DNA of 59,756 nucleotides from Thermoplasmatota archaeon. GTDB taxonomy: Archaea > Thermoplasmatota > Penumbrarchaeia > Penumbrarchaeales > Penumbrarchaeaceae. Below are positions 1 to 59,756 of this stretch, one piece after another; position 1 is the first letter of the stretch, and each line of letters begins with the position of its first letter. A program made the position numbers and the translations under genes. The DNA is taken from contig CBDDUX010000060.1 of assembly GCA_965234725.1 (NCBI GenBank), forward strand, positions 1 through 59,756, given 5' to 3'. The notes beneath the pieces are model-generated. The model was given only the letters and a program-made list of their open reading frames with translations, was not told the origin of the DNA and did no database searches.

Positions 1-346
1 AGACCAACCGATTTTCATCCTTATGTGTGGCCCGTAGGGTCATGAGTGCTTCTTTATAGAAATCGATAATTAACCAATCATCCTTGAGTTTGAGTTGATA
101 TATATCCAGATCGATATTGGTCTCGTTGAATGTAACATTCCCTTTAAAATGTTGATCATCTTTCAATTCGTGGACATCAACCAGGGCCTTTTCAAGAACG
201 GTCCTGTTGATCTCAGGCATACTGGTTCCGGAACCGATGTTTTTCTGATATTCCTCCATCCCATCGGTTCCTGGATCCAGACCAATAGAGATCAGAACCA
301 ACACGAAAACAATGGCAGTAGCTCTGATCACTCTAACTTTCAACAT
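1..346 (-). CDS. Secreted/membrane-anchored hypothetical protein, 3' end runs off the window
   Basis: Manual translation of the minus strand from ATG at 346: MLKVRVIRATAIVFVLVLISIGLDPG..., open to position 1. Signal-peptide-like N-terminus, purine-rich SD (AGGGGGGA) upstream. Not in the ORF track. Confidence 0.7.
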   Translation of the reverse strand, partial: MLKVRVIRATAIVFVLVLISIGLDPGTDGMEEYQKNIGSGTSMPEINRTVLEKALVDVHELKDDQHFKGNVTFNETNIDLDIYQLKLKDDWLIIDFYKEALMTLRATHKDENRLV

Positions 347-379
347 ATTCGATCCCCCCTCTAAACTCAATTACAGGCA

Positions 380-910
380 TCAAGGTCCTCTCCCTCCCTT
401 GGATGTGATATCCTCAATTATCGCGATGACATCCTCTCTCTCAACGGATTCTTCCCCGAAGATGTGTTCAAGGTCCTCTTTCAGAGAGGTCCATGCCTTC
501 TTTCTCTGGACCTTGCCTCCGATCCTTCCGGGATCATAATGGACCCTGAGCAGGTCCTCTCGATCAATAATTACGATGCAGATGATGTCCCCAAGTGGAG
601 GGATGACACCGATCAGGAGGCCCATCATTGTATCATACCATTCGACAAGTATCCCGCTGGATTCAGCGGATTGGAGAAGGCGGGATTCCACGTTGGAATC
701 CTGTGAATTGACAGCTTTCGAAATGGCCTGTCGGGAGACTGAGAACTCATCCGATATCTCGGATTGGGACTTGCCTCTTCTTCTTAGGTCCCAGTAGAGG
801 AATTGCGATCTTGCCTTCTTTCCCTTCCTGACCATTCTATCAATTCCGAACCCACTCAAATCTGAACAATGTGAAATTGTCCAGGGTCTTCCATTTTCCT
901 GGATCGGCAT
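380..910 (-). CDS. Helix-turn-helix domain protein (putative regulator)
   Basis: HTH-like segment LRRRGKSQSEISDEFSVSRQAISKAV. The true start may be the downstream MVRKGKK. Confidence 0.65.
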   Translation of the reverse strand: MPIQENGRPWTISHCSDLSGFGIDRMVRKGKKARSQFLYWDLRRRGKSQSEISDEFSVSRQAISKAVNSQDSNVESRLLQSAESSGILVEWYDTMMGLLIGVIPPLGDIICIVIIDREDLLRVHYDPGRIGGKVQRKKAWTSLKEDLEHIFGEESVEREDVIAIIEDITSKGGRGP

Positions 911-928
911 TCCATTTTCCGATACCTG

Positions 929-946
929 TCAACCTTTAATGGTTGA
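929..946. promoter_or_regulatory. Inverted repeat TCAACC-N6-GGTTGA, putative operator downstream of a TATA box (960-968)
   Basis: Perfect 6-bp arms lying between minus-strand TTATATATG and the HTH gene start. Confidence 0.45.
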
Positions 947-985
947 TATTATTGATTGTCATATATAATGGTTTGTAATGTCTGA

Positions 986-1360
986 TTACGATAGTAACCC
1001 ATTGATCCGATCCTTGAATTCGACGATGAAATTTATGACCTCCTCAACATCATGCTTCTCCATCGGATCATTTCCGGGATATCTCTGGAAATTATACCTT
1101 ATAAGAATGGAGTTTACCTTCCTGCATATGTCGGGTCCAAGCTCTTCCCGAAAATACCTTCCAAATAAACCTCCAACATTGTGAGTAATGATCGGATCAT
1201 CTATCTTGTTCATCAGAAGTGATTTGATCAGCAATTCAAGGGAATGGATGGCACTGAACATTGAGGGTTCCAACAAACCATTTTCAAGATTATTCCTGGC
1301 AGCATCAAGATATATATTGCTCAAAATGAGATATTGCGATACCTCATCATGATCTTCCAT
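986..1360 (-). CDS. HEPN domain protein (toxin partner of a HEPN-MNT pair)
   Basis: HEPN motifs: F.AIHSLELLIKSLL, THN, Y...RYP. Overlaps the MNT gene. Confidence 0.85.
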   Translation of the reverse strand: MEDHDEVSQYLILSNIYLDAARNNLENGLLEPSMFSAIHSLELLIKSLLMNKIDDPIITHNVGGLFGRYFREELGPDICRKVNSILIRYNFQRYPGNDPMEKHDVEEVINFIVEFKDRINGLLS

Positions 1361-2019
1361 ATCTCATCTCCTCCACCTCCATCCCTCGAAAAGATGATCT
1401 TTCCCTCATTCCTAATTTCATTATAGATCCCCTCCGAACTCTCCAAAAGCTCCTTCCTTGAAGCAAACACAGGACCGATCCTGTGGTCGAGTTTATAAGA
1501 TATCCCGGAGAGGAGATCAACGAACATATTCTTGTCATTATCAGACCATTTATCTTTGATGAAGAGTAGATCTAGATCACTCTTCATGGTTCCTTCATCC
1601 CTTGCTGTAGATCCAAAAAGTATTATGATTTCAACGGACCTGCCCAGATCGCTTTCACCAATCTCATCAAGTAATTTTGAAAGATCATCCCTGAAAGAGT
1701 TTTCTTTGATCTGTACAAGAAGTGCTTTACCAGGATCAAGCTTTCCTTTAGAAAAATATGACAGATTCCTTCCTGATTCCGGGTCGACATTCAAATGGAG
1801 AGAAAATGGCAATAATCTATAACGGGCTTCTTTGCCCCTTTCATTCTTAATTATCTCCTTTTCTACGATCCCCATCGATTCAAGATCAACCAGATACTTC
1901 TGATGCAATGTGGGTTTTGTCATATCCAAAACTTGGGACATCTCCGTAAGTGACTTGCTTCCCGATAGAAGGACCTCAAGGATCTTTAAGGATACCGGGC
2001 GGAGCAATTTCTCATACAT
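1321..2019 (-). CDS. Winged-HTH (ArsR-like) fused to a minimal nucleotidyltransferase (MNT antitoxin)
   Basis: N-terminal wHTH (SLTEMSQVLDMTKPTLHQKYLVDLESMGIV). C-terminal LFGSTARDEGTMKSDLD is the GSx10DxD motif. Confidence 0.85.
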   Translation of the reverse strand: MYEKLLRPVSLKILEVLLSGSKSLTEMSQVLDMTKPTLHQKYLVDLESMGIVEKEIIKNERGKEARYRLLPFSLHLNVDPESGRNLSYFSKGKLDPGKALLVQIKENSFRDDLSKLLDEIGESDLGRSVEIIILFGSTARDEGTMKSDLDLLFIKDKWSDNDKNMFVDLLSGISYKLDHRIGPVFASRKELLESSEGIYNEIRNEGKIIFSRDGGGGDEIWKIMMRYRNISF

Positions 2020-2032
2020 ATTATCATATAAG

Positions 2033-2048
2033 CTAATTAGCTAATTAG
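2033..2048. promoter_or_regulatory. 16-bp perfect palindrome CTAATTAGCTAATTAG, putative autoregulatory operator
   Basis: Lies 13 bp upstream of the HTH-MNT start codon. Confidence 0.5.
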
Positions 2049-2090
2049 ATAATAACCTAACCATTAAATGATCAGGTTCAGTAAAAAATG

Positions 2091-2121
2091 AGGACCAAAA
2101 AGGTCCTTAAAAAAAGAAAAA
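2091..2121 (-). terminator. Putative terminator of gcvT-gcvH
   Basis: Minus-strand T-tracts immediately after the gcvH stop, plus an AGGACC/GGTCCT hairpin. Confidence 0.5.
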
Positions 2122-2123
2122 GC

Positions 2124-2537
2124 TCAGTGGCCCTCTTCTTCTGCGTGTTTTCTATATGCAGCGATGTCGAGGAGTTTGGAGATCTCTGATCCGTCCTCTA
2201 TCTTCATCTTGTAGATCCAGTTATCATAACAGTTCTCGTTGAGCTGCTCGGGAGCATCGACCAGCTCCTCGTTGATCTCCAGGATCTCTCCGGAAAAAGG
2301 AGAGTAGATCGGTGTGGATGCCTTCACTGATTCAACGGCACCCTCCGGTTCCAGCTCCTTGAACTGCGTAGCCTTCTCACCCACCACTGGCGGTTCGAGA
2401 TAGACTATATCCGTCAGATGATGCGTAGCATATGCGGTGATGCCTACTATCGCTACATCCCCTTCAATCCTTGCCCACTCGTGTGTGGGTGTGTATTTGA
2501 GGTCCTCCGGGAACTCCAATCCTGATATGTCTGACAT
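2124..2537 (-). CDS. gcvH: Glycine cleavage system H protein
   Basis: YTPTHEW, VGIT.YA, lipoyl-lysine motif VESVKA, PEQLN. Confidence 0.95.
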   Translation of the reverse strand: MSDISGLEFPEDLKYTPTHEWARIEGDVAIVGITAYATHHLTDIVYLEPPVVGEKATQFKELEPEGAVESVKASTPIYSPFSGEILEINEELVDAPEQLNENCYDNWIYKMKIEDGSEISKLLDIAAYRKHAEEEGH

Positions 2538-2595
2538 TTCGAAACCTCCTTTGACTTTCCTTGAAACGATGCAATGTATCTTAATCTTTCTCAGG

Positions 2596-3672
2596 TCAGG
2601 TCCTTGGGTTGATAACCTCTGCAGGCACCATCCTGTTCTTTATCTGGACTTCAAAGGTGGATCCTATCTCCATGAGATCAAGGGGAACATATCCCAGACC
2701 CATGCCGATCTTCTTACCGGGTATCATCGTTCCCGAAGTGACAATACCCACCTTTTTACCATCCTTGAAGATCTCCATTCCAGTCCGGGGTATTCCCCTT
2801 TCCTTGAGGTGGAAGGCCACGAACTTCGCCGGCACTCCTTCATCCTTCTGCTTTTCCAGAACATCCTTCCCCACGAAATCATGGTTCCATTTCACTACCC
2901 AGGTAACATTAGTCTCTAATGATGTCCTGTTGAAATCGAAATCCTGACCGGAGAGGAGAAGGGCCTTCTCCAATCTCAGGGTATCCCTTGCTCCAAGGCC
3001 GATGGGTTTAATACCAAAATCAGCCCCGTGCTTGAAAATGGACCTCCAAACGGCCACAGCATCCTCATTGGGTATCATCAGCTCGAAGCCGTCTTCTCCG
3101 GTATAACCTGATCTCCATACGAGATAGGTCCTTCCGAGATCCCTGAAATGCATATAATCGCAGTTGAAGAACTTCATGTCGCATGGATGGGTGGTGACCT
3201 TCTTCATCACAGCTTCCGCCTTGGGACCCTGGACCGCGATAATTGCATAATCGTCCGAAATGTTCTCGAAGACGGTCCCCGCCTTCCTGTACTTATTGAA
3301 ATGGTCCCAGTCTAACTTGATCTTTGCAGCATTTGGAACCGCGAAATAGTGCTCCTCTGAGAGCTTTGCAATGATCATATCGTCAACTATCTGTCCTTCT
3401 TCGTTGAGGAAATGGGTGTATTTCAACTGCTTCATCCTCATTCCCTTGATATCTTGTGTCAGGATATTGTCTACGGTCTCTGTAGCAGTATCGCCGAATA
3501 TCCTGAAATTTCCCATGTGGGACACATCGAATACCCCAACATTCTCCCTGACAGTTATGTGCTCATCCGTTATCGAAGTATAGTGTGTTGGAAGGTAGAA
3601 ACCAAAGAAGTCTACCATGGAGCCTCCCATCTCCTCATGTACTTCCGCCAGAGGTGTTTTCTTCAATGTCAT
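2596..3672 (-). CDS. gcvT: Glycine cleavage system aminomethyltransferase T
   Basis: FDVSHMG, AVQGP, RSGYTGEDGFE, GLGARDTLRLE, VTSG. Confidence 0.97.
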   Translation of the reverse strand: MTLKKTPLAEVHEEMGGSMVDFFGFYLPTHYTSITDEHITVRENVGVFDVSHMGNFRIFGDTATETVDNILTQDIKGMRMKQLKYTHFLNEEGQIVDDMIIAKLSEEHYFAVPNAAKIKLDWDHFNKYRKAGTVFENISDDYAIIAVQGPKAEAVMKKVTTHPCDMKFFNCDYMHFRDLGRTYLVWRSGYTGEDGFELMIPNEDAVAVWRSIFKHGADFGIKPIGLGARDTLRLEKALLLSGQDFDFNRTSLETNVTWVVKWNHDFVGKDVLEKQKDEGVPAKFVAFHLKERGIPRTGMEIFKDGKKVGIVTSGTMIPGKKIGMGLGYVPLDLMEIGSTFEVQIKNRMVPAEVINPRT

Positions 3673-3880
3673 ATGATATCTCCTTTTATCAAAGTGGACG
3701 CCACACCGATCGCCAAATCCATATTTTAATCTATGGTGAAACCGGGTTGGGAGGGTCGGAATGACTATTTACAAACGGGAAAAAAAGATGGGTCGGATCT
3801 ACTCTTCCACTCCATGGGCAAAGGTTATCTAGTGCCCCCGTAATCCAGTGGAGCCTCGATGAGAGACAGGACGGTTATCG

Positions 3881-5230
3881 ATGCATTATCTACCAAATCA
3901 CACTTCAGAAGCGGAAATGCTGAAAAAGATGGGACTATCCTCGATTGAGGACCTGTTTGACGATATACCAGAGGCCCTCAAGGCCAAGGATTTGGAACTC
4001 CCCCCTGGTATGTCCGAGTTGGAGGTCCTGAGAGATGTCGACAGAATGATGAGGAATTCCAAAGGAGCAGGGGATATGCTGATGTTCCTGGGCGGCGGAT
4101 TCTATGATCATTTCATACCAACCGCTGTGGAAAATGTCATGTCTCGTTCAGAACTCTACACATCCTATACCCCTTACCAACCAGAGATGTCACAGGGTAT
4201 ATTGCAGGCACTTTTCGAATACCAATCCCTGATCGCAGAATTGGTGGGCCTGGATGCCGTTAACAGCTCGATGTATGATCTGCCCACGGCCATCGGTGAG
4301 GGCATCCTTATGGCAAACAGGATGAACCACAGGGATGTCTTCTTGATACCTCAGCTAATTACCAGGGATAAACTCTGTGTCATTGAGAACTACACCAGAG
4401 GGGCAGGGATCAAGCTTGAAATGGTCCCGTTCAAAGAAGGAAAAATGGACCTGGAAGCACTCAAGGGGCTTTTAACTGACAATGTCTCGGGGGTCTATAT
4501 CGAGAACCCGAACATGCTGGGTCTATTCGATGAGGGAGCAATGACCATCAAGAGCATGATGGACCCAAAACAGGTTTTTATTGTCGGTATCAACCCAATG
4601 ACCCTCTCCATCGTAAAACCTCCGGGTGAATATGGAGCTGATATCGTAGTGGGGGATGCACAACCTCTGGGAATACCTATGAGCTTCGGAGGACCCTCAG
4701 TTGGCATCTTCGCAACGGATATGAAGAATGTGAGGAAGATGCCTGGCAGGATAATTGGTGCAACGAAGGATTCCGAAGGAAGAAGAGCCTTCGCAATGAC
4801 CCTTTCCACGAGGGAGCAGCATATCAGAAGGGAGAGAGCGACATCGAACATTTGCACGAACGAGGCATTGACATCGATCATGGCCGCTTCCTACCTTGCA
4901 ACCCTTGGAAAGAACGGAATGAACGAATTGGGGATCCAGCTCGCTTCAAGAGGCAACTACCTTTCTGGCAGGATAGATGAGTTGGAAGGTTTCGCAGCCC
5001 CGGCATATCCTGGCAAGTTCTTCAATGAGTTCCCGGTGAAGGTGGACGTGGACGTCTGCAAGTTCCTAAATAAATGTGAAGAAAAAGGGATCCTGGCCGG
5101 CATTAATGTTTCCGCAGAGGTCGATTCACTTGAGAATGTCTTCACGGTGGCCACGACAGAAATGCATACCAGTAAGGACTACGAGAAATTGGTTGAGGTC
5201 CTCAAGGAAGCAAGGGAGGTGTTGAAGTGA
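3881..5230 (+). CDS. gcvPA: Glycine dehydrogenase subunit 1
   Basis: YTSYTPYQPEMSQG, SFGGP, TREQHIRRERATSNICTN. Confidence 0.97.
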   Translation: MHYLPNHTSEAEMLKKMGLSSIEDLFDDIPEALKAKDLELPPGMSELEVLRDVDRMMRNSKGAGDMLMFLGGGFYDHFIPTAVENVMSRSELYTSYTPYQPEMSQGILQALFEYQSLIAELVGLDAVNSSMYDLPTAIGEGILMANRMNHRDVFLIPQLITRDKLCVIENYTRGAGIKLEMVPFKEGKMDLEALKGLLTDNVSGVYIENPNMLGLFDEGAMTIKSMMDPKQVFIVGINPMTLSIVKPPGEYGADIVVGDAQPLGIPMSFGGPSVGIFATDMKNVRKMPGRIIGATKDSEGRRAFAMTLSTREQHIRRERATSNICTNEALTSIMAASYLATLGKNGMNELGIQLASRGNYLSGRIDELEGFAAPAYPGKFFNEFPVKVDVDVCKFLNKCEEKGILAGINVSAEVDSLENVFTVATTEMHTSKDYEKLVEVLKEAREVLK

Positions 5231-6711
5231 AACACACCTTCAGGCAGGCAAGATATGACGAGGGCCTTCTGATAGAGAAAGGGAGACCGGGAAGAAAGGG
5301 AGCATCCCTTCCGCCCTGGGATGAGATGAAAGATGTCAAGGACCTTCTTCCGAATGGTATGATCCGAGAAAAATTGAACCTGCCTGAGATCTCCGAACCG
5401 GAGCTCATCAGGCATTATATCAGGCTCTCCCAGATGAACTACGGTACTGATTCCGGCATCTACCCTCTTGGTTCATGCACCATGAAGTACAACCCCAAGG
5501 TAAACGACAAGATCGCCTCCCATCCCACACTCCAGAGGATGCACCCACTACAAGCGGAAGATACAATTCAGGGATTGCTTGAGATGATGTATCAACTGCA
5601 GAAAGACCTTTCCGATATCGGAGGTCTGGATGCCTGCACACTTCAGCCGGCAGCAGGGGCTCAAGGCGAGTTCACAGGACTGCTGATAGCAAGAAAATAC
5701 CATGAGTCAAGAGGCGATCTGAATCGTGACGAGGTTATCGTACCGGATTCGGCGCACGGGACGAATCCTGCTTCAGCAGTATTGGCTGGTTTCAAGGTCA
5801 TAGAGATAAAATCCGGAGAGGACGGAAACGTTGATGTGGAAGCATTGAAGGAAGCACTCTCGGAAAGGACCGCTGCTTTCATGATCACAAATCCCTCCAC
5901 CCTTGGAATATTCGAGAGCAATATTTGCAAGATACAGGAGGCATGCCACAATGCGGGTGCTCTGCTTTACTATGATGGAGCCAACCTTAACGCCCTTATG
6001 GGAAAGGCCAGACCGGGCGATATGGGATTCGACATCATGCACTACAACCTTCACAAGACCTTCTCAACACCCCATGGTGGTGGAGGACCTGGCGCAGGCC
6101 CTGTTGCGGTCTGTGAAAGACTGACACCTTTCCTTCCGGTACCAGTGGTGATCAAGGATGGAGATACCTTTAAACTGGATTATGACAGACCAAATTCCAT
6201 AGGAAAGGTAAAGGGTTTCTACGGGAACACAGGTGTCCTTATCAGGGCATGGGCATTCATAAGGATCCTGGGCGGAGAAGGATTAAAGAGGGCTTCCGAA
6301 ATTGCAGTCCTAAATGCTTCCTATATCAGGTCGTTGATACAGGATGTCTATCCTGTCCCGTTCAGGACCAGGGACCAGAGGACCAAGCACGAATTCGTTG
6401 CATCTGCTACCTTCCTCAAGGAGAAAGGAGGATCGGCCAAGAATGTATCCAAAATGCTAGTTGACAGGGGCCTTCATCCACCTACGAATTACTTCCCTCT
6501 CATCGTTGACGAAGCATTGATGATAGAACCCACCGAGAGCGAAACCATGGAGGAGCTTGACAAATTCTCACAGGCTTTGATCGAGATCGCAGATGCCTCT
6601 GAGGACGATTTCAAAAACGCTCCTGTCAATTCAACAGTATCCAGGGTCGATGAGGTCCTTGCAGCCAAAAAGCTCATCCTCAACTGGAACCAGTTCCCTG
6701 AAGAGGAATAA
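5227..6711 (+). CDS. gcvPB: Glycine dehydrogenase subunit 2
   Basis: YPLGSCTMKYNP, SAHGTNPASA, PLP-lysine motif NLHKTFSTPHGGGGPG, MIEPTESE. Confidence 0.97.
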   Translation: MKHTFRQARYDEGLLIEKGRPGRKGASLPPWDEMKDVKDLLPNGMIREKLNLPEISEPELIRHYIRLSQMNYGTDSGIYPLGSCTMKYNPKVNDKIASHPTLQRMHPLQAEDTIQGLLEMMYQLQKDLSDIGGLDACTLQPAAGAQGEFTGLLIARKYHESRGDLNRDEVIVPDSAHGTNPASAVLAGFKVIEIKSGEDGNVDVEALKEALSERTAAFMITNPSTLGIFESNICKIQEACHNAGALLYYDGANLNALMGKARPGDMGFDIMHYNLHKTFSTPHGGGGPGAGPVAVCERLTPFLPVPVVIKDGDTFKLDYDRPNSIGKVKGFYGNTGVLIRAWAFIRILGGEGLKRASEIAVLNASYIRSLIQDVYPVPFRTRDQRTKHEFVASATFLKEKGGSAKNVSKMLVDRGLHPPTNYFPLIVDEALMIEPTESETMEELDKFSQALIEIADASEDDFKNAPVNSTVSRVDEVLAAKKLILNWNQFPEEE

Positions 6712-6870
6712 GAACAGCAATGATCGCACAGACGATCCGAAAGTTCTGGGTCACTCGCAATAAAGTCAGATCATTACCTGGATCGCATGGTCCTAACTTT
6801 TGATTTAGCCTTAACCTTAATTAACCAAATAAACATGGGGGAACCGCTCAAGTTCCGGCAAGGTGCTTTT

Positions 6871-8283
6871 ATGACTGAGAATGAACCTATGGAGATCATT
6901 ATTGTAGGTCTGGGAGCAAGCGGATTGTATGCTTCCAAGGCCGCACTCAACACCAACAGAAAATGCCATGTTACCATCATCGAAAAGAGGGACTTTGACC
7001 AGTTCTCTCCTTGTGGTCTCCCATTTGTAATAGAGGGAGTTGTCAAGGACCTCGATGATCTAAAGCATACGGTCCCTGAGGTAAAAGGCAGACTCGATAA
7101 ACTCCTCCACCATGAGGTCCTCTCTATCAACAGCAGTGAAAAAAGCCTGGTGGTCAAGGACCTGGACTCACATGAAGAGAAGGTCATGAATTACGATTCC
7201 CTTATCCTTGCCAATGGAGCAACCCCGATCAACCTTCCTGTCCCGGGGGCAAGGGAACTTGTTGGGAAAGGGGTCCATTTCGTTTCAAATCTGAATGATA
7301 CAGAAGATCTTCTAACAGCTGTCAGGTCCTCGAAGTCGAAGAGATCGGTGGTTGTAGGCGGTGGAGCAATAGGCCTTGAGGTCGCAGTAGGGCTCAGGGA
7401 ACTTGGCCACAAGGTGGTTATTACAAAGAGAACCCCACCGCCACTCCCAAGGAACCTGGATCCGGTCATGGGGGCCCATATCGTGGAAAAATTGGAATCC
7501 ATGGGGATCAGAGTGACCTTCGGTAGTGGGATAGATAGTATTAACGGAAAGGAAAAGGTGGAATCAGTAACAATAGCCGGTGAGGTCATCCCCTGCGATA
7601 TTGTCGTCATGGCAGTTGGAATGAAGGCAAATTCAAAACTGGCAGAAATGGCTGGCTGTAAGACATCCAAAGGGATCGTAACGGTGGACAACAGGATGCA
7701 GACGACCGTAAGTGGGATCTACGCTACAGGTGATCTCGTTGGGACATATTCTCGTATGGACAGATCGCCAACTACCATGCAGCTTGCAACCTCAGCTTTC
7801 AGACAGGGAATGGCGGCTGGAACAAATGCAGCAGGTGGTTCAGCCCAATACCCTGGAGCAATGAACACTTTTCTAACGGTGATCGATGGCCTGGAGATAG
7901 CAGCCACAGGGTACAATCTCGATACTGCACAGAACCTGGGTTATGATGCAATTGGCATCTCGACAAAGGGAGATGTAAAACCACATTATATGCCGGAATG
8001 TACCCAGATAAGCCTAAGGGTAATTGTCGATCGCAGCTGCGGAAGGATACTCGGAGCCCAGGCTATCGGAGAGGAAGGGGCGGCCTGGAGGATCAATGTT
8101 TTTGCACTTGCAATCCATGGAAATATGACACTCTATGATCTTCTGGATACAGAACTTGCCTACAACCCTCCGGTATCACAGATGTACGATCCGATCACCC
8201 AATTGGCTGAAATTGGCTTGAAGAGGCTCAAGCTTCCCCCAAAGGAATGTGTTTCACCTTTCTTCCCCGTTGAAAAGGAGTGA
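6871..8283 (+). CDS. FAD-dependent pyridine nucleotide-disulfide oxidoreductase (NADH oxidase / CoA-disulfide reductase family)
   Basis: VGLGASG FAD motif, single redox Cys in FSPCGLP, GGGAIGLE, IYATGD, C-terminal ELAYNPP. Start set at MTENEPM. Confidence 0.9.
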   Translation: MTENEPMEIIIVGLGASGLYASKAALNTNRKCHVTIIEKRDFDQFSPCGLPFVIEGVVKDLDDLKHTVPEVKGRLDKLLHHEVLSINSSEKSLVVKDLDSHEEKVMNYDSLILANGATPINLPVPGARELVGKGVHFVSNLNDTEDLLTAVRSSKSKRSVVVGGGAIGLEVAVGLRELGHKVVITKRTPPPLPRNLDPVMGAHIVEKLESMGIRVTFGSGIDSINGKEKVESVTIAGEVIPCDIVVMAVGMKANSKLAEMAGCKTSKGIVTVDNRMQTTVSGIYATGDLVGTYSRMDRSPTTMQLATSAFRQGMAAGTNAAGGSAQYPGAMNTFLTVIDGLEIAATGYNLDTAQNLGYDAIGISTKGDVKPHYMPECTQISLRVIVDRSCGRILGAQAIGEEGAAWRINVFALAIHGNMTLYDLLDTELAYNPPVSQMYDPITQLAEIGLKRLKLPPKECVSPFFPVEKE

Positions 8284-9008
8284 GTTCATTGAACCAATTT
8301 GAGGGGGTCGCCTCCAGGGTGGAAGTCTTGGAGGATGGAACATTCAAAATAGACGGCGGGATGCTTGTTTACGGAGTGCCCAAGTATTACGGCAAACCCT
8401 ACAAGGCAAGGCTGAAACCTCTATACATTGAAACTGGCGACCACAGGATCATTGTTGACACAGGTGTTGGTGAACTGCCTGAAAAATGGTCCAGGATATA
8501 TGGTGTAGAGAAGGAAACGGACCTCATAAGGTCACTCAAGACCATGGACCTCTCCCCTGAGGATATCACCATGGTGGTGAACACACACCTCCATTTCGAC
8601 CATACCGGGTACAACCGGTTATTCTCAAATGCAATCCAAATAGCCCATGAAGATGAGATACGGTACAGCGCCTACCCGGACAGGTTTCAGGCTGGAGGTT
8701 ATCTCCAGGAGAACATCAGAGGGATCAAATGGAAAGGGGTGAACGGTGAAACTGAGGTTGCACCAGGAGTTACGATCATCCCGACACCAGGCCATACACC
8801 AGGCCATATATCTGTCCTGGTTGAGCTCGAAAATGAGGTAGTTGTGTATACCGGAGATGTATCTCCTCTTTCTGTCAATCATGAGAAGAAGCTGATAGTA
8901 GGGATCCTTTATGATCCTGTAGCGGCGCTTTCCTCCCTGGAGTTCCTTGATATCGTGTCCAGTTGGTGGCCTGAAAAAACAAAAAGGTTCGTTTACAGTC
9001 ATGAATGA
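8280..9008 (+). CDS. Metallo-beta-lactamase fold hydrolase (AHL-lactonase-like)
   Basis: THLHFDH, TPGHTPGH, TGD, terminal SH. Confidence 0.9.
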   Translation: MSSLNQFEGVASRVEVLEDGTFKIDGGMLVYGVPKYYGKPYKARLKPLYIETGDHRIIVDTGVGELPEKWSRIYGVEKETDLIRSLKTMDLSPEDITMVVNTHLHFDHTGYNRLFSNAIQIAHEDEIRYSAYPDRFQAGGYLQENIRGIKWKGVNGETEVAPGVTIIPTPGHTPGHISVLVELENEVVVYTGDVSPLSVNHEKKLIVGILYDPVAALSSLEFLDIVSSWWPEKTKRFVYSHE

Positions 9009-11698
9009 GTGTGGTAGATTTGCTTTCGGAAAAGGAGATGAAACGTAAGGTCAAGGAAGAAGCCTCATCCGATCCTGACAGGTTCTTTCCGACCGAGGTC
9101 ATGAGGGGAATAGGTCTGGATCGGAGGTCATGCCCCACATGCGGCAACTTCTACTGGTCGGCCGATCCTGAACGAACGGTCTGTGGAGAGCCTACATGTG
9201 AAGGTGGTTATTCGTTCATTGGAATGAATAACTGTACACACAAAATGGATTTCATCGAGGTTTGGAAGAGATTCTCTGATCTCTTTGAAAGGAGAGGTTA
9301 CACACCTATCAAGAGGTATCCCTCCATATCAAGATGGAATCCCACATCCGAATTCACTCTGGCATCCATCACCGATTTCCAGCCTTATGTTGTAAGAGGG
9401 TCTGTAAAACCTCCGGCCAACCCGCTGGTGGTCCCCCAGACATGCTTGAGGTTCAACGATGTAGACAATGTCGGAATAACAGGCAGGCATAACACTGGAT
9501 TCATAATGATCGGACAGCACGCATTCGTTCCCCAGGAAGATTTCGATCAACCAAAATATTTCGAGGACATCCATGCTTGGCTTATCGATGGAATGGGCAT
9601 ACCACTCAAGGATATTGTCTACCATGAGGATGCCTGGGCAGGCGGTGGGAACTTCGGATGCTCATTGGAGTTCTTCTCAAAAGGTCTGGAGATCGGCAAT
9701 CAGGTTTACACCATGTATGAGAGAGAAGGGGACAACCTAAAAGGATTGGAAATAAGTGTCTTAGATATGGGTATGGGTCAGGAGAGACCAGCCTGGTTCT
9801 CCCACGGCACACCCACGGCATACGAACCGAACTTCCCAACGGTGATGGAGAAACTTTTCGGGATCGCAGGAATGAAAGCAGAAGGTGAGGATAAGGAGAT
9901 CCTCAAGAGCTTCCTTCCCTATTCCGGCCTTTTAAACATGGATGAAACAGATGATATCAATAAAGTTTGGAAAGATATATCCTCAAAGGTGGGGATCGAG
10001 GTCAAGGTACTCAAGAATTCTGTGATGAGATATGCTGGCCTCTACTCCATAGCCGATCATTCAAGAGCACTCCTTTTTGCACTCACAGATGGGGGCCTTC
10101 CTTCCAATTCCGGAGGAGGATACAATCTCAGAATGATATACAGAAGGGCAATGGAGTTCATCCAGAGATATGGATGGGACCTGGATATGGCAGAGGTATC
10201 CAACTGGCATTCTCTCTATTTGAAGCCACAGTTCCCGGAGATGCTGGAGGCCATTGGAGAAGTCAGTGAGATACTGGACCATGAGAAGGGCAAGTACTTC
10301 GCAACAAAGGATAAGGCCCTATCAACTGTGGAACGTCTGGTCAAGAAACAGGAAAAGGGACACTCTGTCACCGAGAGGGACCTTCTGACCCTCTATGATT
10401 CTCAGGGGATAACACCCGATCTTTTGGTTTCCAACGGGTTGAACATGGAGGTCCCTCCGGATTTCTATAGGAAGGTATCTGAACTTCACGAAGGGTCCGA
10501 ATCGCAGGCAAAGACCCACAAAGAATATGAGATCCCATTTGGTCAACATCCAGCTACCGAGGTCTTATATTATGATAATTACCTGGACCTCGATTTCGAA
10601 GGAAATGTGCTTGAGATGATCGATGATAATATTATACTTGATCGAACTGGCTTCTACCCCACATCCGGGGGACAGCTCCATGACATTGGACATTTCGGAG
10701 GTCCTTCGGACCTTGAGGTTATTGATGTCTTCAAACAGGACCATTTGATAGTCCATAAGGTCAAAGGGGACACCTCAGACATTGAACCTGGCCTTGTCCT
10801 TAGAGGCCACATCAACGAGGAGCGTCGAAGGCAACTTGCACAGCATCATACCACCACCCATATCATCAATGGGGTGGCCAGGAAGACCCTGGGAGATCAT
10901 ATATGGCAGGCTGGTGCGGAGAAGACGGAAGAGAAGGGCAGGTTGGATATTACCCATTACGAGACCCTTGACAGGGATCAGCTTGAAGCACTTGAAATGG
11001 GTGCCAACGAGATCATCCAAAGTGAGATTGAGGTAAGGTCCATGATACTTCCCAGGGATGAAGCTGAGAAGAGATATGGTTTCAGATTGTACCAAGGGGG
11101 TGCTGTTCCAGGGGAGAGATTGAGGATAGTCTCCATCGAGGGGCTTGATACAGAGGCCTGCGGCGGAACCCACCTCAAGAACACATCCGAGGCCAGGAGG
11201 ATCACCATCACCGGGACCAAGAAGATCCAAGATGGAATCGTAAGATTGGAATATGTTGCTGGTAGAAGGGCGAAGGAGATGTATGAAGGTGATCTGAAAG
11301 ACCTTGGAGCTGTTATGTGGATGATGGGCATTGAGGATCCGGAAATGCTTCAGGGTAGGTCCGAGGATTTGTTCGAAGTATGGAAGAAGGTCAGGAAGTT
11401 CAACTCAAAGGTCAGGAATATGGATCAGGAAACAAGAAGGATATCCATTGATCAATTGGCCGAATCCATAAGCAGTTCGGAGGCAATTGATTCTTTAAGG
11501 AGTTGGTCCAGACTGGGATCACCTGGTATAGAAGCTGAACCTCCCATAGCTTTGGAGCTCAGGACCACCAGACCTCACGAATACCTTTCCAGGTCCTCTT
11601 CCGTGTTCAAAGTGCAGAGAACACAGCTTCGAAGGACTGTCGCCCGTTTTATGGAGGAACTTCTCTCCTGGATGGGTAATCTTGAAATAAGCATTTGA
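9005..11698 (+). CDS. alaS: Alanine--tRNA ligase (archaeal type)
   Basis: N-terminal Zn motif, ASITDFQP, QTCLRFND, DMGMGQER, IADHSR, editing motifs HHTTTH and EACGGTH. Confidence 0.97.
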   Translation: MSVVDLLSEKEMKRKVKEEASSDPDRFFPTEVMRGIGLDRRSCPTCGNFYWSADPERTVCGEPTCEGGYSFIGMNNCTHKMDFIEVWKRFSDLFERRGYTPIKRYPSISRWNPTSEFTLASITDFQPYVVRGSVKPPANPLVVPQTCLRFNDVDNVGITGRHNTGFIMIGQHAFVPQEDFDQPKYFEDIHAWLIDGMGIPLKDIVYHEDAWAGGGNFGCSLEFFSKGLEIGNQVYTMYEREGDNLKGLEISVLDMGMGQERPAWFSHGTPTAYEPNFPTVMEKLFGIAGMKAEGEDKEILKSFLPYSGLLNMDETDDINKVWKDISSKVGIEVKVLKNSVMRYAGLYSIADHSRALLFALTDGGLPSNSGGGYNLRMIYRRAMEFIQRYGWDLDMAEVSNWHSLYLKPQFPEMLEAIGEVSEILDHEKGKYFATKDKALSTVERLVKKQEKGHSVTERDLLTLYDSQGITPDLLVSNGLNMEVPPDFYRKVSELHEGSESQAKTHKEYEIPFGQHPATEVLYYDNYLDLDFEGNVLEMIDDNIILDRTGFYPTSGGQLHDIGHFGGPSDLEVIDVFKQDHLIVHKVKGDTSDIEPGLVLRGHINEERRRQLAQHHTTTHIINGVARKTLGDHIWQAGAEKTEEKGRLDITHYETLDRDQLEALEMGANEIIQSEIEVRSMILPRDEAEKRYGFRLYQGGAVPGERLRIVSIEGLDTEACGGTHLKNTSEARRITITGTKKIQDGIVRLEYVAGRRAKEMYEGDLKDLGAVMWMMGIEDPEMLQGRSEDLFEVWKKVRKFNSKVRNMDQETRRISIDQLAESISSSEAIDSLRSWSRLGSPGIEAEPPIALELRTTRPHEYLSRSSSVFKVQRTQLRRTVARFMEELLSWMGNLEISI

Positions 11699-11895
11699 AT
11701 AAGGCCAGATTATCACTTTTTTGAATAACATGAAAAGACTTTATTACCAGATACGTCGGTCTTTCCTTGCAGGATGTAGAACAGTTATCACTAAGTTCTA
11801 GCCTCAGGAAAGATTTTTCCCAGGCGTAATGGTGATCATCTGTATCGCATGCTCACCCCATGATAGATAGTTGAAGGAGTTTCGGAGGACACCAG

Positions 11896-12252
11896 ATGAC
11901 ATCGGTTTTAATAGTTGACGACGAACCTTTCATCCATCAGCTATACCGTGATATTCTGGAGTTCAACGGATTTGATGTTGTCGGAGAGGCCTTTGACGGG
12001 GATGAGGCGATCGAGGTCTACGAACAGATGGAGAACAAACCCGATGTTATCATAATGGACCATCGAATGCCAAATAAAGATGGAGTGGATACAACCATTC
12101 AGATAAAGAAGATGGATGACAATGTCACGATCATCTTCGCTTCGGCAGATTCCTCTGTTAGGACCAGGGCTATGGAGGCGGGGGCCAAGGAATTCCTCTG
12201 CAAGCCATTCCAGATCAAGGAACTGGTGGAATCTCTTAAAAAGTTCGTTTAA
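11896..12252 (+). CDS. Stand-alone response regulator receiver (CheY-like)
   Basis: LIVDDE, phospho-Asp in IMDHRMPNKDG, SA, KPF. SD GGAGG. Confidence 0.92.
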   Translation: MTSVLIVDDEPFIHQLYRDILEFNGFDVVGEAFDGDEAIEVYEQMENKPDVIIMDHRMPNKDGVDTTIQIKKMDDNVTIIFASADSSVRTRAMEAGAKEFLCKPFQIKELVESLKKFV

Positions 12253-12290
12253 AGAGAATTCAACCCTTTAGTTCTATTCCATTTATTAAG

Positions 12291-12306
12291 AAAACTACTT
12301 ATATAT
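12291..12306 (+). promoter_or_regulatory. BRE/TATA promoter of the RNase P RNA gene
   Basis: AAAACTACTTATATAT about 22 nt before the P1 helix. Confidence 0.7.
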
Positions 12307-12327
12307 GGTTTCACCGTCGCAACTTTC

Positions 12328-12656
12328 GGTCGGGAGATGGTGGACGGCCGACGGTGGTCCTTGATGACCGCTGAGGAAAGTCCTCCCTCCTCAAGACACT
12401 GGAGCCCGGTGCAAGCCGGGGGCGTGAGAACGTCGGCAATGGAGCAGGAACGATCCTCCATGCATTATGGGATGAAGGACCAGGTCCGGACGTCTGCATG
12501 GCAAGGGTGAAACGGCCACCCCTCCGGGGAGCAAGCCCAAATGTCCGAATTGACCCGTCTTGGGATCGGAAGGTAGGGTGCGAAGGTAAATGCCGTCATT
12601 CCCGCCAGTTAAATCGACGGGACCAACAGAAGGAGGCTTACGGCCATTACCCGACC
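12328..12656 (+). ncRNA. rnpB: Archaeal RNase P RNA (probably type A)
   Basis: CR-I GAGGAAAGTCC, GGTGAAACGG, GAGCAAG, CR-V AACAGAAGGAGGCTTA. The terminal helix GGTCGGG.../...CCCGACC pairs, and P8/P9-like hairpins are present. Confidence 0.93.
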
Positions 12657-12784
12657 TTATTTCATCTTCATATCATCCAATATATCATTCATTGCAATCT
12701 CCTCTTCAACGAATATTTAATTATAATGTGATACTACCTTGGCGATCGGTGACCTTAAAGTCACCTTATTGGAAGGTTATCTGC

Positions 12785-13246
12785 ATGACGAACGAAGGAA
12801 ACGGGAATAACTCCAGGGAACTGGAGATGGGACTTTCCCAGATGGAACAGATCAAAGCACAGGTAGAATCACTCAGGTCACAGACGGCCTCCCTTCAATC
12901 GATCCTTATGGATTATACCAACTCAATGGAAGTAATCGTGAGTTTGATGGAAGAGAGTGAAGAAGAGGTCCTGATGCCTATTGGGGGTTCCGCTTTCCTG
13001 AAGGTCAAGCTAATGGATAAAGAAAAGTGCTTGATGGACCGCGGAGCAGGTATATTTGTGGATACTCCCTTGGAAGAGGCAAAGTTACTCGTAAACGAGA
13101 GAATGATGGCAATCAGGAACGGGATCTCCAGGATAGACAAGACCGCACAAGAACTCATGGAACGTTATGAGGAGGTCTCAAACCATGCCCAGGAGATCTA
13201 CAACAAGCAGATGATGGCGGGTGCCGGTCCGGAAAAGACCTTCTGA
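12785..13246 (+). CDS. pfdA: Prefoldin subunit alpha
   Basis: Coiled coils flanking EVLMPIGGSAFLK...GAGIFVD. Directly upstream of ftsY, a conserved archaeal gene order. Start set at MTNEG. Confidence 0.9.
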   Translation: MTNEGNGNNSRELEMGLSQMEQIKAQVESLRSQTASLQSILMDYTNSMEVIVSLMEESEEEVLMPIGGSAFLKVKLMDKEKCLMDRGAGIFVDTPLEEAKLLVNERMMAIRNGISRIDKTAQELMERYEEVSNHAQEIYNKQMMAGAGPEKTF

Positions 13247-13264
13247 TATTTCTGGGGTGTATAA

Positions 13265-14416
13265 ATGTTCAAGAACCTTCGGGATAGGCTCAATATCTTC
13301 AAGAAGAAGGTAAAAGAGGAGATTGAAAAGGATGAACCCGAGGTAGTAAAAGAGCAAGAGAAAACACCCCATACCCAGAAGAAGGAATCCAAGTTCTTCA
13401 GGAAGGCAAAACAGAAGGAAGAAGAAAGGAGAAAGGAGCAGGACCGTGGACCAAGGGAGTCCGAGGATCGTGGCATCTCCCTGAAAAGATCAGTGGAGGC
13501 TTCGGGACTATCAGGTGATAGGGTCCTTAGAAGCGAGGAAGCGCTCTTTTCCGAATCAAAGGGGCTTTTTGCTAAGAAGATCTCAGAGAAAAGACTGGAA
13601 GAGATCTTGTTTGACCTTGAGATGGGTTTGATGGAATCTGATGTGGCCCAACCTGTCGTAGAAAGGATCAAGGAATACCTGATGGAAGAATTATCAGGTG
13701 CAAAGGTAGACAGAAAGACAGACCTTGAACAGTTGATCGAGGATGCATTAAAGAGATCAATTCAAAGGATCCTGGTCACTCAGACCTTCGATTTCAACAG
13801 ATTCCTAAAGGAAACTAAGAAGCCGATTGTGATCATGTTCGTTGGAGTTAACGGAACTGGAAAGACAACTGCGATAGGCAGAATGGCCTATATGTTGAAG
13901 AAGATGAACATCTCCTGTATCCTGGCAGCGGGTGACACGTTCAGGGCAGGAGCTATTGAGCAGCTTACTAAACATGCGGATAATCTGAACCTCAAGATAA
14001 TTAAGAACAAGGCTGGATCCGATCCGGCAGCCGTTGCCTATGACGCAGTTGAACATGCAAAGGCAAGAATGAAAGACGTTGTCCTTCTTGATACCGCTGG
14101 AAGGATGCAGACCAATATCAACCTCATGGATGAGATGAAGAAGATCAAGAGAGTGGCCAAACCCAACCTTATCCTGTTCGTTGGGGATTCCCTTGCGGGA
14201 AACGATGCGATCATTCAGGCACAGAAGTTCGATGAGGCTGTAGGTGTTGATGGGGCGATCCTTACAAAGATCGATGCTGATGCCAAAGGAGGTGCGGCAC
14301 TATCGATCGCTTACACCATCGGCAAACCGATCCTATTCATTGGAACAGGACAGGAATACGAAGACCTTATTCCATTCGATCCTACCTGGATGACGGAAAG
14401 ACTCTTCGAGGAGTGA
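13265..14416 (+). CDS. ftsY: Signal recognition particle receptor FtsY
   Basis: GVNGTGKTT, DTFRAGA, DTAGR, TKID..AKGG, GTGQ.Y.DL. Confidence 0.97.
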   Translation: MFKNLRDRLNIFKKKVKEEIEKDEPEVVKEQEKTPHTQKKESKFFRKAKQKEEERRKEQDRGPRESEDRGISLKRSVEASGLSGDRVLRSEEALFSESKGLFAKKISEKRLEEILFDLEMGLMESDVAQPVVERIKEYLMEELSGAKVDRKTDLEQLIEDALKRSIQRILVTQTFDFNRFLKETKKPIVIMFVGVNGTGKTTAIGRMAYMLKKMNISCILAAGDTFRAGAIEQLTKHADNLNLKIIKNKAGSDPAAVAYDAVEHAKARMKDVVLLDTAGRMQTNINLMDEMKKIKRVAKPNLILFVGDSLAGNDAIIQAQKFDEAVGVDGAILTKIDADAKGGAALSIAYTIGKPILFIGTGQEYEDLIPFDPTWMTERLFEE

Positions 14417-14419
14417 TAG

Positions 14420-15010
14420 ATGTCTTCACTTGCTGAAACATTGATGGAGGGCCTTGTCGGTCTCCCCTGGTGGGGGAAATGGCTATCGACGATTTTCATT
14501 GCAATGCTTCCAATAATCGAGCTTCGAGGGGCCCTTCCCGCAGCGATGAATGTATTCAAATTGAGATGGGGAGTGGCCATCCTCCTTTCCATCCTAGGAA
14601 ACATGATCCCGATCCCGTTTCTGATGCTTTTCTTTGGGTATGTTGAAAGGTTCTTGAGACGATGGAGGATCTTCGATGTATTCTTTGATAGACTTTTTGA
14701 GTCCACAAGAAGGAAAGGGGAGAGAAAATTACAGGTGTGGGGAGAGATCGGCCTGATCCTTTTCGTTGCGGTACCTTTCCCGATAACCGGGGCCTGGACA
14801 GGAACGCTCGTTGCCTATCTCCTGAAATTGAACAAGTTCAAGGCCTTCCTTTCCATCCTTGTAGGTGTTATCATCGCAGGATTCATTATGACAGTGGTCA
14901 GCCTGGTCCATTGGGTATGGGGTGTTATCATCATCCTCTGCCTTGGAGGGGTCCTGGTCCTGGTATGGAAGCTGGAAGAGATAATACTGTCAAGGAATAC
15001 TTCCGGTTGA
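14420..15010 (+). CDS. Putative small multidrug export protein (COG2426-like membrane protein)
   Basis: P..ELRGALP and FVAVPFPITGAWTG signatures; hydrophobic. Confidence 0.85.
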   Translation: MSSLAETLMEGLVGLPWWGKWLSTIFIAMLPIIELRGALPAAMNVFKLRWGVAILLSILGNMIPIPFLMLFFGYVERFLRRWRIFDVFFDRLFESTRRKGERKLQVWGEIGLILFVAVPFPITGAWTGTLVAYLLKLNKFKAFLSILVGVIIAGFIMTVVSLVHWVWGVIIILCLGGVLVLVWKLEEIILSRNTSG

Positions 15011-15154
15011 ACATCACACTAAGTGTGATGCGTTGGAAAATGGTGGATTTCTTTTTCAGAACATAAGAAATTGTTTTTATATTCCGCCATAGGTATTTGA
15101 TCGCTTCTCTCCCGTTCGGAGGAGCATACCACAAGAAAGAACGGAGGTTTCGAA

Positions 15155-15775
15155 ATGACCGTTAGGACAATTGGAGACGAAGAGCTCCTTGATTATGTGC
15201 TTGAGAAGGATTTTGAAGATACAGCCTCCCGGGTGATACTGTTCGCAGCATCCGGATTCGAGGAGGGTGTAGGAAGGGTTAAGCTCACTAAGCTGCTCAG
15301 GGGAAAGGATCCCGGAATCATCCTTTCGGGAGGATTTGATCTCCTGGACCATTTTGGCCGATTATCCCTCCTTGATGGAGACCAGGTGCTGGATTTCATC
15401 GAATCACTGATCCGGTTGGGTCTTCTGGAAGTATCAGGGCCCGATTTTCCCAAATTGAAAGTTACCAGATCCGGAATGAAAGCTCTGAAAAGCGAAAAGG
15501 AGATCAACGCAATGATACCCTGGCCTCTTCCAGGAAAAGACCTTCCCCTTCCTATGGACCCTGAGCTATATGAGGATCTCAAGAAGGAGAGGAATCGAAT
15601 AGCAAAGGAAGAAGGTCTTCCCCCATATTGCATAGCCCCGAATCTATCGCTTGTTGAAATCGTGAACAAGGGAGTGACCGATACCAGTGAGCTGATCTCC
15701 ATCCATGGTATTGGCGAGGCTCGGTCGGAGAAGTATGGTGATAGACTTCTTTCCTTGGTCCAGTCCATGGGATGA
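15155..15775 (+). CDS. Stand-alone RQC (winged helix) + HRDC domain protein
   Basis: GRVKLTKLLRG...FGRL resembles RQC. LYEDLKKERNRIAKEEGLPPYCI...IHGIGEARSEKYG is HRDC. Confidence 0.85.
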   Translation: MTVRTIGDEELLDYVLEKDFEDTASRVILFAASGFEEGVGRVKLTKLLRGKDPGIILSGGFDLLDHFGRLSLLDGDQVLDFIESLIRLGLLEVSGPDFPKLKVTRSGMKALKSEKEINAMIPWPLPGKDLPLPMDPELYEDLKKERNRIAKEEGLPPYCIAPNLSLVEIVNKGVTDTSELISIHGIGEARSEKYGDRLLSLVQSMG

Positions 15776-15862
15776 GCACAAAATAAGGAGGTGCCTCTTG
15801 CACATGTGTAAACTACTTTTAATATATCCATTATGGATGAAGTAGTGTAATTCCATCCACCC

Positions 15863-15930
15863 GTGGTAGTCGCAAAAAACTCATCACCTGACGATATAAG
15901 ACTGCCACTAGGGGGGCCACAGGCCCCCCT
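15863..15930 (+). ncRNA. Candidate small structured RNA (two hairpins)
   Basis: Upstream AAACTACTTTTAATATAT promoter. Stem GTGGTAGTC/GACTGCCAC (G.U on the + strand), then AGGGGGGCC-ACA-GGCCCCCCT, then a pyrimidine tract. Confidence 0.45.
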
Positions 15931-15944
15931 CCATTTCTCTACTT

Positions 15945-17144
15945 TTATACTCCGAAGGCCATTCTGATCAGGTCACGGGTCCCCGGGGCGAAACCGAGGA
16001 TAAGAATAGTCAACTTTACCAGGGCCATTAGGTGTGGGCTCTCCTTTGATTCCTTCTCCATTCCAATATCCATTATGTAAAGTGCAGGGATCAGGAACAC
16101 CAGTTTCAGAGGGTACATCACTGCAGCAGTTCCGAAGGTATCCATTAGGGTTGAGGGGAGAACATGCTTCTCGACATATCCGAACCTGTCAATACCGATG
16201 AATGTGGCGGATGCATCAAGCATATGTCCTGCCACTATCAGGATATTGATACCTGAAGCTATCTTCTTCCATTTTGGGTACTTACGAGATACTAACATGA
16301 TCCCTCCCCAGATAAGGACCGTTGAAAAGATCATGAGTCCGATGACAAGGAGACCACCCAAAAGGGCAGTATCCGGTTCATTACCTGTTATGGAGATGAA
16401 ATGGTCATACCATTCACCTCTCAGCATCCACATTATGTAGAGGTAGATCACTATTAGTAGAACCTCTGTCCAGAATGCCCCGACCCCCCCCTCCCATTTT
16501 GTTGAAGTTCTGAACCTTGTATAACCATAGGATATAGCAAGGGTTCCAAGGGCTATAGGCCACCACGGGATGGTTTGATTGAACTGTCCGGGGAATATCA
16601 TAAGAACAGAGATCATGAAAAGTCCAGGCAGGGAAAGAAGAAGGGATGTACCTCTATCGAACCACTTGCCTCCCTTTCTGAACAGATATTCAAGTCTATG
16701 AAAAAGCAGTATAGTTGCAAGGGTGCAGATCCCAAGGAAGATGTAGATAATGGGGGAGATGAATAGATATTGAAGAGGTTCATTGAACAGCTCCATATCC
16801 TCCAGAACCCTAGCTGATGGGCCAATTATCAGTATGGGGGACATGGCAAGGTAGAATCTGATACCCACCCTGAGGTCCAAATAGACGAAAAGACGGTGGA
16901 TGTAATATGCGGATATGGCGAGTACAAGACCGTAGGTCAGTGTATCCACCCAGTTGTATGATGAGGTCAACCCTCCAGAATTCCCTCCGGCATCAGCGAC
17001 TATGGGTCCCCAATAGAACTTCCATACGAAACCATCCCAGAAAATATCCTTGAATGTTATGCATCCAATGGTGATGACCATCACTGCAAATAGAAGCAGG
17101 AGAGGGACCGCCATCTCCACCTTCTTTCTCGCATCCACGTCCAA
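15945..17144 (-). CDS. DUF63 family multi-pass membrane protein
   Basis: YWGPIVAD, YNWVDTLTYG, RVLED, HMLDASATFIG, Y.EKH, LGFAPGTRD. Confidence 0.85.
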   Translation of the reverse strand: MDVDARKKVEMAVPLLLLFAVMVITIGCITFKDIFWDGFVWKFYWGPIVADAGGNSGGLTSSYNWVDTLTYGLVLAISAYYIHRLFVYLDLRVGIRFYLAMSPILIIGPSARVLEDMELFNEPLQYLFISPIIYIFLGICTLATILLFHRLEYLFRKGGKWFDRGTSLLLSLPGLFMISVLMIFPGQFNQTIPWWPIALGTLAISYGYTRFRTSTKWEGGVGAFWTEVLLIVIYLYIMWMLRGEWYDHFISITGNEPDTALLGGLLVIGLMIFSTVLIWGGIMLVSRKYPKWKKIASGINILIVAGHMLDASATFIGIDRFGYVEKHVLPSTLMDTFGTAAVMYPLKLVFLIPALYIMDIGMEKESKESPHLMALVKLTILILGFAPGTRDLIRMAFGV

Positions 17145-17310
17145 CCTTATCGGAACATGGTTTAAAATCCCTGCGTATCATCCAGCACAAAACATACCAT
17201 TGTATGCATGTAAATCCGCCAGGTGGGAATTCCCCCGATATCTTAATTAAACAGAACCACGATTGAACAGTGCCTTAAAGGACAGTAAACAGAAAAGAGG
17301 GTGGGATCCG

Positions 17311-18027
17311 ATGTTCCAGAATACGGTAAAGGGGCTCGACAAGATATTCAGGACTAACAATTACGAGAAGATGGTGATCATGATCTCAGGTTACACTGGA
17401 ACCCTGAAATCGACATTCACCTATTCACTGATGTCAAAGTACCTGGAGAACAACCCGGATCAGATCGGACTTTATGCCACGATAGAAGAGTCTAAGGAAT
17501 CCCTCCTTAGGAACCTTAAATCCGTTGGCATCAAGGCTAATGAAAGGATATTCATCGCTGATTATAACAGGACCAGGGAGATGTATCGTGAGGAATCCGA
17601 GAACACCGATTTCCTGGAGCTGACAGAGAAGTTGATAATGTCCACGAAGGAGGAGAGGGGAGAGGCCTTTACGGTATTCGCTCTTGACTCCCTCAATGCC
17701 CTCTACACACTTACGAAGATGGATAATGATTATCTCATAAGGAAGAGAATGTACTATTTCTACAAGCTTTTAAGGGATGCAGGGCTCACTTCCCTTATCC
17801 TCAAGGAGCTTCCCAGAGAGAACAACTATATGATGAGGGAGGATGAGAACTTCCTTGCAGATGGTGTCATCGAACTGGGAATCAGAAGGACCCTTGAAGG
17901 AAAGAAGAGATATGTCGAGGTCCTCAAGATGAGGCAGAACCAGCATTCCATGAAACAATATATCATCGATATCGACAAGGACGGTCTATCTATCATTGGA
18001 CCCTCTGTGGATGATATGGGATATTGA
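17311..18027 (+). CDS. KaiC/RAD55-like RecA-superfamily ATPase
   Basis: Walker A variant GYTGTLKST, TIEES, Walker B LDSLNA, FLADGVIEL, KMR. SD GAGGGTG before ATG 17311. Confidence 0.85.
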   Translation: MFQNTVKGLDKIFRTNNYEKMVIMISGYTGTLKSTFTYSLMSKYLENNPDQIGLYATIEESKESLLRNLKSVGIKANERIFIADYNRTREMYREESENTDFLELTEKLIMSTKEERGEAFTVFALDSLNALYTLTKMDNDYLIRKRMYYFYKLLRDAGLTSLILKELPRENNYMMREDENFLADGVIELGIRRTLEGKKRYVEVLKMRQNQHSMKQYIIDIDKDGLSIIGPSVDDMGY

Positions 18028-18243
18028 TTAGATAACCTTGTAACTTCATCTCGTCGATAATATATTGTATCTGAAGTTCAAGACCCAGCAGCAATGGACC
18101 GTCAATGAAACATTACCATTGTGCGGGCCTTGAAATTTTATTTCGATCATTATAGGATCAGCAATTTCAAGGTATGGGATATTGATTAGATAACCTTGTA
18201 ACTTCATCTCGTCAATTATAAGGTACAACGGAAGTTCAAGACC
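18015..18243. repeat. 41-bp perfect direct repeat (18015-18055 / 18173-18213), each copy followed by 17 variable nt and GAAGTTCAAGACC
   Basis: TATGGGATATTGATTAGATAACCTTGTAACTTCATCTCGTC occurs twice with a period of 158 bp. Confidence 0.9.
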
Positions 18244-18517
18244 ATTGTAAAATCATCGCAGAAAACAGCCTTTGGCTTCGGTTTTCTGCTGAGGTATGAA
18301 AATAAAAATGATCTGATATTGCTGTGATTTTCAGACCAACAGACTTCGCCTTCGGTTTTTTACTGTCCTTCGCATCACAGTTGCGAAGACCCAGCAGCAA
18401 TGACAGTATCTGATCCTTTTAGAATTGCTATGCTTTCTTCTCTATGAAAAACATCGAGGAATATTATCATTACAGAAAGAAACAATGATTAAATATGCTC
18501 TTCAAAGATATCTTATC

Positions 18518-19306
18518 ATGTCAGATGAGGGTCTCATGACCACAGAGGATTGGAAGAGGAAGCTCGAACAGCAGGAGGAAGAGAGTAGAGAATACAGGCA
18601 TAAGATCTACGAGATGATCGACCTTTCATCAAAGAAGAATATTCTGGATGTCGGTTGTGGAACGGGATCCGTTACACGAGACATCGCTCTACTTACTGAT
18701 GGAAAAGTGACAGGTGTCGATATCGATGAAGAAAAATTGAAGATCGCTGAAGAATTTCTGAAGGACCTCGACAAGGTGAATTTGTCCCATGGGGATGTTC
18801 AGGACCTACAGTATGAAAATGAATCCTTTGATCTTGTGATATTCAACATAGTACTGTTATATTTTCCCGATAAACAAAAAGCCGTCAGTGAATGTGCCAG
18901 GGTTTGCAGGAAGAATGGCCTTGTGGTTGCAACCCTGGAACCGGATTATCAAGGGAGACTGATCTATCCCGAGGATCCTTTCATAGAGGTCCAGTTGAAG
19001 AATGCAAAGAAACTGGGTGCGGATATCAGGTGTGGCAGAAAACTCCTGTATCTTTTTACTAATGCAGGTCTAGAAACCACTGTGGGTCTCGACCAAGAAA
19101 CAGATTACATTCACATAAAGGACCCTAAAAAGAAACAGAAGATGTTTGAAGACAACTGGTGGCTCCATGAGAAGATGATCAGGAATGAGGGTTGGTCCGA
19201 TGAGAGGATAGAGGAATATAGAAAGGAAAGGCTCTCTCTCATAGGGTCTGGTCTTCTGTTCGATTATCCAACGGCATTCTATGCTATCGGAAGAAAGTTT
19301 ACTTGA
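18518..19306 (+). CDS. Class I SAM-dependent methyltransferase
   Basis: ILDVGCGTG, GVDID, FDLV, ECARVC...G. Start set at MSDEG, about 25 nt after a TATA-like ATTAAATA. Confidence 0.9.
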   Translation: MSDEGLMTTEDWKRKLEQQEEESREYRHKIYEMIDLSSKKNILDVGCGTGSVTRDIALLTDGKVTGVDIDEEKLKIAEEFLKDLDKVNLSHGDVQDLQYENESFDLVIFNIVLLYFPDKQKAVSECARVCRKNGLVVATLEPDYQGRLIYPEDPFIEVQLKNAKKLGADIRCGRKLLYLFTNAGLETTVGLDQETDYIHIKDPKKKQKMFEDNWWLHEKMIRNEGWSDERIEEYRKERLSLIGSGLLFDYPTAFYAIGRKFT

Positions 19307-19313
19307 TACGACC

Positions 19314-20267
19314 TCAGAGACCTGCGAGCAGGCTCAGAATCATGTATAATATCTTGAGAACAGGAGAGGGAAGCTGGGATTCCACCATCTCGATATCCAC
19401 CTCCTCCATCTCTCCTTCGGGAATATTTATAGTTTCAACGTAGGGTCTGTATCCGTCCTCATGGGCCTTTAAGGTAAATTCCCCACCCCTTGGGATAATG
19501 ATCTCGAATTCACCATTTTCATCAGTTACATCATTGGTCCTTAACCAATCATTTTCAAGAGTGACAACGATATCTGGCATCGGGTTGCCCATCTCGTCCT
19601 TCACAACTCCGTTTACACCTGTATTCCAAGGATACATCTCTATGTCTAGCTGATACCTCTCCCCCTCATCAACGAAGAATGGTTCGCTCCAGTAAGTATA
19701 ATACTCTTCCATGTTTGCGCTGACCTCGAAATCACCCCTATATGCCTCGAATGAATAGGTGCCCTCCTCAGAAGTGACCATATATCCTATGCCATAACCG
19801 GAGTAACCATTACCTTCATACTCAACTTCATACAGAACGACAACCACATCGGAGATGGGTTCTCCCGTTTCGGAATCCGTAACCGTTCCGAATATGGTGG
19901 TATTGAATACCTTGGGTTCCAGCTCGAAATCAAGATCGTTCTTAACGTTGATATCCGATTCGACAATTACTTCTTCCTGATAATAATCCTCATGGTCGGC
20001 ATATAGATAGAAGGTGCCTCCCCTCATGAATTCGAGGTAGTATCTGCCTTCATCGTCGGTGGTATCGTACCTCCATTCATTGTACCCATCGTCGAATCCG
20101 TACATTTGAGCATTCTCTATCGGATCGCCCGTTTCTTTGTCCGTAACGATGCCCTGAAAAACTGTCTCGATCAGGTCGTCTCCCGGCGTGTCAACATCCG
20201 CTTCCACCATTGTGAACGGAAGGACACAGATCATGAGCATGATAATGACAATAGCAACTCTTTTCAT
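19314..20267 (-). CDS. Secreted protein with three carboxypeptidase-regulatory-like domains
   Basis: Signal peptide; three G.VTD..TG.PI....V...TD..G.Y repeats; C-terminal hydrophobic tail. Confidence 0.8.
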   Translation of the reverse strand: MKRVAIVIIMLMICVLPFTMVEADVDTPGDDLIETVFQGIVTDKETGDPIENAQMYGFDDGYNEWRYDTTDDEGRYYLEFMRGGTFYLYADHEDYYQEEVIVESDINVKNDLDFELEPKVFNTTIFGTVTDSETGEPISDVVVVLYEVEYEGNGYSGYGIGYMVTSEEGTYSFEAYRGDFEVSANMEEYYTYWSEPFFVDEGERYQLDIEMYPWNTGVNGVVKDEMGNPMPDIVVTLENDWLRTNDVTDENGEFEIIIPRGGEFTLKAHEDGYRPYVETINIPEGEMEEVDIEMVESQLPSPVLKILYMILSLLAGL

Positions 20268-20411
20268 CGGATCTCTTCCTGGGGATAAGAACATCATCCC
20301 TCTAATAGAGTAGATGGTAGAGCGATATTAAATGTTGTGATAGGAAAAACGAAATAGTTGTTATGATCCATCTTCCAAAAGAATTATAGATTTGGTAGAA
20401 GATGGTTCCCC

Positions 20412-22571
20412 ATGAGGAGGATATCGGGATTGGCATTTGCCTTAGTTGTTTTTCTGTCTACTGTCATTCCATTCCATCCTTACGTACAGGCAAACGGAGA
20501 TGTCGCACAATCACCCAGTCTGGACCCGGGAACGGAGTTCACGTGGTCTTATGAATTCCAGAATCCCCAGGGGGATTCTCACAGGAGCGGAACGATGAAT
20601 GCAACCGTATCCGAGGTCCAGTGGAGGGGATACGACTGCTATAGATTCCACGGCCTCCTTACCGGGACATTTACCACTTCATCGGGTTCCGGCACCGAAA
20701 CCGGAACTTGGTACGAATACTACAGGAAGATCGATCTTGCATTTCTCGATGGGGGATCCGATCTGGACATGATGATACTCACCGACAAGGTAACCAATGT
20801 CTCCCAGACATCCAGCAGTCCTCCTTTGACATGGATCAAGTTCCCCCTAAGTTACAGCGATCCAAGAACCATCTGGGGCCCGGTTGAGGTCACGCTAACG
20901 GAAACATGGGAAGTAATGATCAATGATGACGATTCGACTCTCGAGTCGGGATCATCTTTTGAAACGAAGGACCACCAGTATGCATGCATCAACATAGATT
21001 CGCTTAAACCCAAGTCCACGGATGCGGGAACGTTCGAGACATATATGATCAAAGAAAAGATCATGGATGATTCCCCGAGAAACAAGACAGTTGATTACTA
21101 CTATTCCGAAGAGGTAGGATGGTGGGTCACCAAGGATGTATTCGAAGACTATGAAGGAGATCAGGTAAGAACCAAGCATTATGAATTGACCGACTGGACA
21201 GTGAACCTTCCGCCTTCGGTTCAATTCCAGCCGAACCTGGAAATGGACGAGGATGTCCCGGATGATTCGATCGATCTCGATGATATTTTCTCCGATCCGG
21301 ATGGCGATCCCCTCTCGTTTGCAGTGGTCAGATCCGGACCTCTGTCTGTGGAGATATGGACCGGAAACATCCTTCACATCGATCCTCCGACAAACGGTTT
21401 CGGTAAATGGAACGTCACCATATCGGCTTCAGACGGGATCCACCCGGAGGTGGAGGTTGTCATCCCCGTGACCATCCATCCTGTCGACGATCCTCCGGCA
21501 CTGTACGATCCCCTTCTCGATCCCGACTCCGGAAATGACGAGGATCCGTTCACATTCTCAATAAAATTGACGGATATTGACAGCGGGACCCCGGATTTCG
21601 CCGAGGTAAGGATCGGGGATCTCGATCACGATCTCTCTGTTATATCCGGTGACAACTCTACGGGAATGGTTCTGGGTTGGACCGGATATCTGGAACCGGG
21701 AGATTACTCTCATTACTTCGTTGTTGACGGAGTCAGGCATCCCGCTTCCGGCACCATCAATGGACCGGAAGTTAGGACCTCTGAACTCCCTTATCTCAAA
21801 GAGGGAGGAGTGGATCTTTCTGAGGGGGGCCTGGGAACAGAATTCGAATTTCGGGTGACCTGGATAGGACTCAATTCCGAGGAGCCCGATGAAGTATATC
21901 TCTTTCTGGATGAGGAATCCATATCGGTTCTGGGAGACAATGGCGATCCTGAAACCGGTATCATCTATTCCAGGGAGCTGTATCTGGAGAAGGGAGATCA
22001 CAGCTTCCATTTTGAAGCTTCACTTGATGAGATGACCTTCAGGTACCCGGAAAACGGAGAGATAGAAGGGCCAACCGTTCACTCACCCGAGATCCTCGAT
22101 TTTGGTAGAATATACCTGAGCGAATCCGATGGAAAGGCCGAATACAGATTCTTCGTCAACTACAGGTATCTGGCTGATATGGAACCGGAAGAGGTCACCG
22201 TACTTCTGAACGGAAATACCCATAATATGAACGACGACGGTGGGACTCCGGTCTCGGGCATCAATTATACCATTGAGATCTGGCTTTTTGAGGGAACCTA
22301 CGATGTACAGTTCCGTGTAAAGGCTGATGGCACGTTGATCACGGGGGATGACGAGGACCTAATCGTCGAGATCAAGGAAGATGAGGATGGAAGCGATCAA
22401 CAAGGGGAAGACGGTTCAGGAGGGGGAGGGTACAATACGGCCATCATCATCGCGTTTGTCATGATCATCATCGTGATTGCGGTGGCGGGTTTCCTCCTTT
22501 ACTCCCGCAGGAAACGGAATTCGATGGAATGGAAAGAAGAGGAGGAATACGAGGAAGAAATGGACGGGTGA
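20412..22571 (+). CDS. Acidic cell-surface protein with cadherin/Ig-like domains and a C-terminal TM anchor
   Basis: Signal peptide, FSDPDGDPLSF Ig-like domain, three beta-sandwich repeats (F.F.V...P....G..Y....L..G.H...F), TM helix followed by RRKR. Confidence 0.8.
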   Translation: MRRISGLAFALVVFLSTVIPFHPYVQANGDVAQSPSLDPGTEFTWSYEFQNPQGDSHRSGTMNATVSEVQWRGYDCYRFHGLLTGTFTTSSGSGTETGTWYEYYRKIDLAFLDGGSDLDMMILTDKVTNVSQTSSSPPLTWIKFPLSYSDPRTIWGPVEVTLTETWEVMINDDDSTLESGSSFETKDHQYACINIDSLKPKSTDAGTFETYMIKEKIMDDSPRNKTVDYYYSEEVGWWVTKDVFEDYEGDQVRTKHYELTDWTVNLPPSVQFQPNLEMDEDVPDDSIDLDDIFSDPDGDPLSFAVVRSGPLSVEIWTGNILHIDPPTNGFGKWNVTISASDGIHPEVEVVIPVTIHPVDDPPALYDPLLDPDSGNDEDPFTFSIKLTDIDSGTPDFAEVRIGDLDHDLSVISGDNSTGMVLGWTGYLEPGDYSHYFVVDGVRHPASGTINGPEVRTSELPYLKEGGVDLSEGGLGTEFEFRVTWIGLNSEEPDEVYLFLDEESISVLGDNGDPETGIIYSRELYLEKGDHSFHFEASLDEMTFRYPENGEIEGPTVHSPEILDFGRIYLSESDGKAEYRFFVNYRYLADMEPEEVTVLLNGNTHNMNDDGGTPVSGINYTIEIWLFEGTYDVQFRVKADGTLITGDDEDLIVEIKEDEDGSDQQGEDGSGGGGYNTAIIIAFVMIIIVIAVAGFLLYSRRKRNSMEWKEEEEYEEEMDG

Positions 22572-22591
22572 TGATGCGGTTTCAGCCCCGT

Positions 22592-22912
22592 TCAATCTCC
22601 TTTTGGTTTTACGGTATTTCCCTCTACCATCAGAACAACGGTCCTCTCAATGGCCCTGGTCCTGTGTTCAACTCCCTTTGGTACAGTGAATCCCTGACCG
22701 GGAACTAGTTCAATGGTCCTGTCCTCTAAGTCGAGGAGTAGTTTTCCACTGACGACAAAGAAGAACTCATCTTCCCTGTCATGGTGATGCCAGTGGAACT
22801 CTCCCTCGAAGATCCCCATACGGACCAGGCAGTCGTTCACCTCTGAAAGTGTGCAATTGAACCATCTTTCGGGCATAGTCCTTTCGATCTCATTCAGGTC
22901 TAATAACTCCAT
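22592..22912 (-). CDS. Cupin domain protein
   Basis: GEFHWHHHDREDEFF...VPKGVEHR. Start uncertain (22912, 22930 or 22969). Confidence 0.9.
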   Translation of the reverse strand: MELLDLNEIERTMPERWFNCTLSEVNDCLVRMGIFEGEFHWHHHDREDEFFFVVSGKLLLDLEDRTIELVPGQGFTVPKGVEHRTRAIERTVVLMVEGNTVKPKGD

Positions 22913-22996
22913 TTGGCCATTTCCATCCATTTGAATCCCCCAGGAAACAAATCCCCTACCGTCATCCATTCATTCAGGAGAATATATATTCAGACA

Positions 22997-23209
22997 TCAA
23001 AGGAGTCCAACAGGACTGCAGAGGTCCTCCGAATTATTGGCCACTCTACCACAGCATTTGCATATGTATTTCGGGTCATCCATATGCTCTTTATACTTTT
23101 TAAGATCGAATTGATGAGGTGGGCTGGCCCTTCTGCACATTTTATTTTCTGCTACATTTGAACAATCGCATGATGAAGTACCGTCACAGCAGTTCTCAGT
23201 CATATGCAT
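22997..23209 (-). CDS. Small cysteine-rich protein
   Basis: [12 protein letters not shown].....LC.P motif; 9 Cys in 70 aa; fills the gap between co-oriented genes. Confidence 0.65.
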
Positions 23210-23267
23210 CCGTATACCTTAAAGAGATAATAAAGAACCCCGAAACCCAGAGATCGTGATGATCAAC

Positions 23268-24323
23268 TCACCATTCCTCATCGAATGTGAAATCCGACCA
23301 TGACAAAATACCCAAGGCGATCCTCAATTCAACCGGAGAAAGGATCGTGATCTCCTCATCCGTATATCTTATTGAATCATCCATTGCTATCCTTGGACAG
23401 GCTGTACTCACTACAAGATCTATCCCCAGGGCCTTCAGCTTCATTGGATCCAAATGGTCCATTATGATTATCTTGGACCTGATCTTTCTCTCTCTGAGTA
23501 GATCGATCAGACCTTCCGCGAGGGATGTTCTTCTTTGTCCAGGTTTGAATCCGATGACTATTCCAACAATCCCCTTCTTCAACAAACGGTCCTTGAAGCT
23601 GTTGATATGGCCGAACCTGGACCTCAGCATCTTGTCGATTTCCTCTTTTCCCACCACGCCCACCTCCCCGGTCAGGGGATCCATAGTATGGACCTCTCTT
23701 CCGGATGATAACGCTAGACCAAGGGGATGGAATCTCCCTGTTCCAAGAAAAAGAAGTGTATCAACATCTTCGGGGATCCCCTTCGTAGCTGAAAATGAGC
23801 AGCCGATAACCTGGCCTGGCAGATCTTCCCTCTCCCCTGGGTCGCCAATGTGAACCTTGATTCCAGCCTCCATCAAACGACCCCTCACTTCATTCAACAA
23901 TGACATGTGCTGTATCGTTGTGAAAATGGATACCTTCATTCCGGCCATCTTGTTAATGATCTTACCCAATCCTCCGTGGATCATTTCGATCTCAGGTCTC
24001 ATCTCCAAGGGAAAGAAATGAATAGGGACTGAATAACCTCTCTCCATGGAAGGTATGTCCGAGTGACCAAGGTGGATCAGAGCATCCGCACCCAGGACCT
24101 TTGCTCGTTCACCTGCATGATCACAGGCGCCATAGCAGGGATCTCCATCCACCCAAACCAAAGACATGGTCCGATCTTCTATGATCTCAGCCAAATGGAC
24201 CAATCCTCGTTTCAAACCCTCAGGACCTTGTAGAAGGACCTTCGTGTAACCATTCCTGCTTACTGTTTGAAGAATGCCCTCGATATCCACATCGAACGAG
24301 GGAAAAAGTTTCTCATCTTCCAT
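23268..24323 (-). CDS. dph2: Diphthamide biosynthesis enzyme Dph2
   Basis: LQGPEGLK, PCYGACD, HLGHS, GQVIGC, G.FH, KPGQ, TACPRI (three Fe-S cysteines). Confidence 0.93.
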   Translation of the reverse strand: MEDEKLFPSFDVDIEGILQTVSRNGYTKVLLQGPEGLKRGLVHLAEIIEDRTMSLVWVDGDPCYGACDHAGERAKVLGADALIHLGHSDIPSMERGYSVPIHFFPLEMRPEIEMIHGGLGKIINKMAGMKVSIFTTIQHMSLLNEVRGRLMEAGIKVHIGDPGEREDLPGQVIGCSFSATKGIPEDVDTLLFLGTGRFHPLGLALSSGREVHTMDPLTGEVGVVGKEEIDKMLRSRFGHINSFKDRLLKKGIVGIVIGFKPGQRRTSLAEGLIDLLRERKIRSKIIIMDHLDPMKLKALGIDLVVSTACPRIAMDDSIRYTDEEITILSPVELRIALGILSWSDFTFDEEW

Positions 24324-24383
24324 GGCGGGTGGAAACCTCTATCATTATTTGAAAGGTTGCCACCAATCGGAGCGGACCATTTT

Positions 24384-24860
24384 TCATCCTATCCTATTGT
24401 TCACAAGGCAGTAGATATTTGACTGAGGTATATGCTCCTCGGAGAAGTTCATAAATTTGGATAGCTCTTTAAAGATGATTTCAAGTTGGCTTTTACCACC
24501 ATCCAACTTGAAGGAGAACTTCCTCTCCGTGTTATCCATCACCCTGAACGAAAAACCTCTTTTATCGTTGTAATAGACGGTCCTCACGGTTCCAACCGGA
24601 AGGACCTTCTCACAATAAGGACTCAAGAAAAGGATCTGGCTCCTACTAACTACCAAGACATTGTAAACATTACAAAGCTTGAAGACAAAGAATACGATCC
24701 ATAGTGTGAGATAGAGAATGGAAGCCGGCATGAATATCCATTCCAGACCCTCAAGTAATGTAAGTATCAGGATCCCATATAAAGGGATCAAGGGAAGAAT
24801 GATCGCCAGCAGCAAATCCCTCATGGATCTTCCATTGTGAAATACATATACAGGTTCCAA
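24384..24860 (-). CDS. Hypothetical membrane protein (two TM helices plus a possible PH-like domain)
   Basis: Two hydrophobic helices followed by a beta-rich domain; SD-like GGGGAG. Confidence 0.6.
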   Translation of the reverse strand: MEPVYVFHNGRSMRDLLLAIILPLIPLYGILILTLLEGLEWIFMPASILYLTLWIVFFVFKLCNVYNVLVVSRSQILFLSPYCEKVLPVGTVRTVYYNDKRGFSFRVMDNTERKFSFKLDGGKSQLEIIFKELSKFMNFSEEHIPQSNIYCLVNNRIG

Positions 24861-25017
24861 TTGATCTCCCCCTGGATGGATAGAATTGGATCGAAGTTCC
24901 TTAGGACCTATCCATATTGCAATGATATTGATATGACTTAACTATTACGATGTGACAATGAAATTATTGGTCCATATGATACATTGATGATCTTGAAAGG
25001 TTGATGAAAAAATATTT

Positions 25018-25524
25018 ATGGATTGCAAAAGATTTCAATTTGTGGATGATGAGGAAATCGACCCAAAGTTCCAGGTTAGGGAATTTCTTGAGCTATGGAT
25101 GTTAATGGGACAGAGACGGATAAGGATCTACTTCACTGATATTGCGGTGTATATTATAGAATATTACACGGGTTTTGGAATGTCATATTTCTGGGTAGCG
25201 ATCCCTTTAAGGATCCTTCTAACTCCGATTTTGGGGCCAATGTACAGAAGAACAATAGAGAACATGACAGATATTAGAGAGATAATGGGTGCTACTACGT
25301 GGTACAGAAGATATGCCTATGAAGAGATCATATCTATTTGGATCGAAAAGGGAGATCTGAGGGATAGATTGTATTTCGAGATCGAGAGGATCAACAAGAA
25401 CATATCCACCCCTGGATTTGGTTCTGGAACTGATTATCTGACATTCGATAAAGAGAAGATCGGAGAATTCGATGAAGTCCTAACGAGAAGGATGGGAGTT
25501 GCTTATAAGGGGATCAAAGAATGA
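25018..25524 (+). CDS. Hypothetical protein
   Basis: 168-aa ORF with one hydrophobic segment; no recognisable motif. Confidence 0.6.
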   Translation: MDCKRFQFVDDEEIDPKFQVREFLELWMLMGQRRIRIYFTDIAVYIIEYYTGFGMSYFWVAIPLRILLTPILGPMYRRTIENMTDIREIMGATTWYRRYAYEEIISIWIEKGDLRDRLYFEIERINKNISTPGFGSGTDYLTFDKEKIGEFDEVLTRRMGVAYKGIKE

Positions 25525-25774
25525 TATTTTCGTACTAAAAGTGATATCTTCATATTATTCGGTCAGATGATCTCTCCTTGAACATTACTTTGTTTTTCAA
25601 CTTCAAATTAGCTATAAATTGGTTAAGTTGAAAAACGTACATACTCGTAACTCACTTCCGAAAATTCGAAAATGATATGTGAGTTCGAGGTTCACCTCAA
25701 TTAAACCGTCTATGAATTATCTCATTGAGGGGACTTTTATTTTAGAATTAAAATTAGAAAAGAGTCTGTATTCT

Positions 25775-25783
25775 AAAATAAAA
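25775..25783 (-). terminator. T-tract after the 5S rRNA gene
   Basis: Minus-strand TTTTATTTT directly after the 5S precursor stem. Confidence 0.5.
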
Positions 25784-25796
25784 GTGAACAAGGGAC

Positions 25797-26013
25797 GGAC
25801 AGCGATCGACGGTTTGGATGCTCCCTTAGCGGTATAATTCCCCGCCTTCCCCGCCGAAACGAAGAAGGCAGTTGGTATACCAGGAGCAAGGACCGTAACC
25901 CTGAGGGCCAAAATTCCCATGGGCGCGTGCACCATAGTACAAAGAGGAACGCTGGTGGGCTTAACTTCCGTGTTCGGAAAGAGAACGGGTGAACCCCACC
26001 GCTATGACCGTCC
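25797..26013 (-). rRNA. rrf: 5S rRNA with a ~101-nt insertion (about 217 nt in total)
   Basis: Minus strand GGACGGTCATAGCGG...CCGAACACGGAAGTTAAGCCC...GTACT...GGGAA is canonical 5S. The helix I partner GCTGTCC occurs only about 100 nt later than usual. Flanking precursor stem AACAAGGGAC/GTCCCTTGTT. Confidence 0.93.
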
Positions 26014-26037
26014 AGTCCCTTGTTGCGAATGTTAATC

Positions 26038-26076
26038 CAATCATATGCATCCCGTCAAACGGTTGAGCCGGCAGCC
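26038..26076 (-). other. 3' strand of the 23S processing stem (bulge-helix-bulge)
   Basis: CCGGCTCAAC-CGTT-TGA-CGGGATGCATATGATTG pairs with 28971-29009. Confidence 0.85.
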
Positions 26077-26079
26077 CGA

Positions 26080-28969
<2,890 letters not shown>

Positions 28970-28970
28970 A

Positions 28971-29009
28971 GACTACCGGCTCAACAAACGTCCAGGATGC
29001 ATATGATTG
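28971..29009 (-). other. 5' strand of the 23S processing stem (bulge-helix-bulge)
   Basis: CAATCATATGCATCCTG-GACG-TTT-GTTGAGCCGG forms a canonical 3-4-3 BHB with the 3' flank. Confidence 0.85.
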
Positions 29010-29158
29010 AGATCATCGGTTTCATAGCCTTTCGGGCTCCACCTTCTTCCTTCCCCCGCGACATTGTTCTCCCTCGCGGAGTGCACCATTTCACCCATGA
29101 AGAAACGGGCCAGAATGGCCTGAAACACCCATGGGGGAAGGGGAGTAAGAAGCATCCC

Positions 29159-29176
29159 CTATATAATACTTCCCGA
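29159..29176 (-). promoter_or_regulatory. Promoter of the 23S-5S unit
   Basis: Minus strand CGGGAAG-TATTATATAG (BRE + TATA) ahead of a structured leader. A second palindromic TATA, CTTATATATAAG at 29252-29263, may serve hisS and/or the rRNA unit. Confidence 0.65.
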
Positions 29177-29296
29177 CCCAGAAAAGGCTTGAACCGGCCA
29201 CTTTTTGGATGGTTTCCACCGGGTCCTGGAGCGAGTGATCGGTAATGATCTCTTATATATAAGGAAAACCTATTTGGCGCCAGAAAAGGTGATGAA

Positions 29297-30580
29297 ATGG
29301 CAGAGTTCCAAAGACCCAGAGGAACCCGGGATTTCGACCCCGAGGAAATGAGAAGGAGAAGATGGGTCGAAAACAGTATGAGGAAGGCAATTGCATCATG
29401 CGGCTATTCCGAGATATCAACACCGACCTTCGAGCATACGGATTTATTTATCGCAAGGTCAGGCCCTCAGGTCCTTGAACAGGTCTACGAGTTCGAGGAC
29501 AAAGGTGGAAGGAGCCTTTCCCTGAGACCAGAACTCACAGCACCGGTAATGAGGTTCTACCATTCCGATCTCAGGAATTCTCCCAAACCCCTCAGGATCT
29601 CATATTTTGGGAATTGTTTCAGATATGAGAGACCACAGAAGGGGAGATACAGAGAATTCTGGCAAATGGGATTGGAGTACATAGGGAAGAGAACACCTCT
29701 AGCAGTAGCGGAGGTGATCGATGCTGCAATATCGGCACTCGAGGCATCGGGATTGAAGGGATATATCGTTAGGATCGGCCATGTAGCCCTTCTTGCATCC
29801 ATATTGAAAAGATATGGTGTCGATCCTTCAAAGGACAGAGACCTGATGATAGCTATAGACAAGAAAGATACAAAGGGGATATCCGATCTCATATCTGAAA
29901 GAAGTGAAAAAGACCCCTTGGGATTCGTGAAACTTGTAACGAGTAACTATGGGAAGGATAGTTATTCCCTGGTCCTTGATGACCTTGAAAACGAGTATGA
30001 AGGGGTAGGAACCCATGTAGAAGAGATCAGAAAGGTGCTAATGATACTTGCAGGATCCAATGCAGATATCAGACTGGATCCCTCAATATCAAGAGGACTT
30101 GACTACTACGATGGTGTCGTCTTCGAGATAGATGCCCCCAATCTGGGAGCGGAGAAACAGATATGCGGAGGAGGGTCCTATTCACTTTCCTCTGTTTTCG
30201 GAAGTGAGGTGGAAGGGATCGGTTTTGGTCTCGGATTCGACAGGATCATTGTAGCTCTTGAAAAAGATATATCCGTTCCGGAGGTTGAACATGGTACCTA
30301 CCTTATCCCAATGGGAGTTACTGCAGAGGGCAAAGCCCTTGAACTTGCCACTGTAATCAGGGAGTCGGGGATGAAATGCATACTTGAGACCTCGGGTCGA
30401 GGTTTTAAGAAAGCTATATCAAATGCATTATCGGCGGGATGTTCTCACCTTGTGGTAATTGGAGAAGAAGAGATAGCCAAAGGTACGGTATCAATAAAGG
30501 ACCTAATAACCAAGGAACAAAAGGAGGTCCCTTTTAAAGAGGTAAAAGAATACTTACTTCTTATCCAAGAGGAAAAATGA
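29297..30580 (+). CDS. hisS: Histidine--tRNA ligase
   Basis: PRGTRDF, LRPELTAP, FRYERPQKGRYREFWQ, RGLDYY, GGGSY, GFGLGFDR. SD AGGTGA. Confidence 0.98.
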   Translation: MAEFQRPRGTRDFDPEEMRRRRWVENSMRKAIASCGYSEISTPTFEHTDLFIARSGPQVLEQVYEFEDKGGRSLSLRPELTAPVMRFYHSDLRNSPKPLRISYFGNCFRYERPQKGRYREFWQMGLEYIGKRTPLAVAEVIDAAISALEASGLKGYIVRIGHVALLASILKRYGVDPSKDRDLMIAIDKKDTKGISDLISERSEKDPLGFVKLVTSNYGKDSYSLVLDDLENEYEGVGTHVEEIRKVLMILAGSNADIRLDPSISRGLDYYDGVVFEIDAPNLGAEKQICGGGSYSLSSVFGSEVEGIGFGLGFDRIIVALEKDISVPEVEHGTYLIPMGVTAEGKALELATVIRESGMKCILETSGRGFKKAISNALSAGCSHLVVIGEEEIAKGTVSIKDLITKEQKEVPFKEVKEYLLLIQEEK

Positions 30581-30663
30581 TGCTGAAAAATATATCAATG
30601 GAAAGGGTGTTTCACTTGTCCGGACAGATTAAGTTAGGTCCAGAAGGGAGTATGTTCCGGTAA

Positions 30664-33600
30664 GTGGGAAAGGTGAATTTATTGAGTTGCTCGTTCTGCG
30701 GCTCCGATGAGGAGATCGATGAGAACACGCCGATCTGCAGGGATTGTTTTGATACTTTTAAGCGAGATCAGATACCTGCTATCAATCTCCGAACATATTT
30801 CCTGGACGGACTGGAAAAGAAGCTCAAGGAGGTTGACTCTATCCTTTTCGATCTTCCTGAAAGCTATTTCCTCTGGTACCTGAAAGGACACCTGGAACAT
30901 GAGCTGGGAGAGTCCAAGAAGTCAATGAGATCCATCAATACCTCTATCTCATACAAAGATGATTTTGGTGATTCCTGGATAAGATTGGGTTTGATCCATT
31001 CTGACATGCACAGAGAGGAAGATGCAAAAGAAAACTTTCAAAAGGGGCTGAAGTATGATCTTATTGATCCCTCCAATCTTGTTGATGCCGGTGCTTCTCT
31101 CCAGGCATCAGACCAACCCCATCTGTCAGCCAAGGTCCTGAGAAGGGCCCTTGACCTGGTGCCCAATGATGACAGAGCAATGGTCACACTCGCCAAGGTA
31201 CTGGTCCAGATAGGTGATCTCGAGGGTGCGAAATCTCTCATGGACAATGCATTGGACCTCTATCCGCATAATGAAGAGGTCCTTCGGAGCATGGCCCAGA
31301 TTATGATGAGGATGGGGGACCTTGACTCTGCAATGGATATGTACTGCAGGATACTAGATCAGCATCCCAGGGATTTCGAGGCATTACTGGCAAAAGGTGA
31401 GATACATCTCAAACTTGGAGAGTTAACACAATCGTTGAAATCATATCAAGCGGTCAGGGACCTGGATATCCATATATCTTGGCCAGGCATCCTTCGCTTC
31501 CTGATCTCCTCATTGAGGAATATGCTGACTTTCAACAAGAACATTCCCTCATACCGTGATGATCTAAAAAAGGAGTTCGAGAACATCAACCTCTTCCTGG
31601 AAGAACTTGATGGAAAGGTGGACACGGCAAAGGGTCCTGAAATGCTTGATGAGATCGAGAGTCTAATTAAGGTGATGGAAAACCTCAGGATCCATCTGAA
31701 AGAACAGCTAGGGCAGTTCGGAGATATCATTGACAAATACAGGACCGAGGACTCCTTCCAAAAACACTTGAGATCAAAAGTGCTGGACCTTCATAATTAT
31801 CTGGATCAGATGAGATATTTCGATGGAAAGCAGATATCTTTGGAACTATCCCCCTTCCTCACCGATCTAAAGTCATTGGACACCAGGGCCGAGGCTCGGT
31901 TGAGAGATGATCTGGAGAAGAGGTTCAAGGAACTGGAAGAGATAGGTCTTGAAGACCTGGAACTCCGAAAGAAGTTCGAAACTATATCGGACCTTGAGAA
32001 GAGGGGAGACATCAGTGGTACAACCTTCGTATTGAAGGAGATACAAATGGCCCTGGATGAAGTCTGGAATCAAAAGGGAAAAGCCTATTTCAACTCAAAA
32101 CTGAAAGAGATGGAAGACCTTCTGGAAAAGGGGAAGGAACAATTCGAAACATCCAGATTGGAAAAGAGATTAAGGTCTTTCAAGGAAAGGTTCGATCTAG
32201 GACCCAAGGCGATCCTCGAAGGCTATCTTGATTTTGCCAAGACATACTCAGAGGATTCTGATAATTATTATACCCGGGAAGTCGAGAACCTTATCAAAGA
32301 GATCGATTACAAGATAACCATCTTAGAGAAGGATCAGAAAGATGTCAAGGTTCCAAAAAGGTCCTTGACAAAGATCGAAAATCGTTTGAAGAAAGGGGAA
32401 AAAGCCCTCGAAATTCATCCGGAGTTGTTGGAGATCCGTAGAGAGGTTTCCGATCTGGAGACCAAACAGAAAGTTACCCTTATCGGTGAGAGACTCATCG
32501 GCCTGGACAACCTATTGGGAGATGTCGATTCCCTGGGAATGGATGAAGAGATCCAGAAGAATGTCGAACCTGTGCGAAGAGTGATCGAGAAGTCCTTGAA
32601 GAATGAGAACTTCAGGCTTGCGGATATCCTGACAAGTGAGGTATACGAAAACGTTGAAAAACTGATACGTGAGAATTATATTGATGACCTCAAGGAAAGG
32701 ATGTACGATTCATTAAGTGAGATAGAAAGATTCAGAAAACTATCAATTACAAACGAAGAATGGGATGGACTGCTGGATGAGACAAAGGGCTTCCTGGAAG
32801 AGGAAGATCCCCCGGGACCAATGATCCCCATTGTCAAATCCCTATCCCGTTTACAATCCAGTATCCAGGAGTTCTTCATCGAGGAGCTTCCCCATGAGAT
32901 AGATTCCAGATTGGAAGTTCTCTCCAACATTCTCAAAGAGGGTGAAGGGTATGGGTTCGACCTGAAGTGGGATCACAAGGTATTAACAGAATTGAGAAAA
33001 AGATCAGAAGAGATCTCTTCACTTGAGATAATCGAAGAAGCCGTTACCCTGGAAGATGAGCTCGAGAGAAAGGTAAGTGATCTTCTCTCCACAAAGGTCC
33101 GGGAAATGGACGAAACGGTTAGAAAAGAAATTGAGTTACTATCGGAAGAGGGAGCCACCCAGAAGGAATTGATGGAGGTCCTCTCCCATGCCAACAGGGC
33201 CGAAGTCCTGCTTGAGAGCAACAGTGAAAGGGATGCATATTTCTCGATGAACTCTGCCTTTGAACAGATAGATAGATTGAGGAGTTCACTTCTGGATAGA
33301 TCCGTTGAAAAACTCCTTGCCAAGACAGATGAGCTGATCAAAGCATCGAAAAAGGTGGGTTTGGATTCAAACCAACTCGAAAAAGAGTGGAAGACACTAT
33401 CCAAGATGAAGGATGTTGAAAGAACAGAAATGATCGATAGGGTGAAGGATCTCAGGAACAGGACCTTTGAACTATTCAGTGGCAAGGTCCTAACGATCTT
33501 CGAGGAATTTGACGGAGCGATCAATGAACTCATTCAAAATGCTGTAGATATACTTGGTAAAAAAGATACTCAATCATTGAATGATAACATCTCCGACCTC

Positions 33601-35274
33601 GGAACTGCCATCCGGGAAGCCAACATTTCGAAAATTGTGGATCAAATAAAGATCACAGGAGACCTAATTGAAAGGGTAAGATCGAGTTCCGGGATCAAGA
33701 TCCTTCTTGCAAAATGTTCTGACATCATAGAAACCGGTTCATCATTGGACGATGAAAGGGCCAAAGATATTGTTAAATCCGCAAAGGATCTGGTCAAGAA
33801 AATAAAAAAGGGAAAGAAGGACGTATCGGATAAGGAAATTGAAAGACTTGAGATGGAACTATCACAATTACGATCACTTCTCCAGATCCAGGACATCGAG
33901 AACATGCTATCGGAGATAGAAGAACTGGATAACCTGTCAAAGGAGATCTTCGAAGAGATCGAGGGAGACGAATTTGAACCAAAGGTGAGGTCCATTAACA
34001 GTCTCATCGGTAGACTTCTGAATAACACATCCTCGTTGTATAATTCCCCTGAACCGGACAGGGTTAATGAGATGGGGCGCTCCCTTAACCAGGCGAGAAG
34101 GGAGATCGAAGACCTGGAAAATTCCTGGAGAGCAAAGAAAAGACTCCAATCCCTCGAGGAGAGAGGTGTATTCGATCTCGAGATAGAGGACCGTCTACTG
34201 GAAATGGACCTCTCCTCTCTGAAGGACCTGTATGAAAAAGGGGATCATGCAAAGTTCTTCCGGGTATGGGAAAGGGTCGAGAGCCAGATGAAAAGACGGA
34301 CATCGCTCTCAGAAAAGGGAGGAATACCTGAAGATGACAAAGGTATGGAGATCCTCGTCCGAGCCAAGGGTAAGAAACGGGCAGAATTAGGGAAGGACCA
34401 AGGAAAGAAAGGTGGGATGTTAGGAATAAAGAAGCTAGCCATGGATATGGGTGAGAAACGGAAACTCCTTGAAAGACCCCCCGTCGGTCCTGACAAGAAG
34501 GGATCAAAGGGAGATGTCCGATCATCCGATGATCATATTGTGGTTACTGAAGTTCCACGGAAGGGTCTTGAATTAGCAAAAGGCAAGACAGATGAAATGG
34601 GAATGGGGGATGCTGAAGTAGAGGAGAAGGGGAAAGATAAAGAGGAAGATAATGGAAAGACTGTCGTTCCCAAACCGGGGAAGGAGGACCTGGCTGGAAT
34701 TGCAAAGATCATAGCGGGGGACAGGATCAAGAAGCTTGAGGAAGGCGGATACTCTTCAATGAAAGATGACGCCAATGAACAAAAGAAAAAAGAGGAGGGT
34801 TCACTCCCTTGGAGCAAAGACCGGACCATGGATGTCAAAGGATTGAATGGAATGGTGTCAGAGATGATGGATATGGAAGTCCAACCTCAAACCTCCACAC
34901 CAATGAAGAATGCTGAAAAAGCTAGGGAGAAGCTCGAATCATTCTATTCCAAGCTACCAGCAAACCTCAGACTGGAAGAATCCATGTCACTTTACACCAG
35001 AGGATTATCACACTTGGAGAATGGAGACCACGTTGGGGCTCTAAGGCAGTTCAGATTGGCCATATCATCTGCGGTGAAGATGACAAAACTCCATTCAGAG
35101 ATCACAAAAGCAATATTAAGTCTTGACAAGGAGCTTTCAATTCGCAGGAAGAGGGGGGACCCGAATGCCAAAGGGGAAAAATTGTTCTTCAAGGCGGAAG
35201 CGGCCCTTAAATCTGGCAATCTAGCAGAATGTGCGATCCTAATAAAACAGATGAAAAACGAGATGTTTCCCTAA
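30664..35274 (+). CDS. Giant protein: N-terminal Zn-ribbon, TPR repeats, long charged helical/coiled-coil region
   Basis: CSFC...CRDC; about six TPR-like repeats (aa 65-270); more than 900 aa of E/K/L-rich helices. Confidence 0.8.
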   Translation: MGKVNLLSCSFCGSDEEIDENTPICRDCFDTFKRDQIPAINLRTYFLDGLEKKLKEVDSILFDLPESYFLWYLKGHLEHELGESKKSMRSINTSISYKDDFGDSWIRLGLIHSDMHREEDAKENFQKGLKYDLIDPSNLVDAGASLQASDQPHLSAKVLRRALDLVPNDDRAMVTLAKVLVQIGDLEGAKSLMDNALDLYPHNEEVLRSMAQIMMRMGDLDSAMDMYCRILDQHPRDFEALLAKGEIHLKLGELTQSLKSYQAVRDLDIHISWPGILRFLISSLRNMLTFNKNIPSYRDDLKKEFENINLFLEELDGKVDTAKGPEMLDEIESLIKVMENLRIHLKEQLGQFGDIIDKYRTEDSFQKHLRSKVLDLHNYLDQMRYFDGKQISLELSPFLTDLKSLDTRAEARLRDDLEKRFKELEEIGLEDLELRKKFETISDLEKRGDISGTTFVLKEIQMALDEVWNQKGKAYFNSKLKEMEDLLEKGKEQFETSRLEKRLRSFKERFDLGPKAILEGYLDFAKTYSEDSDNYYTREVENLIKEIDYKITILEKDQKDVKVPKRSLTKIENRLKKGEKALEIHPELLEIRREVSDLETKQKVTLIGERLIGLDNLLGDVDSLGMDEEIQKNVEPVRRVIEKSLKNENFRLADILTSEVYENVEKLIRENYIDDLKERMYDSLSEIERFRKLSITNEEWDGLLDETKGFLEEEDPPGPMIPIVKSLSRLQSSIQEFFIEELPHEIDSRLEVLSNILKEGEGYGFDLKWDHKVLTELRKRSEEISSLEIIEEAVTLEDELERKVSDLLSTKVREMDETVRKEIELLSEEGATQKELMEVLSHANRAEVLLESNSERDAYFSMNSAFEQIDRLRSSLLDRSVEKLLAKTDELIKASKKVGLDSNQLEKEWKTLSKMKDVERTEMIDRVKDLRNRTFELFSGKVLTIFEEFDGAINELIQNAVDILGKKDTQSLNDNISDLGTAIREANISKIVDQIKITGDLIERVRSSSGIKILLAKCSDIIETGSSLDDERAKDIVKSAKDLVKKIKKGKKDVSDKEIERLEMELSQLRSLLQIQDIENMLSEIEELDNLSKEIFEEIEGDEFEPKVRSINSLIGRLLNNTSSLYNSPEPDRVNEMGRSLNQARREIEDLENSWRAKKRLQSLEERGVFDLEIEDRLLEMDLSSLKDLYEKGDHAKFFRVWERVESQMKRRTSLSEKGGIPEDDKGMEILVRAKGKKRAELGKDQGKKGGMLGIKKLAMDMGEKRKLLERPPVGPDKKGSKGDVRSSDDHIVVTEVPRKGLELAKGKTDEMGMGDAEVEEKGKDKEEDNGKTVVPKPGKEDLAGIAKIIAGDRIKKLEEGGYSSMKDDANEQKKKEEGSLPWSKDRTMDVKGLNGMVSEMMDMEVQPQTSTPMKNAEKAREKLESFYSKLPANLRLEESMSLYTRGLSHLENGDHVGALRQFRLAISSAVKMTKLHSEITKAILSLDKELSIRRKRGDPNAKGEKLFFKAEAALKSGNLAECAILIKQMKNEMFP

Positions 35275-35297
35275 GGGTCAAGGGGAGTTGTTCTAAA

Positions 35298-38200
35298 TTA
35301 TTCATATCTGAGGGCTTCGGCAGGTGAGACCCTGGTTGCCATCCTGGATGGGGGTATGCAGGACAGGAGAGCAAATCCAAGAGCAATTGCTCCGAAAAGC
35401 AGTATCCTGTTCCAGGGGATGCCGAAAATTGGTAGATCGGAACTTGCCTCATCCCTCCAGAGGTTCCAACCCATCACTATACCAATAGCTGAACCGATGA
35501 TTATCCCAGAGGAAGCTATGAACGTTGCTTCTCCCAGGAAGGAAGCCAGAACAGCCCTTCTTTTGAACCCTATGGCCCTCATCATACCGATCTCATGTCT
35601 CCTTTCATAGACCGATCTGAGGGTCACGATACCCAGGCCAACAATCCCGATTATTAAACCAAGGGACAGATATGCATTGAATAGGTCAAAGAACGAGTTC
35701 TGGAATGAAAGTATCTCTGCTACCAATGCTTTGACCTCTATGGTTATGAAACCATAGGAGAATAGGGACCTTCTCAATCCGTCAGAGACCGTCTTCACAT
35801 CGACATCATCACTCACCTGAAGCATATGGAGGTTCCTCTGGGTTGTATTGTAATCCCGTTCGGCGATATCGGTATTGGTGAATATCGCAGATATTGCAAA
35901 CTGGTCGGTTATAGCTGCGATCTTTCTTTCAACAGCCGAACCGTTGTCCAGCTCGATGACCAGAACATCCCCGGCCTTCAATCCCAGTCCGGGAGGTCCG
36001 AACTGGTTCTCACCTAAAGTTGAATCAACAATAACAAGGTCCGGTTCCCTTAGGGAAGACCATACGTCTTCATCATCCCTTCCGTTGATGTCCCTGGACC
36101 TGAGAAGTTCCCAGTCAACGTCGTTGAAACCGTATGTGTTGAACTGTTTGAACTCTTCTGTCACACCGCAAATGAGATAAGGGATCTCAATGAAATTCTT
36201 GAATGGAAGGCTGAGATTGATGGAAGCGTAACCGATCGAGAGAGAAGTGGTATGATCCCAATCTATGAGCGTGGCATTTTCCTCTCCCCATAGTTCATTG
36301 ACCGTTCCTTCAAGGTCAGGGATCTCTCTGGAGTTGGAGATCCCTATGATATCATACCCTCCCCCAACGCTTCTTTCGAATTCGGAGATATTGATATTGA
36401 AAATATGGACGAACATGGATGTCCCGGTGACAGTGAATATGATCAAAGCGAACATGAAGATGGTCACACCTGTTCTGAACCTCTTCTTGATCGGGTAGGA
36501 AATGGCCATCTTGATAGGAGCATGTGTCACACCGAACAACCTGAAAATATTGGTTATTATGAACAGGAGTATGTCTGTGTTCCAAACCACTAGAAGCACT
36601 CCCGCAGTTACCATGAAAAGCCCCAGAAATAGAAAGATCTCCAAACCGGTCTTATATCCACTGATAAGAGGATTATCAACTGACCACTGAATCAGAACGA
36701 TCATTGAGGCAACCGTATATACCGCACGGTCAGGAAGGAAATGTCGGAGTAAAAGTGCCAAACCAACAATGAGGAACGTCAATCCTACCTGAAATGGGGT
36801 CGTATTATGAATATGGACACCCCATCCCATCAGGACTACTCCAAAAAGAATGGTTGCCAACCCCCATATGATCAAACGGTCCAGGAAGAATTCTAATATC
36901 TTACCGACAAGGCAAAGTAAATTCGATCCTTTCGATGTGCATGATCTTGAGATCCTCTGGACCAATTTCTGAGGTCCGGTATGGACCTTCGGAGGAGGGA
37001 TGCTCTTGATCGCGGAGACAATGTTCAAATTGGCTATCCTCTGGGTAATTGCCCAGGTCGTTATGAGTGTAATTGAAAAACCTGCGGAGAATGATAATAG
37101 AAGCGTACTTGGCACGAGGGAGAAGTAGGCAAGGAGGTCGATCTCCATATTCGAAAAGGAGGTTATGAGCCTTTCAAGGATGACCATTATCCCCAGTGCC
37201 GCTAGAACACCGGCAATTACCCCTACAAGGGAAGAGATGAAGGAATACGATGCACCCTCGAAAAGATACGTAGCTCTCAGATGGGACCTCCTGAGTCCGA
37301 TCGCCCTGGATATTCCCATCTCTTCTCTCCTTTCCTCGGAAAGCATCACGAAGATATTGATTATCAGTGTGATCCCTGCAATGATGGAGAATGCCGCCAG
37401 TGTTACGAATAATTTGATGAATGTGTCGATCCCTTCCATAGCCCGATCTACACCTGTATCCTTATCGAAAATGACAGAAGGTTCACGGCCAGACCCAGTG
37501 GGGATCTCGAGACCATCCAGAGCCTTGTTCACCAGGGGAACAACCCTGTCACAGAGCTCTCCTCCCTCCACTCGGTCTCCTCTGTTGGATATGTATAATG
37601 TATTGTAGATCCCCCCCTCCCAATTTCCTGGTCCCACTTCATAGGATTTCGGAGGTTCATCTAAACCAAGGAGGAGATATGCGGTTTCAAATGAAACGTA
37701 GAGATTCTCTCCGCCGAAAAGGTTTCCTCTCCCATCCTGGTCTATTATCTTTGTGAGGTCCAGAAGTAATGTGGTGGTACCTGAGGAGATATTGACATTA
37801 TCGCCGGGTCTTGCATTTACAAGACCCGCCGCATCCCCTGTCATATAGACTTCACCTGGTCCAGGTGTTTCGACCGAGAGTCCTTTGGATCTGATACTTC
37901 CAAAAGGACCATTGGTTTGCCAGGAGAATGATCTGACCGTCACTTCCGGTTCCACAAGTTCCGTTCTTGGATTACTCATGGATACATCCAGGTTGATCTC
38001 CCAGGAGAGACCATCAATAAGACCATCAGCATCCTCGATCGAGAGGATCCTTTCTTCGATCTCGGAAGCGAAGATCCCATCGATAAGGGTCCGGTTCCCT
38101 GAGGATTCCCTGATATAGACCACTTCGTCCACAGTGTGGTAATTCTCATAGATCAGGGACTCGACCAGGGATGTCATGGTATCTCCGATGACGAGAGATG

Positions 38201-38489
38201 AAGTGATTATCGAGGTTCCGACCATGAAACCGATCACCGCGATGATCGAGTCACCTTTGTGTCTGATGAGATTCCTCAGACCCAATCTGGCCATCAAGGG
38301 ATTCAAGGATCCTTTTATGAGAAGTGTCACTGCGGTAAGGATCAATGAAAGGACAAGCATAGGTTCGGCAATTGACCTTGTGCTCTTGGGACCGTAAATC
38401 CCATAGGCCACAGAGCCCATGGTGGAAACTATGAAAATGAGAATGAGGAATTCTGTGACCCTCTCACCCATGTTCCGGAATCCAACCAT
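35298..38489 (-). CDS. ABC transporter permease with duplicated FtsX/MacB-type domains
   Basis: EERREEMGISRAIG and ERRHEIGMMRAIG; C-terminal PAEALRYE. Confidence 0.92.
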   Translation of the reverse strand: MVGFRNMGERVTEFLILIFIVSTMGSVAYGIYGPKSTRSIAEPMLVLSLILTAVTLLIKGSLNPLMARLGLRNLIRHKGDSIIAVIGFMVGTSIITSSLVIGDTMTSLVESLIYENYHTVDEVVYIRESSGNRTLIDGIFASEIEERILSIEDADGLIDGLSWEINLDVSMSNPRTELVEPEVTVRSFSWQTNGPFGSIRSKGLSVETPGPGEVYMTGDAAGLVNARPGDNVNISSGTTTLLLDLTKIIDQDGRGNLFGGENLYVSFETAYLLLGLDEPPKSYEVGPGNWEGGIYNTLYISNRGDRVEGGELCDRVVPLVNKALDGLEIPTGSGREPSVIFDKDTGVDRAMEGIDTFIKLFVTLAAFSIIAGITLIINIFVMLSEERREEMGISRAIGLRRSHLRATYLFEGASYSFISSLVGVIAGVLAALGIMVILERLITSFSNMEIDLLAYFSLVPSTLLLSFSAGFSITLITTWAITQRIANLNIVSAIKSIPPPKVHTGPQKLVQRISRSCTSKGSNLLCLVGKILEFFLDRLIIWGLATILFGVVLMGWGVHIHNTTPFQVGLTFLIVGLALLLRHFLPDRAVYTVASMIVLIQWSVDNPLISGYKTGLEIFLFLGLFMVTAGVLLVVWNTDILLFIITNIFRLFGVTHAPIKMAISYPIKKRFRTGVTIFMFALIIFTVTGTSMFVHIFNINISEFERSVGGGYDIIGISNSREIPDLEGTVNELWGEENATLIDWDHTTSLSIGYASINLSLPFKNFIEIPYLICGVTEEFKQFNTYGFNDVDWELLRSRDINGRDDEDVWSSLREPDLVIVDSTLGENQFGPPGLGLKAGDVLVIELDNGSAVERKIAAITDQFAISAIFTNTDIAERDYNTTQRNLHMLQVSDDVDVKTVSDGLRRSLFSYGFITIEVKALVAEILSFQNSFFDLFNAYLSLGLIIGIVGLGIVTLRSVYERRHEIGMMRAIGFKRRAVLASFLGEATFIASSGIIIGSAIGIVMGWNLWRDEASSDLPIFGIPWNRILLFGAIALGFALLSCIPPSRMATRVSPAEALRYE

Positions 38490-38604
38490 CCCGATCCTCC
38501 TTGAATCTTACATGCATCCTTAAATGATCATTTCAAGATCATAGAGGAACATTCAAGGTAATCGGTCCACTTATTGTTATCGGAGAATATGTAAGGTTCT
38601 TTCC

Positions 38605-39258
38605 TCAACCCTCTGCATCTCCGATCCTCTTGGAAAGGATCTCCAGGGTCTCAGAAAGGTCATAGACACCGGTGTAACGAAGATCATCATTGGAAATGGT
38701 CTTGGGCATGTCCAGAACCCTGTATTTTTCGGCCATATCGGGGAATTGAATGAGATCTATGACAGCACATTCGATCTTCTCGTTGATATACGAAAGGCCA
38801 AAGGTCATGGTAAGGTATTTCTCGAGATCGGGAACCGATGGTGTGCACAAGATCCGAAGTCTGTTCTCACCAAGGGCCTTGATCTTCTCTTGATCTTCCT
38901 CCTCGATCTCAGTTTTCCCATTGGAAAAAAGGACTATTGTTTCAATAAAGACCGAGAATGTTCTATTTGTTGGAACACCATAGAACCTGATTCCGTGATC
39001 GATACCATCTTTGTCAAGGAGAACCAAGGCAGGGAACATGTCCACATCATGGATGATCTCCTCGTTCGTTTCCATCTCCACCATGTCCTTCAGGGAGAGG
39101 AGATCGCTCATGGCGCAGATCTCTTCAAGAGCGGCCATGAAATCATCGAACATCTCCTCCTTGCCTTCAGGTTTGTGGAGAAGCACGGTTACCGGGCCCT
39201 CAAGGGCCTGGAACTTCTTTTCTATTATCGACCTGTCATCGGTTGATAGTCCTGCCAT
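38605..39258 (-). CDS. Protein-disulfide oxidoreductase (PDO / AhpF-NTD-like) homolog lacking both CxxC motifs
   Basis: GIRFYGVP..F..FIE.I, TPS, FPDMAEKYRV..P match the double-thioredoxin PDO family. Confidence 0.8.
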   Translation of the reverse strand: MAGLSTDDRSIIEKKFQALEGPVTVLLHKPEGKEEMFDDFMAALEEICAMSDLLSLKDMVEMETNEEIIHDVDMFPALVLLDKDGIDHGIRFYGVPTNRTFSVFIETIVLFSNGKTEIEEEDQEKIKALGENRLRILCTPSVPDLEKYLTMTFGLSYINEKIECAVIDLIQFPDMAEKYRVLDMPKTISNDDLRYTGVYDLSETLEILSKRIGDAEG

Positions 39259-39386
39259 TTCTCAGCCTCCGCTATCGTCGTTTGATGGGAACATGGTATA
39301 AAGACATTATCATAAAGGGGTTTTATACAACGGAACATGTTTTGAACTTGTCAGATCACAAGATCAATGGATGTTGATGGCCATCA

Positions 39387-40331
39387 TCAGAATTCCAGGA
39401 TGAACTCTCCGTCCTCTATAACCTTGACACGATCTATCTCAAGTGTGGGAGATGTCAACATTCCGTCATTGTGCATGTCACATCGTATCTCTCCACCAAA
39501 GGTAGTGTTGTCACCAAATCCGACATGGACAGTACCCTTGGCCTTTTGATCCTCCAAGGTGTTTCCCGTTATCCTGGCCATGGGATTCATTCCTATCCCT
39601 ATCTCACAGATGGTCCTTCCACATTTGGACCTTTCCAATAGCTCCACTACCTCAAATGGCCCCTCGATCTCGGAAGCAACACCTTTTGATATCATCATGG
39701 AGACCTCGCCCTTTATCCTCGGAAGGAAAACACCATCTATGACAAGCTGTCCAATTATCGATGACTCCCTTGGTGCTATGAAGACCTTCCCTGCGGGAAG
39801 ATTGGTTATCATACCTCTACGAGCGCATAGACCGTTATCATCCAGTATCCACTCCCTCCTCTCTATAGAGGCTTTGAGGTCTGTACCCTGGTCCGTCGTC
39901 AATCTAAGCGTTCTTGCCTTCTGGAACTTCCTTCCAAATTTCTTGATAGACTTGGCTATCTCCGGATAGTTCGCATCAAGACCGCCTTCCCGGAGCATTT
40001 CCATGGTGATCCCTGGCATTGTTACGATCCTTGCTCCCCTTGCCAAAGCGGTCCTTGTTGCATTTGTATATGTGAGTGAATATGTTGTCGGAGCGATGAT
40101 GACATCAGAATGTATCATGATATCCGCTACGGCATTTGGAGGTTCCGTCCCATGATGTTCTGATATGGGGATCTCAATGAGGATGGGGGACATCGCCAGC
40201 TTCTCGGAAGCATCGAAGAAGGTCTGACCTATCGGAAGAGTGTTCCTATCGCAGAGAATGATAACTCTTTCCGACCTCTTTATGGCCAGGCTGTTCTTCA
40301 ACGTTTGCTCCGCTTTATTGATACTGCTCAT
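39387..40331 (-). CDS. M29 (thermophilic metalloprotease / leucyl aminopeptidase-like) homolog with degenerate metal ligands
   Basis: EPP..VA, GTDL, NLPAG.VFIAP, EIGIGMN, GTVH.GFG.N, H.D. Confidence 0.85.
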   Translation of the reverse strand: MSSINKAEQTLKNSLAIKRSERVIILCDRNTLPIGQTFFDASEKLAMSPILIEIPISEHHGTEPPNAVADIMIHSDVIIAPTTYSLTYTNATRTALARGARIVTMPGITMEMLREGGLDANYPEIAKSIKKFGRKFQKARTLRLTTDQGTDLKASIERREWILDDNGLCARRGMITNLPAGKVFIAPRESSIIGQLVIDGVFLPRIKGEVSMMISKGVASEIEGPFEVVELLERSKCGRTICEIGIGMNPMARITGNTLEDQKAKGTVHVGFGDNTTFGGEIRCDMHNDGMLTSPTLEIDRVKVIEDGEFILEF

Positions 40332-40354
40332 ATCAACCCCTCTCTTCTATATGG

Positions 40355-40460
40355 TGGGATGCACAGGCAAATGCCTGATGGGAGGCCCAACCGGTACAAA
40401 TTTTGGGGTACCTGCAAATGAGGTACGAAAGTGAAAGGGTCTTATACCCTATGCACCCCA
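40355..40460 (-). ncRNA. Candidate structured 5' leader RNA
   Basis: 10-bp closing stem TGGGGTGCAT/GTGCATCCCA with internal hairpins, starting about 18 nt after the TATA-like CTTATACA (40478-40485). Confidence 0.45.
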
Positions 40461-40513
40461 ATGAACAGAAACCGGTCTGTATAAGTTTTTTTTGGAACAG
40501 ATCGCTCTTTTAA

Positions 40514-41422
40514 CTACCAACCCCGCCCCTGGAGTTGTTTCTCCACCGGGATCTCGGCGGTATTGATCCCGCTCATGGGGTCACCAATACCTTTTGAAAC
40601 CTCGGCAAGGACGGAAGGATCATCGAAATGGGTGGTAGCCTCAACGATGGCCTTGGCCATCATTTCAGGCTTCTTGGATTTGAATATACCGGAGCCTACG
40701 AATACTCCATCAACCCCGAGCTGCATCATTAATGCGGCATCCGCCGGTGTGGCTATTCCTCCCGCAGCGAAATTGACAACGGGAAGCCTCTGGAGTTTTG
40801 CAACCTCGACAACGAGCTCTGGGGGGGCCTCTATCTTCCTGGCCACCTGGAACAGTTCCTGTTCAGTCATCCCTTTCAATGACCTCACAGTACCCATAAT
40901 AGCATGCTGATGACGGACTGCCTCGATGACATCACCGGTCCCGGCCTCCCCCTTTGTCCTTATCATGGCAGCACCCTCATGTATCCGCCTCAGTGCCTCA
41001 CCCAGGTCCCTTGCACCACAGACAAATGGAATGTTGAACCTGGTCTTCTCTATGTGATAATGCGGATCGGCAGGTGTAAGGACCTCGGATTCGTCTATCA
41101 TATCCACACCGAGAGACTCCAGGATCTGTGCCTCAACGAAATGGCCGATCCTTGCTTTTGCCATAATGGGTATGGAAACGGTGTCTATGATCTCCATTAT
41201 CTTGGTCGGGTCAGCCATTCTGGCCACCCCGCCCTGCGCCCTGATGTCCGCTGGAACCCTTTCCAATGCCATGACTGCAACCGCACCGGCATCCTCTGCT
41301 ATATGGGCCTGCGCGGCATTTGTAACATCCATCACGACGCCTCCCTTCTGCATCTTGGCAAAGCCCCTTTTCAGAAGGATGGTGCCGTGGCGCATCTTCT
41401 CAAGATCGATCTCTCTTGACAT
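40514..41422 (-). CDS. pdxS: Pyridoxal 5'-phosphate synthase lyase subunit
   Basis: [49 protein letters not shown]. Start set at MSREID. Confidence 0.98.
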
Positions 41423-41529
41423 TTCATCGCCTCGGATGGGCCCCATGAGTTAAGCCGTATTTGAGCTTTGTCGGTAAAATCAGACTGCCTCCGCAGATAT
41501 CAAATACCCATCCGATTCCTTCATGGTCG

Positions 41530-42801
41530 ATGGTATACCCGTTCTGCCATGCATGCAAAGGGACCAAGGACATGTGCGGTCTGGGAAATTGCCCCCTCCT
41601 GGATGAGGTTAGGACCAAGGTCCGGCCTCTGGATCTCTCGGGTTCCCTTATGGAAGGGCCATCCCCACCTTCCGTCTTCGTTGGAAGTTCAGGTTATCCA
41701 AAACTGACCATAGGCCCCCTGGCATCCCCAATACCCCTTCCCATGCCTGAAAGGCTGGAGAAGCCGTATTTCCTCTACGATCGGACCATCTCGGATGTCT
41801 ATTCCATAAGGTCCTCACTTGTAAGGGGAAGATACAAAGTGGATGTAAAAATGGCAGGAGGGGGGAGGGGAGGAGGTTCTGAACCCCTCTACAGGATCGA
41901 GAACAGACTGCCTATCAGAGGTAGGAAAATACTGACTTCAGTTCAGGAGCTCGCCCTTTCAGCAAGATCGCTGGATACTGAAATGAGGCTTACAAAGGAC
42001 CTGAAGAGGTCCTTTCCTGTATCTGTGGATGCAATTTCAATGCCCATGGGTCCTGCAGTTGATCTGAGGTCGGTGGAACTTATAGGAAATCCACGGGTTC
42101 CTGTTCCGGTAGAAAAAGGAGCATCCGACACAGATGCAAAGGCATCGACACTTGTTGGAGAGCTCTACAGGGAAGGGATACCACCTGATCATCTTGTAAG
42201 ATTGCTATCAGTTGGTATGCTCGGAGAGGGGAAGAGAAGGAAGATAGTCCCCACAAGATGGTCAATCACCGCCGTGGACGATATGCTCTCACTTCAAAAG
42301 AGGGAGAAGGTCATGGAACTTCCGGAACTGGACAGATTCCTTCTTTACAGCGGGAGTCGGTTCGGGAACAACTTCCTGATTGCCTTGTTCCCTCCTCCGT
42401 TCAGGTTCGAGATGATGGAACAGTGGCAAAAAGGGTCCCTTTGGGGTGCTGGTTCTATTGTGATCGACAAGGAGGGACCCATGGGAAGAAAGGATTATGC
42501 TTCCGGCATCACAGGAGCATACTATGCTGCCCGATTATCCGTCCTGGAGCACCTTGAAACTATGGGGAGATGCGGAGGAGCATCCGTGATAAGATGGATA
42601 ACCGATGAATACTGGGCACCTTTGGGAGTGTGGGTCATACGGGAAACAGTGCGAAGGTCATTGATGGAGGATCCTTTGGAATTCCAGGACATGAGGGATT
42701 TGATCAAAGGGGTGGATGCGAAATGTGGGATGAAGGGTTGGAGAGAGAAGACAGTTCACCTATCAGGCAAAGAGGATACCTCACTTGACCGATTCCTTTA
42801 G
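41530..42801 (+). CDS. nreA: Archaeal Nre family DNA repair protein
   Basis: C..CKG...CG...CP, SPPSVFVG..GYP, VPTRWSITAVD, GAYYAARL, PLGVW.IRE; C-terminal PIP-like TSLDRFL. Confidence 0.92.
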   Translation: MVYPFCHACKGTKDMCGLGNCPLLDEVRTKVRPLDLSGSLMEGPSPPSVFVGSSGYPKLTIGPLASPIPLPMPERLEKPYFLYDRTISDVYSIRSSLVRGRYKVDVKMAGGGRGGGSEPLYRIENRLPIRGRKILTSVQELALSARSLDTEMRLTKDLKRSFPVSVDAISMPMGPAVDLRSVELIGNPRVPVPVEKGASDTDAKASTLVGELYREGIPPDHLVRLLSVGMLGEGKRRKIVPTRWSITAVDDMLSLQKREKVMELPELDRFLLYSGSRFGNNFLIALFPPPFRFEMMEQWQKGSLWGAGSIVIDKEGPMGRKDYASGITGAYYAARLSVLEHLETMGRCGGASVIRWITDEYWAPLGVWVIRETVRRSLMEDPLEFQDMRDLIKGVDAKCGMKGWREKTVHLSGKEDTSLDRFL

Positions 42802-43896
42802 CGAATCCAAGGTGTTATCGATCCTTAAAAGGGCCTCTTTAAGATCGCTGTAAACCCCGGCAAGGCTGATCCTGAATCCACGATCCTGATGGAAGAACTC
42901 CCCTGGTATCACCCTTACCTCACTCTGATCGTACAATCTCTCTGAAAGGTCCACAGACGAGATATCTTGTTCATACATCAGGAAACCCACAGCACATCCA
43001 TCAGGTGATGACCAGTATACATCGTCCCTGCCTGCCGCCCACTGGGAGACAAGTTTCTCATTTTCCCTTATCGATCTGAAATACGGTGGGAGGACCTTAT
43101 GAGAGTTCCTGAGGACCTCCAGGGCCATGACGTTGGCCATATGGTTGACCATCGGGGTGGAATAGATCTTCAATCTCTTTGCCCTGTTGATCATCCTTTT
43201 TGGTCCTATGAGCCAACCTCCCATTAGACCCCCGGCCCCATAGACCTTCGTGACAGATGATGATACCATGGCCTTGTCATAGACTTCCGCAAGCGAAGGG
43301 AATGCCCTTACGGGGCCATCATTCGAGAAATTCATGGCGAAATCACGATATACCTCGTCAGAAAGGGAATATGTACCATGCTTTTCCAGAATGTGGGAGA
43401 TCTCTTTTAGGTCTGGCTCGAGCAGAGCCCTTCCAGTTGGATTGTTCAGATTCTGCATAATGAACAGGTCACAACCGGTTGATAGCTTCTCATCCAGCTC
43501 ATCGAGATCGAAACGGAAGGCCGGATATCTTCTCTTGATGGTTATCACATTAGCTCCTAAAGCTTTGGGTATCTCTATCAGTGGAGTGTAGATCGGTTTC
43601 TCCACAAGGACGTTTGAGCCAGGTTTGATAGAGGAGAGAAATGCCAGCCAATTGGCCTCGGAACATCCGTTGGTAAGAAGGATGTGAGATTGGGGCACCT
43701 GATACATTTCTGAGAGATGGTCCACAAGCTCCTGTCTGCCAAGGGGTGAGGATGCCGGAAGCAGAGAGAGGTCCACCTTATCGGAAATGACCTTATTCCA
43801 GTCCGGTTTAATATTTGACCAGGCAAGGTCGAACCTTGGTGGCGGTCTCTCATTTATCCATTGGACATGTCTGAAGGGGGGAAGCTCTATGAACAA
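42781..43896 (-). CDS. PLP-dependent aminotransferase class I/II
   Basis: NLNNPTG, DEVY, SSVTKVYG (PLP lysine), FRIS. TTG start at 43896 follows SD GAGGTGAT. Confidence 0.9.
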   Translation of the reverse strand: MFIELPPFRHVQWINERPPPRFDLAWSNIKPDWNKVISDKVDLSLLPASSPLGRQELVDHLSEMYQVPQSHILLTNGCSEANWLAFLSSIKPGSNVLVEKPIYTPLIEIPKALGANVITIKRRYPAFRFDLDELDEKLSTGCDLFIMQNLNNPTGRALLEPDLKEISHILEKHGTYSLSDEVYRDFAMNFSNDGPVRAFPSLAEVYDKAMVSSSVTKVYGAGGLMGGWLIGPKRMINRAKRLKIYSTPMVNHMANVMALEVLRNSHKVLPPYFRSIRENEKLVSQWAAGRDDVYWSSPDGCAVGFLMYEQDISSVDLSERLYDQSEVRVIPGEFFHQDRGFRISLAGVYSDLKEALLRIDNTLDSLKESVK

Positions 43897-44009
43897 ATTA
43901 TCACCTCGTACCAACCAACAAGGTGATAAATGGATATATACATTAACAAACCGCCTTATGGCAGGGGGATCATCATCTGAAGGGGGCAGGGAAGGGACCA
44001 GACCATGCA

Positions 44010-46271
44010 TTGGCCATTAAGGTCCCCGGGAACCATTCGATCTTCTATCATGGAGTCCTGATGCTCACTGTCCTCATTCTCCTCCAATCGTTCAAGGAGA
44101 CCATCTCCTCGGTATACTACTTCAGCCTCGTTGAAATGGGACTGACACCATGGATAATTGCACTAACGATCTTCTTAGCCCCTCTCCTGATCGGCCCTCT
44201 AACAAAAAAGCTGGGATGGAGGAACTCCTACATACTTCTAGGGGCTGTCATGGCCTCCAGCAGACTACCTATGGGATTCGGTCTGGACCAGCCATTCCAC
44301 CTTTCATTCTCTTTGTTATCCCTTGCATCATCTACCATGATGCTCTCACTTCTTTTCGCCTTCCACAGGAGGGAAAGAACGATCGATCCCGATGTATTTT
44401 CCTCCCAGTCAATGACCGCATCGTTCGTCATTGCATTAATGCTCATGGTCTCATTCCGTCTTGCAGGTTCCGGAATGGATATCACGATCGTTCCCAAAGC
44501 CACAGGATACCTGGTCTCACCTGCCCTTTCTGGCGTTATATCCCTCGGTTTGGGTGCAATGGTCTACTGCCAGAGAAAGAGCCAGATCCTCGATGACACA
44601 AGGAAGGGAGATGAAAGACCCGGATATGAGGTGACCGGGGGGGCCTCGGATTCATGGATGCCGGCTCTGGGCCTGGGTGCATTCCTTTTCGTATCCACAT
44701 CGGTCCTGACGGACCCTCATGTCATCACAGCCTGGATCGGAGAGGATTTCACAACAGTTTCATCATTCACCATCATCATCATGGGTCTGTTCATATTCTC
44801 TCTAACATCCGGTATGTCCTGGTTGACAGCCCTCAGGAGAGGATTCTCAAATCCGTGGGGGGCTCTTATTGGGAATGCGATCCTGATCGGAGGTGCATTC
44901 AATTTCTTTTATATCGGCATTAACGTAGGTATCTCCCCGATCGCTTTCACCTGGATAGCCATGGTCGATCTCTGGGTTGTCCTTGATGCTATAACCGATA
45001 GTGCCCCATTTGCAGGAGAACCCATGGAAATTGAAAGGAGGGACGGGACATGGAAAACGATCGGATTTCCCGGATCCAAGAAAATTAGACACTCTCCCTG
45101 GCATTTCGGGGTGATCCTGACCACTGTTGTGGGCATTTCGTTCCTTCTGGTCCTCCTGGTGACCTATTCTCTGAACTGGTCGTTCCTACCCTTCGGTAGC
45201 ATTTTCAAAGGAGGAATAACCGTCATGATGATGCTATCCGTAATCCTTCTCGCAATAGGAGGTTTCTCCTGTTCAAAGGGAACCATGGAGGAGCCAGCTG
45301 GAAATTTGCAGAAAAGTCTCATGCTCGAAAGGGGTTCCCCTGCAGTAGCAGCCGGTGAAGGGTCAGGTCATCTTCATACAGGTGACGGCAGATCCAGGAG
45401 ATTGAGGAACCTGTTCATTGCCATTGGCTCGGTAACCATGGTCATCATTCTGATGTCCGGGGGCTTCACCTTTGCTTTCCATTCGATAAAAGTGGATGAA
45501 AGCGGCCTTGATCCGGGAGATATGCTAACGGTCGTGACCTACAACATCCATCATGGTTTCTCCAACTCGGGAAGGATGGACCCGGTTCCCCATCTCGAAG
45601 TATTGAAGGACCTTGATCCGGACATCATATTCCTTCAGGAGGCCGATTCCCTCAGGATCGTGGAAGGAAACGTCGACCCCGGAGCATACCTTGCCAATAA
45701 GCTGGGAATGTATTATTTCAGAGGCGCTAAACCCGGACTGGGAAATCCTGGGACCGGGATCCTTTCCAGATTTCCTCTGAAGGATCTTGAGATCATCGAA
45801 TTGAGGTCAGATGACATCTCCAGGATCGCAGTGAGATGTATTGCTGACCTTGGCTCTAAGGAGGTGGGGTTGATCAATGTTCATTTCGGATTGGAGGAAA
45901 ATGAGAGAAAGATGCAGTTCGAAGACCTATTCTCCCTGATCTCTGAAATGAAGAACATGACATTGATAGTGGGCGGGGACCTGAATACGCACCCAGATGA
46001 GGAGATGATCATTCCTCTGGATCAGGAATCCTTTGGAGGAGGAGTTCAGATCAACAGGACCACATATGATCTCAGAAGCGCCTGGCATTCCACCGAGGAG
46101 GGGTGGGAGGACCCATCGAGACCGACGTTTCCTGCAGAGGGCCTGGACCTCGAGAAAGAACATATTGACTATATCATGGTCACAAGCGATCTGGAGGTCA
46201 TGGAGGCGGGGATCGGATCCGGAAAAGGAGCCTCCGATCATCGCCCGGTATGGGCCAAGTTAAGGATATAG
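44010..46271 (+). CDS. Multi-pass membrane protein with a C-terminal endonuclease/exonuclease/phosphatase domain (CWH43/PGAP2IP-like)
   Basis: About 12-14 TM helices, then TYNIH, LQE, GILSRFP, GDLN, IDYI, SDH. Confidence 0.85.
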   Translation: MAIKVPGNHSIFYHGVLMLTVLILLQSFKETISSVYYFSLVEMGLTPWIIALTIFLAPLLIGPLTKKLGWRNSYILLGAVMASSRLPMGFGLDQPFHLSFSLLSLASSTMMLSLLFAFHRRERTIDPDVFSSQSMTASFVIALMLMVSFRLAGSGMDITIVPKATGYLVSPALSGVISLGLGAMVYCQRKSQILDDTRKGDERPGYEVTGGASDSWMPALGLGAFLFVSTSVLTDPHVITAWIGEDFTTVSSFTIIIMGLFIFSLTSGMSWLTALRRGFSNPWGALIGNAILIGGAFNFFYIGINVGISPIAFTWIAMVDLWVVLDAITDSAPFAGEPMEIERRDGTWKTIGFPGSKKIRHSPWHFGVILTTVVGISFLLVLLVTYSLNWSFLPFGSIFKGGITVMMMLSVILLAIGGFSCSKGTMEEPAGNLQKSLMLERGSPAVAAGEGSGHLHTGDGRSRRLRNLFIAIGSVTMVIILMSGGFTFAFHSIKVDESGLDPGDMLTVVTYNIHHGFSNSGRMDPVPHLEVLKDLDPDIIFLQEADSLRIVEGNVDPGAYLANKLGMYYFRGAKPGLGNPGTGILSRFPLKDLEIIELRSDDISRIAVRCIADLGSKEVGLINVHFGLEENERKMQFEDLFSLISEMKNMTLIVGGDLNTHPDEEMIIPLDQESFGGGVQINRTTYDLRSAWHSTEEGWEDPSRPTFPAEGLDLEKEHIDYIMVTSDLEVMEAGIGSGKGASDHRPVWAKLRI

Positions 46272-46321
46272 AAAATCTTTTTCTCATGGGGGTCGTTAAC
46301 CCTCTGTAAAGGAGGGAGAAA

Positions 46322-47557
46322 ATGGAAACCGGAAATGACCCGATGTCCCTGGTTGATAAAATAAAGGATGAGATGATCGGATTCACACGGGACATACTAT
46401 CCATTCCAGCGATCGCCCCGGAATCAGGGGGAGTCGGGGAGATGGAAAAGGCCGAAAGGATCCTGGAACTTGTCAAGGATTGGAATTTCGATTCTATCGA
46501 GAGATATGATTCGCCCGATGATCGGGTTCCTTCAGGCAAAAGGCCGAACATCCTCCTCCGATTGAAAGGCGAGAAACCCGAACTCCCCTCGATCTGGGTC
46601 TTTACCCACATGGATGTCGTTCCTCCCGGGGACCTGGACAAGTGGACAGGTGATCCATATACCCTGAGGATCGACGGCGATCGGATGATCGCCAGGGGGA
46701 TAGAGGATAATGGTCAGGAACTCGTGTCGTCCCTCTTCGCTGTCAAGGCGATCCTGGATTCGGGTAAAAGGCCGAAAAGGGATGTGAACCTGTTCCTGGT
46801 CGCAGATGAGGAGGTCGGGTCAGCAAAGGGAATGGTATACCTCATGAAGGAACATGAGGACCTCTTCTCGAAGGAGGACCTTTTCATCGTCCCGGATGCT
46901 GGTGAACCTGACGGTTCCATGATCGAGGTTGCCGAGAAGTCCATCATGTGGATTAAGGTGAAGACCATAGGCAAGCAGGTCCATGCATCGGTTCCCCAGA
47001 AGGGAGTCAATGCCAACCTGACTGCCATGAGATTCCTTGTGGCGATTCATGATGAGCTTCAGGAAAGATACCCTTATGAGGATACCCTATATGATTATCC
47101 CAGGTCCTCGTTCGTTCCATCAAAGAGGGAGGCAAATGTACCCAATGTCAACACAGTGCCGGGGGAAGATATCAGCTACATCGACTGCAGGGTCATGCCC
47201 CATTTCAAGGCAATGGAAGTCCTCGATTTCATCAAGTTGAGGGCCGAAGAGCATTCCAGAAAGTATGGAGTGAAGATGGAAGTCACCACGCTCCAGTATG
47301 ATCAGGCAGCTCCTCCGACCTCACCCGATCATCCGGTTGTCGGAATGATCAGGGATGCTGTGAAAGAGGTTTACGGTGTGGATGCAAAACCCCAGGGGAT
47401 CGGAGGGGGGACCTGCGCCGCCATCCTTCGAAGGGCCGGATACCCTGTGGCAGTATGGTCCAAGATGGAGGATTCCGCCCATCAGCCCGATGAAGTGGGA
47501 TTGATCAGCAACTACCTTGGTAATACCAAGGTGTTCGTAAAGGTCTTCATGATGTGA
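46322..47557 (+). CDS. M20 family metallopeptidase (ArgE/DapE-like)
   Basis: THMDVVP, RGIEDN, ADEEVG, AEK, GGGT, AHQPDE. Confidence 0.93.
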   Translation: METGNDPMSLVDKIKDEMIGFTRDILSIPAIAPESGGVGEMEKAERILELVKDWNFDSIERYDSPDDRVPSGKRPNILLRLKGEKPELPSIWVFTHMDVVPPGDLDKWTGDPYTLRIDGDRMIARGIEDNGQELVSSLFAVKAILDSGKRPKRDVNLFLVADEEVGSAKGMVYLMKEHEDLFSKEDLFIVPDAGEPDGSMIEVAEKSIMWIKVKTIGKQVHASVPQKGVNANLTAMRFLVAIHDELQERYPYEDTLYDYPRSSFVPSKREANVPNVNTVPGEDISYIDCRVMPHFKAMEVLDFIKLRAEEHSRKYGVKMEVTTLQYDQAAPPTSPDHPVVGMIRDAVKEVYGVDAKPQGIGGGTCAAILRRAGYPVAVWSKMEDSAHQPDEVGLISNYLGNTKVFVKVFMM

Positions 47558-47978
47558 TGGCCCAGATATTATTGTCATCAAGGATCTTTCTCACAAGAGG
47601 TTTGTCTCCTTCGACGAAGGTGAGGGCCCTCATACCCACTTCATCGACCCACCGGAGGTCCTGGCAGTCAATGGGTTGAGGATCACCCTCGATTAGTATA
47701 CATTTGTAAAAGAGCAGGACCACGTGCCTGATGTCTCCGTTATTGTCGTAAACGTGGGACAGGACCTCATAGAGAGGTCCAGTTCCTATTTCGATCCCCA
47801 TCTCTTCTTTCAATTCCCTCTTGAGGGCCTCTTCCGGATGCTCCCCGAAATCGACCTTCCCTCCGGGAAATTCCCACTTGCTAGGTTCGAACCTGGAATC
47901 CTCATGGCGTTGTGCGACAAGAATCCTTCCTTTCTTAGGTATAATTGCACCTGTTACCAAGAGAGGACCTTCTGGCAT
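47547..47978 (-). CDS. NUDIX hydrolase (MutT-like)
   Basis: WEFPGGKVDFGEHPEEALKRELKEEMG Nudix box. Confidence 0.93.
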   Translation of the reverse strand: MPEGPLLVTGAIIPKKGRILVAQRHEDSRFEPSKWEFPGGKVDFGEHPEEALKRELKEEMGIEIGTGPLYEVLSHVYDNNGDIRHVVLLFYKCILIEGDPQPIDCQDLRWVDEVGMRALTFVEGDKPLVRKILDDNNIWAITS

Positions 47979-48019
47979 TGTATTGAGGATGGGGTCAGGT
48001 GATTTATGGATTCCTATGG

Positions 48020-51000
48020 TCAGAAAATATCTTTCGTGTTATCCTCTGATTGAACAGGTTCCTCTTCCGATGTTTCTTCAGGCAACTCCTTCTTTTTCCT
48101 TGTTATAAAAAACACTGCCACACCTGCTCCAATAAGAAGCAAGATTACCACAATAATTATGATCAATACTATCGGAGATCCTCCATCACTTTCGGATCTC
48201 TTCATCATTGTATCGGAGCTTGAAAGCTCGGTATCCTCCATTATCTCGATACTTGAGGCCCCTTCCAATGATCGGTAACCGCTCTTTTCTATCTTCCAGG
48301 TAACCTGTCCTTCTGGTACTGAAACCAAGAAGGAACCATCTGTCCCTGTGATTACCGTGTATTCATTCCCATCGGAATCGGTTACAGTAACCTTAGCTCC
48401 TTGTATCGGCTTCCCATCTCCATCCTGGACGATTCCACTTAATGTTCCGTTGTCCAAGACCTTGATCGTGATCTTGTCTGTTCCTCTGTTCAGGAAATGA
48501 TCTGTTACTGTCAATTCTATCTCGTATTCACCCGCTTTATCAAATGTGAAGGTAACAATCTTTCCATCCAATACCTGGTCCTCTCCATTGTAATCAAACT
48601 TCCATTTGAAGGATGAGATCCCTCCATTATCCGTGGAGGAGGACCCGTCAAGGGTGACAGTTGAGCCCTTCTTCACTGTCATATCATCCCCGGCGGATGC
48701 CTTCGGCCTCTCCGTATCCGGGACCTCAACAGTTAAAGTCTTTGAATTCGAATTCTCCCATTGATCGAAAACTGTGAGAGTCACATCGATGTATCCCTGC
48801 CTCTCGAAAGTGTGGTTGAGATAAGGACCTTCGACCATCACATCCTCTCCGTCTGTGAAATTCCAGACATACTTCACTATCCTTCCGTTGTCAGTGGATG
48901 ACAATCCGTCAAGGGAAAGGGAATCTCCCTCCAGGAGTTTCGTCCTCCCTGTTATAACGGCTTCAGGATCGATGGTATCCAGAACTGTCACCTGCAAAGT
49001 TGCCGAATGAGAGTTCTCATTCGCATCTGTGACAGTAAATGTGACAGTGTAATGACCAGGAATTATGAAAGAGAATGAAGCTGTTTCACCATACAGTGTT
49101 TCCGTTCCACCTCCGTAATTGAAAGTCCAGACATATACATCGATCACATCGTTGTCTGTGCTTCTGGATCCGTCAAACTCTGCAATTACTCCATTTTGAA
49201 TCTCAATATCAGGTCCTGGAACCGCAACAGGATTCTCGGTATCGATCACAGTGACGTAGAAGTAGGAATAACCGATATTCCCCTCCGAATCGGTCACCTT
49301 CAACTGTATCTCGTGTATTCCAACCTCAGTGAACCTGAAGGATACATCCGGTCCTTTCAACACTTCTTCTTTCCCTTCATGCTGGAAGGTCCATTTGTAA
49401 TCGGAAATCGGAGAGAGGTCGGTTGTACCAACTGCAGAGAAATAAGCAAGCTCTCCCTGGTTTATAGTAAGATTTCCTTGAGTTACAATCACAGGAGCAG
49501 AACTGTCCTCTACTGTCAGGGTGAATGAATCGGTATCCGTATTCCCTGCGAAATCCGAAACGGTCAGTTCACAGTCGTATACTCCCGCGATATCAAACTG
49601 AAAATCGAACTCGGCAAGCTCCCTCACCACTTCCTCTTCTTCGTAATCGAAGGACCATTTGAAATCTGTAACCATCTGATCATCAGTGGAATCCGTTGCA
49701 TCGAAATGATACGCTTCCCCGAGGTCGATCATCATGTCAGGACCCGCTTCCGCTACTGGAAAGATGGTATCAGTGAAAATTGGATAGATATCTCTGACAT
49801 TTCCCAATACATATGGAGTATCTCCGAAACCATCTGATCCCGAATCCATCTGTTGAGGACCCATCTTCACATCCTTGTCTCCATTATAATCAGACCAGTA
49901 ATTCCCACCTGTTGGATAGATCTTGTTCCAACCTGATCCAACTGATGAATCACTTGCCTGGAGTTCATTATTAATGAACTCATTTCCCCAAATGGTCTTT
50001 CCTGTACACTCATCGATAACCAAACCGGCTACGTTATTACTAAAAACATTATTGAAAATCTGAATATCATTGGAGTTTTCTATCTTAAGGGAATAGTCTT
50101 GGTTCCTATAGAAATTATTGTTATAAATTCTTATCTTATTAGTATTCTTTATCAAGAATCCGGCTATATTGGATGTATGATTGTTTCCAATAATATTCAA
50201 GTTGTAACAACCATCAAATGCTGAATGGTACTCATTGTTATTAGTGAATATATTATTTTCTATTGTAATATTATTTGCTTTTATATTCATTGTATAATTA
50301 TTACTTCGAAATTTGTTACTTTTAATATAAATAGAATCAACATAATTGTGAGCGGAAATTGGTCTATCAATATTCTCTATTGTACAATTTATTATTTTAA
50401 CGTTTTTTCCACTGTTTAAATCTATTTGCTCTATTGAATTATATTCTCTTTTCCCAGAGAAATAACAGTCTGAAATCAGCAAAGTTTCCTCAATTCCAGG
50501 ATTAAATAGAATTGATTGCGTTGAACAATTGAAGTAACATTTTATCACTTCTAATTTATTACAATCTTTTACAGATATGCCAGAGTAACAATAGAATGAT
50601 AGATTGTATAGAGTTATATTTGATCGAATTATTTTTAAACCTCTCCCATTATCACTTAGAAAGGTGAGGTTAGATATTATGACATTATCATGAGATATCG
50701 AATTTAATATTTCATCAGGAAAATTTATGATGGGTTTTGGATTTCCAATCCCATTAATTGTTATGGATTTATTTATAATAATATTTTCAAAATATTCACC
50801 AGTATTAATAATAATAGTATCACCATTTGAACTGTTATCTATCGCATCTTGGATAGTAGTATAATCACCGGAGCCTCCTTGGTCAACTATTATTGTCCCA
50901 TTTAACTTACGACCATTCTGAATATCTCCTTCGACTCGAGATAGACTTGTCGTGGATATTATTGACATTATAACGAACAATGTGATGAAAAAAAACGGAA

Positions 51001-51043
51001 ATTTCCCAACATTAGGTTGTCTTATCAATATACTTCCCTCCAT
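48020..51043 (-). CDS. Surface protein: NosD/pectin-lyase beta-helix + 5 PKD + carboxypeptidase-regulatory-like domain + TM anchor (copy 1)
   Basis: GDYTTIQDAID N-cap, Asn-rich beta-helix, GGNYWSDY, five PKD repeats (STD....Y.W.F...G.Y...LTV.D), C-terminal TM plus RKKK. Confidence 0.9.
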   Translation of the reverse strand: MEGSILIRQPNVGKFPFFFITLFVIMSIISTTSLSRVEGDIQNGRKLNGTIIVDQGGSGDYTTIQDAIDNSSNGDTIIINTGEYFENIIINKSITINGIGNPKPIINFPDEILNSISHDNVIISNLTFLSDNGRGLKIIRSNITLYNLSFYCYSGISVKDCNKLEVIKCYFNCSTQSILFNPGIEETLLISDCYFSGKREYNSIEQIDLNSGKNVKIINCTIENIDRPISAHNYVDSIYIKSNKFRSNNYTMNIKANNITIENNIFTNNNEYHSAFDGCYNLNIIGNNHTSNIAGFLIKNTNKIRIYNNNFYRNQDYSLKIENSNDIQIFNNVFSNNVAGLVIDECTGKTIWGNEFINNELQASDSSVGSGWNKIYPTGGNYWSDYNGDKDVKMGPQQMDSGSDGFGDTPYVLGNVRDIYPIFTDTIFPVAEAGPDMMIDLGEAYHFDATDSTDDQMVTDFKWSFDYEEEEVVRELAEFDFQFDIAGVYDCELTVSDFAGNTDTDSFTLTVEDSSAPVIVTQGNLTINQGELAYFSAVGTTDLSPISDYKWTFQHEGKEEVLKGPDVSFRFTEVGIHEIQLKVTDSEGNIGYSYFYVTVIDTENPVAVPGPDIEIQNGVIAEFDGSRSTDNDVIDVYVWTFNYGGGTETLYGETASFSFIIPGHYTVTFTVTDANENSHSATLQVTVLDTIDPEAVITGRTKLLEGDSLSLDGLSSTDNGRIVKYVWNFTDGEDVMVEGPYLNHTFERQGYIDVTLTVFDQWENSNSKTLTVEVPDTERPKASAGDDMTVKKGSTVTLDGSSSTDNGGISSFKWKFDYNGEDQVLDGKIVTFTFDKAGEYEIELTVTDHFLNRGTDKITIKVLDNGTLSGIVQDGDGKPIQGAKVTVTDSDGNEYTVITGTDGSFLVSVPEGQVTWKIEKSGYRSLEGASSIEIMEDTELSSSDTMMKRSESDGGSPIVLIIIIVVILLLIGAGVAVFFITRKKKELPEETSEEEPVQSEDNTKDIF
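48237..48463. repeat. 227-bp tract identical to 53367-53593, within a ~1.8-kb imperfect repeat (about 48150-49915 vs 53280-55045)
   Basis: Base-by-base comparison at offset 5130. Confidence 0.9.
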
Positions 51044-51246
51044 TTGGATTAGATCGAATCTAATTGTTATACAGTAAATGCTTAATTCAATAAATATACT
51101 TTTTGTTACTTGAACTTTATAATTTTGAAGTGAAAAACAAGGAAATAATTATTACATAACATATATATTAAATATATTCAATAAAGATATATCAAATATC
51201 AGATGTAACTTCTGTTAAAATAATAACAATATATATAAACGTAAAT

Positions 51247-51277
51247 AAAAAAAGAAATCCTTAATAATGAGGATTTC
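51247..51277 (-). terminator. Hairpin plus T-tract after LamG copy 1
   Basis: GAAATCCT/AGGATTTC stem followed by a minus-strand T-run. Confidence 0.6.
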
Positions 51278-51299
51278 CTTTAATTCTCTGCTTTTTTAT

Positions 51300-52823
51300 T
51301 TATAATGGCGGACATTTTCCGATCACAATATCATCAAGAGCCCCTAAAAATGGCCAATCTGCGGTATAAGGTGTGACGGGCGATGGATATCCAAGGGCAA
51401 ATAATAATGGATTGGAGGATGTAGATCCAATTCCGTACGATGCAGGTCCGCTTTGTGTTGATGGAGTTCCATAACCAGATACATGGAAAAACATTGTACC
51501 TCCAGTAACCCAAGCCCAAACATGATACCAATATCCATTGTAGATTTGGGTATTAGATGTTACGGAAGCAATATTCGTATATCCAAGATCAAATTTTGCC
51601 TCAACTCTCATCAATCCGGGATTGTATTCAAGATAGATGCGGTATCCGTTGGCTTGAGGTGGAATGACATTAGTCCAGTCCCATTTCTCGATCAACATCT
51701 GACTAATTTGACAGGATTCAGTCCAAAACATGAATTCAATATAAAGATCGACCTCATACTGCGAACCAGTGAAACCGAAATAATTATCATCGTCAGTGAC
51801 ACAAACATATCCTGGATCTTCACCTTGCGTGAATTGAAGGGAATGGGTTCCAGGGACTCCATTTGGTTTTGAGCTTATGTAATTGACCGAATCGAGATCA
51901 CCATTTACTGTTCCATAACTATGGTAATCATATCTTACCATATCATTTACAAAGTTTTTATCTTCATCCAGAACACCTTCATCAAGAGGCCAGTAACCAA
52001 TATTTTTATTCCCCCACATTCTGTTTAATGTGAAGGGATCAAAATCATCGTCATGGGGTAGCTCATATGCATATAAAAAGTCCATTGAACCTTCAAAATA
52101 GGAATTGTAGAACTTTCCTATATAAAAATATCCAGTATTATCTCCAGGTTCATCATCCCCAGTGACATTTTCAACCATACCATAACCACCGCTTGTAGGG
52201 TCAATATATAATTTATACCTATCACTATGTCTCTCAAAAGCTACAAAATGCCAATCATCATCTCTTAAATCATCACCATCTGAATCACAAACACTCGATT
52301 CTGTTCCACCATTCCATATGGTGAAATTGAGTTTTCCTTCATCTAAATAGAATTTAAATCCATCATCTGGATTTGCAGGATCATCGCATTTACTACATAT
52401 TATTAAATCATCACCACTCTCTTCACTAGTGTAAATCAATGCAGTGATAGCAAATTCGTTGAAATCAAAGTCATCACTATTATCAATTTGAACATAATCA
52501 TTGATTCCATCAAAAAGTAAAGCTGCATTTCCATTAATATTATTATCTCTTTCATTGGTGGAAAGGGAGCAACCTCCTTTTAACTCACCAGATTTCTCTT
52601 TTCCAGAATCATCAGCAATATAGCCACTATCAACATAATTGAAATTATAATAAGCAATGCGATCATCAGAAGGTCTCACATAATTGCCTGCATCTATACT
52701 GGGTGGATCTCCTCTTACCATTTGAGGTATATTGGCTATCAACAATAGGGTTATTATCAAAAAGCTTCCAAATATTATTTTCTCAGGTATTACACCTTGC
52801 TTGTCCTTTTCTTTCTTAATCAA
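51300..52823 (-). CDS. Secreted tandem LamG-like (concanavalin A/jelly-roll) domain protein (copy 1)
   Basis: Signal peptide; AYYNF, ALLFDG..DYV, DDDWHFVA, YFEGSMD; second domain W.HV...F.G.LDD. Confidence 0.85.
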   Translation of the reverse strand: MIKKEKDKQGVIPEKIIFGSFLIITLLLIANIPQMVRGDPPSIDAGNYVRPSDDRIAYYNFNYVDSGYIADDSGKEKSGELKGGCSLSTNERDNNINGNAALLFDGINDYVQIDNSDDFDFNEFAITALIYTSEESGDDLIICSKCDDPANPDDGFKFYLDEGKLNFTIWNGGTESSVCDSDGDDLRDDDWHFVAFERHSDRYKLYIDPTSGGYGMVENVTGDDEPGDNTGYFYIGKFYNSYFEGSMDFLYAYELPHDDDFDPFTLNRMWGNKNIGYWPLDEGVLDEDKNFVNDMVRYDYHSYGTVNGDLDSVNYISSKPNGVPGTHSLQFTQGEDPGYVCVTDDDNYFGFTGSQYEVDLYIEFMFWTESCQISQMLIEKWDWTNVIPPQANGYRIYLEYNPGLMRVEAKFDLGYTNIASVTSNTQIYNGYWYHVWAWVTGGTMFFHVSGYGTPSTQSGPASYGIGSTSSNPLLFALGYPSPVTPYTADWPFLGALDDIVIGKCPPL

Positions 52824-53140
52824 TCTAATCAGCCTCCTTTTCTATTGTGTCCTCATCTTCCATTTCGACGAAAACATTGCAGATATTATTTGAAAGCGTA
52901 TTTAGATTTTACTCGTAATATTAATTTTTTCATCGTTATTATATAAAGGTTTCTTCTATGAAAAAAAGTATAAAAATTTTAATGGGACTTATCAATCAGA
53001 ATAATGCAAATGAAGTCAGGTATGGATTTGATAATTGGTCACCTTATAATTAAGAGGTAAAATATTGAAAATATTCTTTACAACGATAGAAGGACTCCCA
53101 GCTCTTTTCAGGAGGCCTTTCCACAGAATTTCATCTCTGA

Positions 53141-56100
53141 TCATGATCGAAACAGGTCATTTTCCTGTTCATCAATAGTATCGGTTGAATCAGGATTTTC
53201 GACATCAATGATCTCAGTTTTCTTGTTTTTCATGATAAAAAAGACCGCTAAACCGATTCCGACAAAAAGCAAGATGACCACAATAATTATGATCAATACG
53301 ATCGGAGATCCTCCATCACCTTTGGATTTCTTCATCATCGTATCAGAGGTTGATAGATCAGTATTTTCCATTATCTCGATACTTGAGGCCCCTTCCAATG
53401 ATCGGTAACCGCTCTTTTCTATCTTCCAGGTAACCTGTCCTTCTGGTACTGAAACCAAGAAGGAACCATCTGTCCCTGTGATTACCGTGTATTCATTCCC
53501 ATCGGAATCGGTTACAGTAACCTTAGCTCCTTGTATCGGCTTCCCATCTCCATCCTGGACGATTCCACTTAATGTTCCGTTGTCCAAGACCTTTATCATG
53601 ATCTTATCTGTTCCTCTGTTCAGGAAATTGTCTGTCACGGTCAATTCTATCTCGTATTCTCCAGCTTTATCAAAGGTGAAGGTGACAATCTTTCCTTCCA
53701 ATACCTGATCCTCTCCATTGTAATCGAACTTCCATTTGAAGGATGAGATCCCTCCGTTATCCGTGGAGGAGGACCCATCAAGTGTGACAATGGAACCTTT
53801 CTTCACTGTCATATCATCCCCGGCGGATGCCTTCGGCCTCTCTGTATCCGGGACCTCAACAGTAACAGTCTTGGAAGCAGAATTGTTCCATTGATCAAAG
53901 ACTGTCAATGTGGTATCAATGTATCCCTGCCTTTCGAAAGTGTGATTCAGGTAAGGACCTTCGACCATCACATCCTCTCCGTCGGTGAAGTTCCAGACAT
54001 ATTTCATTATCTTTCCGTTGTCTATGGATGACAATCCGTCTAGCGACAGTGAATCTCCCTCGAGGAGCTTCGTTCTCCCTGTAATAACGGCTTCAGGATC
54101 GATGGTATCCAAAACTGTCACCTGCAAAGTTGCCGAATGATAGTTCTCATTCGCATCTGTGACAGTAAGAGTGACAGTGTAGTAACCGGGTATGTTGAAG
54201 AGGAACGAAGCTGTTTCACCATACAGCGTTTCTGTTCTACCTCCGTACTTGAACGTCCACTTATATTCCTCGATAACATCGTTGTCTGTGCTTCCGGATC
54301 CGTCAAACTCTGCAATATCTCCATTCTCTATCTCAATATCTGGTCCTATAACGGCAACAGGATCCTCGGTGTCAATGACAGTGACGTAGAAGTAGGAATA
54401 TCCGAAATTACCCTCGGAATCGGTCACCTTCAGTTGAATCTCGTGTACACCTACATCGAAGAACCTGAAGGATACATCCGGTCCTTTCAACACTTCTTCA
54501 TTTCCCTGATGCTGGAAGGTCCATTTGTATTCGAAAATCGGAGATAAATCGGTTGTACCTGCTGCGGAGAAGAATGCAAGTTCTCCCTGGTTTACGGTAA
54601 GATTCCCTTGAGTTGCAACCACCGGAGGAGACCTGTCTTCAACTGTCAGAATGAATGAATCGGTATCCATGTTCCCCGCGAAATCCGAAACGGTCAATTC
54701 ACAATCATACACACCCGCGATATCGAACTGGAAATCGAACTCGGCAAGGTCCCTCACCACTTCTTCTCCGTCGTATTCGAAGGACCACACGAAATGAGTT
54801 ACCATCTGATCATCTGTGGAATCCGTTGCATCGAAGTGAAAGGTTTCTCCGAGTTCCATCTTCATATCAGGACCTGCTACTGCTTCTGGAAAAACATTAT
54901 CGGCAAATATAGGATAGATATCCCTGACATTACCCAGTACGTATGGAGTATCTCCGTAACCGTCGGATCCTGAATCCATCTGTTGAGGACCCATCTTCAC
55001 ATCCTTGTTTCCATTATAATCCGACCAGTAATTGCCTCCCGTCGGATAATTTCCATACCATTTGTGGGAGATGCTGGAGGACTGAGCCTGGATATCGTTT
55101 TCGATGAATCTGTTCCCCCATACTACTGCATTGGGGGAATTTACCATGGATACACCCACCTTGTTATTGTAGAACAAATTATCATGAACAACACATTCCC
55201 TCTCATTACCTTCGATATAAAATCCAATATTGTTATTCTTGATAGTATTATTGAAAATATGAGGGTTTGTCCCTGATATCTCGATTTGACCAGTGTTATT
55301 TTCAAAAAGGTTGTCATGGACTTTCGTTGTGCTCCCTCCTCGAATATAATTATCTTTATTTCCTCTGAATATATTATGATGAATATCTCCATTACTGACA
55401 TACACAGATTCACAATTATAGAAAATATTATTTAGAATGTTACCTCCAATATTATTTAATGGCCTACTACAATTCGAGAAGAAATGGTTGGTAACAGTTA
55501 AATTTTTAATAATGGAATCAGAATTTCTTATTAATGCTCCACTTCCACTTGAAGGATAATATTCTCCGATAAAGGTATTATTAGATAAATAGATATTCTC
55601 ACAAGCTTCATTGAAAAACTCTGACGAAAAATATATTACACTGCTTAAGTTGAGATAATTGATGAATTTATTTTCCATTATCAATATAGCATCAACAGCT
55701 TCAAAATGCATTGAATTTTTTGTACAATTGAATTCACATCCTGATATGGTAAGATTGTCATAATCATAATTTTTTATTCCATGGTCTCCAAGAAATTTTA
55801 CATTGTTTAGAGTAATTCTAGAAGCTTGAACCAGAATATTTATTGACATTGGATTGTTCCCATCATTTTTATTCTCTATCGATATATTTTCTATATTTAC
55901 ATCATTTGATGTGATTATTATATTAGTTGTACCCTCCTCAACATGATAGATAAGAGGATTCCCTATCCCAATCAAAGAAATGGATCTGTTTATTGTTAAT
56001 AACTCAGTGTAGTTTCCAGAATATATATGGATGGTGTCTCCATCTTTACTATGATTGATTGCATCCTGGATCCTTGTATAATCACCTGAACCTCCCCGAT

Positions 56101-56245
56101 CAACAATGATGACATCTCCTTCAATTGGAAAATCTGAATTCATCTCGTTAAGGATTGCATTCTCACCTTTCTCATAGCCGTCGATGCCATTATTTAAAGA
56201 TAATAAAAATATAGTTGCAGCAAGGTATGCGAAAACTCTTTTCAT
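53141..56245 (-). CDS. Surface protein: beta-helix + 5 PKD + carboxypeptidase-regulatory-like domain + TM anchor (copy 2)
   Basis: Same architecture as 48020-51043, with a near-identical C-terminal ~600 aa. Confidence 0.9.
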   Translation of the reverse strand: MKRVFAYLAATIFLLSLNNGIDGYEKGENAILNEMNSDFPIEGDVIIVDRGGSGDYTRIQDAINHSKDGDTIHIYSGNYTELLTINRSISLIGIGNPLIYHVEEGTTNIIITSNDVNIENISIENKNDGNNPMSINILVQASRITLNNVKFLGDHGIKNYDYDNLTISGCEFNCTKNSMHFEAVDAILIMENKFINYLNLSSVIYFSSEFFNEACENIYLSNNTFIGEYYPSSGSGALIRNSDSIIKNLTVTNHFFSNCSRPLNNIGGNILNNIFYNCESVYVSNGDIHHNIFRGNKDNYIRGGSTTKVHDNLFENNTGQIEISGTNPHIFNNTIKNNNIGFYIEGNERECVVHDNLFYNNKVGVSMVNSPNAVVWGNRFIENDIQAQSSSISHKWYGNYPTGGNYWSDYNGNKDVKMGPQQMDSGSDGYGDTPYVLGNVRDIYPIFADNVFPEAVAGPDMKMELGETFHFDATDSTDDQMVTHFVWSFEYDGEEVVRDLAEFDFQFDIAGVYDCELTVSDFAGNMDTDSFILTVEDRSPPVVATQGNLTVNQGELAFFSAAGTTDLSPIFEYKWTFQHQGNEEVLKGPDVSFRFFDVGVHEIQLKVTDSEGNFGYSYFYVTVIDTEDPVAVIGPDIEIENGDIAEFDGSGSTDNDVIEEYKWTFKYGGRTETLYGETASFLFNIPGYYTVTLTVTDANENYHSATLQVTVLDTIDPEAVITGRTKLLEGDSLSLDGLSSIDNGKIMKYVWNFTDGEDVMVEGPYLNHTFERQGYIDTTLTVFDQWNNSASKTVTVEVPDTERPKASAGDDMTVKKGSIVTLDGSSSTDNGGISSFKWKFDYNGEDQVLEGKIVTFTFDKAGEYEIELTVTDNFLNRGTDKIMIKVLDNGTLSGIVQDGDGKPIQGAKVTVTDSDGNEYTVITGTDGSFLVSVPEGQVTWKIEKSGYRSLEGASSIEIMENTDLSTSDTMMKKSKGDGGSPIVLIIIIVVILLFVGIGLAVFFIMKNKKTEIIDVENPDSTDTIDEQENDLFRS

Positions 56246-56371
56246 TTGAACCTCTCCGTTCTTTTCTTAGTGATTTCGACTTGATAAATAATGATCCATT
56301 GAATATATAAAAATATTCATTTCATGAAATAATATATCATTTTATCCAGATAAAGTATACATTATACCATG

Positions 56372-56408
56372 AAGAAAAATAAATGATTCCTCTTTGGAAA
56401 GAGGAATC
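56372..56408 (-). terminator. Hairpin plus T-tract after LamG copy 2
   Basis: GATTCCTCTTT-GG-AAAGAGGAATC followed by a minus-strand T-rich run. Confidence 0.6.
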
Positions 56409-56433
56409 GCCTCGAAGATATTTTAACAGAAGG

Positions 56434-57975
56434 TCAATAAGGATAACATCTACCGATGACTACATCATCCATTTTTCCAACAAGCACCCAATCAACCTGC
56501 TGTGGAGTAATCCAATAAGGACGACCTGTTGCGAAAAATAGATCATTATCAGTTTCTCCAATTCCATATGTATTCGAAGTAGAACTGGAGGCTGAAAAAT
56601 GTAAATGGGCATCATAGGACATATTCATAGTTCCAGTACTAGCATCAGACCATGCCCAAAGGTGATACCAGTATCCAGGATCGCAACCTGATAATGAAAG
56701 TGTTGTTATTGAATCACAGGCAAGTTCAAACGCAAAAGCATATGTCTCTGTTAATCCATCGTAATCAACGTATATTCTATATCCGTTTGCAGAGCCCTCC
56801 TCCTCTTCAAGCCAATCCCACTTCTCGATTAACAACATATTTCCTTCTGTATCTTCGATATTTACCCAGAATTCAATATAGATATCATCCTCCCCGGGAT
56901 CACAGGCGAAATCAAGATAATCATTTTCATCATCAACCATTACACCGCTAGGACCACCACCAAATTGTAAATAATGTGTTCCGGGTGCACCATTTCCTAT
57001 AGTATTTGAACCTCCAAAACCCGTACTTTCACCCGCAATACCATAACTATGGAAATCCGATCTTGCCATATCATTGATAATATTGCGGTCTTCTGGAACA
57101 TCCCCGATCAATCCTTCGTCCATTGGCCAATAACCCACATTTTCCATACCCCACATTCTGTCTCTGGAAGATGGAGCTGGAAATGAAGGGATTTCAATTG
57201 CATAGAAATATACAAAATCTATTATTCCTTCGAAATAATCGCTTGCACTTTGTCCTTTTCCAATGAAGAAAGGATATGAACAATTACCGGGATAATTCAA
57301 AGATGTGAAAGATTTCGATTCGACTTCACCATAACTTCCAGGAGAAGGATCTATATACAATCGAGCGGTGCCTTGGTAATATTCTACAGCTACATAATGC
57401 CAGTTTTCATCTCTGAGGTCATTTCCTCCGATATCGTAGATAAAATAACTCCCCATATTCCATGCTCTAAAGGTTAAAAGGCCGGACTCGATACAAAATT
57501 TAAATCCAGAGTTCCCATAATCACCTCTACTACAGATTGTCAATTCAGAATCACTGGAATCTGTCCAAATCAATGCTGAAATTACGAAATTTCTACCACT
57601 GATATTGAAGTCTCCGCTAGTATCAACATGAATATAATCACCATCCCCATCAAATGATAATGCACCATATCCATTGATATTATCATCCTTTTCATCTGTA
57701 CCTTCTGCATTATCTTCTAAAAAACCCTTTTTATCTCTCCCAGAATCGTCCCAAATATATTGTTTTTCTTCTTCATCAGTATAAATATCATTGAAATTAT
57801 AATATGCAACATGTGTGTCATGATTGTCTGCCACATAGTTACCGGAATCTACATTTCCAGGGGGCACAGCAAGAGAATCCATGGGAATTGATAAGACCAA
57901 CATCAATAACCCAATGAACACGGGTACAAGTCCGATCAGCCAGGTTTCGGTTTGGTTATTTCCTATTTTCTTCAT
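56434..57975 (-). CDS. Secreted tandem LamG-like domain protein (copy 2)
   Basis: Paralog of 51300-52823 (shared GNYV, AYYNFN, DDSG, NING..AL.FDG, RMWG..N.GYWP.DEG, LIEKWDW, ANGYRIY). Start set at MKKIG after SD AAGGTGA. Confidence 0.85.
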   Translation of the reverse strand: MKKIGNNQTETWLIGLVPVFIGLLMLVLSIPMDSLAVPPGNVDSGNYVADNHDTHVAYYNFNDIYTDEEEKQYIWDDSGRDKKGFLEDNAEGTDEKDDNINGYGALSFDGDGDYIHVDTSGDFNISGRNFVISALIWTDSSDSELTICSRGDYGNSGFKFCIESGLLTFRAWNMGSYFIYDIGGNDLRDENWHYVAVEYYQGTARLYIDPSPGSYGEVESKSFTSLNYPGNCSYPFFIGKGQSASDYFEGIIDFVYFYAIEIPSFPAPSSRDRMWGMENVGYWPMDEGLIGDVPEDRNIINDMARSDFHSYGIAGESTGFGGSNTIGNGAPGTHYLQFGGGPSGVMVDDENDYLDFACDPGEDDIYIEFWVNIEDTEGNMLLIEKWDWLEEEEGSANGYRIYVDYDGLTETYAFAFELACDSITTLSLSGCDPGYWYHLWAWSDASTGTMNMSYDAHLHFSASSSTSNTYGIGETDNDLFFATGRPYWITPQQVDWVLVGKMDDVVIGRCYPY

Positions 57976-58000
57976 TTCTTTCACCTTTTTTTTAATATAT

Positions 58001-58696
58001 TTAACCTTCATACATTATCGGAGATTGATTGTAAGGTTGCAACCTTAATACTTCTCCGAAAAAAGCTTCGATGAAACTGATCTCACCATCTAAATCCTGA
58101 TCCAACAAAGGATTCTCCAAACTGATCGTGATATCGAATCGATCTGGATCAAATAACTGATATTCTCTCATCGAACAGATCACAGTTCTTCCTGAATCAG
58201 CAAGATCGGGACCTCCAAGACCGGATCTTTCTCCGTTGAGGATGATGGTCATCTCCGAGAAATTGATCTCATCAAGCCAGTTATCCAGAGTGGATGTTGT
58301 GATATTTCCATCATCGAAGATGAAGGTCCTGTTATTATTGATGGAATTTATATGATCGGAGATATAAATGATCACTTCTGTTTCCGAATCACATTCTAAT
58401 TCCAGCCAATAAAAAGCATCTTCAATATTGGAAAGATTGGCAGGTCCATCAGAAGAATAATCGTTTGGATCCGTAAGGTATATTATTTCTTCTTCCTCAA
58501 GATCTTCTAACAAGTATTCCATGAACGAAGATGCCTTGTCCAATTCGTTCTGAGAATAACCACCATTTCCAGAGACTATTATCAGTGACTTCTTATCAAC
58601 AGACGATCCCTGACCGTTGCCTGAAGTAGTAAAAAGAAGGATTCCTATCAAGATCATTGTTATACAAATCGAGGTTCCAACTCCAATTCGTCTCAT
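58001..58696 (-). CDS. Secreted caspase/legumain-fold (C13/C14-like) protein lacking the catalytic Cys
   Basis: LIIVSG, I.YL, A...NI..AF.WL, VIIYISDH, I....L..WLD, IILNGERSG, D.D.DG.IS..EAF. Alternative start at 58750. Confidence 0.65.
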   Translation of the reverse strand: MRRIGVGTSICITMILIGILLFTTSGNGQGSSVDKKSLIIVSGNGGYSQNELDKASSFMEYLLEDLEEEEIIYLTDPNDYSSDGPANLSNIEDAFYWLELECDSETEVIIYISDHINSINNNRTFIFDDGNITTSTLDNWLDEINFSEMTIILNGERSGLGGPDLADSGRTVICSMREYQLFDPDRFDITISLENPLLDQDLDGEISFIEAFFGEVLRLQPYNQSPIMYEG

Positions 58697-58784
58697 CCAA
58701 AAAGGCAGTTGGACAATGAGGGATATTAAGATTATCGGAGAGAGATTCATTTGGAGGGTGTCTTTTAAAAGGAAAATCGTATTT

Positions 58785-59756
58785 TTATTTCCGAGCCTCC
58801 TTGAGCCTCTCTTCGAAAACCTCTACCCTTTCATTTCTTTTCGCTTCATCGATTATCGGAAATTTCAATGACCTGACGAAGTACTTGTTAGCAAGCCTGA
58901 TATTGCCTTCATCAATACAAACCAGGGAATAGTTGAAGAGTGCATCTGCTATACCTTCCATATCATTCAAAGATTCCATGATCTTTCTTGCTCTTCGGAC
59001 CCTTTCCTTCCCCCTTCTTGTTTTACCTTTGTTATGACTGATAAGATCGCCGAGATTCATACAAAGAATTGCCCTCATCCAGAGAATGTTATTCTTCTTT
59101 GCAATCCTTTCTGCCATCAACCATTGTTTTTCAGCAAGAGTGAACTGACCCTGTCTATAATGCAAAACCCCAAGATTATTCCTCAAGGATGTTTGAAGTA
59201 CAGGAAGATTTTCATTTTCGAATACGCGCAAAGAATAATCGTACAGTTTTTTAGCTTGGCCATACTTCTTTTTGAATGATAGAGAAGTTGCATGTTCTTG
59301 TTTGATCATTGCTTTTTGGATACTATTCCTGATCAATGGATCAATTTCTTCAGCCATGGAAATAACTCTTTCATGTTCACCTTTCCCCATCAAACACCTC
59401 ATATATCGTGTATAAGCTACAATCCATACATTTTGATCCAACCCTTTTTTGGAATTAAGTATAGTCGTGTATATTGATATTGCATCATCCAGATATCCAG
59501 ATCTTAATTTGTATTCAGCCGTGGAAAGGGCCGATTTGTATCTATCAGGATTATTAATCCGATTATTTACATCTCCTGGTCCCAAACCTAATTGAGTAAC
59601 GGATTTCACAAATTCCTCAGGATTCGACATATAGTATGGCTGTTCTTTAGATAGCACTTCATCAAGATATCCCTGGAATCTACCATTTTCATAAAAACAT
59701 GAATATTTTTGTACCCCTTTAGGAAGATTGAAAGGGTTAAGAGAGCAAGTTTTAAA
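58785..59756 (-). CDS. Tetratricopeptide repeat protein, 5' end outside the window
   Basis: NNLGVLHYRQGQFTLAE, NLG..., A.ALFN. The frame stays open from 59657 to the window end (FKTCSLNPFN...). Confidence 0.85.
   Translation of the reverse strand, partial: FKTCSLNPFNLPKGVQKYSCFYENGRFQGYLDEVLSKEQPYYMSNPEEFVKSVTQLGLGPGDVNNRINNPDRYKSALSTAEYKLRSGYLDDAISIYTTILNSKKGLDQNVWIVAYTRYMRCLMGKGEHERVISMAEEIDPLIRNSIQKAMIKQEHATSLSFKKKYGQAKKLYDYSLRVFENENLPVLQTSLRNNLGVLHYRQGQFTLAEKQWLMAERIAKKNNILWMRAILCMNLGDLISHNKGKTRRGKERVRRARKIMESLNDMEGIADALFNYSLVCIDEGNIRLANKYFVRSLKFPIIDEAKRNERVEVFEERLKEARK

Follow-up and report, generated by a model that had tools for sequence, protein, structure and literature searches.

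The window, by which we mean the whole stretch of 59,756 bases that was analysed, carries a 23S rRNA gene and, 61 nt behind it in the same transcription unit, a 5S rRNA gene of unusual length, both on the minus strand (Table 1). Ordinary archaeal housekeeping genes surround the 5S gene, encoding AlaRS, HisRS, FtsY, Dph2 and the glycine cleavage P protein. The host is an uncultured Thermoplasmatota archaeon with a G+C content of about 47% and without haloarchaeal affiliation. A Thermoplasmatota-like host had already been suggested in an earlier note on this DNA, and this placement held: the 5S core clusters with three aligned Thermoplasmatota sequences and, among the AlaRS relatives, which share at most 80% identity, the named ones (at 64-76%) were titled Thermoplasmatota or Thermoplasmata archaeon in nine of nine cases. 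Neither a 16S gene nor a tRNA gene was found within the 59,756 bases, in which RF00001 matched only once. The rRNA operon is therefore split, as it is in other Thermoplasmata: the linked 23S and 5S genes have no 16S neighbour for 25-30 kb in either direction. The HisRS gene (29297-30580) diverges from the promoter region of the 23S gene. Directly after the 5S trailer, and before a convergent open reading frame (25018-25524), stands a 16-bp hairpin flanked by T runs which, from its modelled fold, looks like a terminator, possibly a two-way one, between the rRNA operon and this frame.

Table 1. Features of the 23S-5S region of the window, with the evidence on which each delimitation is based.
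Feature	Positions	Strand	Basis
23S rRNA gene	26077..28973	-	Rfam RF02540 with 2806.2 bits over model positions 1-2987
3' half of the 23S processing stem	26033..26061	-	cofold of the flanks, -68 kcal/mol; BHB scanner
5S leader strand of the precursor stem, AACAAGGGAC	26015..26024	-	pairs 10/10 with 25796-25787
Expanded 5S rRNA gene, about 218 nt	25797..26014	-	distal closure of helix I
Canonical 5S core	25908..26014	-	Rfam alignment; 59/59 invariant columns of an 18-sequence alignment kept
Expansion segment, 101 nt	25807..25907	-	colinearity with normal relatives, especially L034; strand-specific fold
Short arm, GGCCC-UCA-GGGUU, with 3-bp core CCC/GGG	25897..25909	-	folds and RNAalifold
Long unbranched arm	25809..25896	-	fold; 3' bulge GCUAA and internal loops
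Distal stem-loop, 13 bp with four G.U pairs and UUCG loop	25842..25871	-	fold; 8 basal pairs in common with L080
AUC (lower helix V, 3' strand) and GCUGUCC (helix I, 3' strand)	25797..25806	-	aligns with (C/A)GCUGUC of 16 normal relatives
Trailer strand of the precursor stem, GUCCCUUGUU	25787..25796	-	pairs 10/10 with the leader
AT-rich 16-bp hairpin, T runs on both sides/strands, UUUUAUUUU	25733..25785	-	fold, -13.2 kcal/mol, z -5.81, 0/200 shuffles

Up to GGGAA of loop E, the gene is a canonical archaeal 5S, in agreement with the first description of the locus. The core comprises the 5' strand of helix I, helices II and III with loop C, helix IV, loop E and the UUUUGG of the helix V 3' strand, and it retained every invariant column of our alignment (A2), which joins the window and a second expanded gene, L080, to 16 normal Thermoplasmatota 5S genes of 114-123 nt. 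In all 16 normal sequences GGGAA is followed by 8-9 nt of the helix V 3' strand and then by (C/A)GCUGUC. In the window and in L080 this block is present only downstream of an insert. There, GGACGGU (26013-26007) pairs with GCUGUCC (25803-25797) at 7 of 7 positions, and the helix continues over one bulged U into the 10-bp leader/trailer stem. The same distal columns form seven standard pairs in 18 of 18 aligned sequences, with covariation (at one pair, CG in 10, GC in 4, UA in 4). The displaced helix I 3' strand and precursor stem that had been read from the sequence are thus confirmed; the proposed length of about 217 nt was about right, the count being 218 nt if the RNA starts at U26014. Folding a 251-nt precursor led to the same result, as its minimum free energy structure closed distally, with -105.0 kcal/mol (z -4.72), which none of 200 shuffles equalled.

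Rfam, however, annotates a shorter gene. The RF00001 call runs from 26015 to 25899 (117 nt) with 62.3 bits against a gathering score of 38, and membership in the family is supported by this score and by helices II and III with loop C and helix IV with loop E, all in place. The helix I of this call (CUGGACGGU with GCCCUCAGG) contains two non-pairs among nine positions and helix V is left unpaired. Helix I from the 5' and 3' ends forms only through the distal strand, and forcing the Rfam helix I instead gave -91.2 as compared with -105.2 kcal/mol, a penalty of 14 kcal/mol. Could the call nevertheless be correct, with a normal 117-nt 5S ending at 25899 and the next 100 nt forming a structured 3' trailer? 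That RF00001 and a covariance model built from the 16 normal Thermoplasmatota genes (R1) both align completely speaks for it, but we regard it as very improbable. The two models disagree on the 3' end (25899 and 25887) and both ends include non-pairs; in L080 the Rfam helix I has even four non-pairs and helix V is again unpaired. The scores of the two genes, 62.3 and 64.0 bits, are below those of 38 of 40 scored 5S genes (73.5-107.7 bits), and the (C/A)GCUGUC strand together with the helix V segment AUC or GGAAC occurs only after the insert. No terminator-like signal was found after the Rfam 5S end. The earlier note had predicted that standard annotation would truncate the gene, as both models indeed did; its proposal to place the insert by alignment to RF00001 failed, the model having chosen a nearby false 3' end and not a 100-nt insertion.

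The position of the insert followed from colinearity with L034, which of the normal relatives among the matches listed comes nearest in gene order and core and has linked 23S and 5S genes and a 23S 3' end of 81.7% identity. L034 reads GGGAACUUUGG-UAC-GCUGUCC and the corresponding stretch of the window GGGAAUUUUGG-(101 nt)-AUC-GCUGUCC, which puts the insert into the helix V 3' strand, between GG and AUC, after nt 107 of the RNA; above it two pairs lead up to loop E, and below it three positions lead down to helix I. The borders obtained from the normal relatives are exactly those that had been assigned before. Across the insert, helix V would consist of G-C, U.U, U-A, C-G and C-G, followed by U/U and C/U oppositions. 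Poor pairing of the adjacent helix (TCTT versus TTTT) had been remarked on previously, and rightly so; it is explained by a helix V that is weak in this subclade with or without insert, since L034, L038 and L006, the nearest normal relatives among the matches listed, have an equally weak helix including the U.U opposition. Enforcing helix V thermodynamically cost 6-8 kcal/mol and rearranged other parts of the structure.

On the rRNA strand the insert folded with -44.2 kcal/mol (z -4.15, 0 of 200 shuffles), whereas the opposite strand reached only -33.7 kcal/mol (z -1.54, 16 of 200 shuffles), in keeping with the claim that the fold works on the rRNA strand only. The hairpin was recovered as described, with its stems ACGGU/ACCGU, UGCUCCU/GGGAGCA and GGUAUA/UAUACC (25881-25876 with 25836-25831) and with the UUCG-capped 13-bp stem and its four G.U pairs. 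In addition to this long arm there is a short one, part of which Rfam wrongly reads as the helix I 3' strand.

Several other identities of the insert were considered and rejected. A repeated or mobile element was discarded, as no other copy was found in the window (best other match 17 nt, E 0.07) and the best BLAST match in at least 120 5S loci (see below) covered 13 nt with E 0.34. A known RNA family within the insert was not detected by an Rfam search of 25740-26060 with E up to 10, which matched 5S only. Judged by eye, no tandem G.A pairs stood in the right register for a K-turn in the internal loops. Finally, local alignments did not show the insert to be a direct or inverted duplicate of the 5S core, their z values of -0.05, 1.42, -0.92 and 1.40 not rising above shuffles. 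A separate observation concerns the 3' half of the insert, which is complementary to the 5' end of the 5S: GACGGU/ACCGUC and UAGCGGU/ACCGCUA join 26007-26013 and 25999-26005 to 25808-25813 and 25827-25833, and the duplex reached -34.3 kcal/mol with 1 of 500 shuffles as good. In L080 a similar complementarity was non-significant (57 of 500), with one matching base change, and the 5' ends of normal relatives pair with the insert 3' half about as well. It could be an alternative fold, a remnant of how the insert arose, or coincidence.

L080 came from a scan of a genome collection with a degenerate 5S-core pattern, which returned at least 120 loci, mostly from Patescibacteria and about 29 of them archaeal, the window's own genome not being among those listed. 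Rfam was run on 40 of 120 listed loci and matched a 5S in all 40, with 73.5-107.7 bits in 38 of them, 64.0 in L080 and 58.4 in L102. How far away the helix I partner lies was estimated crudely for all 120, and for 80 of them this estimate is the basis of the judgement; apart from L036, cut at a contig end, the remaining loci had an approximately normal closure distance or no clear closing helix. The check in related MAGs by BLASTN or covariance search that the earlier note had called for was productive in one respect, as a second expanded 5S was found, although BLAST of the insert against the at least 120 listed loci yielded no copy. L080, a separate Thermoplasmata MAG, was the only one of these loci with such an insert. 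Its gene reads GGGAAGC, 100 nt, then GGAAC-GCUGUCG closing helix I, with a 7-bp leader/trailer stem (GCAGUGG/CCACUGC). The best reading of the border is GC-(100 nt)-GGAAC, which places the insert at the same site, after about nt 105; the borders are uncertain by a few bases, as the bases next to them can pair in either way. This insert, too, folds into a short hairpin (CCCC-GUAA-GGGG) and a long unbranched arm. The total lengths are 218 nt in the window and 217 nt in L080, while the cores are only about 80% identical. The L080 gene is not linked to a 23S gene, and a TATA-like sequence, CTTTTATA, can be read some 20-30 nt upstream of its leader.

The comparison of the two expanded genes was informative on the structure. 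In the leader/trailer stem and helix I, five pairs are changed on both sides. The 6-bp stem of the insert is fully paired in both genes with two compensatory changes (GGUAUA/UAUACC versus GGUACG/CGUACC). The distal stem has one compensatory and four one-sided changes, of which its eight shared basal pairs account for one compensatory and three one-sided, without any break. Over the whole structure, which was derived from the window sequence and is to that extent biased in its favour, 13 pairs are changed on both sides; shuffles gave 6.5 +/- 1.7, with 1 of 500 reaching this number, and controls with slid partners gave 0-3. The two basal stems of the long arm counted as breaks because they are out of register in the alignment, though they are present in both genes. 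RNAalifold, unaided, recovered the distal closure, the short hairpin, the 6-bp stem and the distal stem. Because two expanded sequences were available among the matches listed, the covariation rests on a single pairwise comparison. The loops differ between the inserts (UCA versus GUAA, UUCG versus CUUGU), so that no functional motif stands out. From these sequence patterns, it is most likely that the helices of the insert and its overall size are under selection.

These observations also bear on two readings in which the expanded gene would not serve the ribosome as it stands. Thermoplasmata usually have single rRNA genes, which counts against a decaying or silent copy whose function would be taken over by a normal 5S gene elsewhere in the genome. 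We consider such a copy improbable for further reasons: the gene lies inside the operon, 61 nt behind the 23S gene, and keeps all invariant core columns; insert and precursor stem show compensatory change and not decay; the same architecture and length are kept in two lineages. On the other side, the L080 gene is unlinked to a 23S gene, our view of the genome extends over 59,756 bases, and some bacteria carry normal 5S genes next to expanded ones in their genomes according to the excerpted account of Stepanov and Fox (PMC7812874). An assembly artefact or chimera would be harder still to reconcile with the data and appears hardly conceivable to us. The window is probably part of a metagenome assembly, because its closest relatives are MAGs, which is the one point in favor of an artefact. 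In L080, a MAG with another record name and prefix, an insert of diverged sequence shows this architecture at the corresponding site, and no further copy of the insert was found in the window.

Removal of the insert after transcription, either through the archaeal splicing endonuclease and ligase or by excision without ligation, would mean that the 5S in the ribosome is split or only about 120 nt long, and had to be weighed more seriously. The organism does use bulge-helix-bulge (BHB) machinery at its 23S processing stem. There, the BHB is formed by CGUU (26061-26058) with the bulge UGA (26057-26055) opposite GACG (28992-28989) with the bulge UUU (28988-28986); the partner strand of the stem is 29009-28986, and helices of 18 and 16 bp flank the motif. 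The leader stem of the 5S starts only a few bases after this processing stem ends. A scanner that requires two 3-nt bulges separated by a 4-bp helix recovered the 23S motif as positive control. With the same geometry no BHB was found at the borders of the window's insert, which bears out the earlier observation that none is visible at the junctions. BHB-like matches in the 5S region of the window numbered 16 as compared with 12.6 +/- 4.1 in shuffles, and 1 as compared with 1.8 when stricter helices were demanded. A BHB intron is not supported, since border matches are absent in the window and the counts are at the level of chance.

At the borders of the L080 insert there is one loose BHB-like match (helices of 3 and 2 bp), which could be counted in favor of excision, but it has no counterpart in the window, and the conserved GGAAC of helix V would be lost if it were used. 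A nuclease could moreover plausibly act on a hairpin of such length and stability. Intervening sequences excised by RNase III are found in bacterial 23S and 16S genes, and they resemble the present insert in being long hairpins placed in an rRNA helix; we know of no sequence of this type in an archaeal 5S. As stated in the accessible part of Stepanov and Fox (PMC7812874), sequence alone cannot exclude excision for experimentally unconfirmed 5S insertions. An intron, however, needs its splice motif only, yet here the inner helices keep compensatory pairing and the size is conserved, and this conservation of helices and length argues for a role in the finished RNA. We therefore judge removal after transcription to be rather unlikely.

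The explanation we prefer, and hold to be probable from the analysis as a whole, is an expansion segment of 101 nt that is retained in the ribosome and emerges from the 3' strand of helix V between loop E and the three-helix junction. The 5S gene would be transcribed together with the 23S, which would then be cut out at its BHB motif. The leader/trailer stem runs into helix I and, by sequence and covariation, encloses the whole molecule of 218 nt. The insert would fold on itself into its short hairpin and its long irregular arm, and these arms together with the two halves of helix V would form a four-way junction, leaving the canonical core intact. The geometry of this junction is uncertain because the lower helix V of the window consists only of G-C, U.U and U-A. 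The segment would most likely be a peripheral, tolerated module.

An expansion segment of this kind in 5S rRNA, the Halococcus type, was reportedly described by Luehrsen et al. in 1981. In the excerpted parts of their RefSeq genome survey, Stepanov and Fox (2021, PMC7812874) describe the halobacterial expansion as 108 nt at positions 104.1-105, between loop E and the triple junction, an 'asymmetric V' in shape, one side being a short hairpin and the other a long arm without branches; the mature RNA keeps it, and annotators take a piece of the insert for the 3' end. An example record cited there is NZ_AOMC01000054.1 (66311-66541). The archaeal expansions are all of this one type, the sole archaeal one in print by that account, and their carriers are Halococcus, Halalkalicoccus, Halomarina and Halodesulfurarchaeum, among which lateral transfer was proposed (PMC7812874). 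For Halococcus, Tirumalai et al. (2020) described a four-way junction projecting off base 108 in a cryo-EM study hampered by high salt, as far as the available excerpt goes (PMC7530397).

The likeness to the present gene is considerable, as had been recognised for the Halococcus insertion of about 108 nt at a similar position of the 3' arm, which agrees with the published description (PMC7812874, in the part available). The sites correspond (104.1-105 or base 108 in the published accounts; after nt 107 in the window and about 105 in L080, as mapped by description). The size is similar, 108 nt of a total of 231 as compared with 101 and 100 nt of 218 and 217, so that the molecule is nearly doubled in each case. 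By verbal description, the shape agrees as well, a short hairpin with a long unbranched arm that implies a four-way junction. Also shared are the annotation error, by which a piece of the insert is read as the 3' end, and the patchy distribution among relatives. In contrast, the present host belongs to Thermoplasmatota, with about 47% G+C, and not to Halobacteria; retention in the mature RNA, established for Halococcus in the excerpted literature, is for the window a prediction. Furthermore, the halobacterial segment's best-conserved part is the distal stem-loop in that same account, whereas here it is the base of the distal stem and the 6-bp stem, the loops not being conserved. A search of a plasmid collection returned 33 records, none from Halococcus; the matches were confined to the 5S core (query nt 2-107), and the haloarchaeal ones came from genera outside the four carriers.

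Other known systems are less close. The Thermoanaerobacterial 5S expansion and the clostridial loop C expansions are likewise large self-folding insertions that leave the core intact, but according to the excerpts they sit in the helix III bulge (52-53) and in loop C (34-37), respectively, belong to the bacterial domain and have other shapes (PMC7812874). Archaeal BHB introns and processing stems also place extra sequence in or around an rRNA gene, as the 23S stem of this organism illustrates, but the borders of the insert lack a conserved BHB and the 5S leader/trailer stem has a one-base bulge only. We found no report of an expanded 5S in Thermoplasmatota in the literature outside subscription journals, and the excerpted texts of PMC12918454 and PMC8339473 make no mention of one. 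On the strength of the sequence comparisons, the gene in the window is most likely an expansion of the known Halococcus-type site, size and shape in a phylum that is new for such expansions.

How the module came to be present in two Thermoplasmata lineages was addressed with a tree of the 5S core (119 columns). The window grouped with three normal, 23S-linked sequences (support 97/94) and L080 stood on the other side, so the distribution looks patchy, as in haloarchaea. This tree needs two changes between expanded and normal state. Forcing the two expanded sequences together was worse by 11 log-likelihood units (p-AU 0.021), a result obtained on 119 columns for a group named after the tree had been seen. 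The inserts themselves share a weak similarity (score 41 as compared with 22.1 +/- 7.6, z 2.5, reached by 10 of 1000 shuffles). The view of the earlier note that the segment was independently gained is not supported as stated, given the same site in L080, this similarity and the compensatory changes. Because site, length and shape match the halobacterial description, independent gain has no advantage over shared ancestry or lateral spread. The module may have been gained twice, may go back to one ancestral gain followed by losses, or may have been transferred. A more far-reaching hypothesis would see in the 'asymmetric V' of about 100 nt one homologous element, spread laterally to the same helix V site or old and lost often, which would span Halobacteria and at least two Thermoplasmata lineages. 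We think of this as an attractive but tentative proposal, with the odds against it; if true, the module would be mobile or long-lived, with a selected role, for example as a docking arm on the central protuberance.

Both RF00001 and the lineage model truncate the gene at a false 3' end, as a consequence of which MAG annotation systematically overlooks expanded 5S genes and 5S databases are biased. The presence of the insert in a second Thermoplasmata genome indicates that oversized 5S rRNAs are probably more widespread in archaea than annotated. That two Thermoplasmata lineages agree in site, size and shape shows this position of helix V to be a general permissive or preferred site for growth of the archaeal ribosome and raises the question whether the module is shared through descent, transfer or convergence. 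Besides its relevance for ribosome evolution and rRNA annotation, the finding provides non-halophilic material for structural work on expanded 5S. As a practical aside, disagreement of the two models on the 3' end (25887 versus 25899) could serve to flag further expanded genes.

A few minor observations were made in the window and in the surveyed loci. An archaeal RNase P RNA (12332-12652, plus strand, RF00373, 189.1 bits) has several loops with extra bases relative to the model, and its 3' end is overlapped by a mechanically called open reading frame (12590-13246). Two frames of about 1000 amino acids each on the minus strand (48020-51043 and 53141-56245) share the same weak matches, to NosD-like beta-helix and PKD-like repeats, and lie partly in a stretch of low G+C content (31-39% as compared with about 47% elsewhere); they may encode variable surface proteins or represent acquired DNA. 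Among the surveyed loci, L102 (252-357, titled 'bacterium', 58.4 bits) and L104 (274-381, Patescibacteria group, 73.5 bits) both from CPR bacteria, had been flagged as candidate expanded genes by the distance scan and by their lower Rfam scores and were rejected; they carry reduced 5S genes with a much shortened helix IV and no insertion. Near the 5S genes of a Nanohaloarchaeota MAG (L062, 281-426) and a Culexmicrobium MAG (L012, 755-865), tRNA matches of 146 and 111 nt presumably are intron-containing tRNA genes, and in L021 a tRNA gene follows the 5S gene at a distance of 9 nt.
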